Below are positions 1-64,000 of a stretch of DNA of 64,000 nt, piece by piece (position 1 is the stretch's first letter; each line of letters opens with the position of its first letter). The notes below the pieces were generated by a model. The model saw only the letters and a program-made list of their open reading frames with translations. It had not been told where the DNA came from and made no database searches. Source of the DNA: Podarcis tiliguerta (taxonomy: Eukaryota). The translations under genes were made by a program, and so were the position numbers. The stretch is taken from the NCBI GenBank assembly GCA_965153285.1, contig OZ229118.1, one strand, 5' to 3'.

Positions 1-470
1 GAAGGTGCCTGCCCCATACACACCATAATCCCTCCCTCCATCATCCACCCACCCAATGCCACTAAGGACAGTCCATCCCAACTTGTCCCATTTTTGACCT
101 GTTTCTTCTAACCCCTCTCACCCCCCCTCCAAAAAAAATCTGATCTAACCGGTCACAGAGGAGGAGAGAAAATCATGGGACTCCAGGGAAAGATCTACTT
201 CCTCCACTACTGACCTTTCTGAATAGGGATGATCTGAGCTGGCTATGTAGCATGTAGTGGGAAAGTGTGTATGCCCACTTAAGATGAATTCCTGTGTCCT
301 CAGCCCACAACTCTGACTTCATACATTGGTGAGGACTTAGAGCAGCCAGGCTAGGCTAGCTAATTTCACAGAAATTGTTGTGTGGAGGGCTCACATTTAG
401 GCTTATAATGTTTCTCTTAGAGCATATGTACAAAGTTTTAAAAATCGTGTCCTCCCTAAAAGAGGGCACG

Positions 471-1208
471 TGTTGTGGTGAGACCTGGAGACTGACCTCC
501 TGTGTTGTGGGTGGGTAAGATTGGTCAGCCACAACACCCGAATGGTAGGTCCCTCAATGCTGGGTTCAATCCGGCCAATGGGGCGCAATCCAAACTGATT
601 GAGGGACCTATATATGACCCACATGCGTGCATTTGGAACACCCACCCACCTCTCCCTACTTTTAGGGCTTTTGCGCTTGACCTTGCTATGCCGTCGTGTT
701 TCGTCTGTCATTGGGACAGGCATGGCAGGAATTTTCCCCACTTGGCTGATTGGCTGTTGCCATTGGGGTTTTGCCTGCCACGTAGCAAATCGTCACAACT
801 TGTAAGGTTGCGGATAGGCTCTGCTTCAGGTGATAGGGATGGGAGAACGCTCTTGCCATCCCTATGTGATGGGATGAGATGTTGTTGAACTACAACTCCC
901 ATCACGCCTAGCTAGCTAGGTCAGAGAGGGTTGTGCCCGTGCCTAAGTCCAGGGGCATATCTGGGTGGCGGACATAGTCTGTTCCTGGCTTTCTACCTAT
1001 CTGGGTGTTCACCCTTGGCTGACCTATGCTGGTGCCCTGGGTCAGTGCTACCTGCAAGGGTGCAGGGAGATAGTCGAACCAGAGCCTATGCAACCACTCA
1101 CTTTCTGTAATCAATAAAGTTGTGGCCTAAATTCTGCAAAAAACCAAACTAAAATTTGAGTCAAGTGTGAATTTATTTAGGGGGGAGGTCTCTAGGGCTG
1201 AGCACGCA
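471..1208 (+). mobile_element. Putative solo LTR (Gypsy/ERV-like)
   Basis: GC-richer ~740-bp block starting TGTTG and ending GCACGCA, with AATAAA at ~1113 followed by GTTGTGGCC as in reptile LTRs. No clear TSD; boundaries approximate. Confidence 0.4.
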
Positions 1209-2024
1209 AAAAGGAAAGCTAAGACTCAGTCGCATCTGCTGCTGGTATTGCAAATGCTGCCCCTTTCAGATTTGTTACCCTGGGCAATTGCCCTCCCATA
1301 AATATGTCTTAGGCTCTGTGTATGACATGATCAAGCTACATGGAGGCATAGCTAAACTGTGCACTGCTCACTGATAGTTCAATAGCAATATGCTTGAATG
1401 TACTACTTTCAATTGAAAATTATATCCCGGAGCAACTCTGAATATCATTGTGACTACTGTCATGGCTAGGAATGCATATAGGCTGCCTTTAGCAACAAAC
1501 AGCACTTCAGAAATAAGAAAAATAAAGAGGTGCCTGCATACATCAATGACATTCTCACACCTTGTCAGCCCTCTATGAGCCAAAAACAAATATCTTGTGT
1601 TATTCACTTTCCTGTGTGTTCTCTTCCAAAGTAAACGAAGCGGCTAAAGGCCATCAATTAGCTATTTCCCTGCAGGCTTCTAAACCTCTATGGCACTTCA
1701 TGATAACAGCATTAGGAAATGTCAAACAGAGACATGTCAAAAAATACGACATTAATTACGTATAATCTGTGGGTTCTTATTTTAAAAAACTATGATGTGA
1801 ATGAATGCAAATTACATTTGTGTCAAAGAATTCTGTTCTTTAACTAAGAGCAAACACACAAATGGAGAGAATTTCTGTATCTGCGTCCACTTACAGCAGA
1901 ATTCAAGGGGCATATATTGACCATGTTAAAGGTTAATTCCCCCCCTAAAATCGGAGACCCTCAGCATGTGACAACAAACTAGAAAGTCAGCAAGTAGTGC
2001 CAACCTAGTAGATACCATTGATTA

Positions 2025-2347
2025 CCATAGTTTTCCCTGTATAAGATGAGGTTTATTCTTTAAAAGTAGTGTTTAAAATTGGGGGTCGTCTTATACACAG
2101 ATAGTGCTGCCGCTACCCAAAGATTGTTAGCGGCTATTGGGCATGTTATTGTTGGCTGCTGCAATGGCTGGTGTTGATTGGCTGTCGCTGTGGGTGGGTG
2201 ATTGGTGACTCAGCAACTCTGGGCAATTGGGTGGGTGATTGGCGACTCAGCAACTCTGGGCAATCTCCCCCCATTTTTCTTAATTTGGAGTCCCCCAAAA
2301 TAGGGAGCGTCTTATATACAGGGACATGTTATACACGAAAAATATGG
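2025..2347. mobile_element. Non-autonomous Tc1/mariner-type MITE
   Basis: Imperfect TIRs CCATAGTTTTCCCTGTATAAGA / TGTTATACACGAAAAATATGG, flanked by TA on both sides; internal ~37-bp tandem duplication (GGGTGGGTGATTGG..ACTCAGCAACTCTGGGCAAT x2). Confidence 0.7.
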
Positions 2348-5086
2348 TATAGCTGTCTTTATGCCTTTTAAACAACATGCATTCATTCTTCTGAGTGTTT
2401 AACTAGTCAGTCAAATGAGAGGACCCCAGGTCAACTAGAATTCAATGTTTGGTTCCTCTTTTTTTTTTGGCTTTTCATTAGGCCACTACACGATGCTTTA
2501 GTATACATTTCCTCCCACAGGATATTGCTATCATCTGGAGTGGGCGATTGTCATGGTTTGTGAAAAGTTATTGCCACTGTTGCCAAAATTTGATTTCTGT
2601 TGAACTGAGAATGACTCATTTTAATGCATAAATTTTTATATGTAAATGCAAGATTTAAAATATAAATAAAGCAACTGCAGCATGATTCTGCTTTGAGGTG
2701 TAGATTTGTTAAAGTACATCCCAGCAAAAGCATTTTTATTTCTTTATCCTATTTTTGTAGGATGAGGAAAGTCACATTTGACATTTCCCCAGAGACTGTC
2801 ATGATGTGGCTAGATTCTAAAGTACAAACTTAACAGCCAAACTCTGAAATGTACATTACCTTCTAATAAATTACAGCGGACTTGAGATGCTGCAAATTTT
2901 TGCTGAGATGAAAACTGATTGTAGTAGGAATTTAAGAAAAAAATAGTTCTGTGCACACAATTTCAGTTGTCCACATTCCATGTTCTCACTAGTTTATGCA
3001 TAAAGGGCTTATTCAAAGTTAGCGCAAAACACTGTGTAGTTCATTTCTTCGCAATGCAACCCATTTCCTTTCAGCAAATCAATCCTGAAATATTATATTA
3101 CAGCAATACAAATCATCTTTTGAACTGTTATTAGAAAAAGATGGGATGTCTGATCTAATACATTTCGCCTAGCTCCAAAAACTTTATTTTTTAAAAAAAA
3201 CAAGGATGCGTGAAGATTGTAAGGGAAAGGAAATGAAGAGTGTGGCAAATTCCCTCAATAAAAATGGAAGCGTGGTAACATTTGGCAGTTGGGAGTACTT
3301 TAAAACTTTGACAATCCCTGTCAGTACAGTTGAGGGTTCTGAGATTCTCTTGAGGTTGAAGCGTTTACTAATATCCAGCAGAAATGGAGGTGACCTATCT
3401 AGCAGTAATAATGTGAAAAGAAAACCTGTACCCATTTATCCCTCAACTAGAATATTGAAGTAATGATGAGGCATGGAAAATTATTTATAGATACTTGACA
3501 ACGGTCAAACTTTTGACATGCTTTCTTGCATGAAATTAGTGGCCCTAGATGGGATTGCATATCTATGCTAGACTTGTTCATCAGATTCAGTGGAGACCAG
3601 GTGAAGACTATGCTGTGGAGCTGCGTATCTGAATTTCCCCTGCTGAATTGGGCAACTGTATCTGCTCTTGCCTGGCAGCATCAATAATTTTGTGGAAACT
3701 GCAGTACCCTGCATCACTGCACTCAAGTGAATGGAAAATTCACTTTGAAATTCTAGAAAAGCAGAGAAGATCTAGATTTAAGCGAGGTCAGTGGGTCCAT
3801 GGCAGCAGTCCACCAATCAGCACTGGGCATCCCCAGCGAGCATATGTGATCTGCTACTTAATTTCCTTGGAGTGATACCATGTTGGGGGAAGTTATGGGG
3901 ATCCAATGTCATTTCAAAGCATTGTTTACCGGGGGGGGGGGGGTTCCTTAAAATTGTTCAAGAAAACTGCCTGTGGTATGTTGTGCTAGCATATTGCTGG
4001 TATCCTGGCATGTTCCCAAGAAAGGTGTTGTTTCTGGACCTGCTACAGATAACCGTATAGAGTTATCTGTATAGATCTGTATACAGTTAACTGTATAGAG
4101 TTGTATAGAGCCACTGTGGTTCAGTGCTAGCATGCTGTATAAAGTAACCCCAGGTTCAAATCATTCTTCAGCTCTGAAGCTAAGGGTTGCTTTGTGAAAA
4201 TCACTGTCTCTCAACCTAACCTACTGTGCGGCATTGCAGTAGGGCAAAATGCTCTTTGAAGGAAGAATGAAACACCAATGCAACATTAAAATGGAAAGCG
4301 AAAGAGAGATTAACTGTTCTTTTTTCAAAGAATATCTGCTGCCATCTGTTGACTTTTTAGGGTCTTCTAATTTCACAAATAAAATAGATTATCATATGCT
4401 AGTCACGCAGTGTGCTCTCATAACGGATATTTTCCAATTAGCCATTAGGAATTGCAAACCATATGCTTCCCTTGGGTATTTAAAAGGTGCAGAAAAGACA
4501 TAAAATCTAAGGAAGACTAGAATCTGAGACTATACTAAACTGCATAAGGAAAAATAATATTTCTAATTAAACTCAGTGAAGTGAGAAATGTTGCATTGTG
4601 CACTTGGGAATCCTGAGTTCTTTCAGAGTTTTTCAGTGTGCCTTCATTTATTCTCTGCCCTTGCAACTATTTGCTTGTTGCCTTGACTCTGTGCAAGGGG
4701 TTAAAGGTTCGAGCATTGTGTTCCTCTACAGAAGTACAGAACTGAGTGAAAATCAGGCAAACATTTAATCCTGTTCAGACGTTCAAAGGAAGTGTGAACT
4801 GAACTGTGGGGCTTGTTATACTGGTCCAAGGGCCAGCGGCAGGGGTTCCCCATTTGATTGACAGATATATGATGAGAATGGTGTGGAGGAAGCAAGGGGT
4901 GTACATGGATGTGTCCCTGCCCCAGTGCCCTCATCCTTTCCCACTTTACCTATGACCTTTCTGCATTGAGTGAGAACATTGAAGGAGGGATGCAAGCATA
5001 TTCTGAGGAATGCACTTAGAAGCCTCAGCCCAATAAGGAATCCTGCACCCACTCCATACCCTCTTGCCTTCTTTTGAATACTAGAA

Positions 5087-5205
5087 TAAGCTTACCAGAT
5101 CCAGGGACACTTTTCAACTTTGGTAGGAATGATAGGATTTTGTATGGGGACTGTTTTGTAAATCCAGTGACTGTCCCCGGGAAATGGGGACATCTGGTAA
5201 CCTTA
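5087..5205. mobile_element. hAT-type MITE
   Basis: TIRs TAAGCTTACCAGAT / ATCTGGTAACCTTA; 8-bp TSD TACTAGAA / TGCTAGAA (1 mismatch), the size typical of hAT. Confidence 0.7.
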
Positions 5206-5954
5206 TGCTAGAACAGGGCTTTTGTCCTATTCAGAAGACCAGATGGAGGTCCAAACTGGGCAGACTTTCTGCTCTCACTTAGGAACTCCTCCAGATCTGT
5301 ATTTCAGATTAATGTCTATTTCCCACCAGTGTGATGAATACTGCCCAACATCCTCGACTAACTCAGGAGATGCAAGTTCAGGAATGCAATGCTGGAAAAA
5401 GACTTCTGCTTCTCCTATGAAGTGTAACTAAAGATTCACTGGGAATCTACCAATCTTGCAACTGCAATCTTGCTGCACTTCAAACTGGGGCTAATGTGAC
5501 TAGAGAAAACACAGGTTTGTTCTTCAAGTGTGTATCACATAACATCAATGCCTCCCTGGGGGCATTGCTAAATTTTTATGAGGGGGTAACTTGGTGCTTC
5601 ATTTCTTGTAATACTGATTTTGCGCATGGATGGCTGCCAAGAGATGTTTAAAAGCAATCTCTGAGAACATGACAGAGCATCTAGCTACTCTATTTTATAC
5701 AATAGTAGTAAAGATGAAAAACCTGACTCATATAAGAAGTCCAATAAAATTAAATCGGCATGCTTCCCCACCCCCACCCCCATGCAGTGTTTCTCCTCTT
5801 GCTGTTTGGCATTGCCTTCCTTGACAATTGGGATGAACTTGTACAGTATAACAAATTTTTCAGCTGCTTTGTGTTTTTCTTGAATCTTGGCACAACACAT
5901 CTGAGGACAACATCCCCAAGACATTCACACCTTCAGCCAGGTACATATTGCTCA

Positions 5955-6260
5955 CAGAAATTCAATTCAACTCGTCTTTAAAGGCAATCTTACCTAATTT
6001 GGACATTTGGGGAAAAGATGGAAATAAAAGCACACCCATCCTTCAAAATTCCCACTTATCCAAATTTTGCAGTGCAGTTTTTCAGTCAAGTAATGTTTAC
6101 AAAAATACATACACTAGGATAAGTGTGTACACAAATGCATATATTAATGAAAAGAACATACAAAAAAATCATTATATTAGGTGAAATTGCTTTGCAATAA
6201 ATGTGTATGTTAGGCAAATTTGCATATAAACTTGTATATCTGTAAAAATTCATACTCAAA
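5955..6260 (+). repeat. Diverged AT-rich interspersed squamate repeat (unclassified, probably DNA-transposon derived)
   Basis: Shares motifs (CCTTCAAAATTC..TTTTGCAGTGCAG..AAGTAATGT..ACAAAAATGCAT) with copies at ~14330-14860 (-), 15200-15625 (+), 29720-30130 (+) and 37547-37700 (-). Confidence 0.6.
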
Positions 6261-7240
6261 TGCCCTCCTTTGGATAAGATCTTTCACATATTTTGTAAAT
6301 TAAGGTGAAGGGTTTTTTAAGTGTAAACCATACTCTACTATGCATCTTTTTATTTCTCTTAAATATCCTCCAAACATTTCACCCACACCATAGAATCCTT
6401 TAAATCTGCCTTATTTTTCATTTTATGTGAAAATCCATGCCAATGTTCTATCTTCTAAATTCAACTGTAGTTAGGATCACTTCTAGGTTATCACCACTGT
6501 ATCCCTGACCCCTATTTCTTCCCAAAGGGGAAGCTATGGCAGTGGTGCTGCTGAATCCCCCCTATTCTGGAAAATCTTACTGGAGCTCCTTTTCTAACTG
6601 GCGATTTATCTTAATAAAATGGAAAACTGAATTTAGATCAAAAACGTGAAATTTTAAAAATGCAAAGAAATGCATGTTTCCAAGTATATTTTTCATTCTC
6701 CATCTTATACAATGGAGTTCTGTTTGATCTGTAGAATGTTGAATGGGTTGTGCTGTTTGCTGAGACTGAGAACCTGATAATCTATGTTATCATAGAAAAT
6801 GAGCTCATTAAATCTGAGATGTAATAATTCCGCAACTCATCATATGAAAGCTCACTGAGATAATGGGCAAAGGATTAATGTAATCATTTCCAAATGAATA
6901 TATAAAGACTGGCATTTTGATGCAGTAAACAATAACATTTGTGAAAACAGGTACTTCATAATAACTAAAGTTATTTCCTTTCAGTTGCCTTTTAAAAATG
7001 CTTTATGGAAACACTTCAGGGAAGGTGGATTTTAGTATATTGTCAGTAAAAAGTCTAAATGACTAGGCCTGGTGCTTAATATCGAAGCTACCCTAAAATT
7101 TTGTCAAATTTGCTTGTGTCTTCCTATTGCTCATAGCTACACACACACCCCTACTGTGTTTATTTCCAGGGAAGTGTAAGGTCATAGTGGAATAATTACA
7201 TGAATTTTAATTGATTCATCATTTAAGCAATCAATTATCT

Positions 7241-7328
7241 GTGCAATCCTATGTATATTGACTCAGAAGTTAGCCCCAATGCATTCAACAGGACTTAATG
7301 CCCGATAAATTTGTACAAGACTGCAGCC
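7241..7328. repeat. ~90-bp hairpin (MITE-like) repeat
   Basis: GTGCAATCCTATG...AAGACTGCAGCC, imperfect palindrome; related copies at 37465-37536, 51512-51607, 60750-60838 and the split copy at 16379-18465. Confidence 0.6.
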
Positions 7329-9092
7329 TAAATATGCATACATATGGATATAAGGAAAAACAATAGCTTGGACTGAGAGCTGCACAGAACAAAACTCAAT
7401 GAACTGGATACTCCCACAGATGGGGAGGGAATTGTAACCCTCTTCCCCTTTCCTCCCGCTTGCAGCCCCCTGTGCTCCCAAATGTGTTCTGGGTGGGTTG
7501 GTGATCCCTCCAAAACTGCATAGGATTGGCAGCTAGAGGGTGAGGGAGAAACTGGTGAAAATTTACCTCCTCCTTCCACACCTTGGACCTTTTCCTGATC
7601 CACCTCATTTCCTCAGGCAGGTCTTGGTTCAATGCAATAGCTTTCAAGTGGAAGGCTTCTCGCTTTGTGTTTAGATGACTAATTTAACTGCTGTAACAGT
7701 ATCATCTAACGCTGGGGTAGGAAATGTCAGGCCCAGGGGCGTAATGCAGCACTCTAGGCTTTTCTGTTTGCCCCTGGAATTCTCCCCAGTCCAAACCGCT
7801 CTTCTCAATCCATACTTTGGCTGTGGTTAGTGGGGCAGTTTCCCATTTATCCCAATAGACCATCCTTCACTGCCTGAGACCATAGACATTATCTGACCTA
7901 CTAGGTTTCCTTTTCACTTCCCCCCCCCCCATAGGTAGTTTTTCATTTTCTCAACATAGAGCTTGCACTTAAAAAGAATCTGTTGGGGTTTTATGCCAGC
8001 ATGAGAAAAATGAGTATCAGTGGAGCTGCAATGGCATCTTTTTATTAGATCCCAATTAGGCTGCCGCAATGACATTATTACACTTGCACACCATGTTTCT
8101 GAAATACATCAGCATTAATATGCCATCTTTTTAGAATTTGTAGTCTGTGAGAATTTCCAGGAGGAATTAATAAAAAAAAAAAACCTCTATGCAAGTCTAG
8201 TGTTGGTATAGCCTAAAAGGTGTAAACAAAATGATAAATTTCTTAGCTGTTCTTAGAAATGGCAACCTAGTCTTTATAATTTTCTTTGCTTATTTAGCTT
8301 TTAAACTTGAGCCAAGCTGCACATGTTTTGGACTTTGTATGCATGCATGCATGCATGCATGCATGACAATTTTTATATAATGGGAAAGAAACAGGTTGTT
8401 AAGAAAGCACAAGCTGTGTGGTTTAAGTAGAATTGTGTAGTGTGCTTTTTCTGGGAAACAAAATGTTATTTCATCTTCTACTAGTATGGTACTGTTGCCA
8501 CTTCCCCATGGGTAGGTGGACATTGGTTCAATGGCATTTATTTATTTTAAAGACCTTGTAGGATGGCCAAGCATCATACTTCTTTCCAATGTGACCAATT
8601 TCTATGCATTTCAATGGAAGGGAATAATCTAAAACAATGAGAAAAATAATGTAACTATTTGCGTAACATTTACAGACTCAACTCCCCCCCCCCCCCCAAA
8701 AAAAAACACACTAGCAAATACCTCTTGTATTTGCTTGCATGATTTCCATTCCTGATCTCTGAACATGCAAATTGTGGCGATTCCTGCTCCCTTTTCAATT
8801 TTTGACTCAATTCTGCGACATCTCTACTCAAAGGTCAGAGCATCTGCTTGGCATGAAGAAGGTCTAAGGTTCAGTCCCTAGGTAAGGCAACTTCCCATGT
8901 TCCTCAGCTTGAAATGCATGGATCAACACACAGTAATGGACAGAAATACTGAACCCACTCCTTATCTGTTCCTTCCTCATCATTGTGAGCACAGGAACAT
9001 GGGACATCATTCTTCCCCTCTGAGACTTTCTTGATTTATGTGAGTAGCCCTTACATAGGAAGGATCCCTGACAAACTGGTTGTCTTTAGCAC

Positions 9093-9349
9093 AGAGCCAC
9101 TGTGGTGTAGTGGTTATGAGCGGTAGTGTCGTAATCTGGGGAACTGGGTTCACGTCTCCGCTCCTCCACATGCAGCTGCTGGGTGACCTTGGGCCAGTCA
9201 CATTTCTTTGAAGTCTCTCAGCCCCACTCACCTCACAGAGTGTTTGTTGTGGGGAAGGAAGGGAAAGGAGAATGTTAGCCGCTCCCTTAAAGGGAGTGAA
9301 AGGCGGGATATTAAATCTAAATCTCTTCTTCTTTTTCTTCTTCTTCTTC
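9093..9349 (+). mobile_element. tRNA-headed SINE with L2-like tail (Squam3-like)
   Basis: AGAGCCACTGTGGTGTAGTGGTT A-box head, GGTTC B-box-like motif, GGGTGACCTTGGGC core, (CTT)n tail; near-identical to other copies in the window. Confidence 0.85.
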
Positions 9350-10711
9350 AGTTATGCAGGCATCATTGGGCTGTTAGACACTACAAAAGTGCATGATGTG
9401 TTACAGCTAATTAAATGTTTCTGTAGCAAAAAAACTGATTATTGTGCTCATTTACATGAAGGATAGGCTACCTGTGGCTCTCCAAATATTTCTGAACTGC
9501 AATTCCCATCATCTCTGGCTATTGGTCTAGGGTCCCCAGGTTCTCAACCCAATTTCCACTATTGGATAGTGTTGGAACAAAGACTGGAAGTAACTTTATA
9601 GATTAACCATCCAGGATAAGCATTGCTAGCTACTGGGATATCTCTGCTTGTTTACTTCCTTGTGACACCTAATGTACTTCCATTACCTGAATAAGAAGGA
9701 CTGAATTGTACCCAATGGCAGCTTTGCACTAGAAAAAATGAACATGTGCAAGGCGGGGTACCCAATTTTCATCAACCTCTCTCCTCACTGCTTTGAAAAG
9801 CAGAACACTATGGGACATTACACAGTGGGCTGCAGCTGGTAAGGAAAATCAATAGAGAAAAGGTGCCTTGCACCTTGGATGAAGGAAGGGCTTTCTGCAA
9901 AAAGCCACCATTGGATACAACCCCCATATATCTGTGAATAATTACATTTCCTTCTGTCGGAAGAAGGAACCCAACAAGCTATTATTCAAAATTCTTATTT
10001 TCAAATCCAGATGGAGGAATATGCTGCTTTAATTTTCAGGCTGTAGAACAGAATTAATTTTCAGTTCTTACAATAGAAAAGCTGTTTCCAAATGTTTTGT
10101 GGCGGTTCCTATTAATTTCTATAAATTTCATGGAAGCCCGGTGTGTTCATGCAGGTTCACAAATTTATCTTCACTTGCCAGGGAAAGTCTGGGAGCCAAA
10201 ATGTACATGGTCTAGTTGTCATTGCCGCTGAAGATACATGAGGCATAAATAATACATCTCTTTTAAGTCACAGGAAAGCTGTTGTAGTGACAGAATAGCG
10301 AGGAAAATAATAGCTCTTAAAAGTACATTGAGAAAAATATGACATGCAAGACACAGTAAACACAGAGTCCATATGCAGTGCTCATGTTCCATTAGGCAAA
10401 GTGCTGGATTTTACCCCCCTCCCCAAGCCTATTAATGTCTTAATGAAAATGGTGCTTTCTTTCCTGGAAAATATTGAACAACCCCTTTTATCAATGAGAC
10501 AAGCCACAAACAAGAGATTTTTCATGGATAGGGAGCACGGAAGAAGATATGTCTCCTTCCCATGACCTTGCCGTAGCATCATGTTTTTTCAGCGAAAGGA
10601 TACCACAGGGTGGAATTTTTCCAAACGCAACAAAGCATCTTGTGGCAACTTAAAGTCTTAAGGGTTTACTGTGAGGTAATCTTTTGTCCACATTATCTGA
10701 CTTGAAGCTTA

Positions 10712-11062
10712 GGTAAAGGTAAAGGGACCCCTGACTGTTAGGTCCAGTTGCGGATGACTCTGGGGTTGCAGCACTCATCTTGCTTTATTGGCCGAGGGAG
10801 CCAGCGTACAGCCTCTGGGTCATGTGGCCAGCATGACTAAGCCGCTTCTGGCGAACCAGAGCAGTACACAGAAACGGCGTTTACCTTCCAGCCAGATCGG
10901 TACCTATTTATCTACTTGCACTTCATGCTTTTGAACTGCTAGGTTGGCAGGAGCAGGGACTAAACAACGGGAGCTCACCCCGTTGTGGGGATTAGAACCG
11001 CTGACCTTCTGATCAGCAAGCCCTAGGCTCTGTGGTTTAACCCACAGCACCACCCGCGTCCC
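10712..11062 (-). mobile_element. Sauria SINE, full length
   Basis: (ACCTTT)n tail and GGGACGCGGGTGG head on the minus strand; 14-bp TSD TGACTTGAAGCTTA at 10698-10711 and 11064-11077. Confidence 0.92.
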
Positions 11063-11519
11063 TTGACTTGAAGCTTATGCTGCAATAAATCTACATGTCT
11101 TGCTAATAGAGAGCTTGCTTGTGGGGGGAATGAGTGACTGTGTGGGAGACACCGCCCACCACTGTTGGGTGAAAAGGCTGTCAGAACAAGACAGTTCCGA
11201 CAAGACAATGGTATTTGGATGTCACAAGAGAGGTGAAGAGGGAGACAAGGAAGACATTTGCAGCACTTATAGCATCCTGCCTTTGCTTACTTGTGTGTGA
11301 TGAGCTGTCTGTGGACCTCCAGTTGTTGTAGTAAACTTGAGTATTTCAGATGCATAAGTTCATAGGGAAGTCAAAATTTGGTCACCTCGTCACAGTGCAA
11401 AAATACACATGTCTACTCAAAAGTAAACCTGAGTTTAATGGAACATGCTCCTTAAGTTGTGACTATTCTAAACCTCGGAGTAAATTCCATTAAACTCTGT
11501 GAATCTTTCCCTTGCCTCT

Positions 11520-11840
11520 GTATCATTAAACTCAAGAGGACATGATCTCTTCCTCTAAAGGTTCCCAGTATTTCAACTTCATTGATAATTTACTCCCTGT
11601 TGGTGAGAACCAGATCCAAGATAAACGATTCTCTTGTTGCTTCTTCCACCTTCTGGGAAATGAAATTGTCAGTGAGTCAAGGGAGAAATTGTTGGGCCTT
11701 ACATTCTTGGCGGAGTTTTAATTCCAATGGATATTTGGGTAGTTGAAGTCTCCCAAGACTACGATATATCTCCATTTTGAATATTTGAATATGCTCTAGG
11801 AAGGCATTGTCCAAGTTTTAAGTCTGGCGTGGAGGTCTAA
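11520..11840 (-). mobile_element. Degenerate CR1 LINE ORF2 endonuclease fragment
   Basis: Minus-strand translation gives RPP..., VVLGDFNYPNIHW and DNFISQKVEEATR..ILDLVLTNRE motifs of the CR1 APE domain, with disablements. Confidence 0.7.
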
Positions 11841-14101
11841 GAGAGGCAGAGAGATTGATTGATTAGGTCTTTGGGGCCCTTATAGCAGTGTCCCACTCCC
11901 AGGATGATAGTTGTCCTACTGTTATAGAGAATGAGCATCTCAGGGAATTAGGTTATCACTCTGAAACTGAACAGAGTTTGGAATGGATCCAGCTCATAAA
12001 GCATACTTCATGCCCCATCCTGATTGGTCAATCAATCCTCGTGTGTTTACCCCCTTTCACCCCTGAGTCAAACCACTGGAGCTCTTCTTAGGAGGCTAGG
12101 GTGTGGCAAATTTGACAACCCTAAAGGGTTGGAGCGAGATTGTTTTATCAAATTTAGCCAATTTCTTTGGAGCACCTATAATATACAGTAACATCTTACA
12201 GACTATTTCATTTACAGCATTCCATGGAAAAAGCTGACTTTTACTCTGACGCATTAACTGTGGAGGCTATTTACTTACTTACTTACTTACTTACTTACTA
12301 TCTTACTTACTGCCCTTCAGCTGATGATTACAGGATGGTTCACAACATATAAATCTATTTATTTATTTAAATTTGTATACTGCCCTTCATCCAAAGATCA
12401 CAGGGTGGTTTACAATATAAAAATACAAAATGAGGACACAAAATACATAATAAGAAAACAAAAAACAAAAATCCCTCCCATAAACACATTTAAAAAGCCA
12501 TATTTATTGAGGATAATAATATAACACGACTTAAAATGGTTTTCATTTCAGTGATATTTTTCATCTATTAAAAATGAAAACCCAGAGGAAACTGAAACCA
12601 GGTTTATTCCTAGGACAATGTTTGTTCTTAGAAGATGCTCTTTGCGTGAACATATAATTCAAGAGTTCTATATCTCAAATGAATGGGACCATAGAAGACT
12701 ACAGGATTCTTGAAGAGATTGCTCAAGAATTCCACCCCAACGGCTGAATAGTCATTAAAGAAGAGTTGTGCTCTGTCTGTCCCTTAGAGTATAATAGAAA
12801 CCTACTCTGTTCCTGGTAGCATGATACCTAGTAATAAAGCTACATTTCTTTTGACTGCAGCTTACAGCTCAGCTCTCAAAGAAGTACAACTTCTATGTGC
12901 CAGTGAATATCATGAGTACATTCAGCATTCATTTTATTCCACTTTAATTTAGAAAAGAAAACTTATGATTCCCCTGGTATGTCTCACTTTTCACATAAAG
13001 TATTATATTTCTGTGATTTATTGAGATATTAACATGGAAATGGTGATGTTAAACAATACTTTGAATAGCTCTAAAAGTGTAGTGGGAATCATGATTTCAT
13101 AAGAAGAAAATTAGTTATGTAGGTAACATTATTGTATAATTTCCCATAGGGTCTCTACATCAGGCCAGATTTTATTATATTCTAAAACAAAGTTGCTTGC
13201 ATTCATTTTCGATATAAAGTACCATAGGATGCAGCAATATCGTAAGACACCTCACAGTACAAGCAAAGACATCTGTTAATGATACCATGAATAGTTATAA
13301 ACTGTGGATCTCAAATGGCTTTGCCAGCAAAGCAGGGCCTTCTAATTTATTTTTATAGCCAATGGATGCCTCATTTTTCATGGTTTGGTAGTTCGCATTC
13401 AAATATACCAATAACGTCCAATGCAATCACGCCTACACAGCATGTTTTACTGTAGAACACAAGGCGGAATAGCTAATGGTCTGTTGGTGGGCAGTCATCT
13501 TTAGCAGCAGGTTGCTGCATGGTTGTATATTGCAGGTTGCAAAAATAATTTGTGAAATGGAATGTATTATACGAAGATACAGTATGCTTTCAACCACGGG
13601 CACATTTAATCTAATATCTGAGGGGTGAACCAAATGGAGAGAAGACTAGAAATTTGGAACCTGTTTCTTTTTTAAAAAATCCCAAATATAATCAGTGGTT
13701 CTTCCTCAAAATGTTTTCATATCCAAATGGACGGACAATTCTGTAATGCTTTTTTCCAATAATGTGATGTTCATTGTGGATGCTTAATTTTAAAAGAACA
13801 GGCACTGAAAACTGGAATAAACGAATCAAACAATTTCAGGATTTTTTAAATGTCTGTTGTTAGCTATTTGTGGGATGGTTTATGGGCCCAGGGGTCAGGG
13901 AAAGTCATATGAACTTTCAGGGAATAATCTTCTAAATAATCTGGGCTTCAAGCAATTCTTACCCTCCCTCTGTTTCTGCTATAAAGAAAGGATGCCACTT
14001 AAGCCTACAATTATCTTCTTTGGAATATTAATTATGCAGCCCATAATGCCAGGGCATATTGCAATCAAGCACCACTTCCTCCTGAAGTTCTTTTCTGCCT
14101 T

Positions 14102-14105
<4 letters not shown>

Positions 14106-14138
<33 letters not shown>

Positions 14139-14248
14139 CAAAAAAACTTCTACATATGAATGGGCACAATGTTCATTCTGATCAGACTGTTTAGGAGCAT
14201 TGAAAGGTACCAAAAAGATTGTGTGTGTGTGTGTGTGTGTGTGTGTAT

Positions 14249-14296
<48 letters not shown>
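14106..14296. repeat. Microsatellites (GT)n and (GT)n(GA)n
   Basis: Visible dinucleotide runs at 14106-14135 and 14221-14296. Confidence 0.95.
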
Positions 14297-14300
<4 letters not shown>

Positions 14301-15452
14301 TCAACAGCATTTTAGTATAGCATTCTCCTTATCTACACGTTTGTATGTAATTTTGCCTAATGTACACATTTTTATAGTTAGTTTCCCAATATAATGCATT
14401 TCTGTGTGTTGTTTAATGTATTTATTTATATAATATTTATATGCCACTATTTGGTAAAAAGAAAAATCAGAGTGGTTTACAACAATTATACATAAAACCA
14501 TTCAATAAAAACCAAATAAAATGATGCAAATCAGTCATCAGCAAACTATGGTGGAGAGATGTATTCTTAATCTCCTGCATAAACCTGACACAATAGAAAG
14601 GTTTTCAGCAGGGATTTAAAAGTTGAAACAGAAGGCACCTGCTGAAAACCTTCCCACTAATATATGCATTTATATGCACATTTTACCCCAATGTTTGCAT
14701 TATTTTGCACACATTACTTGGCTGGAGAACTGCCCTGCAAAATTCAGAGTGGTGTGAATATTGGGTGATGGTTATGATGTTTCTCTTCATGGATTGTTTC
14801 AAAAAGTGTGCCTTCAGTAAGGTCACCTTTCAATGGACACTGAACTGAATTTGTTCACCACCCCTTCCAGCAACCTTCCAGCAACCTTCTAAGAGAACTT
14901 TTAAAATTATATTTAAAATAGGAGGGAAGGAGATCTAGGGCAGGATGCAAAAGACATAGGACTGAGATCCCATGAACCACCTTTACCTTGGTTCTTGTTA
15001 GCCCCTTACTGAAGGAAATTTCCCTTGATTGCTGTGAAACCAATCCAAATATGCCCACAGACCTAGAAAGGATGGTGTAGAAGGAAGTCAAGCTACCTCT
15101 GCAAAGCAGATGACAAAAAGTATGCTAGCATTTAAATAATCAGATGTAAGCAAAGGCCCAAATAAAGTCAGAAAGCTGGAGAATGGGGTAGCTAATGAGG
15201 TGCCATGGGATAAATTTGATTCAGTTTGTATTTAAAGCAAACTGACCTGATTTGTACTTTCTAAAATAATATGCAAATGGAAACACAGCCTTCCTTTGAA
15301 ATTCACACTTCCTTCACATCTGCAGTGCAGTTTTCCAGGCAAGTAATGTGTACAAAAATGCGTGTACTGAAGTAAAGCATGCATAAGAATGCATATATTA
15401 ATGAAAATAACCTACAAAATACATGACACTGGGGGGGGGTATATATTTGGCT

Positions 15453-15498
<46 letters not shown>

Positions 15499-16404
15499 TA
15501 TACAGTATATGGATAAATTTGCACTAAAAGGCTGCTGAATTTTCATGAAGATTATATGATGTGGAAACACGGAGAACTAAATTTAAAACTGAAAAACCAA
15601 ACTTGACACATTCACCCATTGCTAGTGGTGTCCTCCAGAAGGTGTGAACTACTACTCCCATCATCCCCAGCTAGCATGTCCCAATGAACAGGGATGCTGG
15701 GAGATATGGTCCAAAACATCTAGAGGGCATCTCACGGACTATCCCTGCAGTAGAGATAGCTAAGTTCCACTAAAATAACGGTAACTTAGGTATTTACTAG
15801 AATTGTTAAAACTAGGGCAAATCATGTGTCAGTTGCTTCACACAAATGACTTCTAATGTAAGAAAGAATCCAAACAGCTTGCCATCATGGTGACAATGAT
15901 ACAGTAGCTGTAGTGTTGCACAAGTCTAACTATCTCTAGACTGTGCCCATTGTCAACTGGTTATGCAAGATTGTATTCTAACACAAGAGGGGCCATGAGA
16001 CTCAAAAGAAGTCCTCCTTATTCCGACTCAGGTCAGCATGAAGAAAGAAAATCATTCCTCGATTCAGTAGTACTGAAAGATGAAGCTTCGATTTTCCCCG
16101 CTAAACTGGAACACCATATAAATTGGTCCTTTTGTATTTCCAGTGAGATACACTGAAAATGTCAAAACTCAGTGGGTTTCAAGTACAGTGGTTTAGATTT
16201 TTACAACCATAAATATAAACTAGCTGAACTCATTCCATGAGCAGTTCCATTTCAATTCAGAATGTGAGACATACAAAACTACAGAAACATGCTTACATGC
16301 AAGTAAATTCTATTAAACTGAATTAGCTTACTCTCGGGTATGAGTGTAGAACATGAATGGAATCTAAATATACAGTAAGGCTGCAATCCTGTGCCACGTT
16401 ACCT

Positions 16405-18124
16405 AGAATCATAGAATCATAGAATCATAGAATCATAGAGTTGGAAGAGACCACAAGGGTCATCGAGTCCAACCCCCTGCCAAGCAGGAAACACCATCAG
16501 AGCACTCCTGACATATGGTTGTCAAGCCTCTGCTTAAAGACCTCCAAAGAAGGAGACTCCACCACACTCCTTGGCAGCAAATTCCACTGTCGAACAGCTC
16601 TTACTGTCAGGAAGTTCTTCCTAATGTTTAGGTGGAATCTTCTTTCTTGTAGTTTGTATCCATTGCTCCGTGTCCGCTTCTCTGGAGCAGCAGAAAACAA
16701 CCTTTCTCCCTCCTCTATGTGACATCCTTTTATATATTTGAACATGGCTATCATATCACCCCTTAACCTCCTCTTCTCCAGGCTAAACATGCCCAGCTCC
16801 CTTAGCCGATCCTCATAAGGCATTGTTTCCAGGCCTTTGACCATTTTGGTTGCCCTCCTCTGTACACGTTCTAGTTTGTCAGTGTCCTTCTTGAACTGTG
16901 GTGCCCAGAACTGGACACAGTACTCCAGGTGAGGTCTGACCAGAGCAGAATACAGTGGCACTATAACTTCCCTTGATCTAGATGCTATACTCCTATTGAT
17001 GCAGCCCAGAATTGCATTGGCTTTTTTAGCTGCCGCGTCACACTGTTGGCTCATGTTAAGTTTGTGGTCAACCAAGACTCCTAGATCCTTTTCACATGTA
17101 CTGCTCTCAAGCCAGGTGTCACCCATCTTGTATTTGTGCCTCTCATTTTTTTTGCCCAAGTGCAATACTTTACATTTCTCCCTGTTAAAATTCATCTTGT
17201 TTGTTTTGGCCCAGTTCTCTAATCTGTCAAGGTCGTTTTGAAGTGTGATCCTGTCTTCTGGGGTGTTAGCCACCCCTCCCAGTTTGGTGTCATCTGCAAA
17301 TTTGATCAGGATGCCCTTGAGTCCATCATCCAAGTCGTTGATAAAGATGTTGAATAAGACCGGGCCCAAGACAGAACCCTGTGGCACCCCACTAGTCACT
17401 CTTCTCCAGGATGAAGAGGAACCATTGATGAGCACCCTTTGGGTCCGGTCAGTCAGCCAGTTACAAATCCACTGAGTGGTAGCATAGTCAAGACCGCATT
17501 TTACCAGCTTCTTTACAAGAATATCATGGGGCACCTTGTCAAATGCCTTGCTGAAATCAAGGTAGACTACATCCACTGCGTTCCCTTCATCTACCAGGCT
17601 TGTAATTCTGTCAAAAAATGAGATCAGGTTAGTCTGACATGACTTATTTTTCAGAAATCCATGCTGACTATTGGTGATCACAGCATTCCTTTCTAGGTGC
17701 TCACAGATTGTTTGCTTAATGATCTGCTCCAGAATCTTCCCTGGTATTGATGTTAGACTGACTGGGCGGTAATTATTTGGGTCCTCTCTTTTCCCCTTTT
17801 TGAAAATAGGGACAACATTTGCCCTCCTCCAGTCTGCCGGGACTTCGCCTGTTCTCCAGGAATTCTCAAAGATGACTGCCAGTGGTTCTGAGATCACATC
17901 TGCCAGTTCTTTTAATACTCTTGGATGCAGTTCATCTGGCCCTGGAGACTTGAATACATCTAAACTAGCCAAGTATTCTTGTACTATCTCCTTAGTTATT
18001 CTGGGCTGTGTTTCCTCTGCTGAATCATTTCCTCCAAATTCTTCAGGTCGGGCATTGTTTTCTTTATCGGAGAAGACTGAGGCAAAGAAGGCATTGAGGA
18101 GTTCAGCCCTTTCTATGTCCCCTG
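16405..18124 (-). mobile_element. 5'-truncated young CR1 LINE
   Basis: (ATTCTATG)n 3' tail at 16405-16438; uninterrupted RT frame; 4-bp duplication ACCT at 16401-16404 and 18125-18128. Confidence 0.97.
16497..18124 (-). CDS. CR1 ORF2 reverse transcriptase, C-terminal ~540 aa (partial, transposon-derived)
   Basis: Motifs [49 protein letters not shown]; no stops. The first residues of the ORF-track call derive from flanking DNA. Confidence 0.95.
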
Positions 18125-18493
18125 ACCTGGGAGTAAGCCCCATTTAACTTAGTGGTCTTTGCTTCCAAGTAATTGTGCATAAAGGGAAAGTGTGCCCCAT
18201 TTCACTGTTTGAGGCAAAATGGGAAGTGCTGCCATGCCATGCCCTACCCTTGCACTGCCGCTGGTGCTGCCATAACTGCTGCTCTCAGCACTGTTTTGCT
18301 GTCCTCCCTGCTGCCTCCACTGCTGTCCGAGAAGCGGCACCAGCATAGGCACCAATTTGGGGCAAGATCTCCTGTGATTTTGGCCAGCTTGGAGGCTTCT
18401 GCTGCCTAAGCCTGCCTCAGCCTGTCTAATGGCAGAGCCGGCTCTGCATGCATAGGATTGCACTGAAGTATTGTAAATTACAAGTTGCATCTC

Positions 18494-18772
18494 TTTTATT
18501 TTTATAATTATATTTTATTAATTTTCCATCAAAAAACAAAAACAAAAAACAAATCCCACCACATTACAACTTCTATAAATTTTTCCATTTTTAGACTTCC
18601 TTCAGCCTCTCTGCCAATCATCCGAATTATATCTTCTTTAATTACACATTTCCAAATTTTGCTATTGCCTTTATGCCTACCCCCCACTTCTATTTTCCTT
18701 TTTTACAATATTTCTTATTTTGATACAGAGCTTCTTTGAATGCCACTAACCTTATTTCGTTATCACTTATAC
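18494..18772 (-). mobile_element. L1-type 3' UTR fragment with A-rich tail
   Basis: T-rich left end (A-rich tail on minus strand) and a perfect 17-bp TSD ATTACAAGTTGCATCTC at 18477-18493 and 18773-18789. Confidence 0.75.
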
Positions 18773-18910
18773 ATTACAAGTTGCATCTCAAGCCCAAACT
18801 GTTAAAGTGACATTACATCCGGAAATATCTTTAGCATATATATGTATATCACATGCTTTGGGGACTTTTGTTCTTTGCATGGTGAGTCCATGATTGTACA
18901 AGGACAGAAT

Positions 18911-19211
18911 GCTTTACAGGCTGAGGGAGCCGGCGTTTGTCCTCTTCCACAGACAGTTTTTCCGGGTCATGTGGCCAGCATGACTAAGCCGCTTCTGGCG
19001 AAGCCAGAGCAGCACACGGAAACGCCATTTACCTTCCAGCCGGAGCGGTATCAATTCATCTATGTGCACTGCGTGCTTTCGAACTGCTAGGTTGGCAGGA
19101 GCTGGGACGAACAACGGGAGCTCACCCTGTCGCGGGACCTCAAACCGCTGACCTTCCGATTGGCAATTCCAAGCGGTGCAGTGGTTTAAACCACAGCGCC
19201 ACCCGCATCCC
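18911..19211 (-). mobile_element. Sauria SINE, 3'-truncated
   Basis: Matches other Sauria copies (GTCATGTGGCCAGCATGACTAAGCCGC...AACCACAGCGCCACCCG) but lacks the ACCTTT tail. Confidence 0.88.
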
Positions 19212-20830
19212 CCAAAGGCTTATAGTAAACTGTAATTTTCAGGCACTGATGTTCTCAAGGCATGCAGCAACTATATCAATCATCAAACCAGAAAACAAAC
19301 AAGAAGAGCTGCTTGGGTGGGAGAATGTATGTATGTATGTATGTATGTATGTATTTTAACTATTTGTTTATCACTTAATACTAAACACTTAATACAAAAT
19401 AACCTCTACCCACACCCCAGACATTAGTGTCTCCTTTTTATAGATTCTGCTTCTCACCCTTCCAGCTTAGTATAAAATCTTAAAACCAGTAACATGAAGC
19501 TGTTATGTGGACATTCCCTTCAAGTTATCTGGGACTCCCCCTGCCCTTTTTACTGTAGTTCAACTGAATCCATCTTTTAATTGAAATGCCAGATGCACCA
19601 CTATACATTTGATAGATTTGCCTCTCCTTATGTCCTCAAATTGCAATATAGTCATGAAAACAAGTGGAACCTAAATGCAGTGGCAGTTGTTGATCTCCTC
19701 TCAGCCACTGTTGAGGAATTAATGATTATTTCTCTCCTTTGAACAGGGTACATTTCAATTTCATTACATGCAAAGGTGATTTAGAAAAGATTTCACCAAG
19801 TGCTAAATCATTCATAGGACACTACTCAGGCTTACAGGTAGCTAGCCGAATTTTGAATGTTTGAGCTGATCAAGTCCTCTAATATTAATTGCAGCTTAAT
19901 ACTGAAGATGATTAATTCTACTTCACTGTGGTATTACTTATTAATATGTGATTTATAGTAATGCAAGGAAAATTCATTTTATGGGTTTGTGCGTCTGAAA
20001 AATAAGGTGACAAGTAAACAAGAAGTGTGGTGTTATTTTTAAGCTGGGTATAGATCATGTGATAGTTTTTATAGAAAAACCTGGTTGGTGAAAAAGAACA
20101 TAGAGTTGAGGACCAGGAGCTGCAGCTCAATGGAGGCAAGTTGCAAGGCCTTTCATACTGGAAATCCGAAGTCCAGTCCCTAACATTTCCTAGATCAGGG
20201 ATGGGGACCCAGTAGCCCTTCGGGTGTTCTACTTCAACTGCCATAATCCCTGATCATTGTCCATGCTGACTGGAGCTTATGGAGTCCAACAACATCCAGA
20301 AGCCCGTAGGTTCTCCATGCCTGGCTTAAGTGGTAGGAAAGATCTCACAATAACAATCATTAATTCCTGTTCATCTTTTGCTTCTCCTTGATTATGGATA
20401 TCAGGCGGTGTAGGGTTATTCCGAGTAAAAATTCTCTCCAGATGACTTGGTAGGTGAGTTTTGCTTGATAACGTGTCTCTGTCTGATCACTGATCACCAG
20501 GAACGTGGCTAACTCCACTGTATATTTTTGTTTCACTTGCTTGAATCATTGCTATCTGCTTGGTCTCATTGCACCATTATATAGTGCCTGTACTCTTGGA
20601 CTACGGGGCTCTCTGACTTAGACTATGTGTATAAACCAACATAAGGGTGGAATTCTGTGCTGTGTAGGATAAGATTGAATTAATGCTCTTTTAGTCCCGT
20701 ACAACTCTGGGATTCATTGATTTAATGTAGGTGAAACTAATCCGCAACATAAGGTACATCATTTTAAATATTTTTTTTTTTTGAGGGGGGTTGCAAACAA
20801 AACAGTAAGTTGGTGTTTTTATTTAAGTGT

Positions 20831-20950
20831 TAGAATCACAGAGTTGGAAAAACCCACAAGGGTCATTTAGTCTGTCCTTCCATCCCTGGGTGGGCTTGAA
20901 CCACCAACCTTCTGGTTAACAGCCAGAAGCACTGACTCATTGCTCTACCT
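20831..20950 (-). mobile_element. tRNA-Asn(GTT)-derived head fused to a CR1 3' tail (short SINE/chimera)
   Basis: Minus strand reads GGCTGTTAACCAGAAGGTTGGTGGTTCAAGCCCACCCAGGGATG (tRNA-Asn like), then GACTAAATGACCCTTGTGGG..TTCCAACTCTGTGATTCTA, similar to the 3' end of the CR1 at 16405. Confidence 0.75.
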
Positions 20951-21207
20951 GATGTATATCTTCATATTTTCAAAGATGGTTGTAGTATGATGGTGAAGGG
21001 GTCTTTTCTCAGTAAGCCTGCCTCCTTTTCTCCTTATGTTATGCATGCAATATATTCACTCAGTAATAAACCCAGTGACTAATAATGATAAATTACAAGT
21101 GTCTGAACTGATCTTTGTCAAACAAAAAGAACTGTAGGGCATGCTTAATTCTGTGAACCACCCCCTAGACTTCCCCTTGGTAACAATCACTTTTTTCTGT
21201 TCTACAG

Positions 21208-21257
21208 CAGTCTATCAAAAGTGATTTCTAAATGAAATCACTATCACAGCCTGCCAG
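21208..21257 (+). other. Candidate 50-nt (or 47-nt, NAGNAG) spliced exon of an unidentified transcript
   Basis: TAAC branch-like motif, polypyrimidine CTTTTTTCTGTTCTACAG|CAG acceptor, consensus donor CAG|GTAAGT; stops in all three frames, with an internal ATG (MKSLSQPA). Confidence 0.45.
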
Positions 21258-22104
21258 GTAAGTCAGAGCCAGAATAGGTCCTCGACCACGGTGTACTATT
21301 TGAGCCATCACTACTGAATTCTGTTGGCATTGAACTGTCATTTTACTTTATTTCTAACAATTACATCAGAAAATGTAATTAGCACCGAATAGTTCTACTT
21401 GGGGCGGGGTGGGGGGGCGCTGAGGCTGGTATTGATCAGACCTAGTTAGTGCCTACTGACTGTACTCCGTTGAAACCAAGTGGACAGATTAGCCTGTGTT
21501 TGCTGGCAAGTAAAGTGCTGCACCAGTCAAAATGTGATCAATCCACCAATCTACAGTGACAGAATAATACATTAGAACAGATTGATCTCTCAGTGGCACT
21601 AAATCAAGTTAACTGCTTCCTCACACTTTTGTGGGTCTGCTTTACAAAGCCAGATATTCTCCAGTCCATCTCCAGTGCTTGTTCAGAATGCAATGCATGG
21701 TTTTTCATTTTGATATCTTCTCCCTTAGTATTCGGTTTGCAATCATTTTGCATTTCTTACTGGTACCTTCACCTATACTCTCATGTGATATGAAGAACAG
21801 TTGGTAGGAATCCAAATCTTTGCTGATTAATCTAGAATTGCTGGCAAATTTAAGGGAAGATCTCGCTCTCTTTTTCTTTCTTTTTTTTTGTATGCACTTT
21901 AATTTCCACTTAATGGAACTTAGAATAGTTTCTTCCAGCATAGCTAAACTCATTGTCTTTCAAGAGTTTACTTCTCCTGCTTTTAGTGTTGGTGTGCATG
22001 TCCTGATCATGCTGCATGGCTGCATACTGTGCATTCCCCTGGGAATTGCATTTGGGTTTCACCTGCCCTGCTTCCACCCAGGACAGACAAAAGGGAAGAA
22101 AGTA

Positions 22105-22311
22105 TTGTTGTTGTCATTTAGTCGTGTCTGACTCTTCGTGACCCCATGGACCAGAGCACGCCAGGCACTCCTGTCTTCCACTGCCTCCCCCAATTTGGTC
22201 AAACTCATGTTGGTAGCTTCGAGAACACTGTCCAACCATCTCATCCTCTGTCGTCCCCTTCTCCTTGTGCCCTCCATCTTTCCCAACGTCAGGGTCTTTT
22301 CCAGGGAGTCT
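22105..22311 (-). mobile_element. BovB/RTE LINE 3' end (left half, interrupted by L2)
   Basis: (CAA)n tail; minus-strand peptide DSLEKTLTLGKMEGTRRRGRQRMRWLD typical of the BovB ORF C-terminus. Confidence 0.92.
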
Positions 22312-23422
22312 CCCCGATGCTTTTCAACATCTTTATGCGCCCCCTCGCCCAGCTTGTCTGGAGTTTTGGGCTGGGTTGCCATCAGTATGCCGATGACACC
22401 CAACTCTATCTGTTGATGGATGGCCATCCTGACTCGGCCCCAGACACACTGACCAGATGTTTGGAAGCTGTGGCTGGATGGTTACATGGGAGCCGGTTGA
22501 AGCTAAATCCTTCGAAGACAGAGGTCCTGTGGCTGGGACGGGACGATATGGGATTGGGGGGGGCAACTCCCATCTCTTGCGGGGGTGCAATTAGTGCCAG
22601 CACCGTTCGTTAAGAGTTTGGGTGTAATCCTCGACACCTCCCTTTCCATGGAGGCGCAGATTGCAGCTATAACAAAGGCGGCATTTTTCCATCTCCGCCA
22701 AGCTAAGCAGTTGGCTCCTTACCTCTCTCGCCCTGACCTAGCCACTGTGATCCATGTGACGGTCACCTCCAGACTGGATTACTGTAACTCGCTCTACGTG
22801 GGGCTGCCCTTGAGACTGATCCAGAAACTCCAGCGGGTGCAGAATGCTGCAGCGAGACTCCTTACGGGGTCTTCGCTGCGAGATCACATTCACCCAGTGC
22901 TATACCAGCTGCACTGGCTCCCGGTGGAGTACAGGACCAGGTTTAAGGTGCTGGTTTTAACCTTTAAAGCCCTATACGGCCTAGGACCCTCGTACCTACA
23001 GGACCGCCTCTCCTGGTATGCCCCACAGAGAAACTTACAGTCTTCAAATAAAAACATCTTGAAGGTCCCAGGCCACAGAGAAGTTAGGCTAGCCTCAACT
23101 AGAGCCAGGGCTTTTTCGGCTGTGGCTCCGATCTGGTGGGACACTCTGTCACAAGAGACTAGGGCCCTGTGGGACTTGACATCTTTCTGCAGGGCCTGCA
23201 AGACAGAGCTGTTCCACCAGGCCTTTGGCCAGGGCACAGCCTGACTCCCTCCCTCGGCAATCTTCGCGGAGCTCTGGCCCAATGGTTGCCAGTGGCTTGA
23301 TTTGAATTAATTTTATAATGAATGGTTTTAGAGTGATGTTGGTGCTGTACTTTTGTACTGTTTTATTGTTGTTAGCTGCCCTGAGCCCGGCTTCGGCTGG
23401 GGAGGGCGGGATATAAATAAAA

Positions 23423-23473
<51 letters not shown>
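22309..23473 (+). mobile_element. 5'-truncated L2 LINE (RT C-terminus, 3' UTR, (TAT)n tail)
   Basis: SPMLFNIFMRPL..HQYADDTQLYL, SRLDYCNSLY, LHWLPV..RFKVL motifs; one frameshift at the G-run ~22556-22563; stop at 23244; (TAT)n at 23423-23472. Confidence 0.95.
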
Positions 23474-23562
23474 TTCTCATGAGGTGGCCAAAGTATTGGA
23501 GCCTCAGCTTCAGGATCTGTCCTTCCAGTGAGCACTCAGGGCTGATTTCCTTCAGAGTGGAT
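23474..23562 (-). mobile_element. BovB/RTE LINE (right half, continues the copy at 22105-22311)
   Basis: TTCTCATGAGGTGGCCAAAGTATTGG continues the BovB sequence as seen uninterrupted at 32261-32300. Confidence 0.9.
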
Positions 23563-23852
23563 GATGATGAACTAATATAGTGCAAATATAGTATAGAGAG
23601 AGATATCTCCACTCCCTCCTTGTTCTTTATGTTAATGTTTTGTTTCTTTTGTAACTATTTCTTTGTGCTTTTATCTCGTGTTTTTATCTTGTGAACCACC
23701 CTATGATCTTTTGATAACAGGTCGTATAAAAAATATACTACTAATGCTACTACAACCACTACTAATAATTCTTCCCTGGCCTAGAGGTGAGAGAGAGCAT
23801 CATTTTGTGGTTCACCTCAGCTGTCCACAACATTTTGCTGCCTGAGCCAAAG

Positions 23853-24052
23853 NNNNNNNNNNNNNNNNNNNNNNNNNNNNNNNNNNNNNNNNNNNNNNNN
23901 NNNNNNNNNNNNNNNNNNNNNNNNNNNNNNNNNNNNNNNNNNNNNNNNNNNNNNNNNNNNNNNNNNNNNNNNNNNNNNNNNNNNNNNNNNNNNNNNNNNN
24001 NNNNNNNNNNNNNNNNNNNNNNNNNNNNNNNNNNNNNNNNNNNNNNNNNNNN
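23853..24052. other. Assembly gap (200 N)
   Basis: Run of exactly 200 N, a placeholder size, so the true length is unknown. Confidence 0.99.
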
Positions 24053-24200
24053 TCTCTCTTGTCTTCTCTTCTATCAAAACTGAGATTCTGAGCTCTTCAG
24101 AGCAGGGGCTTGTCCTTTTTCCTTATGTGAGTCTGTAAAATTAATAAATAGCAGTGAATGAGAAGTCTAATTGGTTCTCTCTCTCCCTCTTTCTTCCCAG

Positions 24201-24442
24201 CGCTATCTAAAGAGGCATTACAACCTCCGGTCCAACCCGGCTGGGATACAGAGGAAGGCAGGTGATACAGTCACATCCAAACTTCGAGAAATGCAGGCGT
24301 TTTTTGGACTGGAAGTAACGGGCAAGCTCAACGAAAAGACGTACGAACTAATGCAACAGCCACGGTGCGGCGTTCCTGATATTGGGGAATACAACTTCTT
24401 CCCTCGAAAGCTGAAGTGGTCTCACACTAATATAACATACAG
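24201..24442 (+). CDS. MMP13: Matrix metalloproteinase 13 (collagenase-3)-like exon 2: propeptide with cysteine switch and start of the catalytic domain
   Basis: CTAAT branch point, long polypyrimidine tract and CAG acceptor; AG|GTAATG donor; 242 nt, phase 0 to 2; [51 protein letters not shown] matches vertebrate MMP13 exon 2 as I recall it. Confidence 0.9.
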
Positions 24443-24500
24443 GTAATGACCCTGGCTCTGGGTCCAGATCCATTTGCGCTGATGCTTGACAGTATCTTCA

Positions 24501-24740
24501 TGTGGCACAAGTGGTTAAGGGTGGTGGACTCGTAATCTGGTGAACCGGGTTCGCTTCCCCGCTCCTCGACATGCAGCTGCTGGGTGACCTTGGGCTAGTC
24601 ACACTTCTCTGAAGTCTCTCAGCCCCACTCACCTCACAGAGTGTTTGTTGTGAGGGAGGAAGGGAAAGGAGAATGTTAGCCGCTTTGAGACTCCTTCGGG
24701 TAGTGATAAAGCGGGATATCAAATCCAAACTCCAAACCTC
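24501..24740 (+). mobile_element. Squam3-like tRNA-headed SINE
   Basis: Same body as the 9093 copy. Confidence 0.85.
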
Positions 24741-24845
24741 TGCCATGGTATTTTTTAGAGACTTTGGTTTGGCGCACTCGTCACTGAGTGCTCTGCAGGA
24801 TCTCGGGGGGTTTGCTAATTCTGATCTCATATGTGAGACTTATAG

Positions 24846-24983
24846 CAGGAATGGGGAACCTGTGACCTTCAAGGTGCCGGTAGACTCTGGCTCCCATCAG
24901 CCCCAGCCAGCCTGGCCCATAGTCAGGGATGATGGGAATTGTAGTCCAATGCTATCTGCAGAGCCTCAGGTTTCCTACTCCTG
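24846..24983. mobile_element. ~135-bp hAT-like hairpin MITE
   Basis: TIRs CAGGAATGGGGAACCTG / CAGGTTTCCTACTCCTG, internal CTCCCATCA..GATGGGAATTGTAGTCC; relatives at ~20196-20323, 35845-35975, 44318-44426 and 45450-45575. Confidence 0.65.
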
Positions 24984-26010
24984 GATTTTAGCCTACCATG
25001 GGGCTACAGCTAATCTCCTAAACAGGATATAAAGCCTCCAACAATGAAACAGAGAAGTGACGGGGCTCTCACTTTCAGGCAAGATCTCTTAAATCTTGCT
25101 CATCTCCTTTCTGACTAATAATAATGTCAGTATTAAAAATGAATGAATGTGACACTTTACTGCAAAGGCTATTTAATATCAGTGCTACCTATTAATGAGC
25201 TCCTGTGCTCAAACAGAAAAGTGTGAATGAAACAAGGCTTTTAATGAAAGCATTTAATCTCTGTGCAGAAAAAAATAAAAAATAAAAATATATTTCTCTG
25301 AGTTCACAACCCTGGCCTAGGATTGCAGTTTTTTATGCTCTAATTTGTCATGTGGTATAAAAAGTTGCTGAACAGTGTTGGCACATTTGTGAAACTTTTT
25401 TTCCGCTGCTGGTAAATTACTTCATTAACTTTCTATGGCTAAGATGTTCATCAATGTGACAGTCTATTGAGGAGGAATGAGATTTGTGATGTTAAATTTT
25501 CAGGCTTGAAGCTCTGAAAGCAATAATTTTGATACAAGATGACATATAAAGTAAGGGGTATTAAGGAATAGGCCTTAGCTTATAAGCATAGGCTCCCTTG
25601 TTATTTATCAAATGAGGTGGAATACCTGCTTTAGTCAAATCTTTTTCTTAAAATTTCTGAGGTTAATGCAGAACATGACAGAAAGCTACTTAGTGAAAAA
25701 GTATAAGAAAAGTAGTTAATTTAGTCCATTGGGACTATATTCATTGGTTTTAGAATAGTGCTGATGTTATGCTACAAGATGCAACAAGAGGCATTTGCAT
25801 ATGAATTCTGTGTTGTGAACCCATTTCTGTTACTCTCTAATGAAAGTAACTCACATGTCACCATGTGAGATGTAACCTGCATGTTATCTGTAATGTAGAA
25901 TTAAGCACAGTCCTTGAATTGCTTTTTAAAGATTCAAGTGGACCTCTTGAGGAGTAATATTGAGAGGAGTCAGTTACTGGGGTTCCCCAGAATGATCAAA
26001 GGAGTCGTTG

Positions 26011-26114
26011 GTATCTGAAGAAGTGTGCATGCACACAAAAGCTCATAGCAATAACAAACTTAGTTGGTCTCCAAGGTGCTACTGGAAGGATTTTTTTTGT
26101 TTTGTTTCAGCAAT
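26011..26114 (+). mobile_element. Penelope/Neptune-type 3' end fragment with degenerate minimal hammerhead
   Basis: GTAT-CTGAAGA-A-GTGTG-CATG-CACAC-(a)AAA-GCTC-ATAG; flanked by GGAGTCGTTG (26001-26010) / GGAGTCATTG (26115-26124). Confidence 0.65.
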
Positions 26115-28389
26115 GGAGTCATTGTTTGGGGATTCCTTTCTCCTCATGAGAGGTCATAGCACAAGTAGTAGTACTTAGCATTTAGCCGTGCTTATGGCGT
26201 CTAGAGTACCCATGTGTTCTACACTAGAGATGACCGTCCACTATTTGAAGGGATGTCTAATCCCAAATCCAGTATAAAGATAAGAAATGAGATGAAGAAT
26301 GAGCAGGAGCCCTGAAGCTGCCCATCAATAATAAGTTTGTATCTGGACTGAGCAGGCAAACAGGTCACCTGCTCACAGCAGGGGTGCCTTCTCACCCTCG
26401 GGATTGTGGGTGCCTGCCGCTGCACCTGTGCAACGCCACAGGCTCATGCATGCGCATAGTGCGTGAGACGTCACACAGTCAGTGAGGCATCCTTTTCCAT
26501 GGGGAGGGACTTAGAGGCAGAGAGACTCTGCCTCCTTGCCCAAGCCTCACCCCCCAGAAAAGGATGCCTTGCTCACTGGCTGCAGAGGACAGAACTCAAA
26601 TGCTTCTCTCCTGGCTATTTCCATTGACTTTGTGGGTGCCCGGCCCCCACAATTATATTATTGTGGGTGTCCAAACATGCACAGCCCCCTGAAGTTGGCT
26701 CCAGTCTTCTCCACTATGGTGAGATGCAACTTCCAGAGGGAAGTCATGTTAAGGTTCATCCATGTTAGAGGAATTAAAGTAATTCTTTCTATATTTTCAT
26801 CTGTAGCTATAGATTAGCTGCAGATTAGCACATTTTATGCAAATCTGTGCCCTTCTTTTGGTGAGACCACCCCAGACAATGGTTTCCTTAAATAGGGTTG
26901 ATTTCCTACTAATAAAGAGGAGCAAGAGGAAGGCATCCTTTTCTGTGGTGATCAAACACACAACTTAGGAGCCTGGTACATGGAAGGAGACCTGTTTCCA
27001 TTTGATGAACTTTATTATCCTTTTGACACCAAAGCAAAGATAGGTTTGTTTTCATGAGCTTTTAAAACACAATGTAAATCCTACCAACTGTTTTATGTTG
27101 CATATATAATTTTGTGGCTTTTAGGTTTTTAAAAATGCTATTATTTATTTTTGTTCTTTTTGTTAAAAGCCCTGGGGAAATATATAAAAGCTCTTACAGT
27201 AAAAAAATAATATGTTAATTTAGACAACCTCTAACTCCTTGGGAAGGAAGATACTGAGGGCACCATTTAAAGCATATTCAACTCCCATCATTTCCCCCAA
27301 AGAATCATGAGAACTATAGTTTAACCCTCACAGAGCCACAGGTCCGTGCACCCTTAGCAAACTACAGTTCCCAGGATTCTTTTGGGAATCCAGGGAGTCA
27401 TGTGTTTTAAATGTGCATTGGAAATACTTAAAATGTATGGTGTGGATTTGCCCTATTAAGCTGGAAACCCATGGACTCCAGAGGAAGTATCAAGAGGCAT
27501 TCCACCCCTTCTTACTCAGCCTCATCTTGCCCCCTGATGTCACTAAGTTTCAAATCATGACGTGCGTTCTTCATTCAAGTTCAGCCTTTTAAAAACTCCA
27601 CATGTACTCCCAGATTGTCCTTCTGTAATGCCATCAGCAAATGTATTCCGGTCCTTCATTCAGACCAATATTAGATTCATATTACTTTCTCTGCAGAGTC
27701 TGTCGGAGTCTTCCCTGCAGGCCAAATGTTTCTCATCACTGCTTGAGCTGATCTATGTTTCAGCCATTTGGCATAAATCCTCCTTACTTGCATGAATCAA
27801 GTGTCGAGAGTCTTGACATGCTCATAAGTTACCGCGCTGAGCCTAGGTCCAGCCTGATTATAAAACATTTAACTGGGGATGCTCAGTTAGAACCCAGATT
27901 TGTTCAATGATCAAAAACATAGCTGAGGGCTGGGAACACAAATCACTTTTAGAGGTCTGTGATCTTGTAAGTTATTATACTTAAAGGGATGCTGGAAGGA
28001 AGGAGAACAGAAAGGCACACGATGTACCCAGGAAAATGCAACTTTTTATTACTTGGGAATGCAGACCTGACCAGCTCAGGAAACTGATGATCAGTCTGTG
28101 TCATGGAAAGTTAGAAATACAACATGTTAAATTATAGAAATTACCTAGCATTTCTCAAGTATGGATCTGGTGGGCCAACCTACCTCCATTTCTAAAGAGG
28201 AAAGCTGGCATGTTGCTGGGTAAGGTAAAGGTAAAGGGACCCCTGACCATTAGGTCCAGTCGTGGCCGACTCTGGGGTTTTGGTACCAAGTGTATATTAT
28301 GCTGCCATATGTCCTATCCCAGGAAACTATTCCTAAGCAAGTAAAGAGTACCCGACATTGCTCAGGAATTATTGGAAACAAAGAAAATA

Positions 28390-28617
28390 CAGTGGTACCT
28401 CGGGTTACAGACGCTTCAGGTTACAGACGCTTCAGGTTACAGACACTTCAGGTTACAGACTCTGCTACCCCAGAAATAGTACCTCGGGTTAAGAACAGAA
28501 ATTGCACGGCAGCAGTGGGAGGCCCCATTAGCTAAAGTGGTACCTCAGATTAAGAATGGTTTCAGGTTAAGAACGGACCTTCAGAACGAATTAAGTTCTT
28601 AACCCGAGGTACCACTG
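28390..28617 (+). mobile_element. Tigger/pogo-like (Tc1/mariner) MITE
   Basis: TIR CAGTGGTACCTCGGGTTA / TAACCCGAGGTACCACTG, TA on both sides. Confidence 0.9.
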
Positions 28618-31600
28618 TAATGAGATTTATAAATGGGTAATCTAATGTGTTTTTAAAATACATATTTTCATTGCAATGCTGTTGGGTACACATAACATAC
28701 AATCCTGTCAATTTTGGGTAAAATCTGTGCATCTTGATTCAAAATGGAATCAAATAATACCCAAACATAGGCAAAAAAATCTGCTCCTCTGGGTGAAGCG
28801 CTGAAGGCTCGTGGTTAAAAACCTTCCAGTGTCTATTCTCCTTTTTGTAACCCAACTTTTTGCAATCCAAAGGGTGGGAGAAATATCGTGGCTCATGAGG
28901 AGACCCTCCATACAGCCTAAAGAGGCTGTCATTGAGGGTGGAGGATGCCCCAAAGAGACCAGAGGCACAGCAGGGCTTTCTTTATGCTGCTCAGCCTCCC
29001 CACCTAGCAGCTGGTGTGTGCAGTAGCACAGCAGCACTTCCCTGCACATCCTCTAGCCTCCTGCCAGCTCCAGAGCTTCAATTCTAGTTGTGGATATTTT
29101 TGGATACAATATTTTTGGTACAGATTGAAGAGAGAGCAGCAGATAGGGTGTTTAAAGGGTGTTTAGAGGGTGCTCCCCACAATTTCACTTATGAATACAT
29201 GAGCCTGGAACGTAACACCCATGTAAATGGAAGGATGCCTGTACTCCCAATACAAACAGACAGGATCATTCCTTGTCTGAAGAAGAAAATGTTCTGTCAT
29301 TGTGTGATTTGTGCTCTGCTTTTTCCTTTTCCTCCTTTCAGTCAGGAGGGAATATATAATTGGTCCATCTAGCCCAATATTGTCTACTTTGATTGGCAGG
29401 AACTCTGCAGGCTCTCAGAGTTCTTTCCCACCTGCTACTACCTGATTCTTTTAACAAGATTATTTTCTCAACTGGCTCCATATATTTAAAGCACAAGGCT
29501 TCCCCCAAAGAATTCTGGAAAGTGTAGTTCACTCTGCCCAGCACCCCTAACAAACTGAAGTTGCCAGGATTCTTTGGGTGAAGGCATGTTATTTAAATGT
29601 TCGTTGTTTACACAGCCCAATTGTTTTATTTTATTAGTGATGGCAGGAATGGCACTTTTTGCATGCAAGGAATGTGCCCTACCACTGAGCCAGGGTTCCA
29701 GCTCAGAACAGCAGATTGGGCAGAAACTAGAGAAGGGAGAGCTATTCAGTGTTATTAAATCCACATGTTCCAAAACAATACGAGAACCGAAACACAAAAG
29801 CCCTCTGAAGTTTGCACTTATCTGAATTTTGCAATGCAATTCCCCAACCAAGTTGTGTTTGCAAAAAAATGCATGTTAGGGTGAGATGTGCATAAAAATG
29901 AATAGATTAGTTAAAACGACATACAAAAAATGCATTAAATTAGGAGAAATTGCTTGCAAAAATTATACATCAGTAAAATGTATTATTAGAAGAAATTTGC
30001 ACTAATATGCTAAAGAATTCTCATGATTTTTGCATTTAAATTGCACATTGAAGCTGAAATGCGGAGAAGTGAATTTAATATTAGAAAAATGAGAAACCCC
30101 CCCAAAAAGTGGAATTGACAGATCCTTAGTAGAAACACAGGATCAGTGACTCTAAAGGGGCCTGGGATGAAACTCTAAAAGTATTTCTTTCTTCTTCTTC
30201 TTTTTTCTTCCCCAAATGTACAAATAAAGCATTCCTCTAATTCTCATTCCAGGGCCACCCTCAGAAGATAGGGAAACATGCTTCTAGAAGAAGGAGCAGG
30301 AAGGAAAAACTTATTGAGATGCTTGAGTAGTTTTAATTTAACTTAGCCTAGCTGAGTGGAATCAAGGATAAGTGCTTTGTCCTTTCCAAGTGAAATGAAT
30401 GCACTCTTCTCAGCACAGAAATACATTCTGTTGTTCTGAGGCAATGGGCAGTGTAGTGAGATGCTAGCTGTGAGATTTGCAGTTAGGAACGCATCACATA
30501 TTAAGATGTAACACGAAGGCTGGCAACCCACTTCAGCTAAGTTGTCCTTCAGTAACACAATGTATCACGACAGGAAAGGAGAGAAGCAGAGATCCTTTAT
30601 CAGTCTAATGCTTCTGGAATGTTACGGTAGTATAAATTACTTGAGTAAAATAAATAGAACTGCCATGTTACTTGATTAGCTTATTTTGTCTTCCAGCTGC
30701 TCACTGGACTTTTCTAGGGTTGAAAAATTTGATATTCTAAGGGAGGGTGGCTGTAGTCCATCCCCACACTTACGTATAATTAGGACAGCATTGTGCACCA
30801 TTTTTAATGCTTTTGAAATGTATCTCCATTCTACTGGTACCCCAGACAGCTGAGGAAACAAAATATGGGAAAATATAGCTTACTGGGTTGAACCCAAAAG
30901 TGACCTTCCATTAACAAAGGAGTTCTTTTGATGGTGGAAGCAGTGATGCTGTTAGATAATAATAGACTCTAAACTTTTTAGAATTTTTGACTTAGACCTG
31001 AGCCTGCCCCCAACCCATTAAATGTATTCATTATTATATATATATATATATTTACATTCTGCCCATTCCAGCAACATTCTCTAGATGATAAGCTGCACCC
31101 TTGCTGCACTTTGAGGCCCTCCTACTTGTTTGGCTGAGAGGGGCTCTGGATCTCTGCCCCAAAGCAGAGATTATGAATTTTCTCAATTTTATCCCTTTGT
31201 ATTTTTGTAAACCACTTTGAGTATTTTTCGCAATCAAGCAGTGTATAAATTTAATGAAGTAAATAAATAAATAGAATCTGAACTTTGGGAGTTCTTATTT
31301 CTAAAGTGGAACTGATGTATTAGAGAGCCTCCATTTATATGTTTCATTTCCAAATTCTATACAGAGTACTGCGAATGTGCAGTTTGTCACAGCTTTCAGC
31401 ACCATTCCTTGTTTTCCATCCTTCACCCTCCTCTGTGTTACAGGTGTTGATGTGTGCACTGATAAAAGGCTGCAAGAGGAATCTTGGCATGGTCACAAAT
31501 CCAATCATATACTTAATCCGTACTTGTAATGTGCAATGGCAGCTTCAGCTGCACAGGCTCCATGGATCTATTTCAGTGAATAGACAAATCTGGAAAATAG

Positions 31601-31756
31601 GTCCACTCTGCCACCTAGCTCCAAGGCAGTGGTGAAGCTGGAACCATGTCTGTGCAGCCCAACCTCACTGTTGCCTGCGCTGCCCACATAAACTGCAGTG
31701 ATACTGGTGTTAGGAGGGCAGCACCATTGCTCTGGACCACCATGTGGCCTGCTGTT

Positions 31757-32034
31757 GAGAAGAAGAAGAGGAGGAGGAAGAGGAGGAGGAGTTTGGATTG
31801 ATATCCCACTTTATCACTCCCCTTAAGGAGTCTCAAAGCGGCTAACAATCTCCTTTCCCTTCCTTCCCCCCCCCCCACAACAAACACTCTGTGAGGTGAG
31901 TGGGGCTGAGAGACTTCAAAGAAGTGTGACTAGCCCAAGGTCACCCAGCAGCTGCATGTGGAGGAGCGGGGACGTGAAAACGGTTCACCAGATTATGAGT
32001 CTACCGCTCTTAACCACTACACTACATTGGCTCT
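31757..32034 (-). mobile_element. Squam3-like tRNA-headed SINE
   Basis: Reverse complement of the 9093/47816 family, with (GAA/GAG)n tail at the left. Confidence 0.85.
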
Positions 32035-32054
32035 GAGTACACCTTGTGGTCCAT

Positions 32055-32539
32055 TGTTGTTGTTCTTAAGTCGTTTAGTCATGTCTGACTCTTTGTGACC
32101 CCCATGGACCAGAGCACGCCAGGCACTCCTGTCTTCCACTGCCTCCCGCAGTTTAGCCAAACTCATGCTGTTAGCTTCGAGAACACAATCCAACCATCTC
32201 GTCCTCTGTCATCCCCTTTTCTTTGTGCCCTCCATCTTTCCCAACATCAGGGTCTTTTCCAGGGAGTCTTCTCTTCTCATGAGGTGGCCAAAGAATTGAA
32301 GTCTCAGCTTCAGGATCTGTCCTTCCAGTGAGCATTCAGGGCTGATTTCCTTAAGAATGGGTAGGTTGGATCTTCTTGCAGTCCATGGGACTCTCAAGAG
32401 TCTCCTCCAGCACCATAATTCAAAAGCATTGATTCTTCAGCTATTAGCCTTCTTTATGGTCCAGTTCTCACTTCCATACATCACTACTGGGAAAACCATA
32501 GCTTTAACTATACGGACCTTTGTTGGCAAGGTGATGTCT
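32055..32539 (-). mobile_element. BovB/RTE LINE 3' fragment
   Basis: (CAA)n tail; RVPWTARRSN..LKEISPECSLEG peptide; 12-bp TSD CTTGTGGTCCAT / CTTGTAGTCCAT. Confidence 0.93.
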
Positions 32540-32689
32540 CTTGTAGTCCATACAGACAGTTATTTCAAAGTGCTGGAGTAATGAGTTGCACCTCCATACT
32601 TTAATACCTGTTTTCCAAGGACCTGATAGTAAGTCAGGCACTTACCCTTCAATAAGCCGCAATTATTACCTACAAATATTTATCGGGGG

Positions 32690-32850
32690 GGCTTAGTAGT
32701 TGCTGGAAACCACAGGAAGGTAGAGTGCTCTTGTGTTCATCATCTGCTTGATGGCTTCCCACGGGCATCTGGTTAGCCACTATGAGAACAGGATCCTGGA
32801 CTAGATGGGCCATTGGCTTGATCCAGAGGATATTCTTGTGTTCTTATGTT
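32690..32850 (+). mobile_element. Old CR1-clade 3' end fragment
   Basis: GGACTAGATGGGCCATTGGCTTGATCCAG..TTCTTGTGTTCTTATG tail; a related fragment lies at ~59400-59620. Confidence 0.55.
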
Positions 32851-33052
32851 ATTATATAGTCATTACTTATATCTTACAGGGATTTCAATACCAGCTTTCA
32901 TTCCAATTCCCAAAGAGTGCAGTTTTCATGTTTTTTAAATGTAGCAGAACAAATTAAGCACATGCAAATATTTCTACTAAACTGCAGAGTAAATGGAGAA
33001 AAATAAAAACATAACCTTTTTGTGTTTTGGGTTGGCTTGCTTGTTTCTGATA

Positions 33053-33190
33053 TAGTTCAGTCAGTAGAGCATGAGACTCTAATCACGGGGTTGTGGGTTC
33101 GAGCCCCATGTTGGGCAAAAGATTCCTGCACTGCAGGGGGTTGGACTAGATAAACCTTGTGGTGCTTTCCATCTCTACACTTCTATGCTT
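33053..33190 (+). mobile_element. tRNA-Lys(CTT)-derived SINE with CR1 tail
   Basis: TAGTTCAGTCAGTAGAGCATGAGACTCT-AATC..GGGTTCGAGCCCCATGTTGGGCA resembles tRNA-Lys; followed by GGGGGTTGGACTAGAT..TTCTATG CR1-like 3' end. Confidence 0.8.
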
Positions 33191-36100
33191 CATATTATCC
33201 ATTGAAACACTTTTCCTGACTCATGTCTCTTTCTTTGCAAAGTAACTCAACTATTCCAAGTTTAAGATTATAGGCTCAGAGCATTTTAACATCTAGGCTG
33301 CCAAGGAGGCAAGGGGGTCTTTATCTGATTCTATATTCTGAGCCTGGCACAGAGGAACAATTTTATCTTCATTTCTAAAGTGAAGCTGTCAAATCCCTGA
33401 GAACCAGTCCGTCAAAGTGAGGATTGGAAAAGAAACAGATTTTACACACTGTGGTGACCTTTGTGGGCTGCTGTATGTAATTCGTGTGAAAAGCCATCAA
33501 AATTAGAAAGCAAAAAAAATAACAAAAAAATCCCCACACCTGTCAATATTTCAAAATGTCAGGCTTCTTGCTCTTTGAAATGTCTTCTAGATAAGCAGTC
33601 TTTTTTTGCACGGGATGACTGCCCAATAGCTTTTAAAGACAGCTGTATCATTTGTAAACAATTTTTAGCATTATATGTGATATACAGATAGGATCCCGGT
33701 GTTTACTGTGCTATGGCTGTAGCATAAGTTTGGGTAGGAAACATGTGCCATTATTTACTACTTACACAGGAGCAAAGTTGAATGAGAAGTTGGATTATTG
33801 TGTTGACACACTATCTGAAACACTGAAATTAGTTTCTATTCTGGGTCTGAGCAGCCTGGGATTGTATATCAAATACCCAGCCTGGCAGTTCCTCTTTTAC
33901 CTTTTCTTTGTTCACCTTTTTCTGCTGCTCAGCCTTAAGAACAGTGATTAGGAAAGGCACTGCTCAGCTACATTTTCTATAAAGCAGTTTGGGATGCTGC
34001 TGTTTTCTTTTTTTTTTTCAAAACTGGATATAAAAGAGGTTGGTATTACTGCAATTGCAGGAGCAAAATACTGCATCGCCTTATTTTAGGAGCAGATTCT
34101 CCCCTTGCCCAGTATTCCATTTTCTATGTTCTTATCTCCTGTCCAATGTTAATTCTAGTTCTTAGGTAGGGAAAGAGAGGAGCAGTCTTACCTCTTTCAT
34201 AATAAATTTGATAGCAGAAATCCTAGTCATTTTTCTAGGAGTAGAAATAATCCACATGACAAGATGAACAATACATATATCACCACCGGGCCTCCTAAAC
34301 AGAAAAATATATTGGGCCAATATACCTCTCTTAAAGTATATGCAAATATAACAATTATATGCAGAGCTAGAAGCATTTCATGGAGTCTTTCACTGCTAAA
34401 GCAATCCTTGTAATTTTCAAAACAAAAAATGAAGAGGCATTACTGTTTATCTGTTTTGCTAATCAGGCTAATTGGGCAGGTCAATCCAACTAATTGTGAG
34501 ATTTTTCTGTGGTGGCTCCACACCTTTTGAAATCCCTCCCTGTAAAACTGAGGCAGGCTATACTGCAGACTTAAAGACTGCTTTGTACTCACTGGCCTCG
34601 CCTGAGTGGTTCTTTTTTTATCGTTGATTTAAGCAGTACCCATTTTTATACTGTAGTTTTCTATTGTTTGTAAGCCACCTTTTACAGAACTCTGCCCCCA
34701 AAAGTGGCATATAAATATTATAAAATAAAAAAAATATTCTGAAACCCTATTGAGTCCAATGGGACTTATTCCCAAATGTGGGATTGCAGCCTGAGTCTAC
34801 ACAACACCTCCTCACCTCCATGTTCCGATTCCTACGGTAGGGAAGAGTAGGAAGCCAAGGGAGATTCTTGTGTGTCATCCAACAACCTGTTGGACTTACA
34901 CTGGCAGGACAGAAGAAATGACTTTGGAGTGCTCCATTCTTCTATGGGTGTGTGTTTGTTTTTAGCCTCACCTCCCAGAGCAGTGAGAAGTCTGGTAGCA
35001 CTGTTGATTGTTTAGTTCTTTAGGATGAGGCTGCACTGGAAAAGAACAATATTTACAGATATTCAAGGAGAGCATAGTAGAAGCAAATAAGACCCTTATA
35101 AGTAGGTAGCAGAGCCTCTGATCTTGCTTTGCAATCACAAAGAGAATGTGTTTCAATCAGCTCCAAGGTCACATCCAAGTTTTAGCTAACCACAGCTAAA
35201 AACTTTTCACTTTTCCCCTGTCTCTCTAAATTCAATCTGGAAATCTGGTTCCAAACAATTTATCTGCCCTTCCCCTAAGCTAGAGGGTGTCATCTTTCAA
35301 ACTTTGATAGGTATTCTCTTCCATAGGCTGGAAAGAGATTCCCATCTATCACGACTATTTTTGCTGCTATTCAAGTCCTTCATTGGTTGTCTGCTCATAG
35401 TAATCAAGACAGCCCAAACTCATTACACCACCCTTTCTTGAAAGGAGATCTGGTCGCTAGAGCTAGATAAGGCCTACAGTTCATCCTAGAAAAGAAGATA
35501 AATGGATTACTTAAACAGAAGACAAAAATACAGAGAGATTCATGGTTAACTATTTGCTGAAACATTTCTCCTTCTTTGGAATTAGCAATCATTATCCCCA
35601 TCCCCATTAACTGTTTTCAATCATAGGCAAAGCTATCCTTTTGCTCAATTACAGAAAGTATTCACCATAAACAAAATAAAAAAGTCAAATGTTTGATCTT
35701 TAAGCAAGCAATTCACATCCCACTCCTCAACTCTTAGGAGATCCCCTGTGAGATGGCTTGGGAGATCCACTGGCCAATAACAGAGGTATAGCATCATTTT
35801 AGGGCCACTTTGCTGAGGTGATACAAGGATCTGCATTTAAAAGGTAGCAAAGGGGTAGACAATGTGGTGTCCTCTGGATATTGTTGGACTGCAACTCTCA
35901 TCATCCTTGACCACTGGCCAAGTGGGCTGGGACTGGTGGAAGCTGGAGTTGAGCAACAGTAGGTTAGCCACCCCAGCTCTAAAATTTGTTGGTAGAATAG
36001 CTTAGCTCACACACAAACATGAAGAGAGCTTGGATACAATTTGTACTTTCATTGACTGGAACTCTACGTGCAACCACCCACCAGCTATATGCCTTGCTAC

Positions 36101-38447
36101 ATTCTAGAGCCCCGTGTGCAGTGGTTGTCATTACTGCCTGCCCAGTCATGGAAGAACAAAAGAATATGACTGTAGGTTCCTGGTGGAGCTTATTACAATC
36201 ACTCAAAACCTCAGTAGATACTGCACAGCCACAGGACACTGTGAAATTGTGGTTCCCTTGAATGTTACCAAGAGGAATGTATGGGATTTGACAGTCTGGC
36301 TTCTGGGGCTGATATGCAAATATCTTTGCACATACACTCAATGATTTATTTTCTATTTGTTATTAAAAATATTTATTTTTATTTCATAAAAAGCTGCCTA
36401 GTGGTAGGTTCAATCCCAGAGAGCCCTTTCCAGATATTGCCAGATAAGGAAAGCAACCTGGGTACAGTGGGGTTCCCTGTGGGGAGGCTTTTGCATGCAT
36501 GGAGAAGCTTCCTTCATGACTGAAAATTGTGATGACACAGGGAGCCTACACAAGCACAAAAGCTACATGCTGGCTGGGACTGGATGGTACCAGCTTAGAG
36601 AAGGTTGGTCTTGTGCATGTCCATAAGGGTCAAGTCTTGTGGAGATGTGGCAAGAAAAAGGCAGCACCAAAAATGAGTGCCATGCATTTTATGAATCCCA
36701 CAAAATAAAAGGGAACCATCATTATGCATTATTCTGAAAACTCAGAAAGGTGAGAATATCTGGAGGGACTTTGTGGTACATACGTACTAAGACTTACGAA
36801 TCACAGAAGATTGAGAATTGAATTCTAAAATGAGAACCCTGTTAGAAGCCTAAGAAATAATCCCCAATACTATTACAGCAGAATAAAGCATCAATTACCA
36901 TAACATGCACAGAGTATAAAAACATAAATAAATATGGGACTTACTATTTTTATGCCTTGTGAGTACAGCGGTGTGCTTTAATGTAGAGCCACAGTGGAAT
37001 TCAAGCTCACCTGCGATCTCAGATCTGCTTAAATCCTTTTTACTTCTCTACGGGCATATAATACACATGCCAACTTGTGCATAAAATTGAATCAACCAAA
37101 CAGTGTTAAGTCTGATGGTTCAGTAATTACTAGGTGGCTTAGTGTTTGGATTCTACTGCTGTCAAAGACAGTTTGATTCAATACTTATTTATGCCAGTCA
37201 CAAATTCCATCTCTCTGAGTTACAAGCAGTCTTTTGATTCTTAAAGTATTTGAACAAAATAGCTCTTTCTGGCAGCTGAGGGCTTTTTGGCAGGGAATTA
37301 GACTAGTTTTAATGTCTTAATCTAGCACACGCCACTGCATCAAAGCTGGATGTGCAAGCAAAGATGAGATGATAAATAGGAGGGCGATCGAGTGAAATAA
37401 ATTGTTTCATTTTCTTTGCAGCATGTGTACCTGTTCCACTACAAATACTGTTTAACCTTAAACAGGGTGATCCTGTGCATATTGATTCAGAAATCCTTCT
37501 GAGCTTAATGGGACTTACTCCAAGTAAGATTGCAGCTCTATAGCAATAGGGGTGGAAGAATCTGTCAATTTCAGTTTCTCTCCAATCCTCATTTTTTCCA
37601 GCTTTGAGTTGCCATATTTGTGTATCAATTTGCAGTTAAAAGAATAATGAAACTATGTCAGTGTTCCAGTGTGCATTCCTCCTACTGTACACTTTCTCAG
37701 GAATGCCAACTTGAATAAAACATTGGGAGGGGCAGGTGAGCCCCGCCCCACACAATCACATCACGTGATGCAAGCGCACCATTTGTCCATCAACTTTGGG
37801 TGGGGTGGGGACCAGGAAATTTGGGTGGTGAGACAAAGCCTTCTCCTTTTCCTCCTTTCTCAGCAACTTCCTGTCCCAAAGGCGGTTAACTGATAGGTGG
37901 AAGGTCAAGTTTGTGGTACAAACTTGTTACATGCTAACACAGCCTTTTTGAAGTCAACCTTTACAAGCAAGCTACTACAAAATAAGGAAGCTGATTTAAA
38001 TTCAGCTACGAGCCGATTGCAAGTGACCAATAATTACCTTGTGGGCTCCAGGTGTGATGAAGGTTGTCAACACGTTTTGATAGGTGCTACTGAGACTACA
38101 AAGCAGCCAGAAATACTACCAAACTCTGAAACAGAACAAGTTAAAAAATGAGATACGGCAGTTTGAGTATCAGGCCCAAGAAGAGGCACTGCAAAAAAGC
38201 AGAAATTCTATGTATTTCTATTCAAAGTACTATTCAAAATGGCCATACAATCTGTTGAAGAGAGATTCCAACAGCTACAACAATGCAATTCCCTATTTGG
38301 CTTCCTGTATGATATGTATAGTGTCAATTAAAAAATCTGCTGAAGGTGTACTTAGGGTCTGCGGGAATTTGAAGAAATCATTGATGCACAATGGAAACAA
38401 CGATGTTGTTATAGGTTTGAGGGCACTAAATGCCTGGGTTTAGTAAA

Positions 38448-39013
38448 TGTTGGGATTTATTTATGTTAAAATGGCATGTCAGACTGGCTTGTCTTAAAAC
38501 ATGTGTTAGACGCTGTTAGTTCTATGAAATTAGCATGTGAGATGGCTAATTAAGTCAGTCCCTGTGTGCTGAGCTGTGTGTCAGACATCCCTAAACCCGT
38601 GGAATCAACAAGTGTAAAAGGTGTTGGAATCAGCCTGGTTTCCTTTGAGGTGATGGTCTAGCAACAATCAGAGGATTGAGGCCTTGGCCGGTGTTATAAA
38701 AGGCAGAAACAATGAAAGCTTGGGAGGAACAGTAGTGATGCAAACTAACAGGAGGAAGTTAGGGGTCAGAGAGACATGGCTTTTTGCTGCTAGGCTGCTA
38801 GGCTATAGTCCGGAGAGGAACAGAAACCTCCTGAAGAGTAATATTGTAGACTTCTTCATATAGGCTTTAGGTTGTATATATGTGTAAATAAACCATATAT
38901 CCTAAAGACACTACAGTGTCCTCTGTGCCTCATGGCCATAAAGGAAACACAGACCCTTCATGGTACTCCTGTAATCTCACACCCTTGCTCTGAGACTGGG
39001 GTAGCATGTAACA
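38448..39013 (+). mobile_element. Putative solo LTR
   Basis: TGTT...AACA termini, TATAAAA at ~38695, AATAAA at ~38887; no matching TSD seen. Confidence 0.45.
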
Positions 39014-40984
39014 ATATTGATGCTGAAGATCTGTGCTGTGAACTTAGCAATAGCTCGAAGACTTCCAAAGTCTATGCTACCCTAAGGAATATATGTCTTC
39101 ATACCACAACAAAAACCCCTGGATAATGTGCCTAATGTTTCTGTTGCCCTAAAGAACCTTCTCACACTTTGTGTCACTGGCAAGTGGTGAATGAAATTTC
39201 TCACAGCTCAGGTTTATAAAAAATCTACATACACTCAACAACTTTGCAAAAGAGACTTGTTGGCTTGACAACCATATCAATTATATCCTTGACCTGAAGG
39301 AATTGGTAACAAAATTTGCAAAAGAAAAGGCATGCAAAGTGAGATTTTGATGTTCCTGAAATTGAAACTTTGAAGAGTCTTAAAATTTAATATCACAAGT
39401 CACAAGATTATTCAAAATGATTTGCAGGCTAAAACATTTTCTTTTATATTTGAGAAAAGATCATCAAAGATTGCTGTATTTCCTATTCTTACAATTTAAA
39501 ATAAATTTAGCAGTTTTAAGTTTTGTGCTTTTCTTTTTTTCTAAAAGACACCAGTTTTTTAAAATGGAAGGTAGCAATTTGGGAGGTGGGAGGGTTGCAA
39601 GTTCTTAGGCTTGCCTAGAGCAAAAAACAGCTTGGCACCAGCACTACAGTGTAAGTGTGTGGTTGAGCACGAGCGAGGATGGATAGATGGATATCCCCAG
39701 GGAAGGCTATAAAGTATCAGATTTATAGTTAATCTAAAATTTGACCATGCTGCATATAAAATTCATTTTATTTGGTGCTCTCAGACACCGTACTCCCTCT
39801 TTCTTTTCATTTGTCATCCAATGCTGCAGTGCTTTGTTTATTCTTTGCCTTTTGGATAGGTTTCCAAACCACCACTTTCACAGATAAGATAATGTCTGCA
39901 TCACGTTGCCAGTGACTTACAATCCAGGATTCCTGTTGTGTATTCAGTGAAACGAGATAACAGTACAATAAATGTTCATTGAAAGACATTTTAGAACAGG
40001 TTACTTCATATTTGAGCAACCATTGGTTTTATAGCATGCCTTGTGTAATAAGTCACTCAGTTGTAGCTCATATCACATATCCACAGAATTTGAAATGTCA
40101 GTTTATGGTGTTTCTTCAAAAAGCCTAAACCTAAGACTACACAGCCGTTTTCAGATATATCCTATTCCTTAGACCCACAGCAATATATTCCAGTACAGGG
40201 AGCCAGTACATCAACACAGATGCTCAGGTGTGACAGATCTTGGATGTCAATGCAATATCAGAAATAGGTTTAATTCAAGCTGTAGACTTGCTCAACATCA
40301 GAAATCCCTTGCCAAATTCCCCAGTTCATGTCAGGGGCCCTATATGGGGAAGGAGTAGATAATCGGGTTTGTATGGAAAAGGTTCTGGGTTGACCCCCCA
40401 GGACCTCCAGGTAGAATCCTGTCTGAAATCCTGGAAAGCTGCTGCTAGGCAGTGTAGACAATATACTAGATGGGCCGATGGGCCGACTCAAGATGATCTC
40501 TTCCTGTGTTTTTCATCCTGGTAAGTAGATCTGGCATCAGGAGTTGGCATCATCAGACACCTGCTGAACCCCACCATACCATAGCATATGCCATCTGTGC
40601 TCCTCCCCGCCTCTGTTGCGTTCTGTTCCCTTGCCTTCTCCAAGCATGCTAGCAGAAACAAAGATCAACGGGGAGAAGTAAGATCATCACTCACATGGCT
40701 TGCTCTCTCAAGATTGAGCCCTGAGGGGGAGGGCCAGTGAATGGGTAGTGCTGATGGTAGCAAGGGGTAGTGTTAAGCTACAGAGGTGGGCGCTGACATC
40801 TCATTCCCCCAATGTGGAGCTGATATTGTTGGTATGACGGCTAACAGCAAGGACAAACTCAAGGAAGGAGAAATATCTAACCTAAATTGTACCATTTATG
40901 GGCCTCTCAAAACTAGCAATTAGTCTGATCCCATTTTGTTCATTTTCACTTTTTTTACATTCTGTTTCATCCCCTTTGTATCTT

Positions 40985-41433
40985 ATATACAACAATAGAG
41001 AGTGTTCGCATCTCGGTGTGGTACTCTGGTTTGACATCAACTGATAGGAAGGGCCTACAGAAGGTGGTGAATACAGCATAAGATATTATGAGCTGTCCCA
41101 TGAATCCGCTGGATGAAATAGCGGAAGAACCTTGCCTCAGGAGAGGGAGGAAAATTCTCAGGGATGATTCACACCCTGGCTGGCACTTTCTTGATCTCCT
41201 GCCCTCAGGCAGAAGATATAGAAGCATGATTAGTCGCACCAACAGGGTAAAGAACAGCTTCTATCCATGCGCTTTTAGGCTGCTGAATGAAAAGATAACA
41301 ACAGGGCAACTGACTTTTGGGTTTGGTGGGTGTGCGTCAGTAAACAAGGGGAATTAAGACTAAGAGAGCTGAGTGGGGGGTGCTTGTGTAATCTCACTGT
41401 ATACAAGTTGTACAAGTGACAATAAAGTATTTC
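40985..41433 (+). mobile_element. Rex1/Babar LINE 3' fragment
   Basis: Peptide ..KILRDDSHPGWHFLDLLPSGRRYRS..RTNRVKNSFYP.AFRLLN is the characteristic Rex1/Babar ORF C-terminus; AATAAA near the 3' end. Confidence 0.85.
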
Positions 41434-44400
41434 AGTATAGCAGTTTGTGCACACACACAAAACTCTTTAAATATTCACTTATACAATACTTTTTTTTGCC
41501 TGGGTGTTGTTGTTGTTGTTGTTTTTACATTTCCAACATATGTTTGAACATATTTTCTTGTTATTTTATTTATTTGTTGTATTCTTACCCTGCATTTCCT
41601 TCTAAAAGTGCCTGGGATGGTGTAAGCATAATCCAACATATCATCAAGATGAAATATTTTAACGCAATTATAAAAAAATTCAATAAAACCACATACACAC
41701 ACACACACATTAAGGCATTTTGTGCATTTTTTCCCCTCAGGCAAGAACGACCTCACAAAATTCAGAGAATGCAGTACAGCAAGAGAAGTAGCAAGAAATA
41801 TAGCAAGAAATAACAACAGTAGTAAGCAATGAAAATAATGACAATATAGCGAGGGGAGTAATTGACAAAAGTTAGTGTTCTAGCAGGGTAGGTGCAGTAG
41901 GGTAGTGGTAGAGTCTTGGACATGGGCTGGGGAAACCAAGGTCCACATTCCCACTCATTCATGGAACCCACTGAGTCACCTTGTGCTAGTGGCTATCTCT
42001 CAGGCTTGGTACATGACAAGGTTGCTGTGTGGATAAAACAGGGAAAATGTTTTCCTTGGGGAAAATGTGAAATATAAATGTAATAAGTCACAGTGGTTGG
42101 ATCAGACTATGAGAGTCACCAGCAGAAAAACTGGAGTAAAAGAATATAATTTACAGTGAACCTGCATATGTGTGTCTTTGGGTCTGTACACACTCCGAGT
42201 AGGCATGCTCCTAGTTTCTTTTAATACCTCTCCCCTAGTTATCAGCATATCTTCTTAAAATAATCCAAGCCCTACCATTTCCAGTAGCCGAGACCAGTAA
42301 ATATCGGCACAGAGATTCAAATACTGGAAGAAATCAGTCTGTCCCTATTTACTATATAAAACAACCCAACTCCATCTAATGTTGAATGTAGTTGAGTTCA
42401 AAGCTGTTCCATGTGGGTGGTGTGGGTTTTTGTTTTGTTTTTTGGTCAATGAATAAGGTCATTACCCTGTTTTCAAACTCATTAATTTTGCTACAGTACA
42501 AAGATTAAGGCTGTAATTTTGCACAAAATTAAGCTGTTCCAACTCCACTGATCTCAACGTGATTTGAGCACCATGTCCACTCACAACGAAGCCCCTGTTG
42601 AGTTCAACAAGACTGAATTCCAGATAAGTGCATTGAAGCTTTCAGCCTAAAATATCACAATAGATTTTAGATTTATGTTCTGCAATCCTCTCCAAAACTT
42701 GTCTGCAGTCTGGCAGCTTTTATGAGAAAATAAATCTGAACTATTTTTAAAAAGTTGCTATCTGTTTGGAAGATTAGTGTGTTTGTTATTTGGAATGAGT
42801 TGCCATTAGCATACATGGCTGTATACCGAGGGCTTTCTGGTACTTTGATCAAAACTGGAAACTGTCTCAGAAGAACACAAGCTTAACAGAGTGCCAAAAG
42901 CTTAATTCTTCACTAGTAAATAATCTGTATGTCTGAGATAGTATGCAAGTCAGGTAATCCTCTCTCTAGTTGTTTTGAGGCTACATTCCAACTTGAAGGG
43001 TTGTGATCTTTTAAATAGCTATCAAGCCAAATATTTTCCTTTATTCCAGTCAAGATCTCCATACGGTAACAGTATAAAAGGATCTCAGGAACAAAAGGAT
43101 ACATTTGTACACTGTATGCTAGCACCATGATACCAAAGGCTTCATTAGGGTGCTTTTGTGCCTGAGAAGTGTGGGCATGGGCTGGCCAGTTATGTGTCGC
43201 CAAACGAGAGGATACACCACAACCCCCCTAAAAATAAACCCCCCAAGATATTTACATAAATTTTGCCTGAGCTAATTTATACATATAGATGCAAAATCAG
43301 AATTTCAATTTCACAGAAGGCAACTGATTTCCCACCCAATCATCCAGAGTAATTTCTTTAATTAATGTGCATTATCAGTGGCCTCTTCGCAGCAGAGGCA
43401 CTACCAACCTATCAGGAGGAAGAAAGAGAGGGATGCGGCAGTGGTGAGGAGCCAACCAATGCGCCCCCACAGCACAAACCACCACACCACTGCACCCCTC
43501 CCTCTCTCTTGGTAAGCAGTACCAACTCCACTGCCAAGTGTGTTACTGCCTGTCCTCACTGACCTCTCCCAATTTGCACTCATCTCCAGTTCACCCCCAA
43601 TGTGTTAATTCCTCTTCAAATAACTTCCAGCCAATATATTTTCCTCCCACCCAAATCCTGCTCCAAAACGATTCCCCTTCAATTATTTTACCTGATTCAT
43701 AGGTGCATAACTCTGCCTGGGGTGAGGATGTTTTGAATAGAATACGAAGTGGCCAGCAGGTTATTGATGGTCTTTCTTCTTCCTCAACCTCTTCTTTTCT
43801 GCAAGATGGCAGCTGAACTGCCTGCCACCACATAATGGAAAATGATATCTCAGCTTGACCCCTGGGAAATGATAGCATAAGGTGTGTACTGTCATTTCCA
43901 TTTCCAGGGACATTGTAGGGAGAGACATAGCTGCCCTGTGGGCAGCTTCCATGCATCAACAATGGAAGTTTCCAAGAAGGCTCTCGTCTTTCTTATTCCC
44001 TGTGAGCTTTACGCGTGGTTGATATTTAGATACGCACTCCTCAGCATGTTGTTTGCAGTACACTCATGTGATATGACTGCAGTGTGTGAGCACCTGCACA
44101 TCTGAATTGGCTCTGAATCCCATATGGAAATCAGTCCCTCCCGACTGCTTCCTCTCTTCTCACACTTAAAACATTCCTGAAGATCCTTTGCTTGGTTTTA
44201 GAGTATCCCCTCTTGGATTCTTTCTACAGTTGCTTCTCCTTTTCTGTACCATTTTCCTTTTGTTAACACTCACCTATACATTTTCTATGTTTTTCTTACG
44301 TAAAGCACACCTTAGAGCAGGCGTAGGCAAACTCGGCGCTCCAGATGTTTTGGGACTACAACTCCCATCATCCCTAGCTAACAGGACCAGTGGTCAGGAA

Positions 44401-45616
44401 TGATGGGAATTGTAGTCTCAAAACATTGTTTATCACCCATTTTATTTTTGTATGAAAGAATAAGCAAGGTTAAGGAGTCTGTTTTAAATTTTGAAAGCAC
44501 TCTGTTTTTTGTTTTTTGTTTTTAAGCACCGTGCAACCGACATTGATCTATTTATGCCAGTAATTTATGCAATGCTGAATCAGAATTTACATTAAAACTT
44601 TGAAGTACATGGTACAAATAGTTGTGCTGTTCAAAAGTCAAGCTTTCCTTTTGAAGAGTTTCATACTAAGCAAGAGTTGTGATTTTAATGGGGTTTTCCT
44701 TTCCCTGCCTAAGATATAAGAAGTGAGTTGTAAAGATTTATGTACTATGTCACAGTGTTCTTAGACACTGCTGTTACCTTAAGATTGCTTCTTTTATGAA
44801 AACATTTTTCTTCTACTCTCCATCAGAGTTACATCTCGTGCTTTGCAACCAGCACTGTTGTTTTTCGTTATTAAAACAACCACATCAAAAGTGTCAGCAG
44901 CATTTCGGAAAAGCACATCTGCAAATATTAAAGTATTTTGCAGCTCTGTCAAAATGTAATGGTCTTTTTCTTTGGGGGTGGGGGGAGAGAGAAAATGCCA
45001 TAGAAGTTAAAAAACAAACAAACCTGAAATCAAAACTTTCCAAACTTCCCAACATAAAGGTTTTCTTTTCCTACTAATGTTTCCGTGAGCGCAATATTTT
45101 TTAACCAATTGGTTAGTTATCGTTCTTGTTTAATTATATAGCATCATTAAAACAACAACAACAACAAATTGTTTCCATTACTTCCTGCAAGACACCATGA
45201 GTGATAAAAACAACCACTTTGGGAGTCAACTCCTCACTCCTTGTACCTCCTGGCCAGAAGAGGGAGCCACAGATACATCAAGCCAGGTTATTAATGCATC
45301 TTGAGTGCTACCAAGGGCGTAAAATATTTGTGCAGCCTGTACCAACTGCTGGTTCATGACTTTCTGTTTCTATGCTATATGCTTACTTTCCTGGATGTCC
45401 ATTCTCGGTTCTTTACACCTGTTCCTAGCTTCTCAAACCTGCTCTGCAAGGCATGTATGGGCAGCCGGCAGCCCTCCAGCTGTTGCTGGACTCCAACATC
45501 AGCTCCAGCCAGCATGAGCACTGGGAGCATGGAAGTTGTAGTCTCACACCTTTGGCCCACAAGTTCCCCATCTCTGCTCTTTGTGCTATGTGCTATGTAC
45601 ACTGCTTCATATCACT

Positions 45617-45861
45617 TACCAAAGGTGTCATGGGCTTTGAAGACACTCAAACTCAAGACGCAAGGGGGAAACGTGCTAAGAGGAAGGCACACTTGGCAAA
45701 TCCACACCGTGATCAACTCCTGCCCGGAAACCAATGTCCCCACTGTGGAAGGATCTGTGGTTCCAGAATTGGCCTCCACAGTCACTTACAGACTCATTGT
45801 TAAAACCATGTTTATGGAAGACAATCTTACTCAGCTATGAATGATCGCCAAAGAAGAAAGA
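45617..45861 (+). mobile_element. RTE-clade LINE 3' end (non-BovB)
   Basis: C-terminal C2H2-like CPHCGRICGSRIGLHSHLQTH, (GAA)n tail, 8-bp TSD ATATCACT (45609-45616 / 45862-45869). Confidence 0.85.
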
Positions 45862-47815
45862 ATATCACTAATGGCTTTCTTGTTTGTTTGTTTGTTTGTA
45901 CACTTTTGGCTAACAGCACTTGAGACCTACTGCCCCAATTATTTAGTAAGTTTGTGAGAAATGACTCTCAAAAATAAGGACCCATAGAGTTAGAAGGTAC
46001 CACAAAGGTCAACTAGTTGAATACCCTGCATGACTGGAATATGTGTGTATTGCTCACCTTAATAACTTATCATTACACCAAATACATACACTCTACTCCA
46101 GATTACTCAAAAGACGAGATCCATACATGTACTTGGGGTCTTCTATGTGGGTGTCTTTGTTTTGTTTTCCCTGTCAATGACTTCAGCTGATCTGAGAAAG
46201 ACATTCCATGAATGAACCAGATGAGGGGAGGAACTGCCAGTGATCCACAGCTATCCATGTGGCTCTTGGATGGTTTCATACCATTTACAGTAATTGATTC
46301 TTTGGATGTAATAGCTGTTAGCAGAGTTTTATTTTATTTTTTAAAAAAGTTTTGCAGTGTTATCAGAAAGCACAGCTTCTGCTAAGGAACTGCAACATTT
46401 GCTAACTGAATAAACTATGGTGTATTATAAGTTATGTCCACCTAAATTATGGGAGTGTTTAATTCAAGAATAGTCAACATGTTGTCCTCCAGATGTTATT
46501 GAACTCCAAGTCCCATCAACACCAGCCAGAATGAACAGTGGCCAGAGATAGCGGGAGGGCACCATCATTGCCATCCTTCCTCTAAGAAGATGCAGATATA
46601 CGCTGGATTGTACATCCTAATGAACATAAGACTTTCTACCTCCTCTCCTTCCCACATAATGTAGAGTTTGCAAAACTTTAATCATAGACATCTCTCTTAA
46701 ATATAGCAATAAATCACAACATATGAAAGATTAGCAGGCAGCAATACTTGAATGCTGGCTATATCTAGATGCATTAATCACACCAGAAGAGCACCAATAA
46801 TTTTCAAATGCACACCTTGGAATATTTTACAGCTGTTAGCACATGGCTCATTAATGATACATTTCATGCTTTAAAACTTACACTAAAGTCAGGTAGGAAT
46901 TTTATACTGCACCATTTCACCATTAAAAACAGTTAGAGACCTGGAAAAAGTATACTGCAGGTTTATAGCTACTTTCTGCATAAATTTGTCATTTATGGTT
47001 GCTGTGTTTTTTTTAAAAAAATGCATATAGGCTGCTTATTCGTCACAAGGCAAGCTTATACTGAAAAGCAATTAAAATGACATGAGAAACAATTTGAGTT
47101 AAAAACTAGCAGCAGCTCCTACAAAGAAACATAACAGTTCTAAATCCCAGAAAACCAGATGAAATTAAATGTTTTATTGATCATCTAAACATTGCAGTGT
47201 AAGAATTGTAATGGCTAATTTCCCTGATAATGGAATTCTACATTGCTGGGGCCACCACCAACAAGGCTCTCAAAAGGAAATGGCACTAAAAGCAGCATCT
47301 GTCTGGCACATTCTACTTCACAGGGATGTAGGGGAGATATTTGAAAAAGGCACTGCTGTTCTTAACCTTAGGAAATATTTTGGCTAATTTTAAGAAACAA
47401 ATGAGAATATATTCGGAGAGACCACTGTCCCCCTGGACAAATTCAAATATTACTGTGAAAAACAGAGGCTTCTCATGTGGATTGTGCAAATGTGTGCTGT
47501 GTTGTATAGTGAACACATTGCAGCAAAAATATGTTTGGATAGGGTTGCCATATTTCAAATGCTTTTGGGCTTTTTTAAAAGGAAATTATACATTTACTTT
47601 TATTTATTTTACTTATGGCTTTTTAGAACAAATGATTCAAAAAAATAGTGCTCAATCCATAACAATATTCGAAACCGTTAATTTAAAAAGCCATTACATT
47701 CAAACAATATAACTGGTTTAAACCAGCCCCAGCATTCCCATTTAAACGCCAAAAAAGATGTGCCTTCTAATCTTTTAAAAAAGAGATCAGAGGGCGAAGC
47801 TGCCTAAGCTGCACT

Positions 47816-48060
47816 GAGAGCCAGTGTGGTGTAGTGGTTAAGAGCGGTAGTCACGTAATCTGGGTAACCGGGTTCGCGTCTCCGCTCCTCCACATGCAGC
47901 TGCTGGGTGACCTTGGGCCAGTCACAGTCTCTCAGCCCCACTCACCTCACAGAGTGTTTGTTGTGGGGGAGGAAGGGAAAGGAGAATGTTAGCCGCTTTG
48001 AGACTCCTTAAAGGGAGTGAAAGGCGGGATATCAAATCCAAACTCTTCTTCTTCCTCTTC
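47816..48060 (+). mobile_element. Squam3-like tRNA-headed SINE
   Basis: GAGAGCCAGTGTGGTGTAGTGGTTAAGAGC head to (CTT)n tail. Confidence 0.88.
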
Positions 48061-50220
48061 TAAGTTCCCATGGGATCACAGTCCATAAGTAAGGGGCCAA
48101 CACGGAGAAGGACCTACCTCTTGCACACACACACCCAAATACGTGACACATTATGGATGCTGAGATGTACAGTTCAAGTCTCCTTCCACAGGAATGGATG
48201 AAATGGCATGGACAGAGAATGGCTACTGCTGCTTTTGCCACCACTGCCCCCCCCCCCCTTTAGCTGTGCCATGTAAGGTTTGTGGATACTGGTGGAAGCA
48301 GAATAAGTGGATGCAGCAGTGAGAATTTTGAGTGCCTGTGAGTGTTTTGCATGCACTCATATGGAGCATGTGAAAATGAAAGCCCATATTGGGAAAAGCA
48401 TCCCTGGCAGTTCCTCTGGTGTGATATGGTATCCACAACGATTTTTGCACTTATTTTGAGATATCCTTAAAGTGAGAGAAAACATGTGCAGCATATCATA
48501 TATTTGGGGAGCTTTGTCAACATTTTAGATACGTCTGCCAGAGCTTATGAACCACATTTACTGTAATGCATATCTGATTCCCTAGGGAGGGGGAGAAAGC
48601 AGCTTGATATTGTATCTCGGTGAAAACAGGTACCAGCTGCAAAGGTTGAAAAGAATTTAGGTTGATGTGAAGAAAAGATGAATGTAGATAAAGTGCTTCC
48701 TTCCTGCTGAAAATGTCAGTGGTGTGTGTGTAATTTCTCTCTGCTCGAAGAGCTTTAGGTCTCCAGACACCCAGTGCAGAATAAATAAAGGAAATTATTC
48801 AAGATTATTGAAAAGGGATTAGTGGTAGAATTAAGCAGAGTTGTGTGCTTGAGTGGCTGCTTGATTGCTCTTCACTCATAGGCACCTGACTGGCAACGAT
48901 AACCAAATCTATGTGGTATGTTTCTTAAAAGACTGCATATAGTGTGTCTTTTAAATGAACAGCAACACAATGCTCACAAGCATAGTTCCTAACATGGCTA
49001 TCGGAAATCAAATGAGGCCACCATCTTAGCTAAAAATAAAAGTCACCTCTTTCCTTATGCATAATGATAAATTCACTTTCATGCTCTTGGAGTTTTACAT
49101 TAAGCTATCCAGTTCAGCACAGTTAATTTAAAATGTTCCTTTATACTATCAAATATTTAGTGGCTTTTTGGTTCTATTAGGATTTGAGGTAATAAAATGA
49201 TATTTTCCCTCATATCAGGAAACATTCCTGCATTTGTTATATAGGGATTGTATACAGTCTATAGGGTTAAAAAAAGAGATTTCAAAGATCACCTTAAATA
49301 AGTATTTGGCTTGGAGTGAGTGGGGAAATTGTTCCTATAATCAGGTGGTTGCATACACCTGCCCTGATCTCTGTGTATAACAGAGGGTGCATGACTTCCC
49401 TGTGTGAGAGAGAATCACCTCCATCAAAAGATGGACAAGCAACTGTTAGATATGGCACCAAACAAATGTCCATATTTTTGTTTAGCCTAAAAAAGATTTG
49501 CAGATTTCATCCTTCCTATCCACCAAGACAAATTGGTGGTGTCAATTTGACCTCTCTAACTGTGTTGTTCAGCTTTGGTATGTTACCTCACATTCAGGCG
49601 AAACTAATAAGGAAGGTCTTTGCTTGTGGGATTGGACATCAAACCAGAAACCACATTAGCTTGCAAATGGGAAGGCTTCGAAAAGAACATATTCACCGAG
49701 TGCCACTGGAGAGCTAATAATCATCTTCAGCCTTGATTGTAGTCTTAAATTACGGTGAAGATCTACATTCCACAAAGGATAATTAAAGCTTGTTTAAAGC
49801 TGGTACTCATATTATCTTGAAAAGAGAGGGGGAAAATGAAATAGTACTTCTGGCAAATCCATACAAGGAACAAGGTGTTGGAGGCAAAGCCTGCTTTCTG
49901 TATTTATGTATAGCACCTACTGAAAGTGCTATAGCAACAGCCATAATGAAAATACACACTTTAATAGGAGACAATGCTTACTTGCTAACCTGCCTGCTTA
50001 TTTTGTGTGGAACTACGCATCCAGAAGCAATGACAATGGTAATGAGTTCCTATGAACTAGGAAAATCTAGATATCTATAGATATAAAAATAGATATATAT
50101 CAGAAAAATAGTAATTACTGCAGCTTTTCGTTGAGTGACCTTATTGGTTGACTTTTATCAATACAGCAAAAATAAGATAGTGACAATCCTGTGGTCCAAT
50201 ATCTCATATCTTCCAACACA

Positions 50221-50445
50221 CAGTGGTACCTCGGGTTAAGAACTTAATTCGTTCCGGAGGTCCGTTCTTAACCTGAAGCACCACTTTAGCTAATGGGGCC
50301 TCCTCCTGCTTCCGTGCCGCCGGAGCACAATTTCTGTTCTCATCCTGAAGCAAAGTTCTTAACCCGAGGTACTATTTCTGGGTTAGTGGAGTCTGTAACC
50401 TGAAGCGTATGTAACCTGAAGCATATGTAACCCAAGGTACCACTG
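50221..50445 (-). mobile_element. Tigger/pogo-like MITE
   Basis: Same TIR as the 28390 copy, opposite orientation. Confidence 0.9.
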
Positions 50446-51511
50446 TATTTATATGATGGCAGTTTTCACTGCAAATCACCAAAGTTATGTACGCTGAAAT
50501 CAGTTGGATTTTCTGCAACTTACATCTTCAAGATTGGAATACCAGTCCACTGTCCTTGTATTGAATGCTTAATATGTTTTTCAAAAATTATAGGAAATGC
50601 AGATTATTATTTTTTTAAAAAAAATCATAGTGCACATTGTTGCACATATCTCAGCTATCAGCAGATATACATATAGAGATCAATTGACTTCCATTTGTGA
50701 TCTGTTTCAAAGTTAATGAATTTCCAGAGGAGTAGCCCTATTAGACTTTTGTAGCAAGATGAACCAAGAGTCATGTGACACCTTAAAAACAAAGTTAATG
50801 AAGTAGCTAGTGGCCCATCACAAAACCATCTGTGACTGCAAACAAGGCTTCGTTGAATTCAGTGGGACATATTTTCAGGTAAGTGGGGTTAGAACTGCAG
50901 CCTCTCTTACTAGCTTAACGAGACAGAACTGAACCCTAACTGACTCAGTAATCTACTTATCATTCACTTTATTGCAAGATTTTATTTCAGAAATGCATAT
51001 TTTGTACAAAAAGAATGGCCATGTTTATGTGTCTGCTGAAACATAATGCTCATGCTAATTTATGTTTTAGATATTTGTAGTAAACACAATTTTAGGTTTG
51101 ACAGTTTTAATTCCTTTTTGTGCCAATGCATTTCCAATCCTTGAAAAAGAGCAATAATGAATGGTGCATCTGTTTGATTTTTACATTTAGTTAGGCATTG
51201 GCTGGGCATTTGATTTCTAATATTTTTCCCCATAAAATATTATACACCACTTGATTGCTAAAATAAGCTCAAAGCGGTTTATAAAGTTGGGCAAGGACAC
51301 ATTTAAAACAAAGGTTTAGGAGATGGGTTGATGTTAAAAAATGAGCAGTCAAATGCAGATGGCTCCCCCCTCTTTAAAAAAGAAACTCAGACTTTAACTG
51401 AGGTGTGCATAGGGAGACAAAAGATAAGAAATGAGATCACTTCTTTCAACGTAAAAGGAACAATAATGGACAATCCATTCTATTGCTAAAGAAATACTGT
51501 TGGAAGTTGAT

Positions 51512-51607
51512 TAAGGCTGCAATTCTAAGCCCATTTCACTTGGTGTCAGCCATACTGAATTCAATGGGAATTACTTCTGAGAAACCTTGGTTAGGACCTC
51601 AGCCTTA
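51512..51607. repeat. ~90-bp hairpin MITE-like repeat
   Basis: TAAGGCTG...CAGCCTTA inverted termini with TA ends. Confidence 0.65.
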
Positions 51608-52710
51608 GTGTATATAGGCTGCCTCTGGCAATGAACTTACAAAAAGGCAGAAAACAGCATTTCAGGGGGAAAGCAAAGCAATGGGGCACCTAATAGAATT
51701 GAGCAGGATTGGCAGCAACAAGCAGCAGATAATTTCTTTGCTTATAAAAATATTTTATTATCTTGCAAATTATGCTGCTTTAAATGTGCATTTTATATAT
51801 GACTTCCTTTAGTAATGTTTTCTTTCGAAATGTTTAAGATTCTTGGTCAACTTTGCTGTTTTAAATGTGCAGTCTGTAGATGACCTTCTTTATAATGTTT
51901 TATTTCAAATTCTTGAATAGATTATTTTAGTTTCTCTACTTTCTATACAATTAGGCTGTATATCCAACCCATTATTCTGTTGGAAATTATTTGTACGTTA
52001 GTGGTCTATGCTTTTTGAATTTTTATTTTTACATAATACAAAGCTTTTTTTTTTTTTTTAAGGACATGAGTTACTCGTTGGATAAATTATTGTATGCTAT
52101 TTCTTGTCATATTATGGGTCTGGTCAGGAGCTCTTTATCACATTGGATTTATTTTTCTTCAATAGTATGAACCAAATACACATTATAAGGAGAATTCATA
52201 AATTCTTTCCCTTCTCCTATTGTATGGGAAGTTTGTGACAATGTTATTATGTATTTGAATAATACCTCTTTTTTTAAAAAAAAAAACCTCTTGCAGCGAA
52301 AAATGCTCAAAGGGAAGAGAAAGGGGAGCAGGGGTCAGGTTCTCTTCAGCTTTCAGATATTATGTAGGCAGTAATAGATGTGTCCTTCAGCAAAGGTCTT
52401 TTAATCACAGCAGGTCATATTTTGAGCTGCCGTTCAACATTCCTGCTTGTGATCTTAACAGGCAACAAAAGGAGCAGTTTAATAATGGACCTGGGTATTA
52501 CTATGTTCTTAATATTGCTAAATACAGTTTTTCTTCCTCTGAACCATTATCATAATCCTATGCCTACTTATTTTATTCAGCACTGAAGCTTTTCTCTCAT
52601 CTGCAGACTTTATAAATCAAAAGATGATAGCTAGATAGATACCACCTAGACTGATTTTCACAGGTCAAAACCAAAGGAGTGTTTATATATACTGGATATA
52701 TATATATATA

Positions 52711-53429
52711 TTTGCTTTCGTAGATTTTCACGGGTACAGGAATGCAGGTTTTGGTGTCCTCGGGTGTCTTCCCGTGTAAAAGTTGGGGTGTCTAGGCGAC
52801 GTTTCGACGAGGTCTCACTCGTCATCTTCAGGCTGGTGCTTTCGGCTTCTTGTTACTGGAACAGAGCAGGATCTCAGTGTTTGAGTTCCTATAAATACTG
52901 TTGAGGAGGTGTGGTGTATAGCCTCCAATGTTCTGGGCAGAGAGGAGGTTCCCAGGCTAGTGTGCCTTTTCTTCTTTTGTTCCTTAATTACTTGAGGGAT
53001 ATCTTGAGTGATTTCTTGAGTGATTTCCTGAATCCCACTTAGGTGGGTCATTAGGTGTGGATTAGTTGCTAAAGCCTTCGTGTCTTGAACTCTTGAACTT
53101 TGTGAAGAGTTTTTCTGAGAAGATGGCTGTACTGCACTTGGTTGTGCTCTGGCTTGGCTTCGTGTATAGGGGCGAGCTGTGGTTTTGTGGCCTGTGCCAG
53201 CCAGATCTGTGTAGGGATTGCAGGGGAGTGCAGCATCCGGAGGTGCCACCCTGGTTTGGCTACTGGATGGTGTCTGTAGTTTATCTGTGGAGAGGGTCTG
53301 GGTTTGGGTCTGGTGTGGTTGATTGGTGATGGCGTTCTGTGTGCCTCTGGATCTGGTGTCAGATTTTGTGGGGAGGGCTAATTTCCAGATGTCTGGCAAG
53401 CGGGATGTGTCGTCACGCTTGTTCATGTT
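52711..53429 (-). mobile_element. Penelope-like element 3' end (copy with extra 31-nt tail)
   Basis: Reverse complement of 53453-54140 plus a unique tail 52711-52741 (minus strand TCCTGTACCCGTGAAAATCTACGAAAGCAAA) abutting (TA)n. Confidence 0.85.
52798..52831 (-). ncRNA. Minimal hammerhead ribozyme core (mirror copy)
   Basis: Reverse complement of 54051-54084. Confidence 0.7.
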
Positions 53430-54135
53430 TCGAGATAGAGAAACACCCTCACAACATGAACAAGCGTGACGACACATCCCGCTTGCCAGACATCTGGAAA
53501 TTAGCCCTCCCCACAAAATCTGACACCAGATCCAGAGGCACACAGAACGCCATCACCAATCAACCACACCAGACCCAAACCCAGACCCTCTCCACAGATA
53601 AACTACAGACACCATCCAGTAGCCAAACCAGGGTGGCACCTCCGGATGCTGCACTCCCCTGCAATCCCTACACAGATCTGGCTGGCACAGGCCACAAAAC
53701 CACAGCTCGCCCCTATACACGAAGCCAAGCCAGAGCACAACCAAGTGCAGTACAGCCATCTTCTCAGAAAAACTCTTCACAAAGTTCAAGAGTTCAAGAC
53801 ACGAAGGCTTTAGCAACTAATCCACACCTAATGACCCACCTAAGTGGGATTCAGGAAATCACTCAAGAAATCACTCAAGATATCCCTCAAGTAATTAAGG
53901 AACAAAAGAAGAAAAGGCACACTAGCCTGGGAACCTCCTCTCTGCCCAGAACATTGGAGGCTATACACCACACCTCCTCAACAGTATTTATAGGAACTCA
54001 AACACTGAGATCCTGCTCTGTTCCAGTAACAAGAAGCCGAAAGCACCAGCCTGAAGATGACGAGTGAGACCTCGTCGAAACGTCGCCTAGACACCCCAAC
54101 TTTTACACGGGAAGACACCCGAGGACACCAAAACC

Positions 54136-54140
<5 letters not shown>
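53430..54140 (+). mobile_element. Penelope-like element 3' end (inverted pseudo-LTR copy, no tail)
   Basis: EIEKHPHNMNKRDD..LPDIWK resembles the end of the Penelope GIY-YIG endonuclease; open frame to TGA at 54065-54067; hammerhead core; ends in (TA)n. Confidence 0.85.
54051..54084 (+). ncRNA. Minimal type I hammerhead ribozyme core
   Basis: CTGAAGA-T, helix II GACGAG/CTCGTC with loop TGAGAC, GAAA, CGTC (GUC cleavage triplet); helix I only ~2 bp (GC/GC). Confidence 0.7.
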
Positions 54141-54183
<43 letters not shown>

Positions 54184-54298
54184 ATAGAACTTACTTCCAT
54201 AGAGATCAAGTGATCTTCATCTCTTGATGCTTTCAAGTAGACTCAGAAGAATTTCTATTTTTTTTCCTCTCTACAACTTTTAATGGCTGATTCAGATT

Positions 54299-54646
54299 GG
54301 GTGGCGCTGTGGTGTAAACCTCTGAGCCTAGGGCTTTCCAATCAGAAGGTTGGCAGTTCGAATCCCCACGACAGGGTCAGCTCCCGTTGCTCTGTCCCAG
54401 CTCCTGCCAACCTAGCAGTTCGAAAGCACGTCAAAGTGAAAGTAGATAAATAGGTAACGCTCTGGAGGGAAGGTAAACGGTGTTTCCATGCGCTGCTCGG
54501 GTTTGCCAGAAGCGGCTTAGTCATGCTGGCCACATGACTCAGAAAAACTGTCTGCAGACAAACACTGGCTCCCTCTGCCAGTAAAGCATCACAACCCCAG
54601 AGTCATCCACAACTGGACTTAGCTTTTGGGGTCCTTTATCTTTTAC
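54299..54646 (+). mobile_element. Sauria SINE
   Basis: GGGTGGCGCTGTGG head through GGGGTCCTTTA tail; CAGATTGGG duplicated at both ends. Confidence 0.9.
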
Positions 54647-57120
54647 AGATTGGGCTATAGAGGTGGCTGCTTTGAGCTTTGGATGGCAGTCTCAATTTAT
54701 GCAGGTTTTTTGTATTATTATGAATGGTAGGAGGAATGGTTTGGGGAACAAATGTAGGTCAGTAGTAGAGCATATTCTCTACATGCAGAAGGTCATAGGC
54801 TGAAACTCTGGTGTCTCCCGGTAGAGATGGAAATGTGTCCCCAGGACACTCATGGCACTGCACTCTAAAGAATATCACAGGGCAGTGACTCAAAAATGGA
54901 CATATTCCATGATTTATCCTGCAATGCAGAATGCCTTTCCTTCTGTCATACACAAAGATTCAGATCATTGTTTCAACTGCCTTGTAAAGAGTAAGACGTA
55001 TCTTTTTTCTCAGGTTTTTCATGACCCATAAGATTTGCCCCTGTTATTACTGAATTCCTGTTTTAATCGGTGTTATATACAATACTGTTCTACCAGGTTT
55101 ATGGTTGATCACTGCTTTTTTATTATTATTTCTGCCATTTTCCCTTTTATTACATTTTCTTTTCATTATCCTGCTTTTGTTGTATTTTTGTATCCCACAT
55201 AGTGGTTTTCAAGTATTAAACGGTTTAGAAAGTTTTTTTTTTAAAGAAATAGTAAAGAAATAAAATACATGGAAGGTTGCTTTCCTTCTTCAGCTGCCAT
55301 TTCTTTTTACAGGGGCAGACAGCAACCGACATACACACATGCATGTTTTCAAGCAGAAACAGAATGCCTGAATTTTTGCAGCCAAGTATCTGTTCTCAAG
55401 TACAAACTGTAATAGAAGGCGATGCCTAGGACAGCTTTTCTCATAATCTTTGCAAAATCCACAGAACTCTACATTTCAGTCCTTAGCCCCAGCATTTCCT
55501 TTCATGTACATACCGCTCTAAAGTTTTCCACTTTGCTTTATAATCAGCTGCAAACGCATTTTTGTTCAGCAGAGCTCTTAGAATGGTTATGGTTTCTTAA
55601 TGGGGCAACTACTTGGAGTCGACAAAAGTGTTCATTTCCTAAGACTCTGGATACAAAGATGGGCGTAAAATGCTTCACTTCCTTTCCTCCCAATCTTGCC
55701 ACACAAATGCCAGCAAAGAGAAATGGGAGGAAAGTGCCGTTAATCTGAATAAAAATTTAAAGTTTGACTGTTTGGGGGGTGGGGAGTGTCCTTAAGCAAA
55801 GTGTTAATTGGGCAAGTCTCCTTTGGATAGGTGTAAATAGATTCTTTCCCACCCACTTGTCACTTATTCAATGAATTTCATTATCACCTTGCCAGAAGGC
55901 AGGGACTCAATTACACCTAGCCAGAGGGGAGCAGAGTGGTAACCAGCTCGGTTTAATGAGCTAGAACAGAAGTAGGTCGATGAATATGTATAATTTACTA
56001 GAATGACGACCATGTAAATCTATCAGTGCTTCACAAACTGGCATCCACAGTCATGTGAAGACTACTGACAATGCACTGACACAATGAGCGATGTGTAGTA
56101 GCACAGGGTCGCTCATCCAACTACCTCCTTGTTTAACAGCTTCATGTTGGAAATCAGAAAAATGGTGAGCATTGTGTTGCGATGCTGTCAACATTCACAA
56201 TTCATGGGAAACGGCCTTATACTGAATCAGGCCATTGGTCCATCAAGCTCAGCACTGCTTATGTCGTCTTGCAGCAGCTCCTCAGGGTGGCAGGATTATC
56301 TCCCTGTCCTACCAGGAGATAATGGAGATTGAACCTTAAGACTTTTTGTATTCAGGGCATGTGCTCTTCCACTGACCTACCATCAGTTCCCTTCCTTTTT
56401 TCTGGAATATGAATGTTGGTGATTCAGAATTTTCATCTGTGATATCATTTAATCTGAGCCAGAGAAGAACTCCTCTGATACCCTCCAACCCATTCAATCA
56501 CTTACCTGACTGCTCCTGCAGCTGCAGCCACATTGTGGAAAGAGGCAGTCAGGAGTATACATCATTCCAAGCACCAGGAGGCCTATGGCGTAAGGTATTT
56601 TAGTGCTTTAGAACCAGTAAATGGGCAGCTGCTGACAAATCCCTTGTATTTAACGTGTCCTTGTTTACCATAAAAACAATATTTTATTTTTTACAGCAGT
56701 TGATTTTGTTGCGATCAGTTTAAAATAGAAGGTACTATCTTTACTTTTCAATGCAGCCTGCACTGCACTCTCTTTAAGACCACAGAGGTGGCCCCTGACA
56801 ATGTCAGTTCCTAGATTCAGGTAGTTTATTTGTATCTAGTTATCATCACAAAACAAGAGTGTGACAAAGGGACCTCCATATCCCAATAAAATAACACAAA
56901 GTAATATCAATAAGTGTTCACTTAGAACCAATTGAAACTACAGACAATACAATCAAATGTAAAATTCTGAATGTTTCTGGCAGAAACATCTGATAGAAAC
57001 CCACAACTCCTCCATGCATCTCCTGTTCATTTTTAGTTAAAGTAGTGTGAAATTTCCCCGAATATAATGCATGTCTCACTGAATCCACTGAAATGTGGAT
57101 TTCTGTGAACACCTTACCTT

Positions 57121-57489
57121 AAAGGTAAAGGTAAAGGACCCCTGACAGTTAAGTCCAGTTGTGACCGACTCTGGGGTTGTGGCACTCATCTCACATTACT
57201 GGCCGAGGGAGCCGACATTTGTCAGCAGACGGTTTCTCCAGGTCACGTGGCCAGCCTGACTAAGCCACTTCTGGGAAAACAAGAGCAGCACGTGGAAACG
57301 CTGTTTACCTTCCCACCGGAGCAGTACCTATATATCTACTTGCAGTTTGACGTGCTTTTGAACTGCTAGGTTGGCAGGTGCAGGGACTGAGCAACGGGAG
57401 CTGACCCCGTCGTGGGGATTCGAACCACCACCCTTCCGATCAGCAAGCCCAAGGCTCAGTGGTTTATACCATAGCCCCACCCACATCCC
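57121..57489 (-). mobile_element. Sauria SINE, full length
   Basis: AAAGGTAAAGGTAAAGG tail; CTTACCTTA repeated on both flanks. Confidence 0.9.
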
Positions 57490-58915
57490 GCATCTTACCT
57501 TACCCCAGTATATATATATTGCTTGGCTAGAGAACTGTATCACAAAATTTGGAGAACTGAAAACTTTCATAGGAGGGCTATGTTCTGATGTTATCTCAGA
57601 AAGTACGAATTAGGTAGATTCTCCTTTAAATGAGAACTGAATCTATCCCCCTCCCCGCCCGCCCGCATCCCTATTTCCATACAATGCTTTAATTTTCTCA
57701 AATCAGTACTTTTGGGTGTGTGTGACGCATCTGAAGGCAATCATAATCAAAGTGTTAGTATAGTAGTTACTGTATCTCTTTGTCTAAATGCTCCCGCAGT
57801 TGCTGATGGCAATGGTATTAAATGAATTCTCTACAGTTATCTGGGCATGTATTTATGGTAACTAAATTTGTTGAAATATCTCAAACTCTGCATTTGACAA
57901 AGGGATGCAATACAAGGTTATTAAGTTTCATTTAGACTCTATTCCTTGGATACACTCCATTTATTCTGAATTGAAAAAGTGTCCAAATGTCCAATTCTTT
58001 ATTAAAAGAGTAGCCATAAAACAGATATATTATCTCCTTTTGAAGAAATTTTATTGCTCACCTCCCACTAAGATAAAGTATTAAAACCATTATGCGTATG
58101 AGATGATTCTGGGAAAATAAAATAAGAGATGAAACGTCTGCCTTTTTTGCTTATGAAAATGTTAAGTGTCACATCAAATCTTCTAGAACTTCCAAAGGGG
58201 GAAACTTGAATATTCTAAAAACTAGAAACATCCAGCCTGGAAACCCTTAGGACTCATTGTATAGTTTCACACACATAAATATGTACACCAAGTAACTAAA
58301 GCTGAGATGACATCTTTGGCTTTGAATACAAAACTCAAAGCTCTGAAGACGGATTTTAAGTAAACAGTCTGCCAGCCATATAGCACAGTGAAGAGAAATG
58401 TTCTTACTGCTAATTTACGCATGCAAATTAGTTCTGTCTCTTGTATCGATAAATCAATACAGTATAATGAATTCCTTGGGCAGAATTCAAATATCCCCCC
58501 CCCCCAAAAAAAAAAAAATACATGCACAAAGTTTGTGTGGAAGTAAATGTCTTGCACCAAACACTCCCAGGAGATTTTTCAGATTATGTCCTTGCATGAA
58601 ATGTAGCCCTTTAATAATTATATATTGTTAAATACTAAAATTCTCATTACTAAAATGTGTACGGAATTTTTAATCTCTCCAGATATTTGCTGACATTGAT
58701 CCAAATCAAGTTTTGTTTTGTTTTGAATCCTGCACACCTGCTTTCATCATTGTTCCTGTTGCAAGTTTATTTTGTTTCTTGAGTTCCTGCTAACCCTCCC
58801 CCAAATAAAATGAAAATGCAATGCCATGATGAATGAGCTCTCCATCATTCCTCTGTGTGGCCCTCCTCTACTGCCCACCGCCAGACTCATCTTCCTGATT
58901 CAGGTGGTTTTCAAA

Positions 58916-59377
58916 TTGTTGTTGTTGTTTAGTCATTTAGTTGTGTCCGACTCTTCATGACCCCATGGTCCAGAGCACGCCAGGCACTCCTGTCTTCCAC
59001 TGTCTCCTGCAGTTTGGTCAAACTCATGTTGGTACCTTCAAGAACACTGTCCAGACATCTTATCCTCTGTCGTCCACTTCTCCTTGTGCCCTCCATCTTT
59101 CCCAACATCAGGGTCTTTTCCAGGGAGTCTTATGTTCTCATGAGGTGGCCAAAGTATTGGAGCCTCAGCTTCACGATCTGTCCTTCCAGTGAGCACTCAG
59201 GGCTGCTTTCCTTAAGAATGGACAGGTCTGATCTTCTTGCAGTCCATGGGACTCTCAAGAGTCTCCTCCAGCACCATAATTCAAAAGCATCCATTCTTTG
59301 GCAATCAGCCTTCTTTATGGTCCAGCTTTCACTTCCATACATCACTACTGGGAAAACCATAGCTTTAACTATACGGA
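58916..59377 (-). mobile_element. BovB/RTE LINE 3' fragment
   Basis: VKAMVFPVVMYGSESWTIKK..DAFELWCWRRLLRVPWTARR peptide, (CAA)n tail. Confidence 0.93.
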
Positions 59378-60428
59378 TTGAACAAATTAATGGAAGGTTA
59401 CTCAATGGCTACTGTCCTTAAATGATGGTCTATTACCTGCAGGATCAGAAGCTGCATGGCTAAATGCTAGTCACTGGGGAACAACACTAGGAAAGAATAA
59501 TGGTGATCATATCTTGATTGTGGGATTTCCCAGAAGCTTCTGGCTGACCGCCAAGTGAAACAGGATGCTGGACTAGGCAGACTTCTTACATTCTGACATA
59601 GCTCAGACTGCTTTTACATTCAGGCACATCTATTTGAGAGCCACATTCCCGTGGTGCAATCCTTTGTGCCTGCTGTAAGTTTGTTTGAAGACCACATTAA
59701 CCAGATGTTCAGGGTTGAACATGTCGCTCTTTTTCACTCAGTTGTCAGGCTCCTTTCCAGCAGCATCCTGTTGGCTGGGGAAGATGCAGTCAATTCCATT
59801 CACACTATTTACAGCTGCAATATTTACACATATACCACAATTACGTGTGAAGTATGAAAGTGCACAACTGCACACTTCCAGCAGAAAATGGTGGGGAGAT
59901 TTCCTGGGGCGGCAGGGGAACTCAGTTCAGAGCATGTCCTCATCAGGGCTTTTTGGCTGCCATTATTGTCTTTTCTGTAGTGCTGACAGTGATATAGATT
60001 ACATCCCTCTCAATGGTCAGGTGCTCCCATCCTGCATGCCATATAGTGATCTGGAGAAAGTGGGGGAGAGAGAAGCTGGCAGATTGAGACGGCTGACAAC
60101 AGTGAAGATTCCCTAAGCTTGGACTTTCTGATTATTTGAGAATTCTCTGAGAAACCCAAGCTTCCCCCCTGGAATCCTTCAAATTGGGTAAGCGAATTTA
60201 GGCCAATGACTTGTAGCCAGCATGGCCTGAGCCAGCATTCCCTTATCCAGATAAAACCCTGTGCCATAGTAATATCCATGGCATGACTTGGCTTCTAAAA
60301 CAACCATTTTGTTCCCTGCAGAGGGCTGAAGCTATTCTCAGTTTCTAAATGTAATTATCTGCATGAAAGCAGTTGTCTATATGCTTGCTTTGGCAGAATA
60401 CCATTGATTTCAGGGAACTTTAACCATA

Positions 60429-60654
60429 CAGTGGTACCTCTGGTTACATACTTAATTCATTCCGGAGGTCCGTTCTTAACCTGAAACTGTTCTTAACCTG
60501 AAGCACCACTTTAGCTAATGGGGCCTCCTACTGCCGCGCCACTGCCGGAGCACGATTTCTGTTCTCATCTTGAAGCAAAGTTCTTAACCCGAGGTAATAT
60601 TTCTGGGTTAGCGGAGTCTGTAACCTGAAACATATGTAACCCGAGGTACCATTG
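60429..60654 (-). mobile_element. Tigger/pogo-like MITE
   Basis: CAGTGGTACCTC / GAGGTACCATTG TIRs, TA on both sides. Confidence 0.88.
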
Positions 60655-63433
60655 TACTTCTTCCCACTTTGGGGTGATATCTCTGCATGCAAGTGGTGTG
60701 TCTCTCTGCTTTCTTCATGCCCAATTCAGTGACATTTTGCATGACTAATAGTGCACTCTTATGCATGCTACTCCAATGCAAGTCCATCTGGGTGCACTGG
60801 GACTTGTTCTTAAGTGAATTTGCATAGGGTTACAGCCTAAGTCTCACCAAAAGCAGTGAGAAGTTACATGTGTGGCTGATGTCCTCCAATGGCTTCTGTG
60901 GGACATGAAGCACAATACTGTGACTGTCTATTCAAGAGTATGTCCCATTATGTTCAATGGGAAATGTCACAAGGATATGAGCATAGGAGTGTAGTCTTAG
61001 TTTTGACCAAGGACTTGCCCATAATTCCACTTGTCCCATGCCCAGAGACCATGGATCCAAGTGGTTGACCCATTCTTTCTAGACAAGGCTCTGAGTGGTT
61101 TCCCCATTGCCTTGCTCCTTTCCCAAGGGAAACCCACTCTTTAGCACTAAATTGGAATGGCAATCCACAGAAAACCTGGTTGCCATTTGCTCTGATTGAG
61201 CACTAAAGAACAGTTTCCCACAGGGAAAAGCAGCAGGACAAGAGGAAGTGTGAATAAACCCTAACTGTGCCTTGATTAGGGCTTTCAGATATAACAGGAT
61301 CCATTATGACAACTGGAATTTGACTCATTGAGGGTAAATTTGTGTCACAAATGCATCTATTAAATAAGTGCTAAAGCTCTTGATATCAATGAGACAAGGT
61401 AATAATGTAGATATTTGTGACCTTTCTAGATACCTTTAAATATAGAAATATGCAGGTGCTTCTGTATTTGCAAAATAAAGAAGCACATGAAGAATGAAGT
61501 GTATGCTTAATTCCCACTTTAAAAAAAGACCTAAAAGTGGGAGTCTACCCTTTATTTCAAAGTATTTTGTAATTTAGACAAATATGCTATCATCTCCTCA
61601 GATGCTGATTTTTCATAGCTAGTGATTTAGTTAACTTGCACCAGTTGTGTTTTTGCATACATTATAAATGTGCTTGGATTTCTAAAATACTAAATCACCT
61701 CTTATCCTTGGGAACACCTTTACAGCTCATTTCATTAACCTCATTTTAAAATTGATTTTAGAAGTGAGTTTTTGTGCATTTTTTTTTTTAAAAAGCACAA
61801 CTCATAAAGGCATTGTTCTGTCAGAAGGCTGAGTAACCTTGGGTATATTAGCAGTACATACAACTCAAGAAGTTTGGAAGAAACAATGGTCGGGAGCATT
61901 ACAATAATTCATACTTTCTAGAGACTGCGCCACTAAATTCATCCTGTAATGAACTAGTGTCCATTTATGGTATCAGTTATAAGAAGTGACACAAATCTCT
62001 CAACATGCCCACACCATCTCATGACCATACAGCTGCATATAATTCATGTAAGTTAGAACATTTTCTACTCTACATTTTGGAGCACCATGTTGCTTTTTTT
62101 TTTAACATCAACCCATGTACAGCTATTCATACATGCATCTGCACATGTGTGAAAACCCTTGGGCAGCATAATGTATGAAACACCCTCTTGGAAACAAGAG
62201 CTCAGCCTAGAAATGGAGAACTCTCACAGGAACTGAAATGAACAACATGATGATAAATGATAAAAGGTTGAGTTCATATGCTTGGACATCCAAGCAAAGG
62301 GCCGCTAGCAGGCTTGAGACTCAGCAGGGATTGCTTGGAAATACTGATTGTCAACCCAATTCATCCTACTGGCTTTCCCCTTCTCGAGTGTCTTAGCTTC
62401 CATCCTCCCTGTCCATAGTTTCCACAGAAATTCTTTGCCTCCCACAAAACCGGTGTAAGCCATAAGGCAATAAATGCAAATTTTGCAGCAGCAAAACTGT
62501 ACCATCATGCAACTAATTGGGAATGAAACATGTCCAAGAAAACAGTTCTGGTGGATTGTATCCCATGAGTGGCAGTCTACAATTTGTTAGTTTGGAGTTC
62601 CACGGCCATTTTTTAATTATTATTTTTTTGCCTCATAGAATAAAGCCATTTTAAGTAGTTTTTAATTATCTTCCCACAGGGTTTGGCATTGTGCGTTGGA
62701 GAATTAATTAACATGTAGCCTGTAGGGTTTCACTGAGAAGACTGACATTTTTCTCACTGACTTCAGTCAGAGGAAATTTAACCTCAGGGTATTTTACATT
62801 ATATTTTCAACCGGTGTATGTGTGTGTGTGGAACTAACTTTCTATACGGCAATGTGAATATAAAAAGATGCAAGCAAGCACTGGCAAATGAAAGGTTAAC
62901 ATAAACTCCATTATAAGAACAGTTACTTGTATTTGATCATAAAATTGCATTTCCCCCAGATTTTCAGTTTGCTGAATGTTATTCTGGGCAACATTAGGCT
63001 GCAGGTTGTCCCTTTCTGGCCTCATTGTCACTCTCTACTTGATACCATTTTGGGGCTTTTACTATGGATTCAGGTTCCTGTGAAGCTGAAAAGCTAAAGG
63101 TCATTCATTAATTGAAAACATTTTTAAATCCTCCTTTTCAATAAAATATTCTAAACCACCCTGAACCTTGGATGAAGGGGGGTATAGAAAATACTGCTTT
63201 TAAAAAAATGTGGTAACGACATTTGTTACTGGTTGAACACACATTGTAAGCAAAAGTAGATTACCTTGTTTTTTTTAAAGCTGCAAAATTCCTAGATGCT
63301 GGTTTGATACCTCAGGAAAACAATAGCATTTTAACTCCCTCTGAAACAATTGGCACCAGACAAACAGATAAAGGAAAGGAAATGCATCACTGACGTGACA
63401 ACACCAAAAGGTCCTTTCTTGATATCCACTCAC

Positions 63434-63862
63434 CCCAGTAGTGATGTATGGAAGTGAGAGCTGGACCATAAAGAAGGCTGATCACCGAAGAATGGATGCT
63501 TTTGAATTATGGTGCTGGAGGAGACTCTTGAGAGTCCCATGGACTGCAAGAAGATCAAACCTATCCATTCTTAAGGAAATCAGCCCTGAGTGCTCACTGG
63601 AAGGACAGATCGTGAAGCTGAGGCTCCAATACTTTGGCCACCTCATGAGAACATAAGACTCCCTGGAAAAGACCCTGATGTTGGGAAAGATTGAGGGCAC
63701 AAGGAGAAGGGGATGACAGAGGACGAGATGGTTGGACAGTGTTCTTGAAGCTACCAGCATGAGTTTGACGAAACTGCAGGAGACAGTGGAAGACAGGAGT
63801 GCCTGGCGTTTTCTAGTCCATGCGGTCACGAAGAGTCGGACACGACTAAACAACAACAACAA
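63434..63862 (+). mobile_element. BovB/RTE LINE 3' fragment
   Basis: MYGSESWTIKKADHRRMDAFELWCWRRLLRVPW peptide with in-frame stops; ends CGACTAAA(CAA)n. Confidence 0.93.
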
Positions 63863-64000
63863 ATCTCAGAAGGTGGAAGCATCCAGAGTTGGGAATCTAA
63901 TGATGATCTTAATAAATAGGCAGGTTCATGATGGAGTAAATAACTTAGTTCCAAACTGCTGAGGCCTTAACGGTTAAAACCACCATCATGTTTGCTTATA

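What the first reader, a model, noticed from the sequence alone, without database searches (positions are those of the whole stretch)
52696..54180. 1.4-kb near-perfect palindrome built from two head-to-head Penelope 3' ends inside a (TA)n tract
Seen: 688-bp arms with no difference I could detect, a 23-nt spacer that is in-frame Penelope coding sequence belonging only to the + copy, a 31-nt 3' tail on the - copy only, and (TA)n on both flanks. Known: Penelope-like elements form direct or inverted pseudo-LTRs with a short tail unique to the true 3' end, and some clades target microsatellites. Inference: this is one very recent insertion made by fold-back or template-switch reverse transcription. 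Long perfect palindromes are normally unstable, and any read-through transcript from either strand would fold into a ~690-bp dsRNA, a potential endo-siRNA or ADAR substrate able to silence the family.
Basis: partly seen in the sequence, partly recalled or inferred. Interest (0 to 1): 0.8.

Follow-up and report, generated by a model that had tools for sequence, protein, structure and literature searches.

The report
Head-to-head Penelope insertion in TA repeat
Two incomplete, mirror-image copies of a Penelope-like jumping gene sit head-to-head inside a TA repeat of a lizard genome. This is a known way for these elements to insert, so the finding is real on the sequence but ordinary, and I could not check it against raw reads.

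Summary
The arms are 52742-53429 and 53453-54140, 688 nt each with no mismatch. A 23-nt spacer lies at 53430-53452. A 30-31-nt extra tail lies at 52711/12-52741, on the minus copy only. (TA)n lies on both flanks.

The arms are the 3' end of a Penelope/Poseidon-type element. They hold the last residues of the GIY-YIG endonuclease region, a roughly 600-nt pseudo-LTR, a minimal hammerhead motif overlapping the next ORF's ATG, and the first 84 or 114 nt of that ORF.

The two outer ends fall almost exactly on the two reverse-transcription start sites mapped in vitro for the Anolis element PAc (tail = ORF nt 85-119). PAc also cuts and extends both target strands.

Each arm holds sequence the other lacks, at opposite ends, so a simple fold-back copy is excluded. 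Two primings on opposite target strands, joined at the centre, fit best.

Inverted truncated copies, one-sided tails, AT-rich or (TA)n targets and siRNAs from Penelope inverted repeats are all published. The scan has noted several similar Penelope palindromes elsewhere in this genome, one already followed up with the same verdict.

Expression is untested.

The parts
52684..52711 (.). Left part of the (TA)n target microsatellite. It is imperfect overall, with a perfect (TA)7 at 52697-52710.
   Evidence: TRF row; regex
52712..52741 (-). The 'tail': 30 nt (31 if T 52711 is counted) at the 3' end of the minus copy only. It equals ORF nt 85-114/115 of the next tandem unit and encodes SCTRENLRKQ.
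   Evidence: Has no partner on the right arm. Translation. The same 38 aa run on into a Penelope-type N-terminus in P0007. PAc's tail is ORF nt 85-119.
52742..53429 (-). Minus copy, 5'-truncated (688 nt). It holds the end of the ORF after the GIY-YIG core, the pseudo-LTR, the minimal hammerhead and ORF nt 1-84.
   Evidence: Exact reverse complement of 53453-54140. tblastn with P0001-P0005.
53430..53452 (+). Spacer of 23 nt. It is the further 5' continuation of the plus copy only and is in frame (-EIEKHPH-).
   Evidence: alignment A1
53453..54140 (+). Plus copy arm (688 nt; 711 nt with the spacer). It ends at ORF nt 84 and abuts (TA)n directly, with no tail.
54051..54084 (+). Minimal hammerhead motif, CUGAAGA-U-GACGAG/UGAGAC/CUCGUC-GAAA-CGUC. 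It overlaps the ATG (54057) of the next ORF unit. Its mirror image lies at 52798-52831 on the minus strand.
   Evidence: Read directly. It matches the four min-HHR traits listed in PMC4209133 and PAc's layout. No Rfam model reaches even E=10.
54140..54180 (.). Right part of the (TA)n target microsatellite, a perfect (TA)20-21.

Best explanation
This is one insertion of a Penelope/Poseidon-type retroelement (PLE) into a (TA)n microsatellite of a lizard genome. It was made by target-primed reverse transcription on both strands of the cut target.

One cDNA was primed from the right-hand bottom strand. It started at the proximal start site, ORF nt 84/85, and ran 711 nt. This is the plus copy. The other cDNA was primed from the left-hand top strand. 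It started at the distal start site, ORF nt 114/115, so it carries the 30-nt tail, and ran 718-719 nt. This is the minus copy.

The two cDNA 3' ends were then joined without visible microhomology. Most likely one cDNA jumped onto the 3' end of the other and copied it, which also supplies the second strands.

The result is a dead, non-autonomous, head-to-head pair of 3' ends with no reverse transcriptase and no endonuclease core. It has no host function. Its only plausible activities are a tendency to DNA hairpin or cruciform instability and, if it is ever read through, a long hairpin RNA.

Shown: the anatomy, the PLE identity, and the positional match of both outer ends to PAc's start sites. 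Inferred: double-strand priming, the cDNA-to-cDNA jump, and recency.

The confidence of 0.72 is for the whole statement. I put about 0.9 on 'a real PLE head-to-head insertion' and about 0.55 on the specific double-priming-plus-jump route.
For: PLE identity:
- The retained ORF end is 87-89% identical to P0001 and 59-88% to P0004/P0005. These run upstream into GIYEIPCKVCPATYIGQT, which matches Pfam GIY-YIG PF01541. P0004 is above the cut-off; P0001 and P0005 are just under it.
- The 38-aa N-terminal piece, tail included, is 68% identical to the start of P0007.
- P0007 continues ISDLYGEETFQ..EKL..LC..FL..CRD..IP. By eye this parallels PAc's IEHLYGEKLFQ..EKL..LC..FL..CRD..IP.

Layout:
- As in PAc, a CUGANGA...GAAACGUC hammerhead core overlaps the ATG.
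- The cut site is 25 nt past the start codon, against 26 nt in PAc.

Outer ends:
- With the ATG at 54057, the plus copy ends at nt 84 and the minus copy at nt 114/115.
- PAc has two RT start sites, and its tail is nt 85-119.
- In the protein alignment both tails end just before I-x-x-LYGE.

Neither arm is a copy of the other: the tail is only on the minus copy and the 23 nt only on the plus copy.

Published architecture: an inverted 5'-truncated copy, a 30-40-bp tail at one end and a (TA)n bias are described PLE traits.

Against an artefact: the flanks differ, the asymmetries match PLE biology, and the N gap is 29 kb away.
Against: - No raw-read or independent-assembly check was possible, so an assembly or polishing artefact is not formally excluded.
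- The near-equal truncation points (688 against 711 nt) are unlikely for two fully independent cDNAs, so some coupling is needed, and the one I propose rests on a single case.
- A small central deletion from an originally longer, spacer-less palindrome could have created the 23-nt asymmetry secondarily. That would weaken one half of the argument against fold-back.
- Double-strand extension was shown only in vitro, and for a different PLE family.
- Helix I of the hammerhead is only about 2 bp, and no Rfam model detects the motif.
Confidence: 0.72

Rival explanations
1. Fold-back (snap-back or self-priming) reverse transcription: a single cDNA folded on itself and copied itself, giving the palindrome. 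This is the reader's first option and is close to the self-priming hypothesis of Arkhipova et al. 2013.
For: The arms are nearly equal in length and identical, and the loop is short. Self-priming was proposed for head-to-head PLE repeats with palindromic junctions (PMC3846280). Other notes of this scan describe zero-spacer PLE palindromes in this genome (unchecked).
Against: The copy next to the loop (plus) would be the template, yet it lacks ORF nt 85-114, which the other copy has. The minus copy's tail is real element sequence, so it cannot have been copied from the plus copy. If instead the minus copy were primary, the 23-nt loop would be antisense on the top strand, and it is sense. The plus copy's end at nt 84 coincides with a mapped RT start site rather than a random joint.
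Confidence: 0.13
2. Assembly or read artefact: a chimeric fold-back read, or polishing that made two diverged arms identical, produced a palindrome that does not exist as such in the animal.
For: PLE tandem and inverted structures are known to trouble assemblies (PMC8557442). 100% arm identity is what polishing would give. No read-level check could be run.
Against: A fold-back read artefact mirrors everything, including the flank. Here the two flanks are different unique sequences. One arm has a 30-nt tail and the other a 23-nt extension, both at biologically meaningful positions. The scan noted the same architecture at several other places in this genome (unchecked). The nearest gap is 29 kb away.
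Confidence: 0.06
3. Two separate insertions of the same family into the same (TA)n tract at different times, which happen to lie head-to-head.
For: (TA)n is a preferred target, so repeat hits are plausible.
Against: No (TA)n or other target sequence lies between the copies. The arms are identical over 688 nt. The truncation points differ by only 23 nt, which I estimate at roughly 1% chance if they were independent over a unit of about 3.5 kb.
Confidence: 0.03
4. A DNA-level inverted duplication after a normal single insertion, such as a replication template switch or hairpin-capped break repair.
For: Such events make palindromes with short spacers in many genomes (general knowledge).
Against: This would not add a tail that the original copy lacks. 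It would also not end both arms at the two PLE start sites, with (TA)n on each side.
Confidence: 0.03

Closest known systems
Poseidon_Ac (PAc), the Penelope/Poseidon-clade PLE of Anolis carolinensis (Frangieh et al. 2024, PMC11167929)
   Same: - A single ORF with a C-terminal GIY-YIG domain.
- A hammerhead core overlapping the ATG, with the same GAAACGUC and a cut site 25-26 nt past the start codon.
- The 3' end of insertions lies inside the next ORF, at about nt 85 or nt 115-119, so there is an optional tail of about 30-34 nt.
- AT-rich target.
- N-terminal LYGE...CRD...IP motif in the relative P0007.
   Different: - A different family; the nucleotide and protein sequences are not alignable by eye outside the motifs.
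- Here the ORF frame stays open through the whole ~600-nt pseudo-LTR and stops 8 nt after the next ATG, whereas PAc's ORF stops 126 nt before it.
- This locus has no reverse transcriptase or endonuclease core at all.
Inverted pLTR structures of Penelope (D. virilis) and Pen2a_Av (Adineta vaga), and the general PLE scheme of Craig et al. 2021
   Same: An inverted 5'-truncated copy abuts the unit head-to-head. A 31-bp (or 30-40-bp) tail lies at the 3' end of only one of the inverted pLTRs. The pLTR includes the first codons of the ORF.
   Different: The published typical form is an inverted pLTR next to a full or partial-tandem unit. Here both members are short 5'-truncated 3' ends of almost the same length, so the whole insert is a near-perfect palindrome with nothing else.
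L1 twin priming (Ostertag and Kazazian 2001; recalled from my own knowledge, not checked here)
   Same: The second target strand's 3'-OH also primes reverse transcription, giving an inverted segment joined to the normal one inside a single insertion.
   Different: In twin priming both cDNAs copy different parts of one RNA, so an inversion results rather than a palindrome. Here both arms copy the same 3' segment, which needs two templates or a multimeric tandem RNA, and each starts at a defined internal site.
Naiad/Neptune PLEs with (TA)n insertion bias (PMC8557442)
   Same: Insertion into a (TA)n microsatellite, so no target-site duplication can be read.
   Different: Naiads have an N-terminal endonuclease and lack canonical hammerheads. 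This family has a C-terminal endonuclease in its relatives and a minimal hammerhead.

Membership tests
Penelope-like elements, EN+ Penelope/Poseidon type | C-terminal GIY-YIG endonuclease with Cys motifs in the ORF | tested here: met
   The locus keeps only the ~25 residues after the core, which are invariant against all relatives (alignment A1). P0001, P0004 and P0005 run upstream into GIYEIPCKVCPATYIGQT, which matches PF01541. P0004 scores 25.0 bits, above the 22.6 cut-off. P0001 and P0005 score 20.5-20.7 bits, just under it. The feature is therefore met for the family by homology and is absent from this truncated copy itself.
Penelope-like elements, EN+ Penelope/Poseidon type | PLE/telomerase-like reverse transcriptase | tested here: inconclusive
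   No RT sequence lies in the locus or anywhere in the window (tblastn). P0005 carries an RYVDNTF stretch upstream of its endonuclease, comparable to PAc's RYVDDTF. My Pfam scan at E<=0.01 returned only GIY-YIG.
Penelope-like elements, EN+ Penelope/Poseidon type | Pseudo-LTR carrying a (minimal) hammerhead ribozyme motif | tested here: inconclusive
   [quoted passage not shown] These are the traits listed in PMC4209133. Helix I is only about 2 bp, and no Rfam hammerhead model reaches E=10. Cleavage was not tested.
Penelope-like elements, EN+ Penelope/Poseidon type | 30-40-nt tail present at only one end of the insertion, lying inside the start of the ORF | tested here: met
   The tail is 30-31 nt at 52711/12-52741, on the minus copy only, and equals ORF nt 85-114/115. 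It runs on as ORF sequence in P0007. PAc's tail is nt 85-119.
Penelope-like elements, EN+ Penelope/Poseidon type | 5'-truncated copies in tandem or inverted (head-to-head) arrangement | tested here: met
   Two 5'-truncated copies lie head-to-head with a 23-nt offset.
Penelope-like elements, EN+ Penelope/Poseidon type | AT-rich or microsatellite target | tested here: met
   (TA)n directly abuts both outer ends.
Endo-siRNA / hairpin-RNA locus | Transcription through the inverted repeat, with 21-23-nt small RNAs or A-to-I editing mapping to the arms | not testable with these tools
   No listed holder run is on record as RNA. Only the folding potential is shown.

The most novel reading that the evidence does not exclude
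The insert may be a frozen product of concerted, near-synchronous reverse transcription on both target strands by a dimeric PLE particle. One cDNA started at each of the two mapped start sites. The two cDNAs are almost the same total length, 711 against 718-719 nt. The tail-bearing arm is shorter at its 5' end by about the length of the tail.

If a census of this family's many inverted pairs showed this equal-length rule, it would be the first in vivo evidence for how PLEs build inverted pseudo-LTRs, and for two active sites working in step.
Probability: 0.2. Interest if true: 0.55.

Novelty: new member of a known kind. Interest (0 to 1): 0.27.

Why it matters
In itself it is one more dead Penelope-like insertion. 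Its modest value is as a clean natural example. A single event records both reverse-transcription start sites that were mapped in vitro for the Anolis element. It also argues against a simple fold-back origin of head-to-head PLE repeats.

With the other PLE palindromes noted in this genome, it could support a census that tells apart double-strand priming, run-off on a short RNA, and self-priming. On the practical side, such perfect palindromes are places where assemblies, read mapping and repeat annotation can go wrong. They are also candidate fragile or hairpin-RNA sites.

Tried and rejected
There is therefore no read evidence. only reused a local BLAST database of the window as the target.
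- Pfam on the 242-aa junction ORF gave nothing meaningful, only Fer4_8 at E=0.028.
- Rfam gave only generic miRNA-hairpin matches at the palindrome centre, all below their gathering scores, and no hammerhead even at E<=10. I reject the miRNA names as an effect of any perfect hairpin.
- The 38-aa exhaustive search also returned P0006, a low-complexity tandem-repeat protein, which I regard as spurious.
- RNA folding of the start-site region gave no significant structure, z = -1.1. I therefore do not claim the AC-rich stem-loop described for PAc.
- Motif scans for the rest of the MMP gene found no HExGH zinc site in the window. I cannot say whether the palindrome lies in an intron.
- I did not compare PAc's consensus to the window by computation, because it has no reference and would have had to be typed. 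That comparison is by eye.

Full report
**1. Observation**

Reading 52400-54500 and an exact string test show two arms, 52742-53429 and 53453-54140. Each is 688 nt and they are perfect reverse complements.

- They are separated by 23 nt (53430-53452).
- The repeat finder reports 693/13 because it runs on over five partly pairing positions. That longer version fails the exact test.
- Left of the left arm lie 30 nt (52712-52741, or 31 with T 52711) that have no partner on the right.
- Outside these lie an imperfect (TA)n at 52684-52711 and a perfect (TA)20-21 at 54139/40-54180.
- The sequence beyond the microsatellite differs on the two sides.
- The arm has no other copy in the window.
- The only N run is at 23853-24052.

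**2. What the arms are**

The plus-strand frame through the right arm is open from the spacer to a TGA at 54065-54067. Pfam sees nothing in it, because only the last residues of a domain are kept.

The word search found five relatives:

- P0001 is 368 aa from a Logan assembly, 87% identical over 90% of the query.
- P0004 and P0005 are from Phrynocephalus forsythii, one of them named a GIY-YIG domain protein.
- P0003 comes from an ENA contig.
- P0002 is a Podarcis muralis gene model.

In alignment A1 the window's copy begins at (F)EIEKHPHNMNKRDDTSRLPDIWKLAL. This stretch is invariant in all relatives. Upstream of it, the relatives carry GIYEIPCKVCPATYIGQT...AEHKNA, which matches Pfam GIY-YIG. 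P0004 is above the cut-off, and P0001 and P0005 are just below it.

At the other end, an ATG at 54057 opens an ORF (MTSETSSKRRLDTPTFTREDTRGHQNLH...). In the plus copy this ORF is cut off by (TA)n after nt 84. In the minus copy it goes on for ten more codons, SCTRENLRKQ, which are the tail.

It returned P0007, which is 68% identical over all 38 residues from its own Met. P0007 then continues ISDLYGEETFQLTRTYEKLEVRRATILCDIAFLRNCRDKNVIP. Read against the published Poseidon_Ac protein (...RQHIEHLYGEKLFQDTRRLEKLRTRKAHLLCSLTFLLRCRDTDTIP) this is plainly the same N-terminal region. This comparison is by eye and was not computed. The tail is therefore real element sequence that continues the ORF, not filler.

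**3. Layout compared with the Anolis element PAc**

Frangieh et al. 2024 (PMC11167929) report the following for PAc:

- A hammerhead overlaps the start of the ORF, with its cut site 26 bp past the start codon.
- Reverse transcription starts internally at two neighbouring sites.
- The genomic tail of about 34 nt is the stretch between those sites, nt 85-119 of the ORF.

In the window:

- The motif at 54051-54084 reads CUGAAGA-U-GACGAG-UGAGAC-CUCGUC-GAAA-CGUC, and its A9 is the A of the ATG.
- The cut site would be 25 nt past the start codon.
- The motif shows the traits that Cervera and de la Pena list for PLE minimal hammerheads: an extra nucleotide after position 9, a G10.1-C11.1 pair, a long helix II, and a palindromic 15.2-16.2 (PMC4209133).
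- Rfam does not detect it and helix I is very short, so I call the motif present and its activity untested.
- The plus copy ends at ORF nt 84 and the minus copy at nt 114/115.
- In the protein alignment both tails stop just before the I-x-x-LYGE motif.

The two outer ends of this one insertion therefore sit on the two start sites known from PAc.

**4. Mechanism**

The two asymmetries lie on opposite copies. The minus copy has the longer 3' end (the tail). The plus copy has the longer 5' end (the 23 nt).

In a fold-back, the strand next to the loop is the template of the other arm. It must therefore hold all that the other arm holds.

- If the plus copy were primary, the minus copy could not have gained nt 85-114.
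- If the minus copy were primary, the loop would read antisense on the top strand, and the plus copy would be expected to carry the tail. Neither is seen.

So neither arm is simply a copy of the other, and two primings are needed. With PAc's both-strand cleavage and extension, the simplest account has three steps:

1. Nicks form in (TA)n on both strands.
2. One cDNA is made from each 3'-OH, one from each start site.
3. The two cDNA 3' ends join without visible microhomology (...CATGTT | TCGAGA...). This could be an end-to-end template jump of one cDNA onto the other, which would also give each its second strand.

Two fully independent cDNAs would rarely stop within 23 nt of each other, so the lengths must be coupled. 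I note that the total lengths are 711 and 718-719 nt, which is almost equal. That fits two enzymes working in step better than run-off at a common RNA 5' end, which predicts equal 5' ends. This rests on one case and is only a lead.

A later small central deletion of a once spacer-less palindrome could also have made the 23-nt offset. It would not explain the one-sided tail.

**5. Age and reality**

Zero differences in 688 paired sites suggest a recent event. At about 1e-9 substitutions per site per year (my assumption), the 95% bound is roughly 2 million years. Gene conversion within the palindrome, or assembly polishing, could also keep the arms identical.

I could not test the assembly:

- The look-up of sequencing runs shows 20 runs from 9 studies and three organism labels holding 0.23-0.77 of the sampled words. 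Without laying them I cannot say which part each holds.

Three points argue against an artefact: the two different flanks, the two biologically placed asymmetries, and the distance from the gap. The protein collection holds no ORF identical to the junction-spanning one (best hit 87%). That gives no help either way.

**6. Consequences**

A read-through RNA would fold into one uninterrupted hairpin at -1479 kcal/mol. Whether the locus is transcribed is unknown. I found no further MMP exons downstream of the cysteine-switch exon at 24360-24380, so I cannot place the insert in an intron.

Penelope inverted repeats giving dsRNA and siRNAs is already reported for Drosophila (PMC3681739). Antisense small RNAs against PLEs are reported for Adineta vaga (PMC3846280).

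**7. Comparison and novelty**

Inverted 5'-truncated copies, a 30-40-bp tail at one end, the (TA)n bias, and the trouble these structures cause assemblies are all described (PMC8557442; PMC3846280).

The scan's own notes list several more Penelope palindromes in this genome. One, s1-821243, was followed up with the same verdict. These are leads, not evidence.

I file this as a new member of a known kind. What is specific here is the minimal form (nothing but two short 3' ends) and the clean one-event record of both start sites.

**8. Limits kept**

PAc's sequence was only read, not typed into a tool.

Noticed in passing
window 53429-54067 (+), mirrored at 52815-53453 (-): The element's ORF frame stays open through the whole ~600-nt 'pseudo-LTR'. 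It has 1 stop against 10-11 in the other two frames. It ends 8 nt after the next unit's ATG, inside the hammerhead. The same long, low-complexity, A+C-rich C-terminal extension ending in HQPEDDE is open in P0001, and in P0003 at only 48% identity. In this family the pLTR therefore looks coding, unlike PAc.
   Followed up: partly
window 54051-54084 (+) and 52798-52831 (-): A minimal hammerhead motif overlaps the ATG of the element's ORF, once on each strand because of the palindrome. It matches the published min-HHR traits but no Rfam model finds it. This is the subject of the separate note s1-821347.
   Followed up: partly
P0002 (UniRef A0A670HLY4_PODMU), residues 177-268: The last 92 residues of a Podarcis muralis 'translin associated factor X' gene model are 94% identical to this element's pLTR reading frame. 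This is either an annotation chimera or an exonised PLE fragment.
   Followed up: no
window 52712-53429 against 53430-54140: The two copies have nearly the same total length, 718-719 against 711 nt. The tail-bearing copy is shorter at its 5' end by about the length of the tail. This may hint at synchronous synthesis, but it is a single case.
   Followed up: no
window 24360-24380 (+), N run 23853-24052: An MMP cysteine-switch motif, PRCGVPD, lies just after the scaffold gap. No HExGH zinc-site motif occurs in any frame of the window, so the rest of the catalytic domain is not here, at least in recognisable form.
   Followed up: partly
window about 54290-54470 (+): A stretch with a tRNA-like head (..GGTTGGCAGTTCGAATCCCCA..), typical of squamate SINEs by my recollection, lies about 110 nt right of the insert. 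ARAGORN calls no tRNA there.
   Followed up: partly
window 52029-52073: The reads tool's filter tripped on this stretch, which includes a T15 run at 52045-52059. It cost the only read-laying run. I worked beside it afterwards.
   Followed up: no
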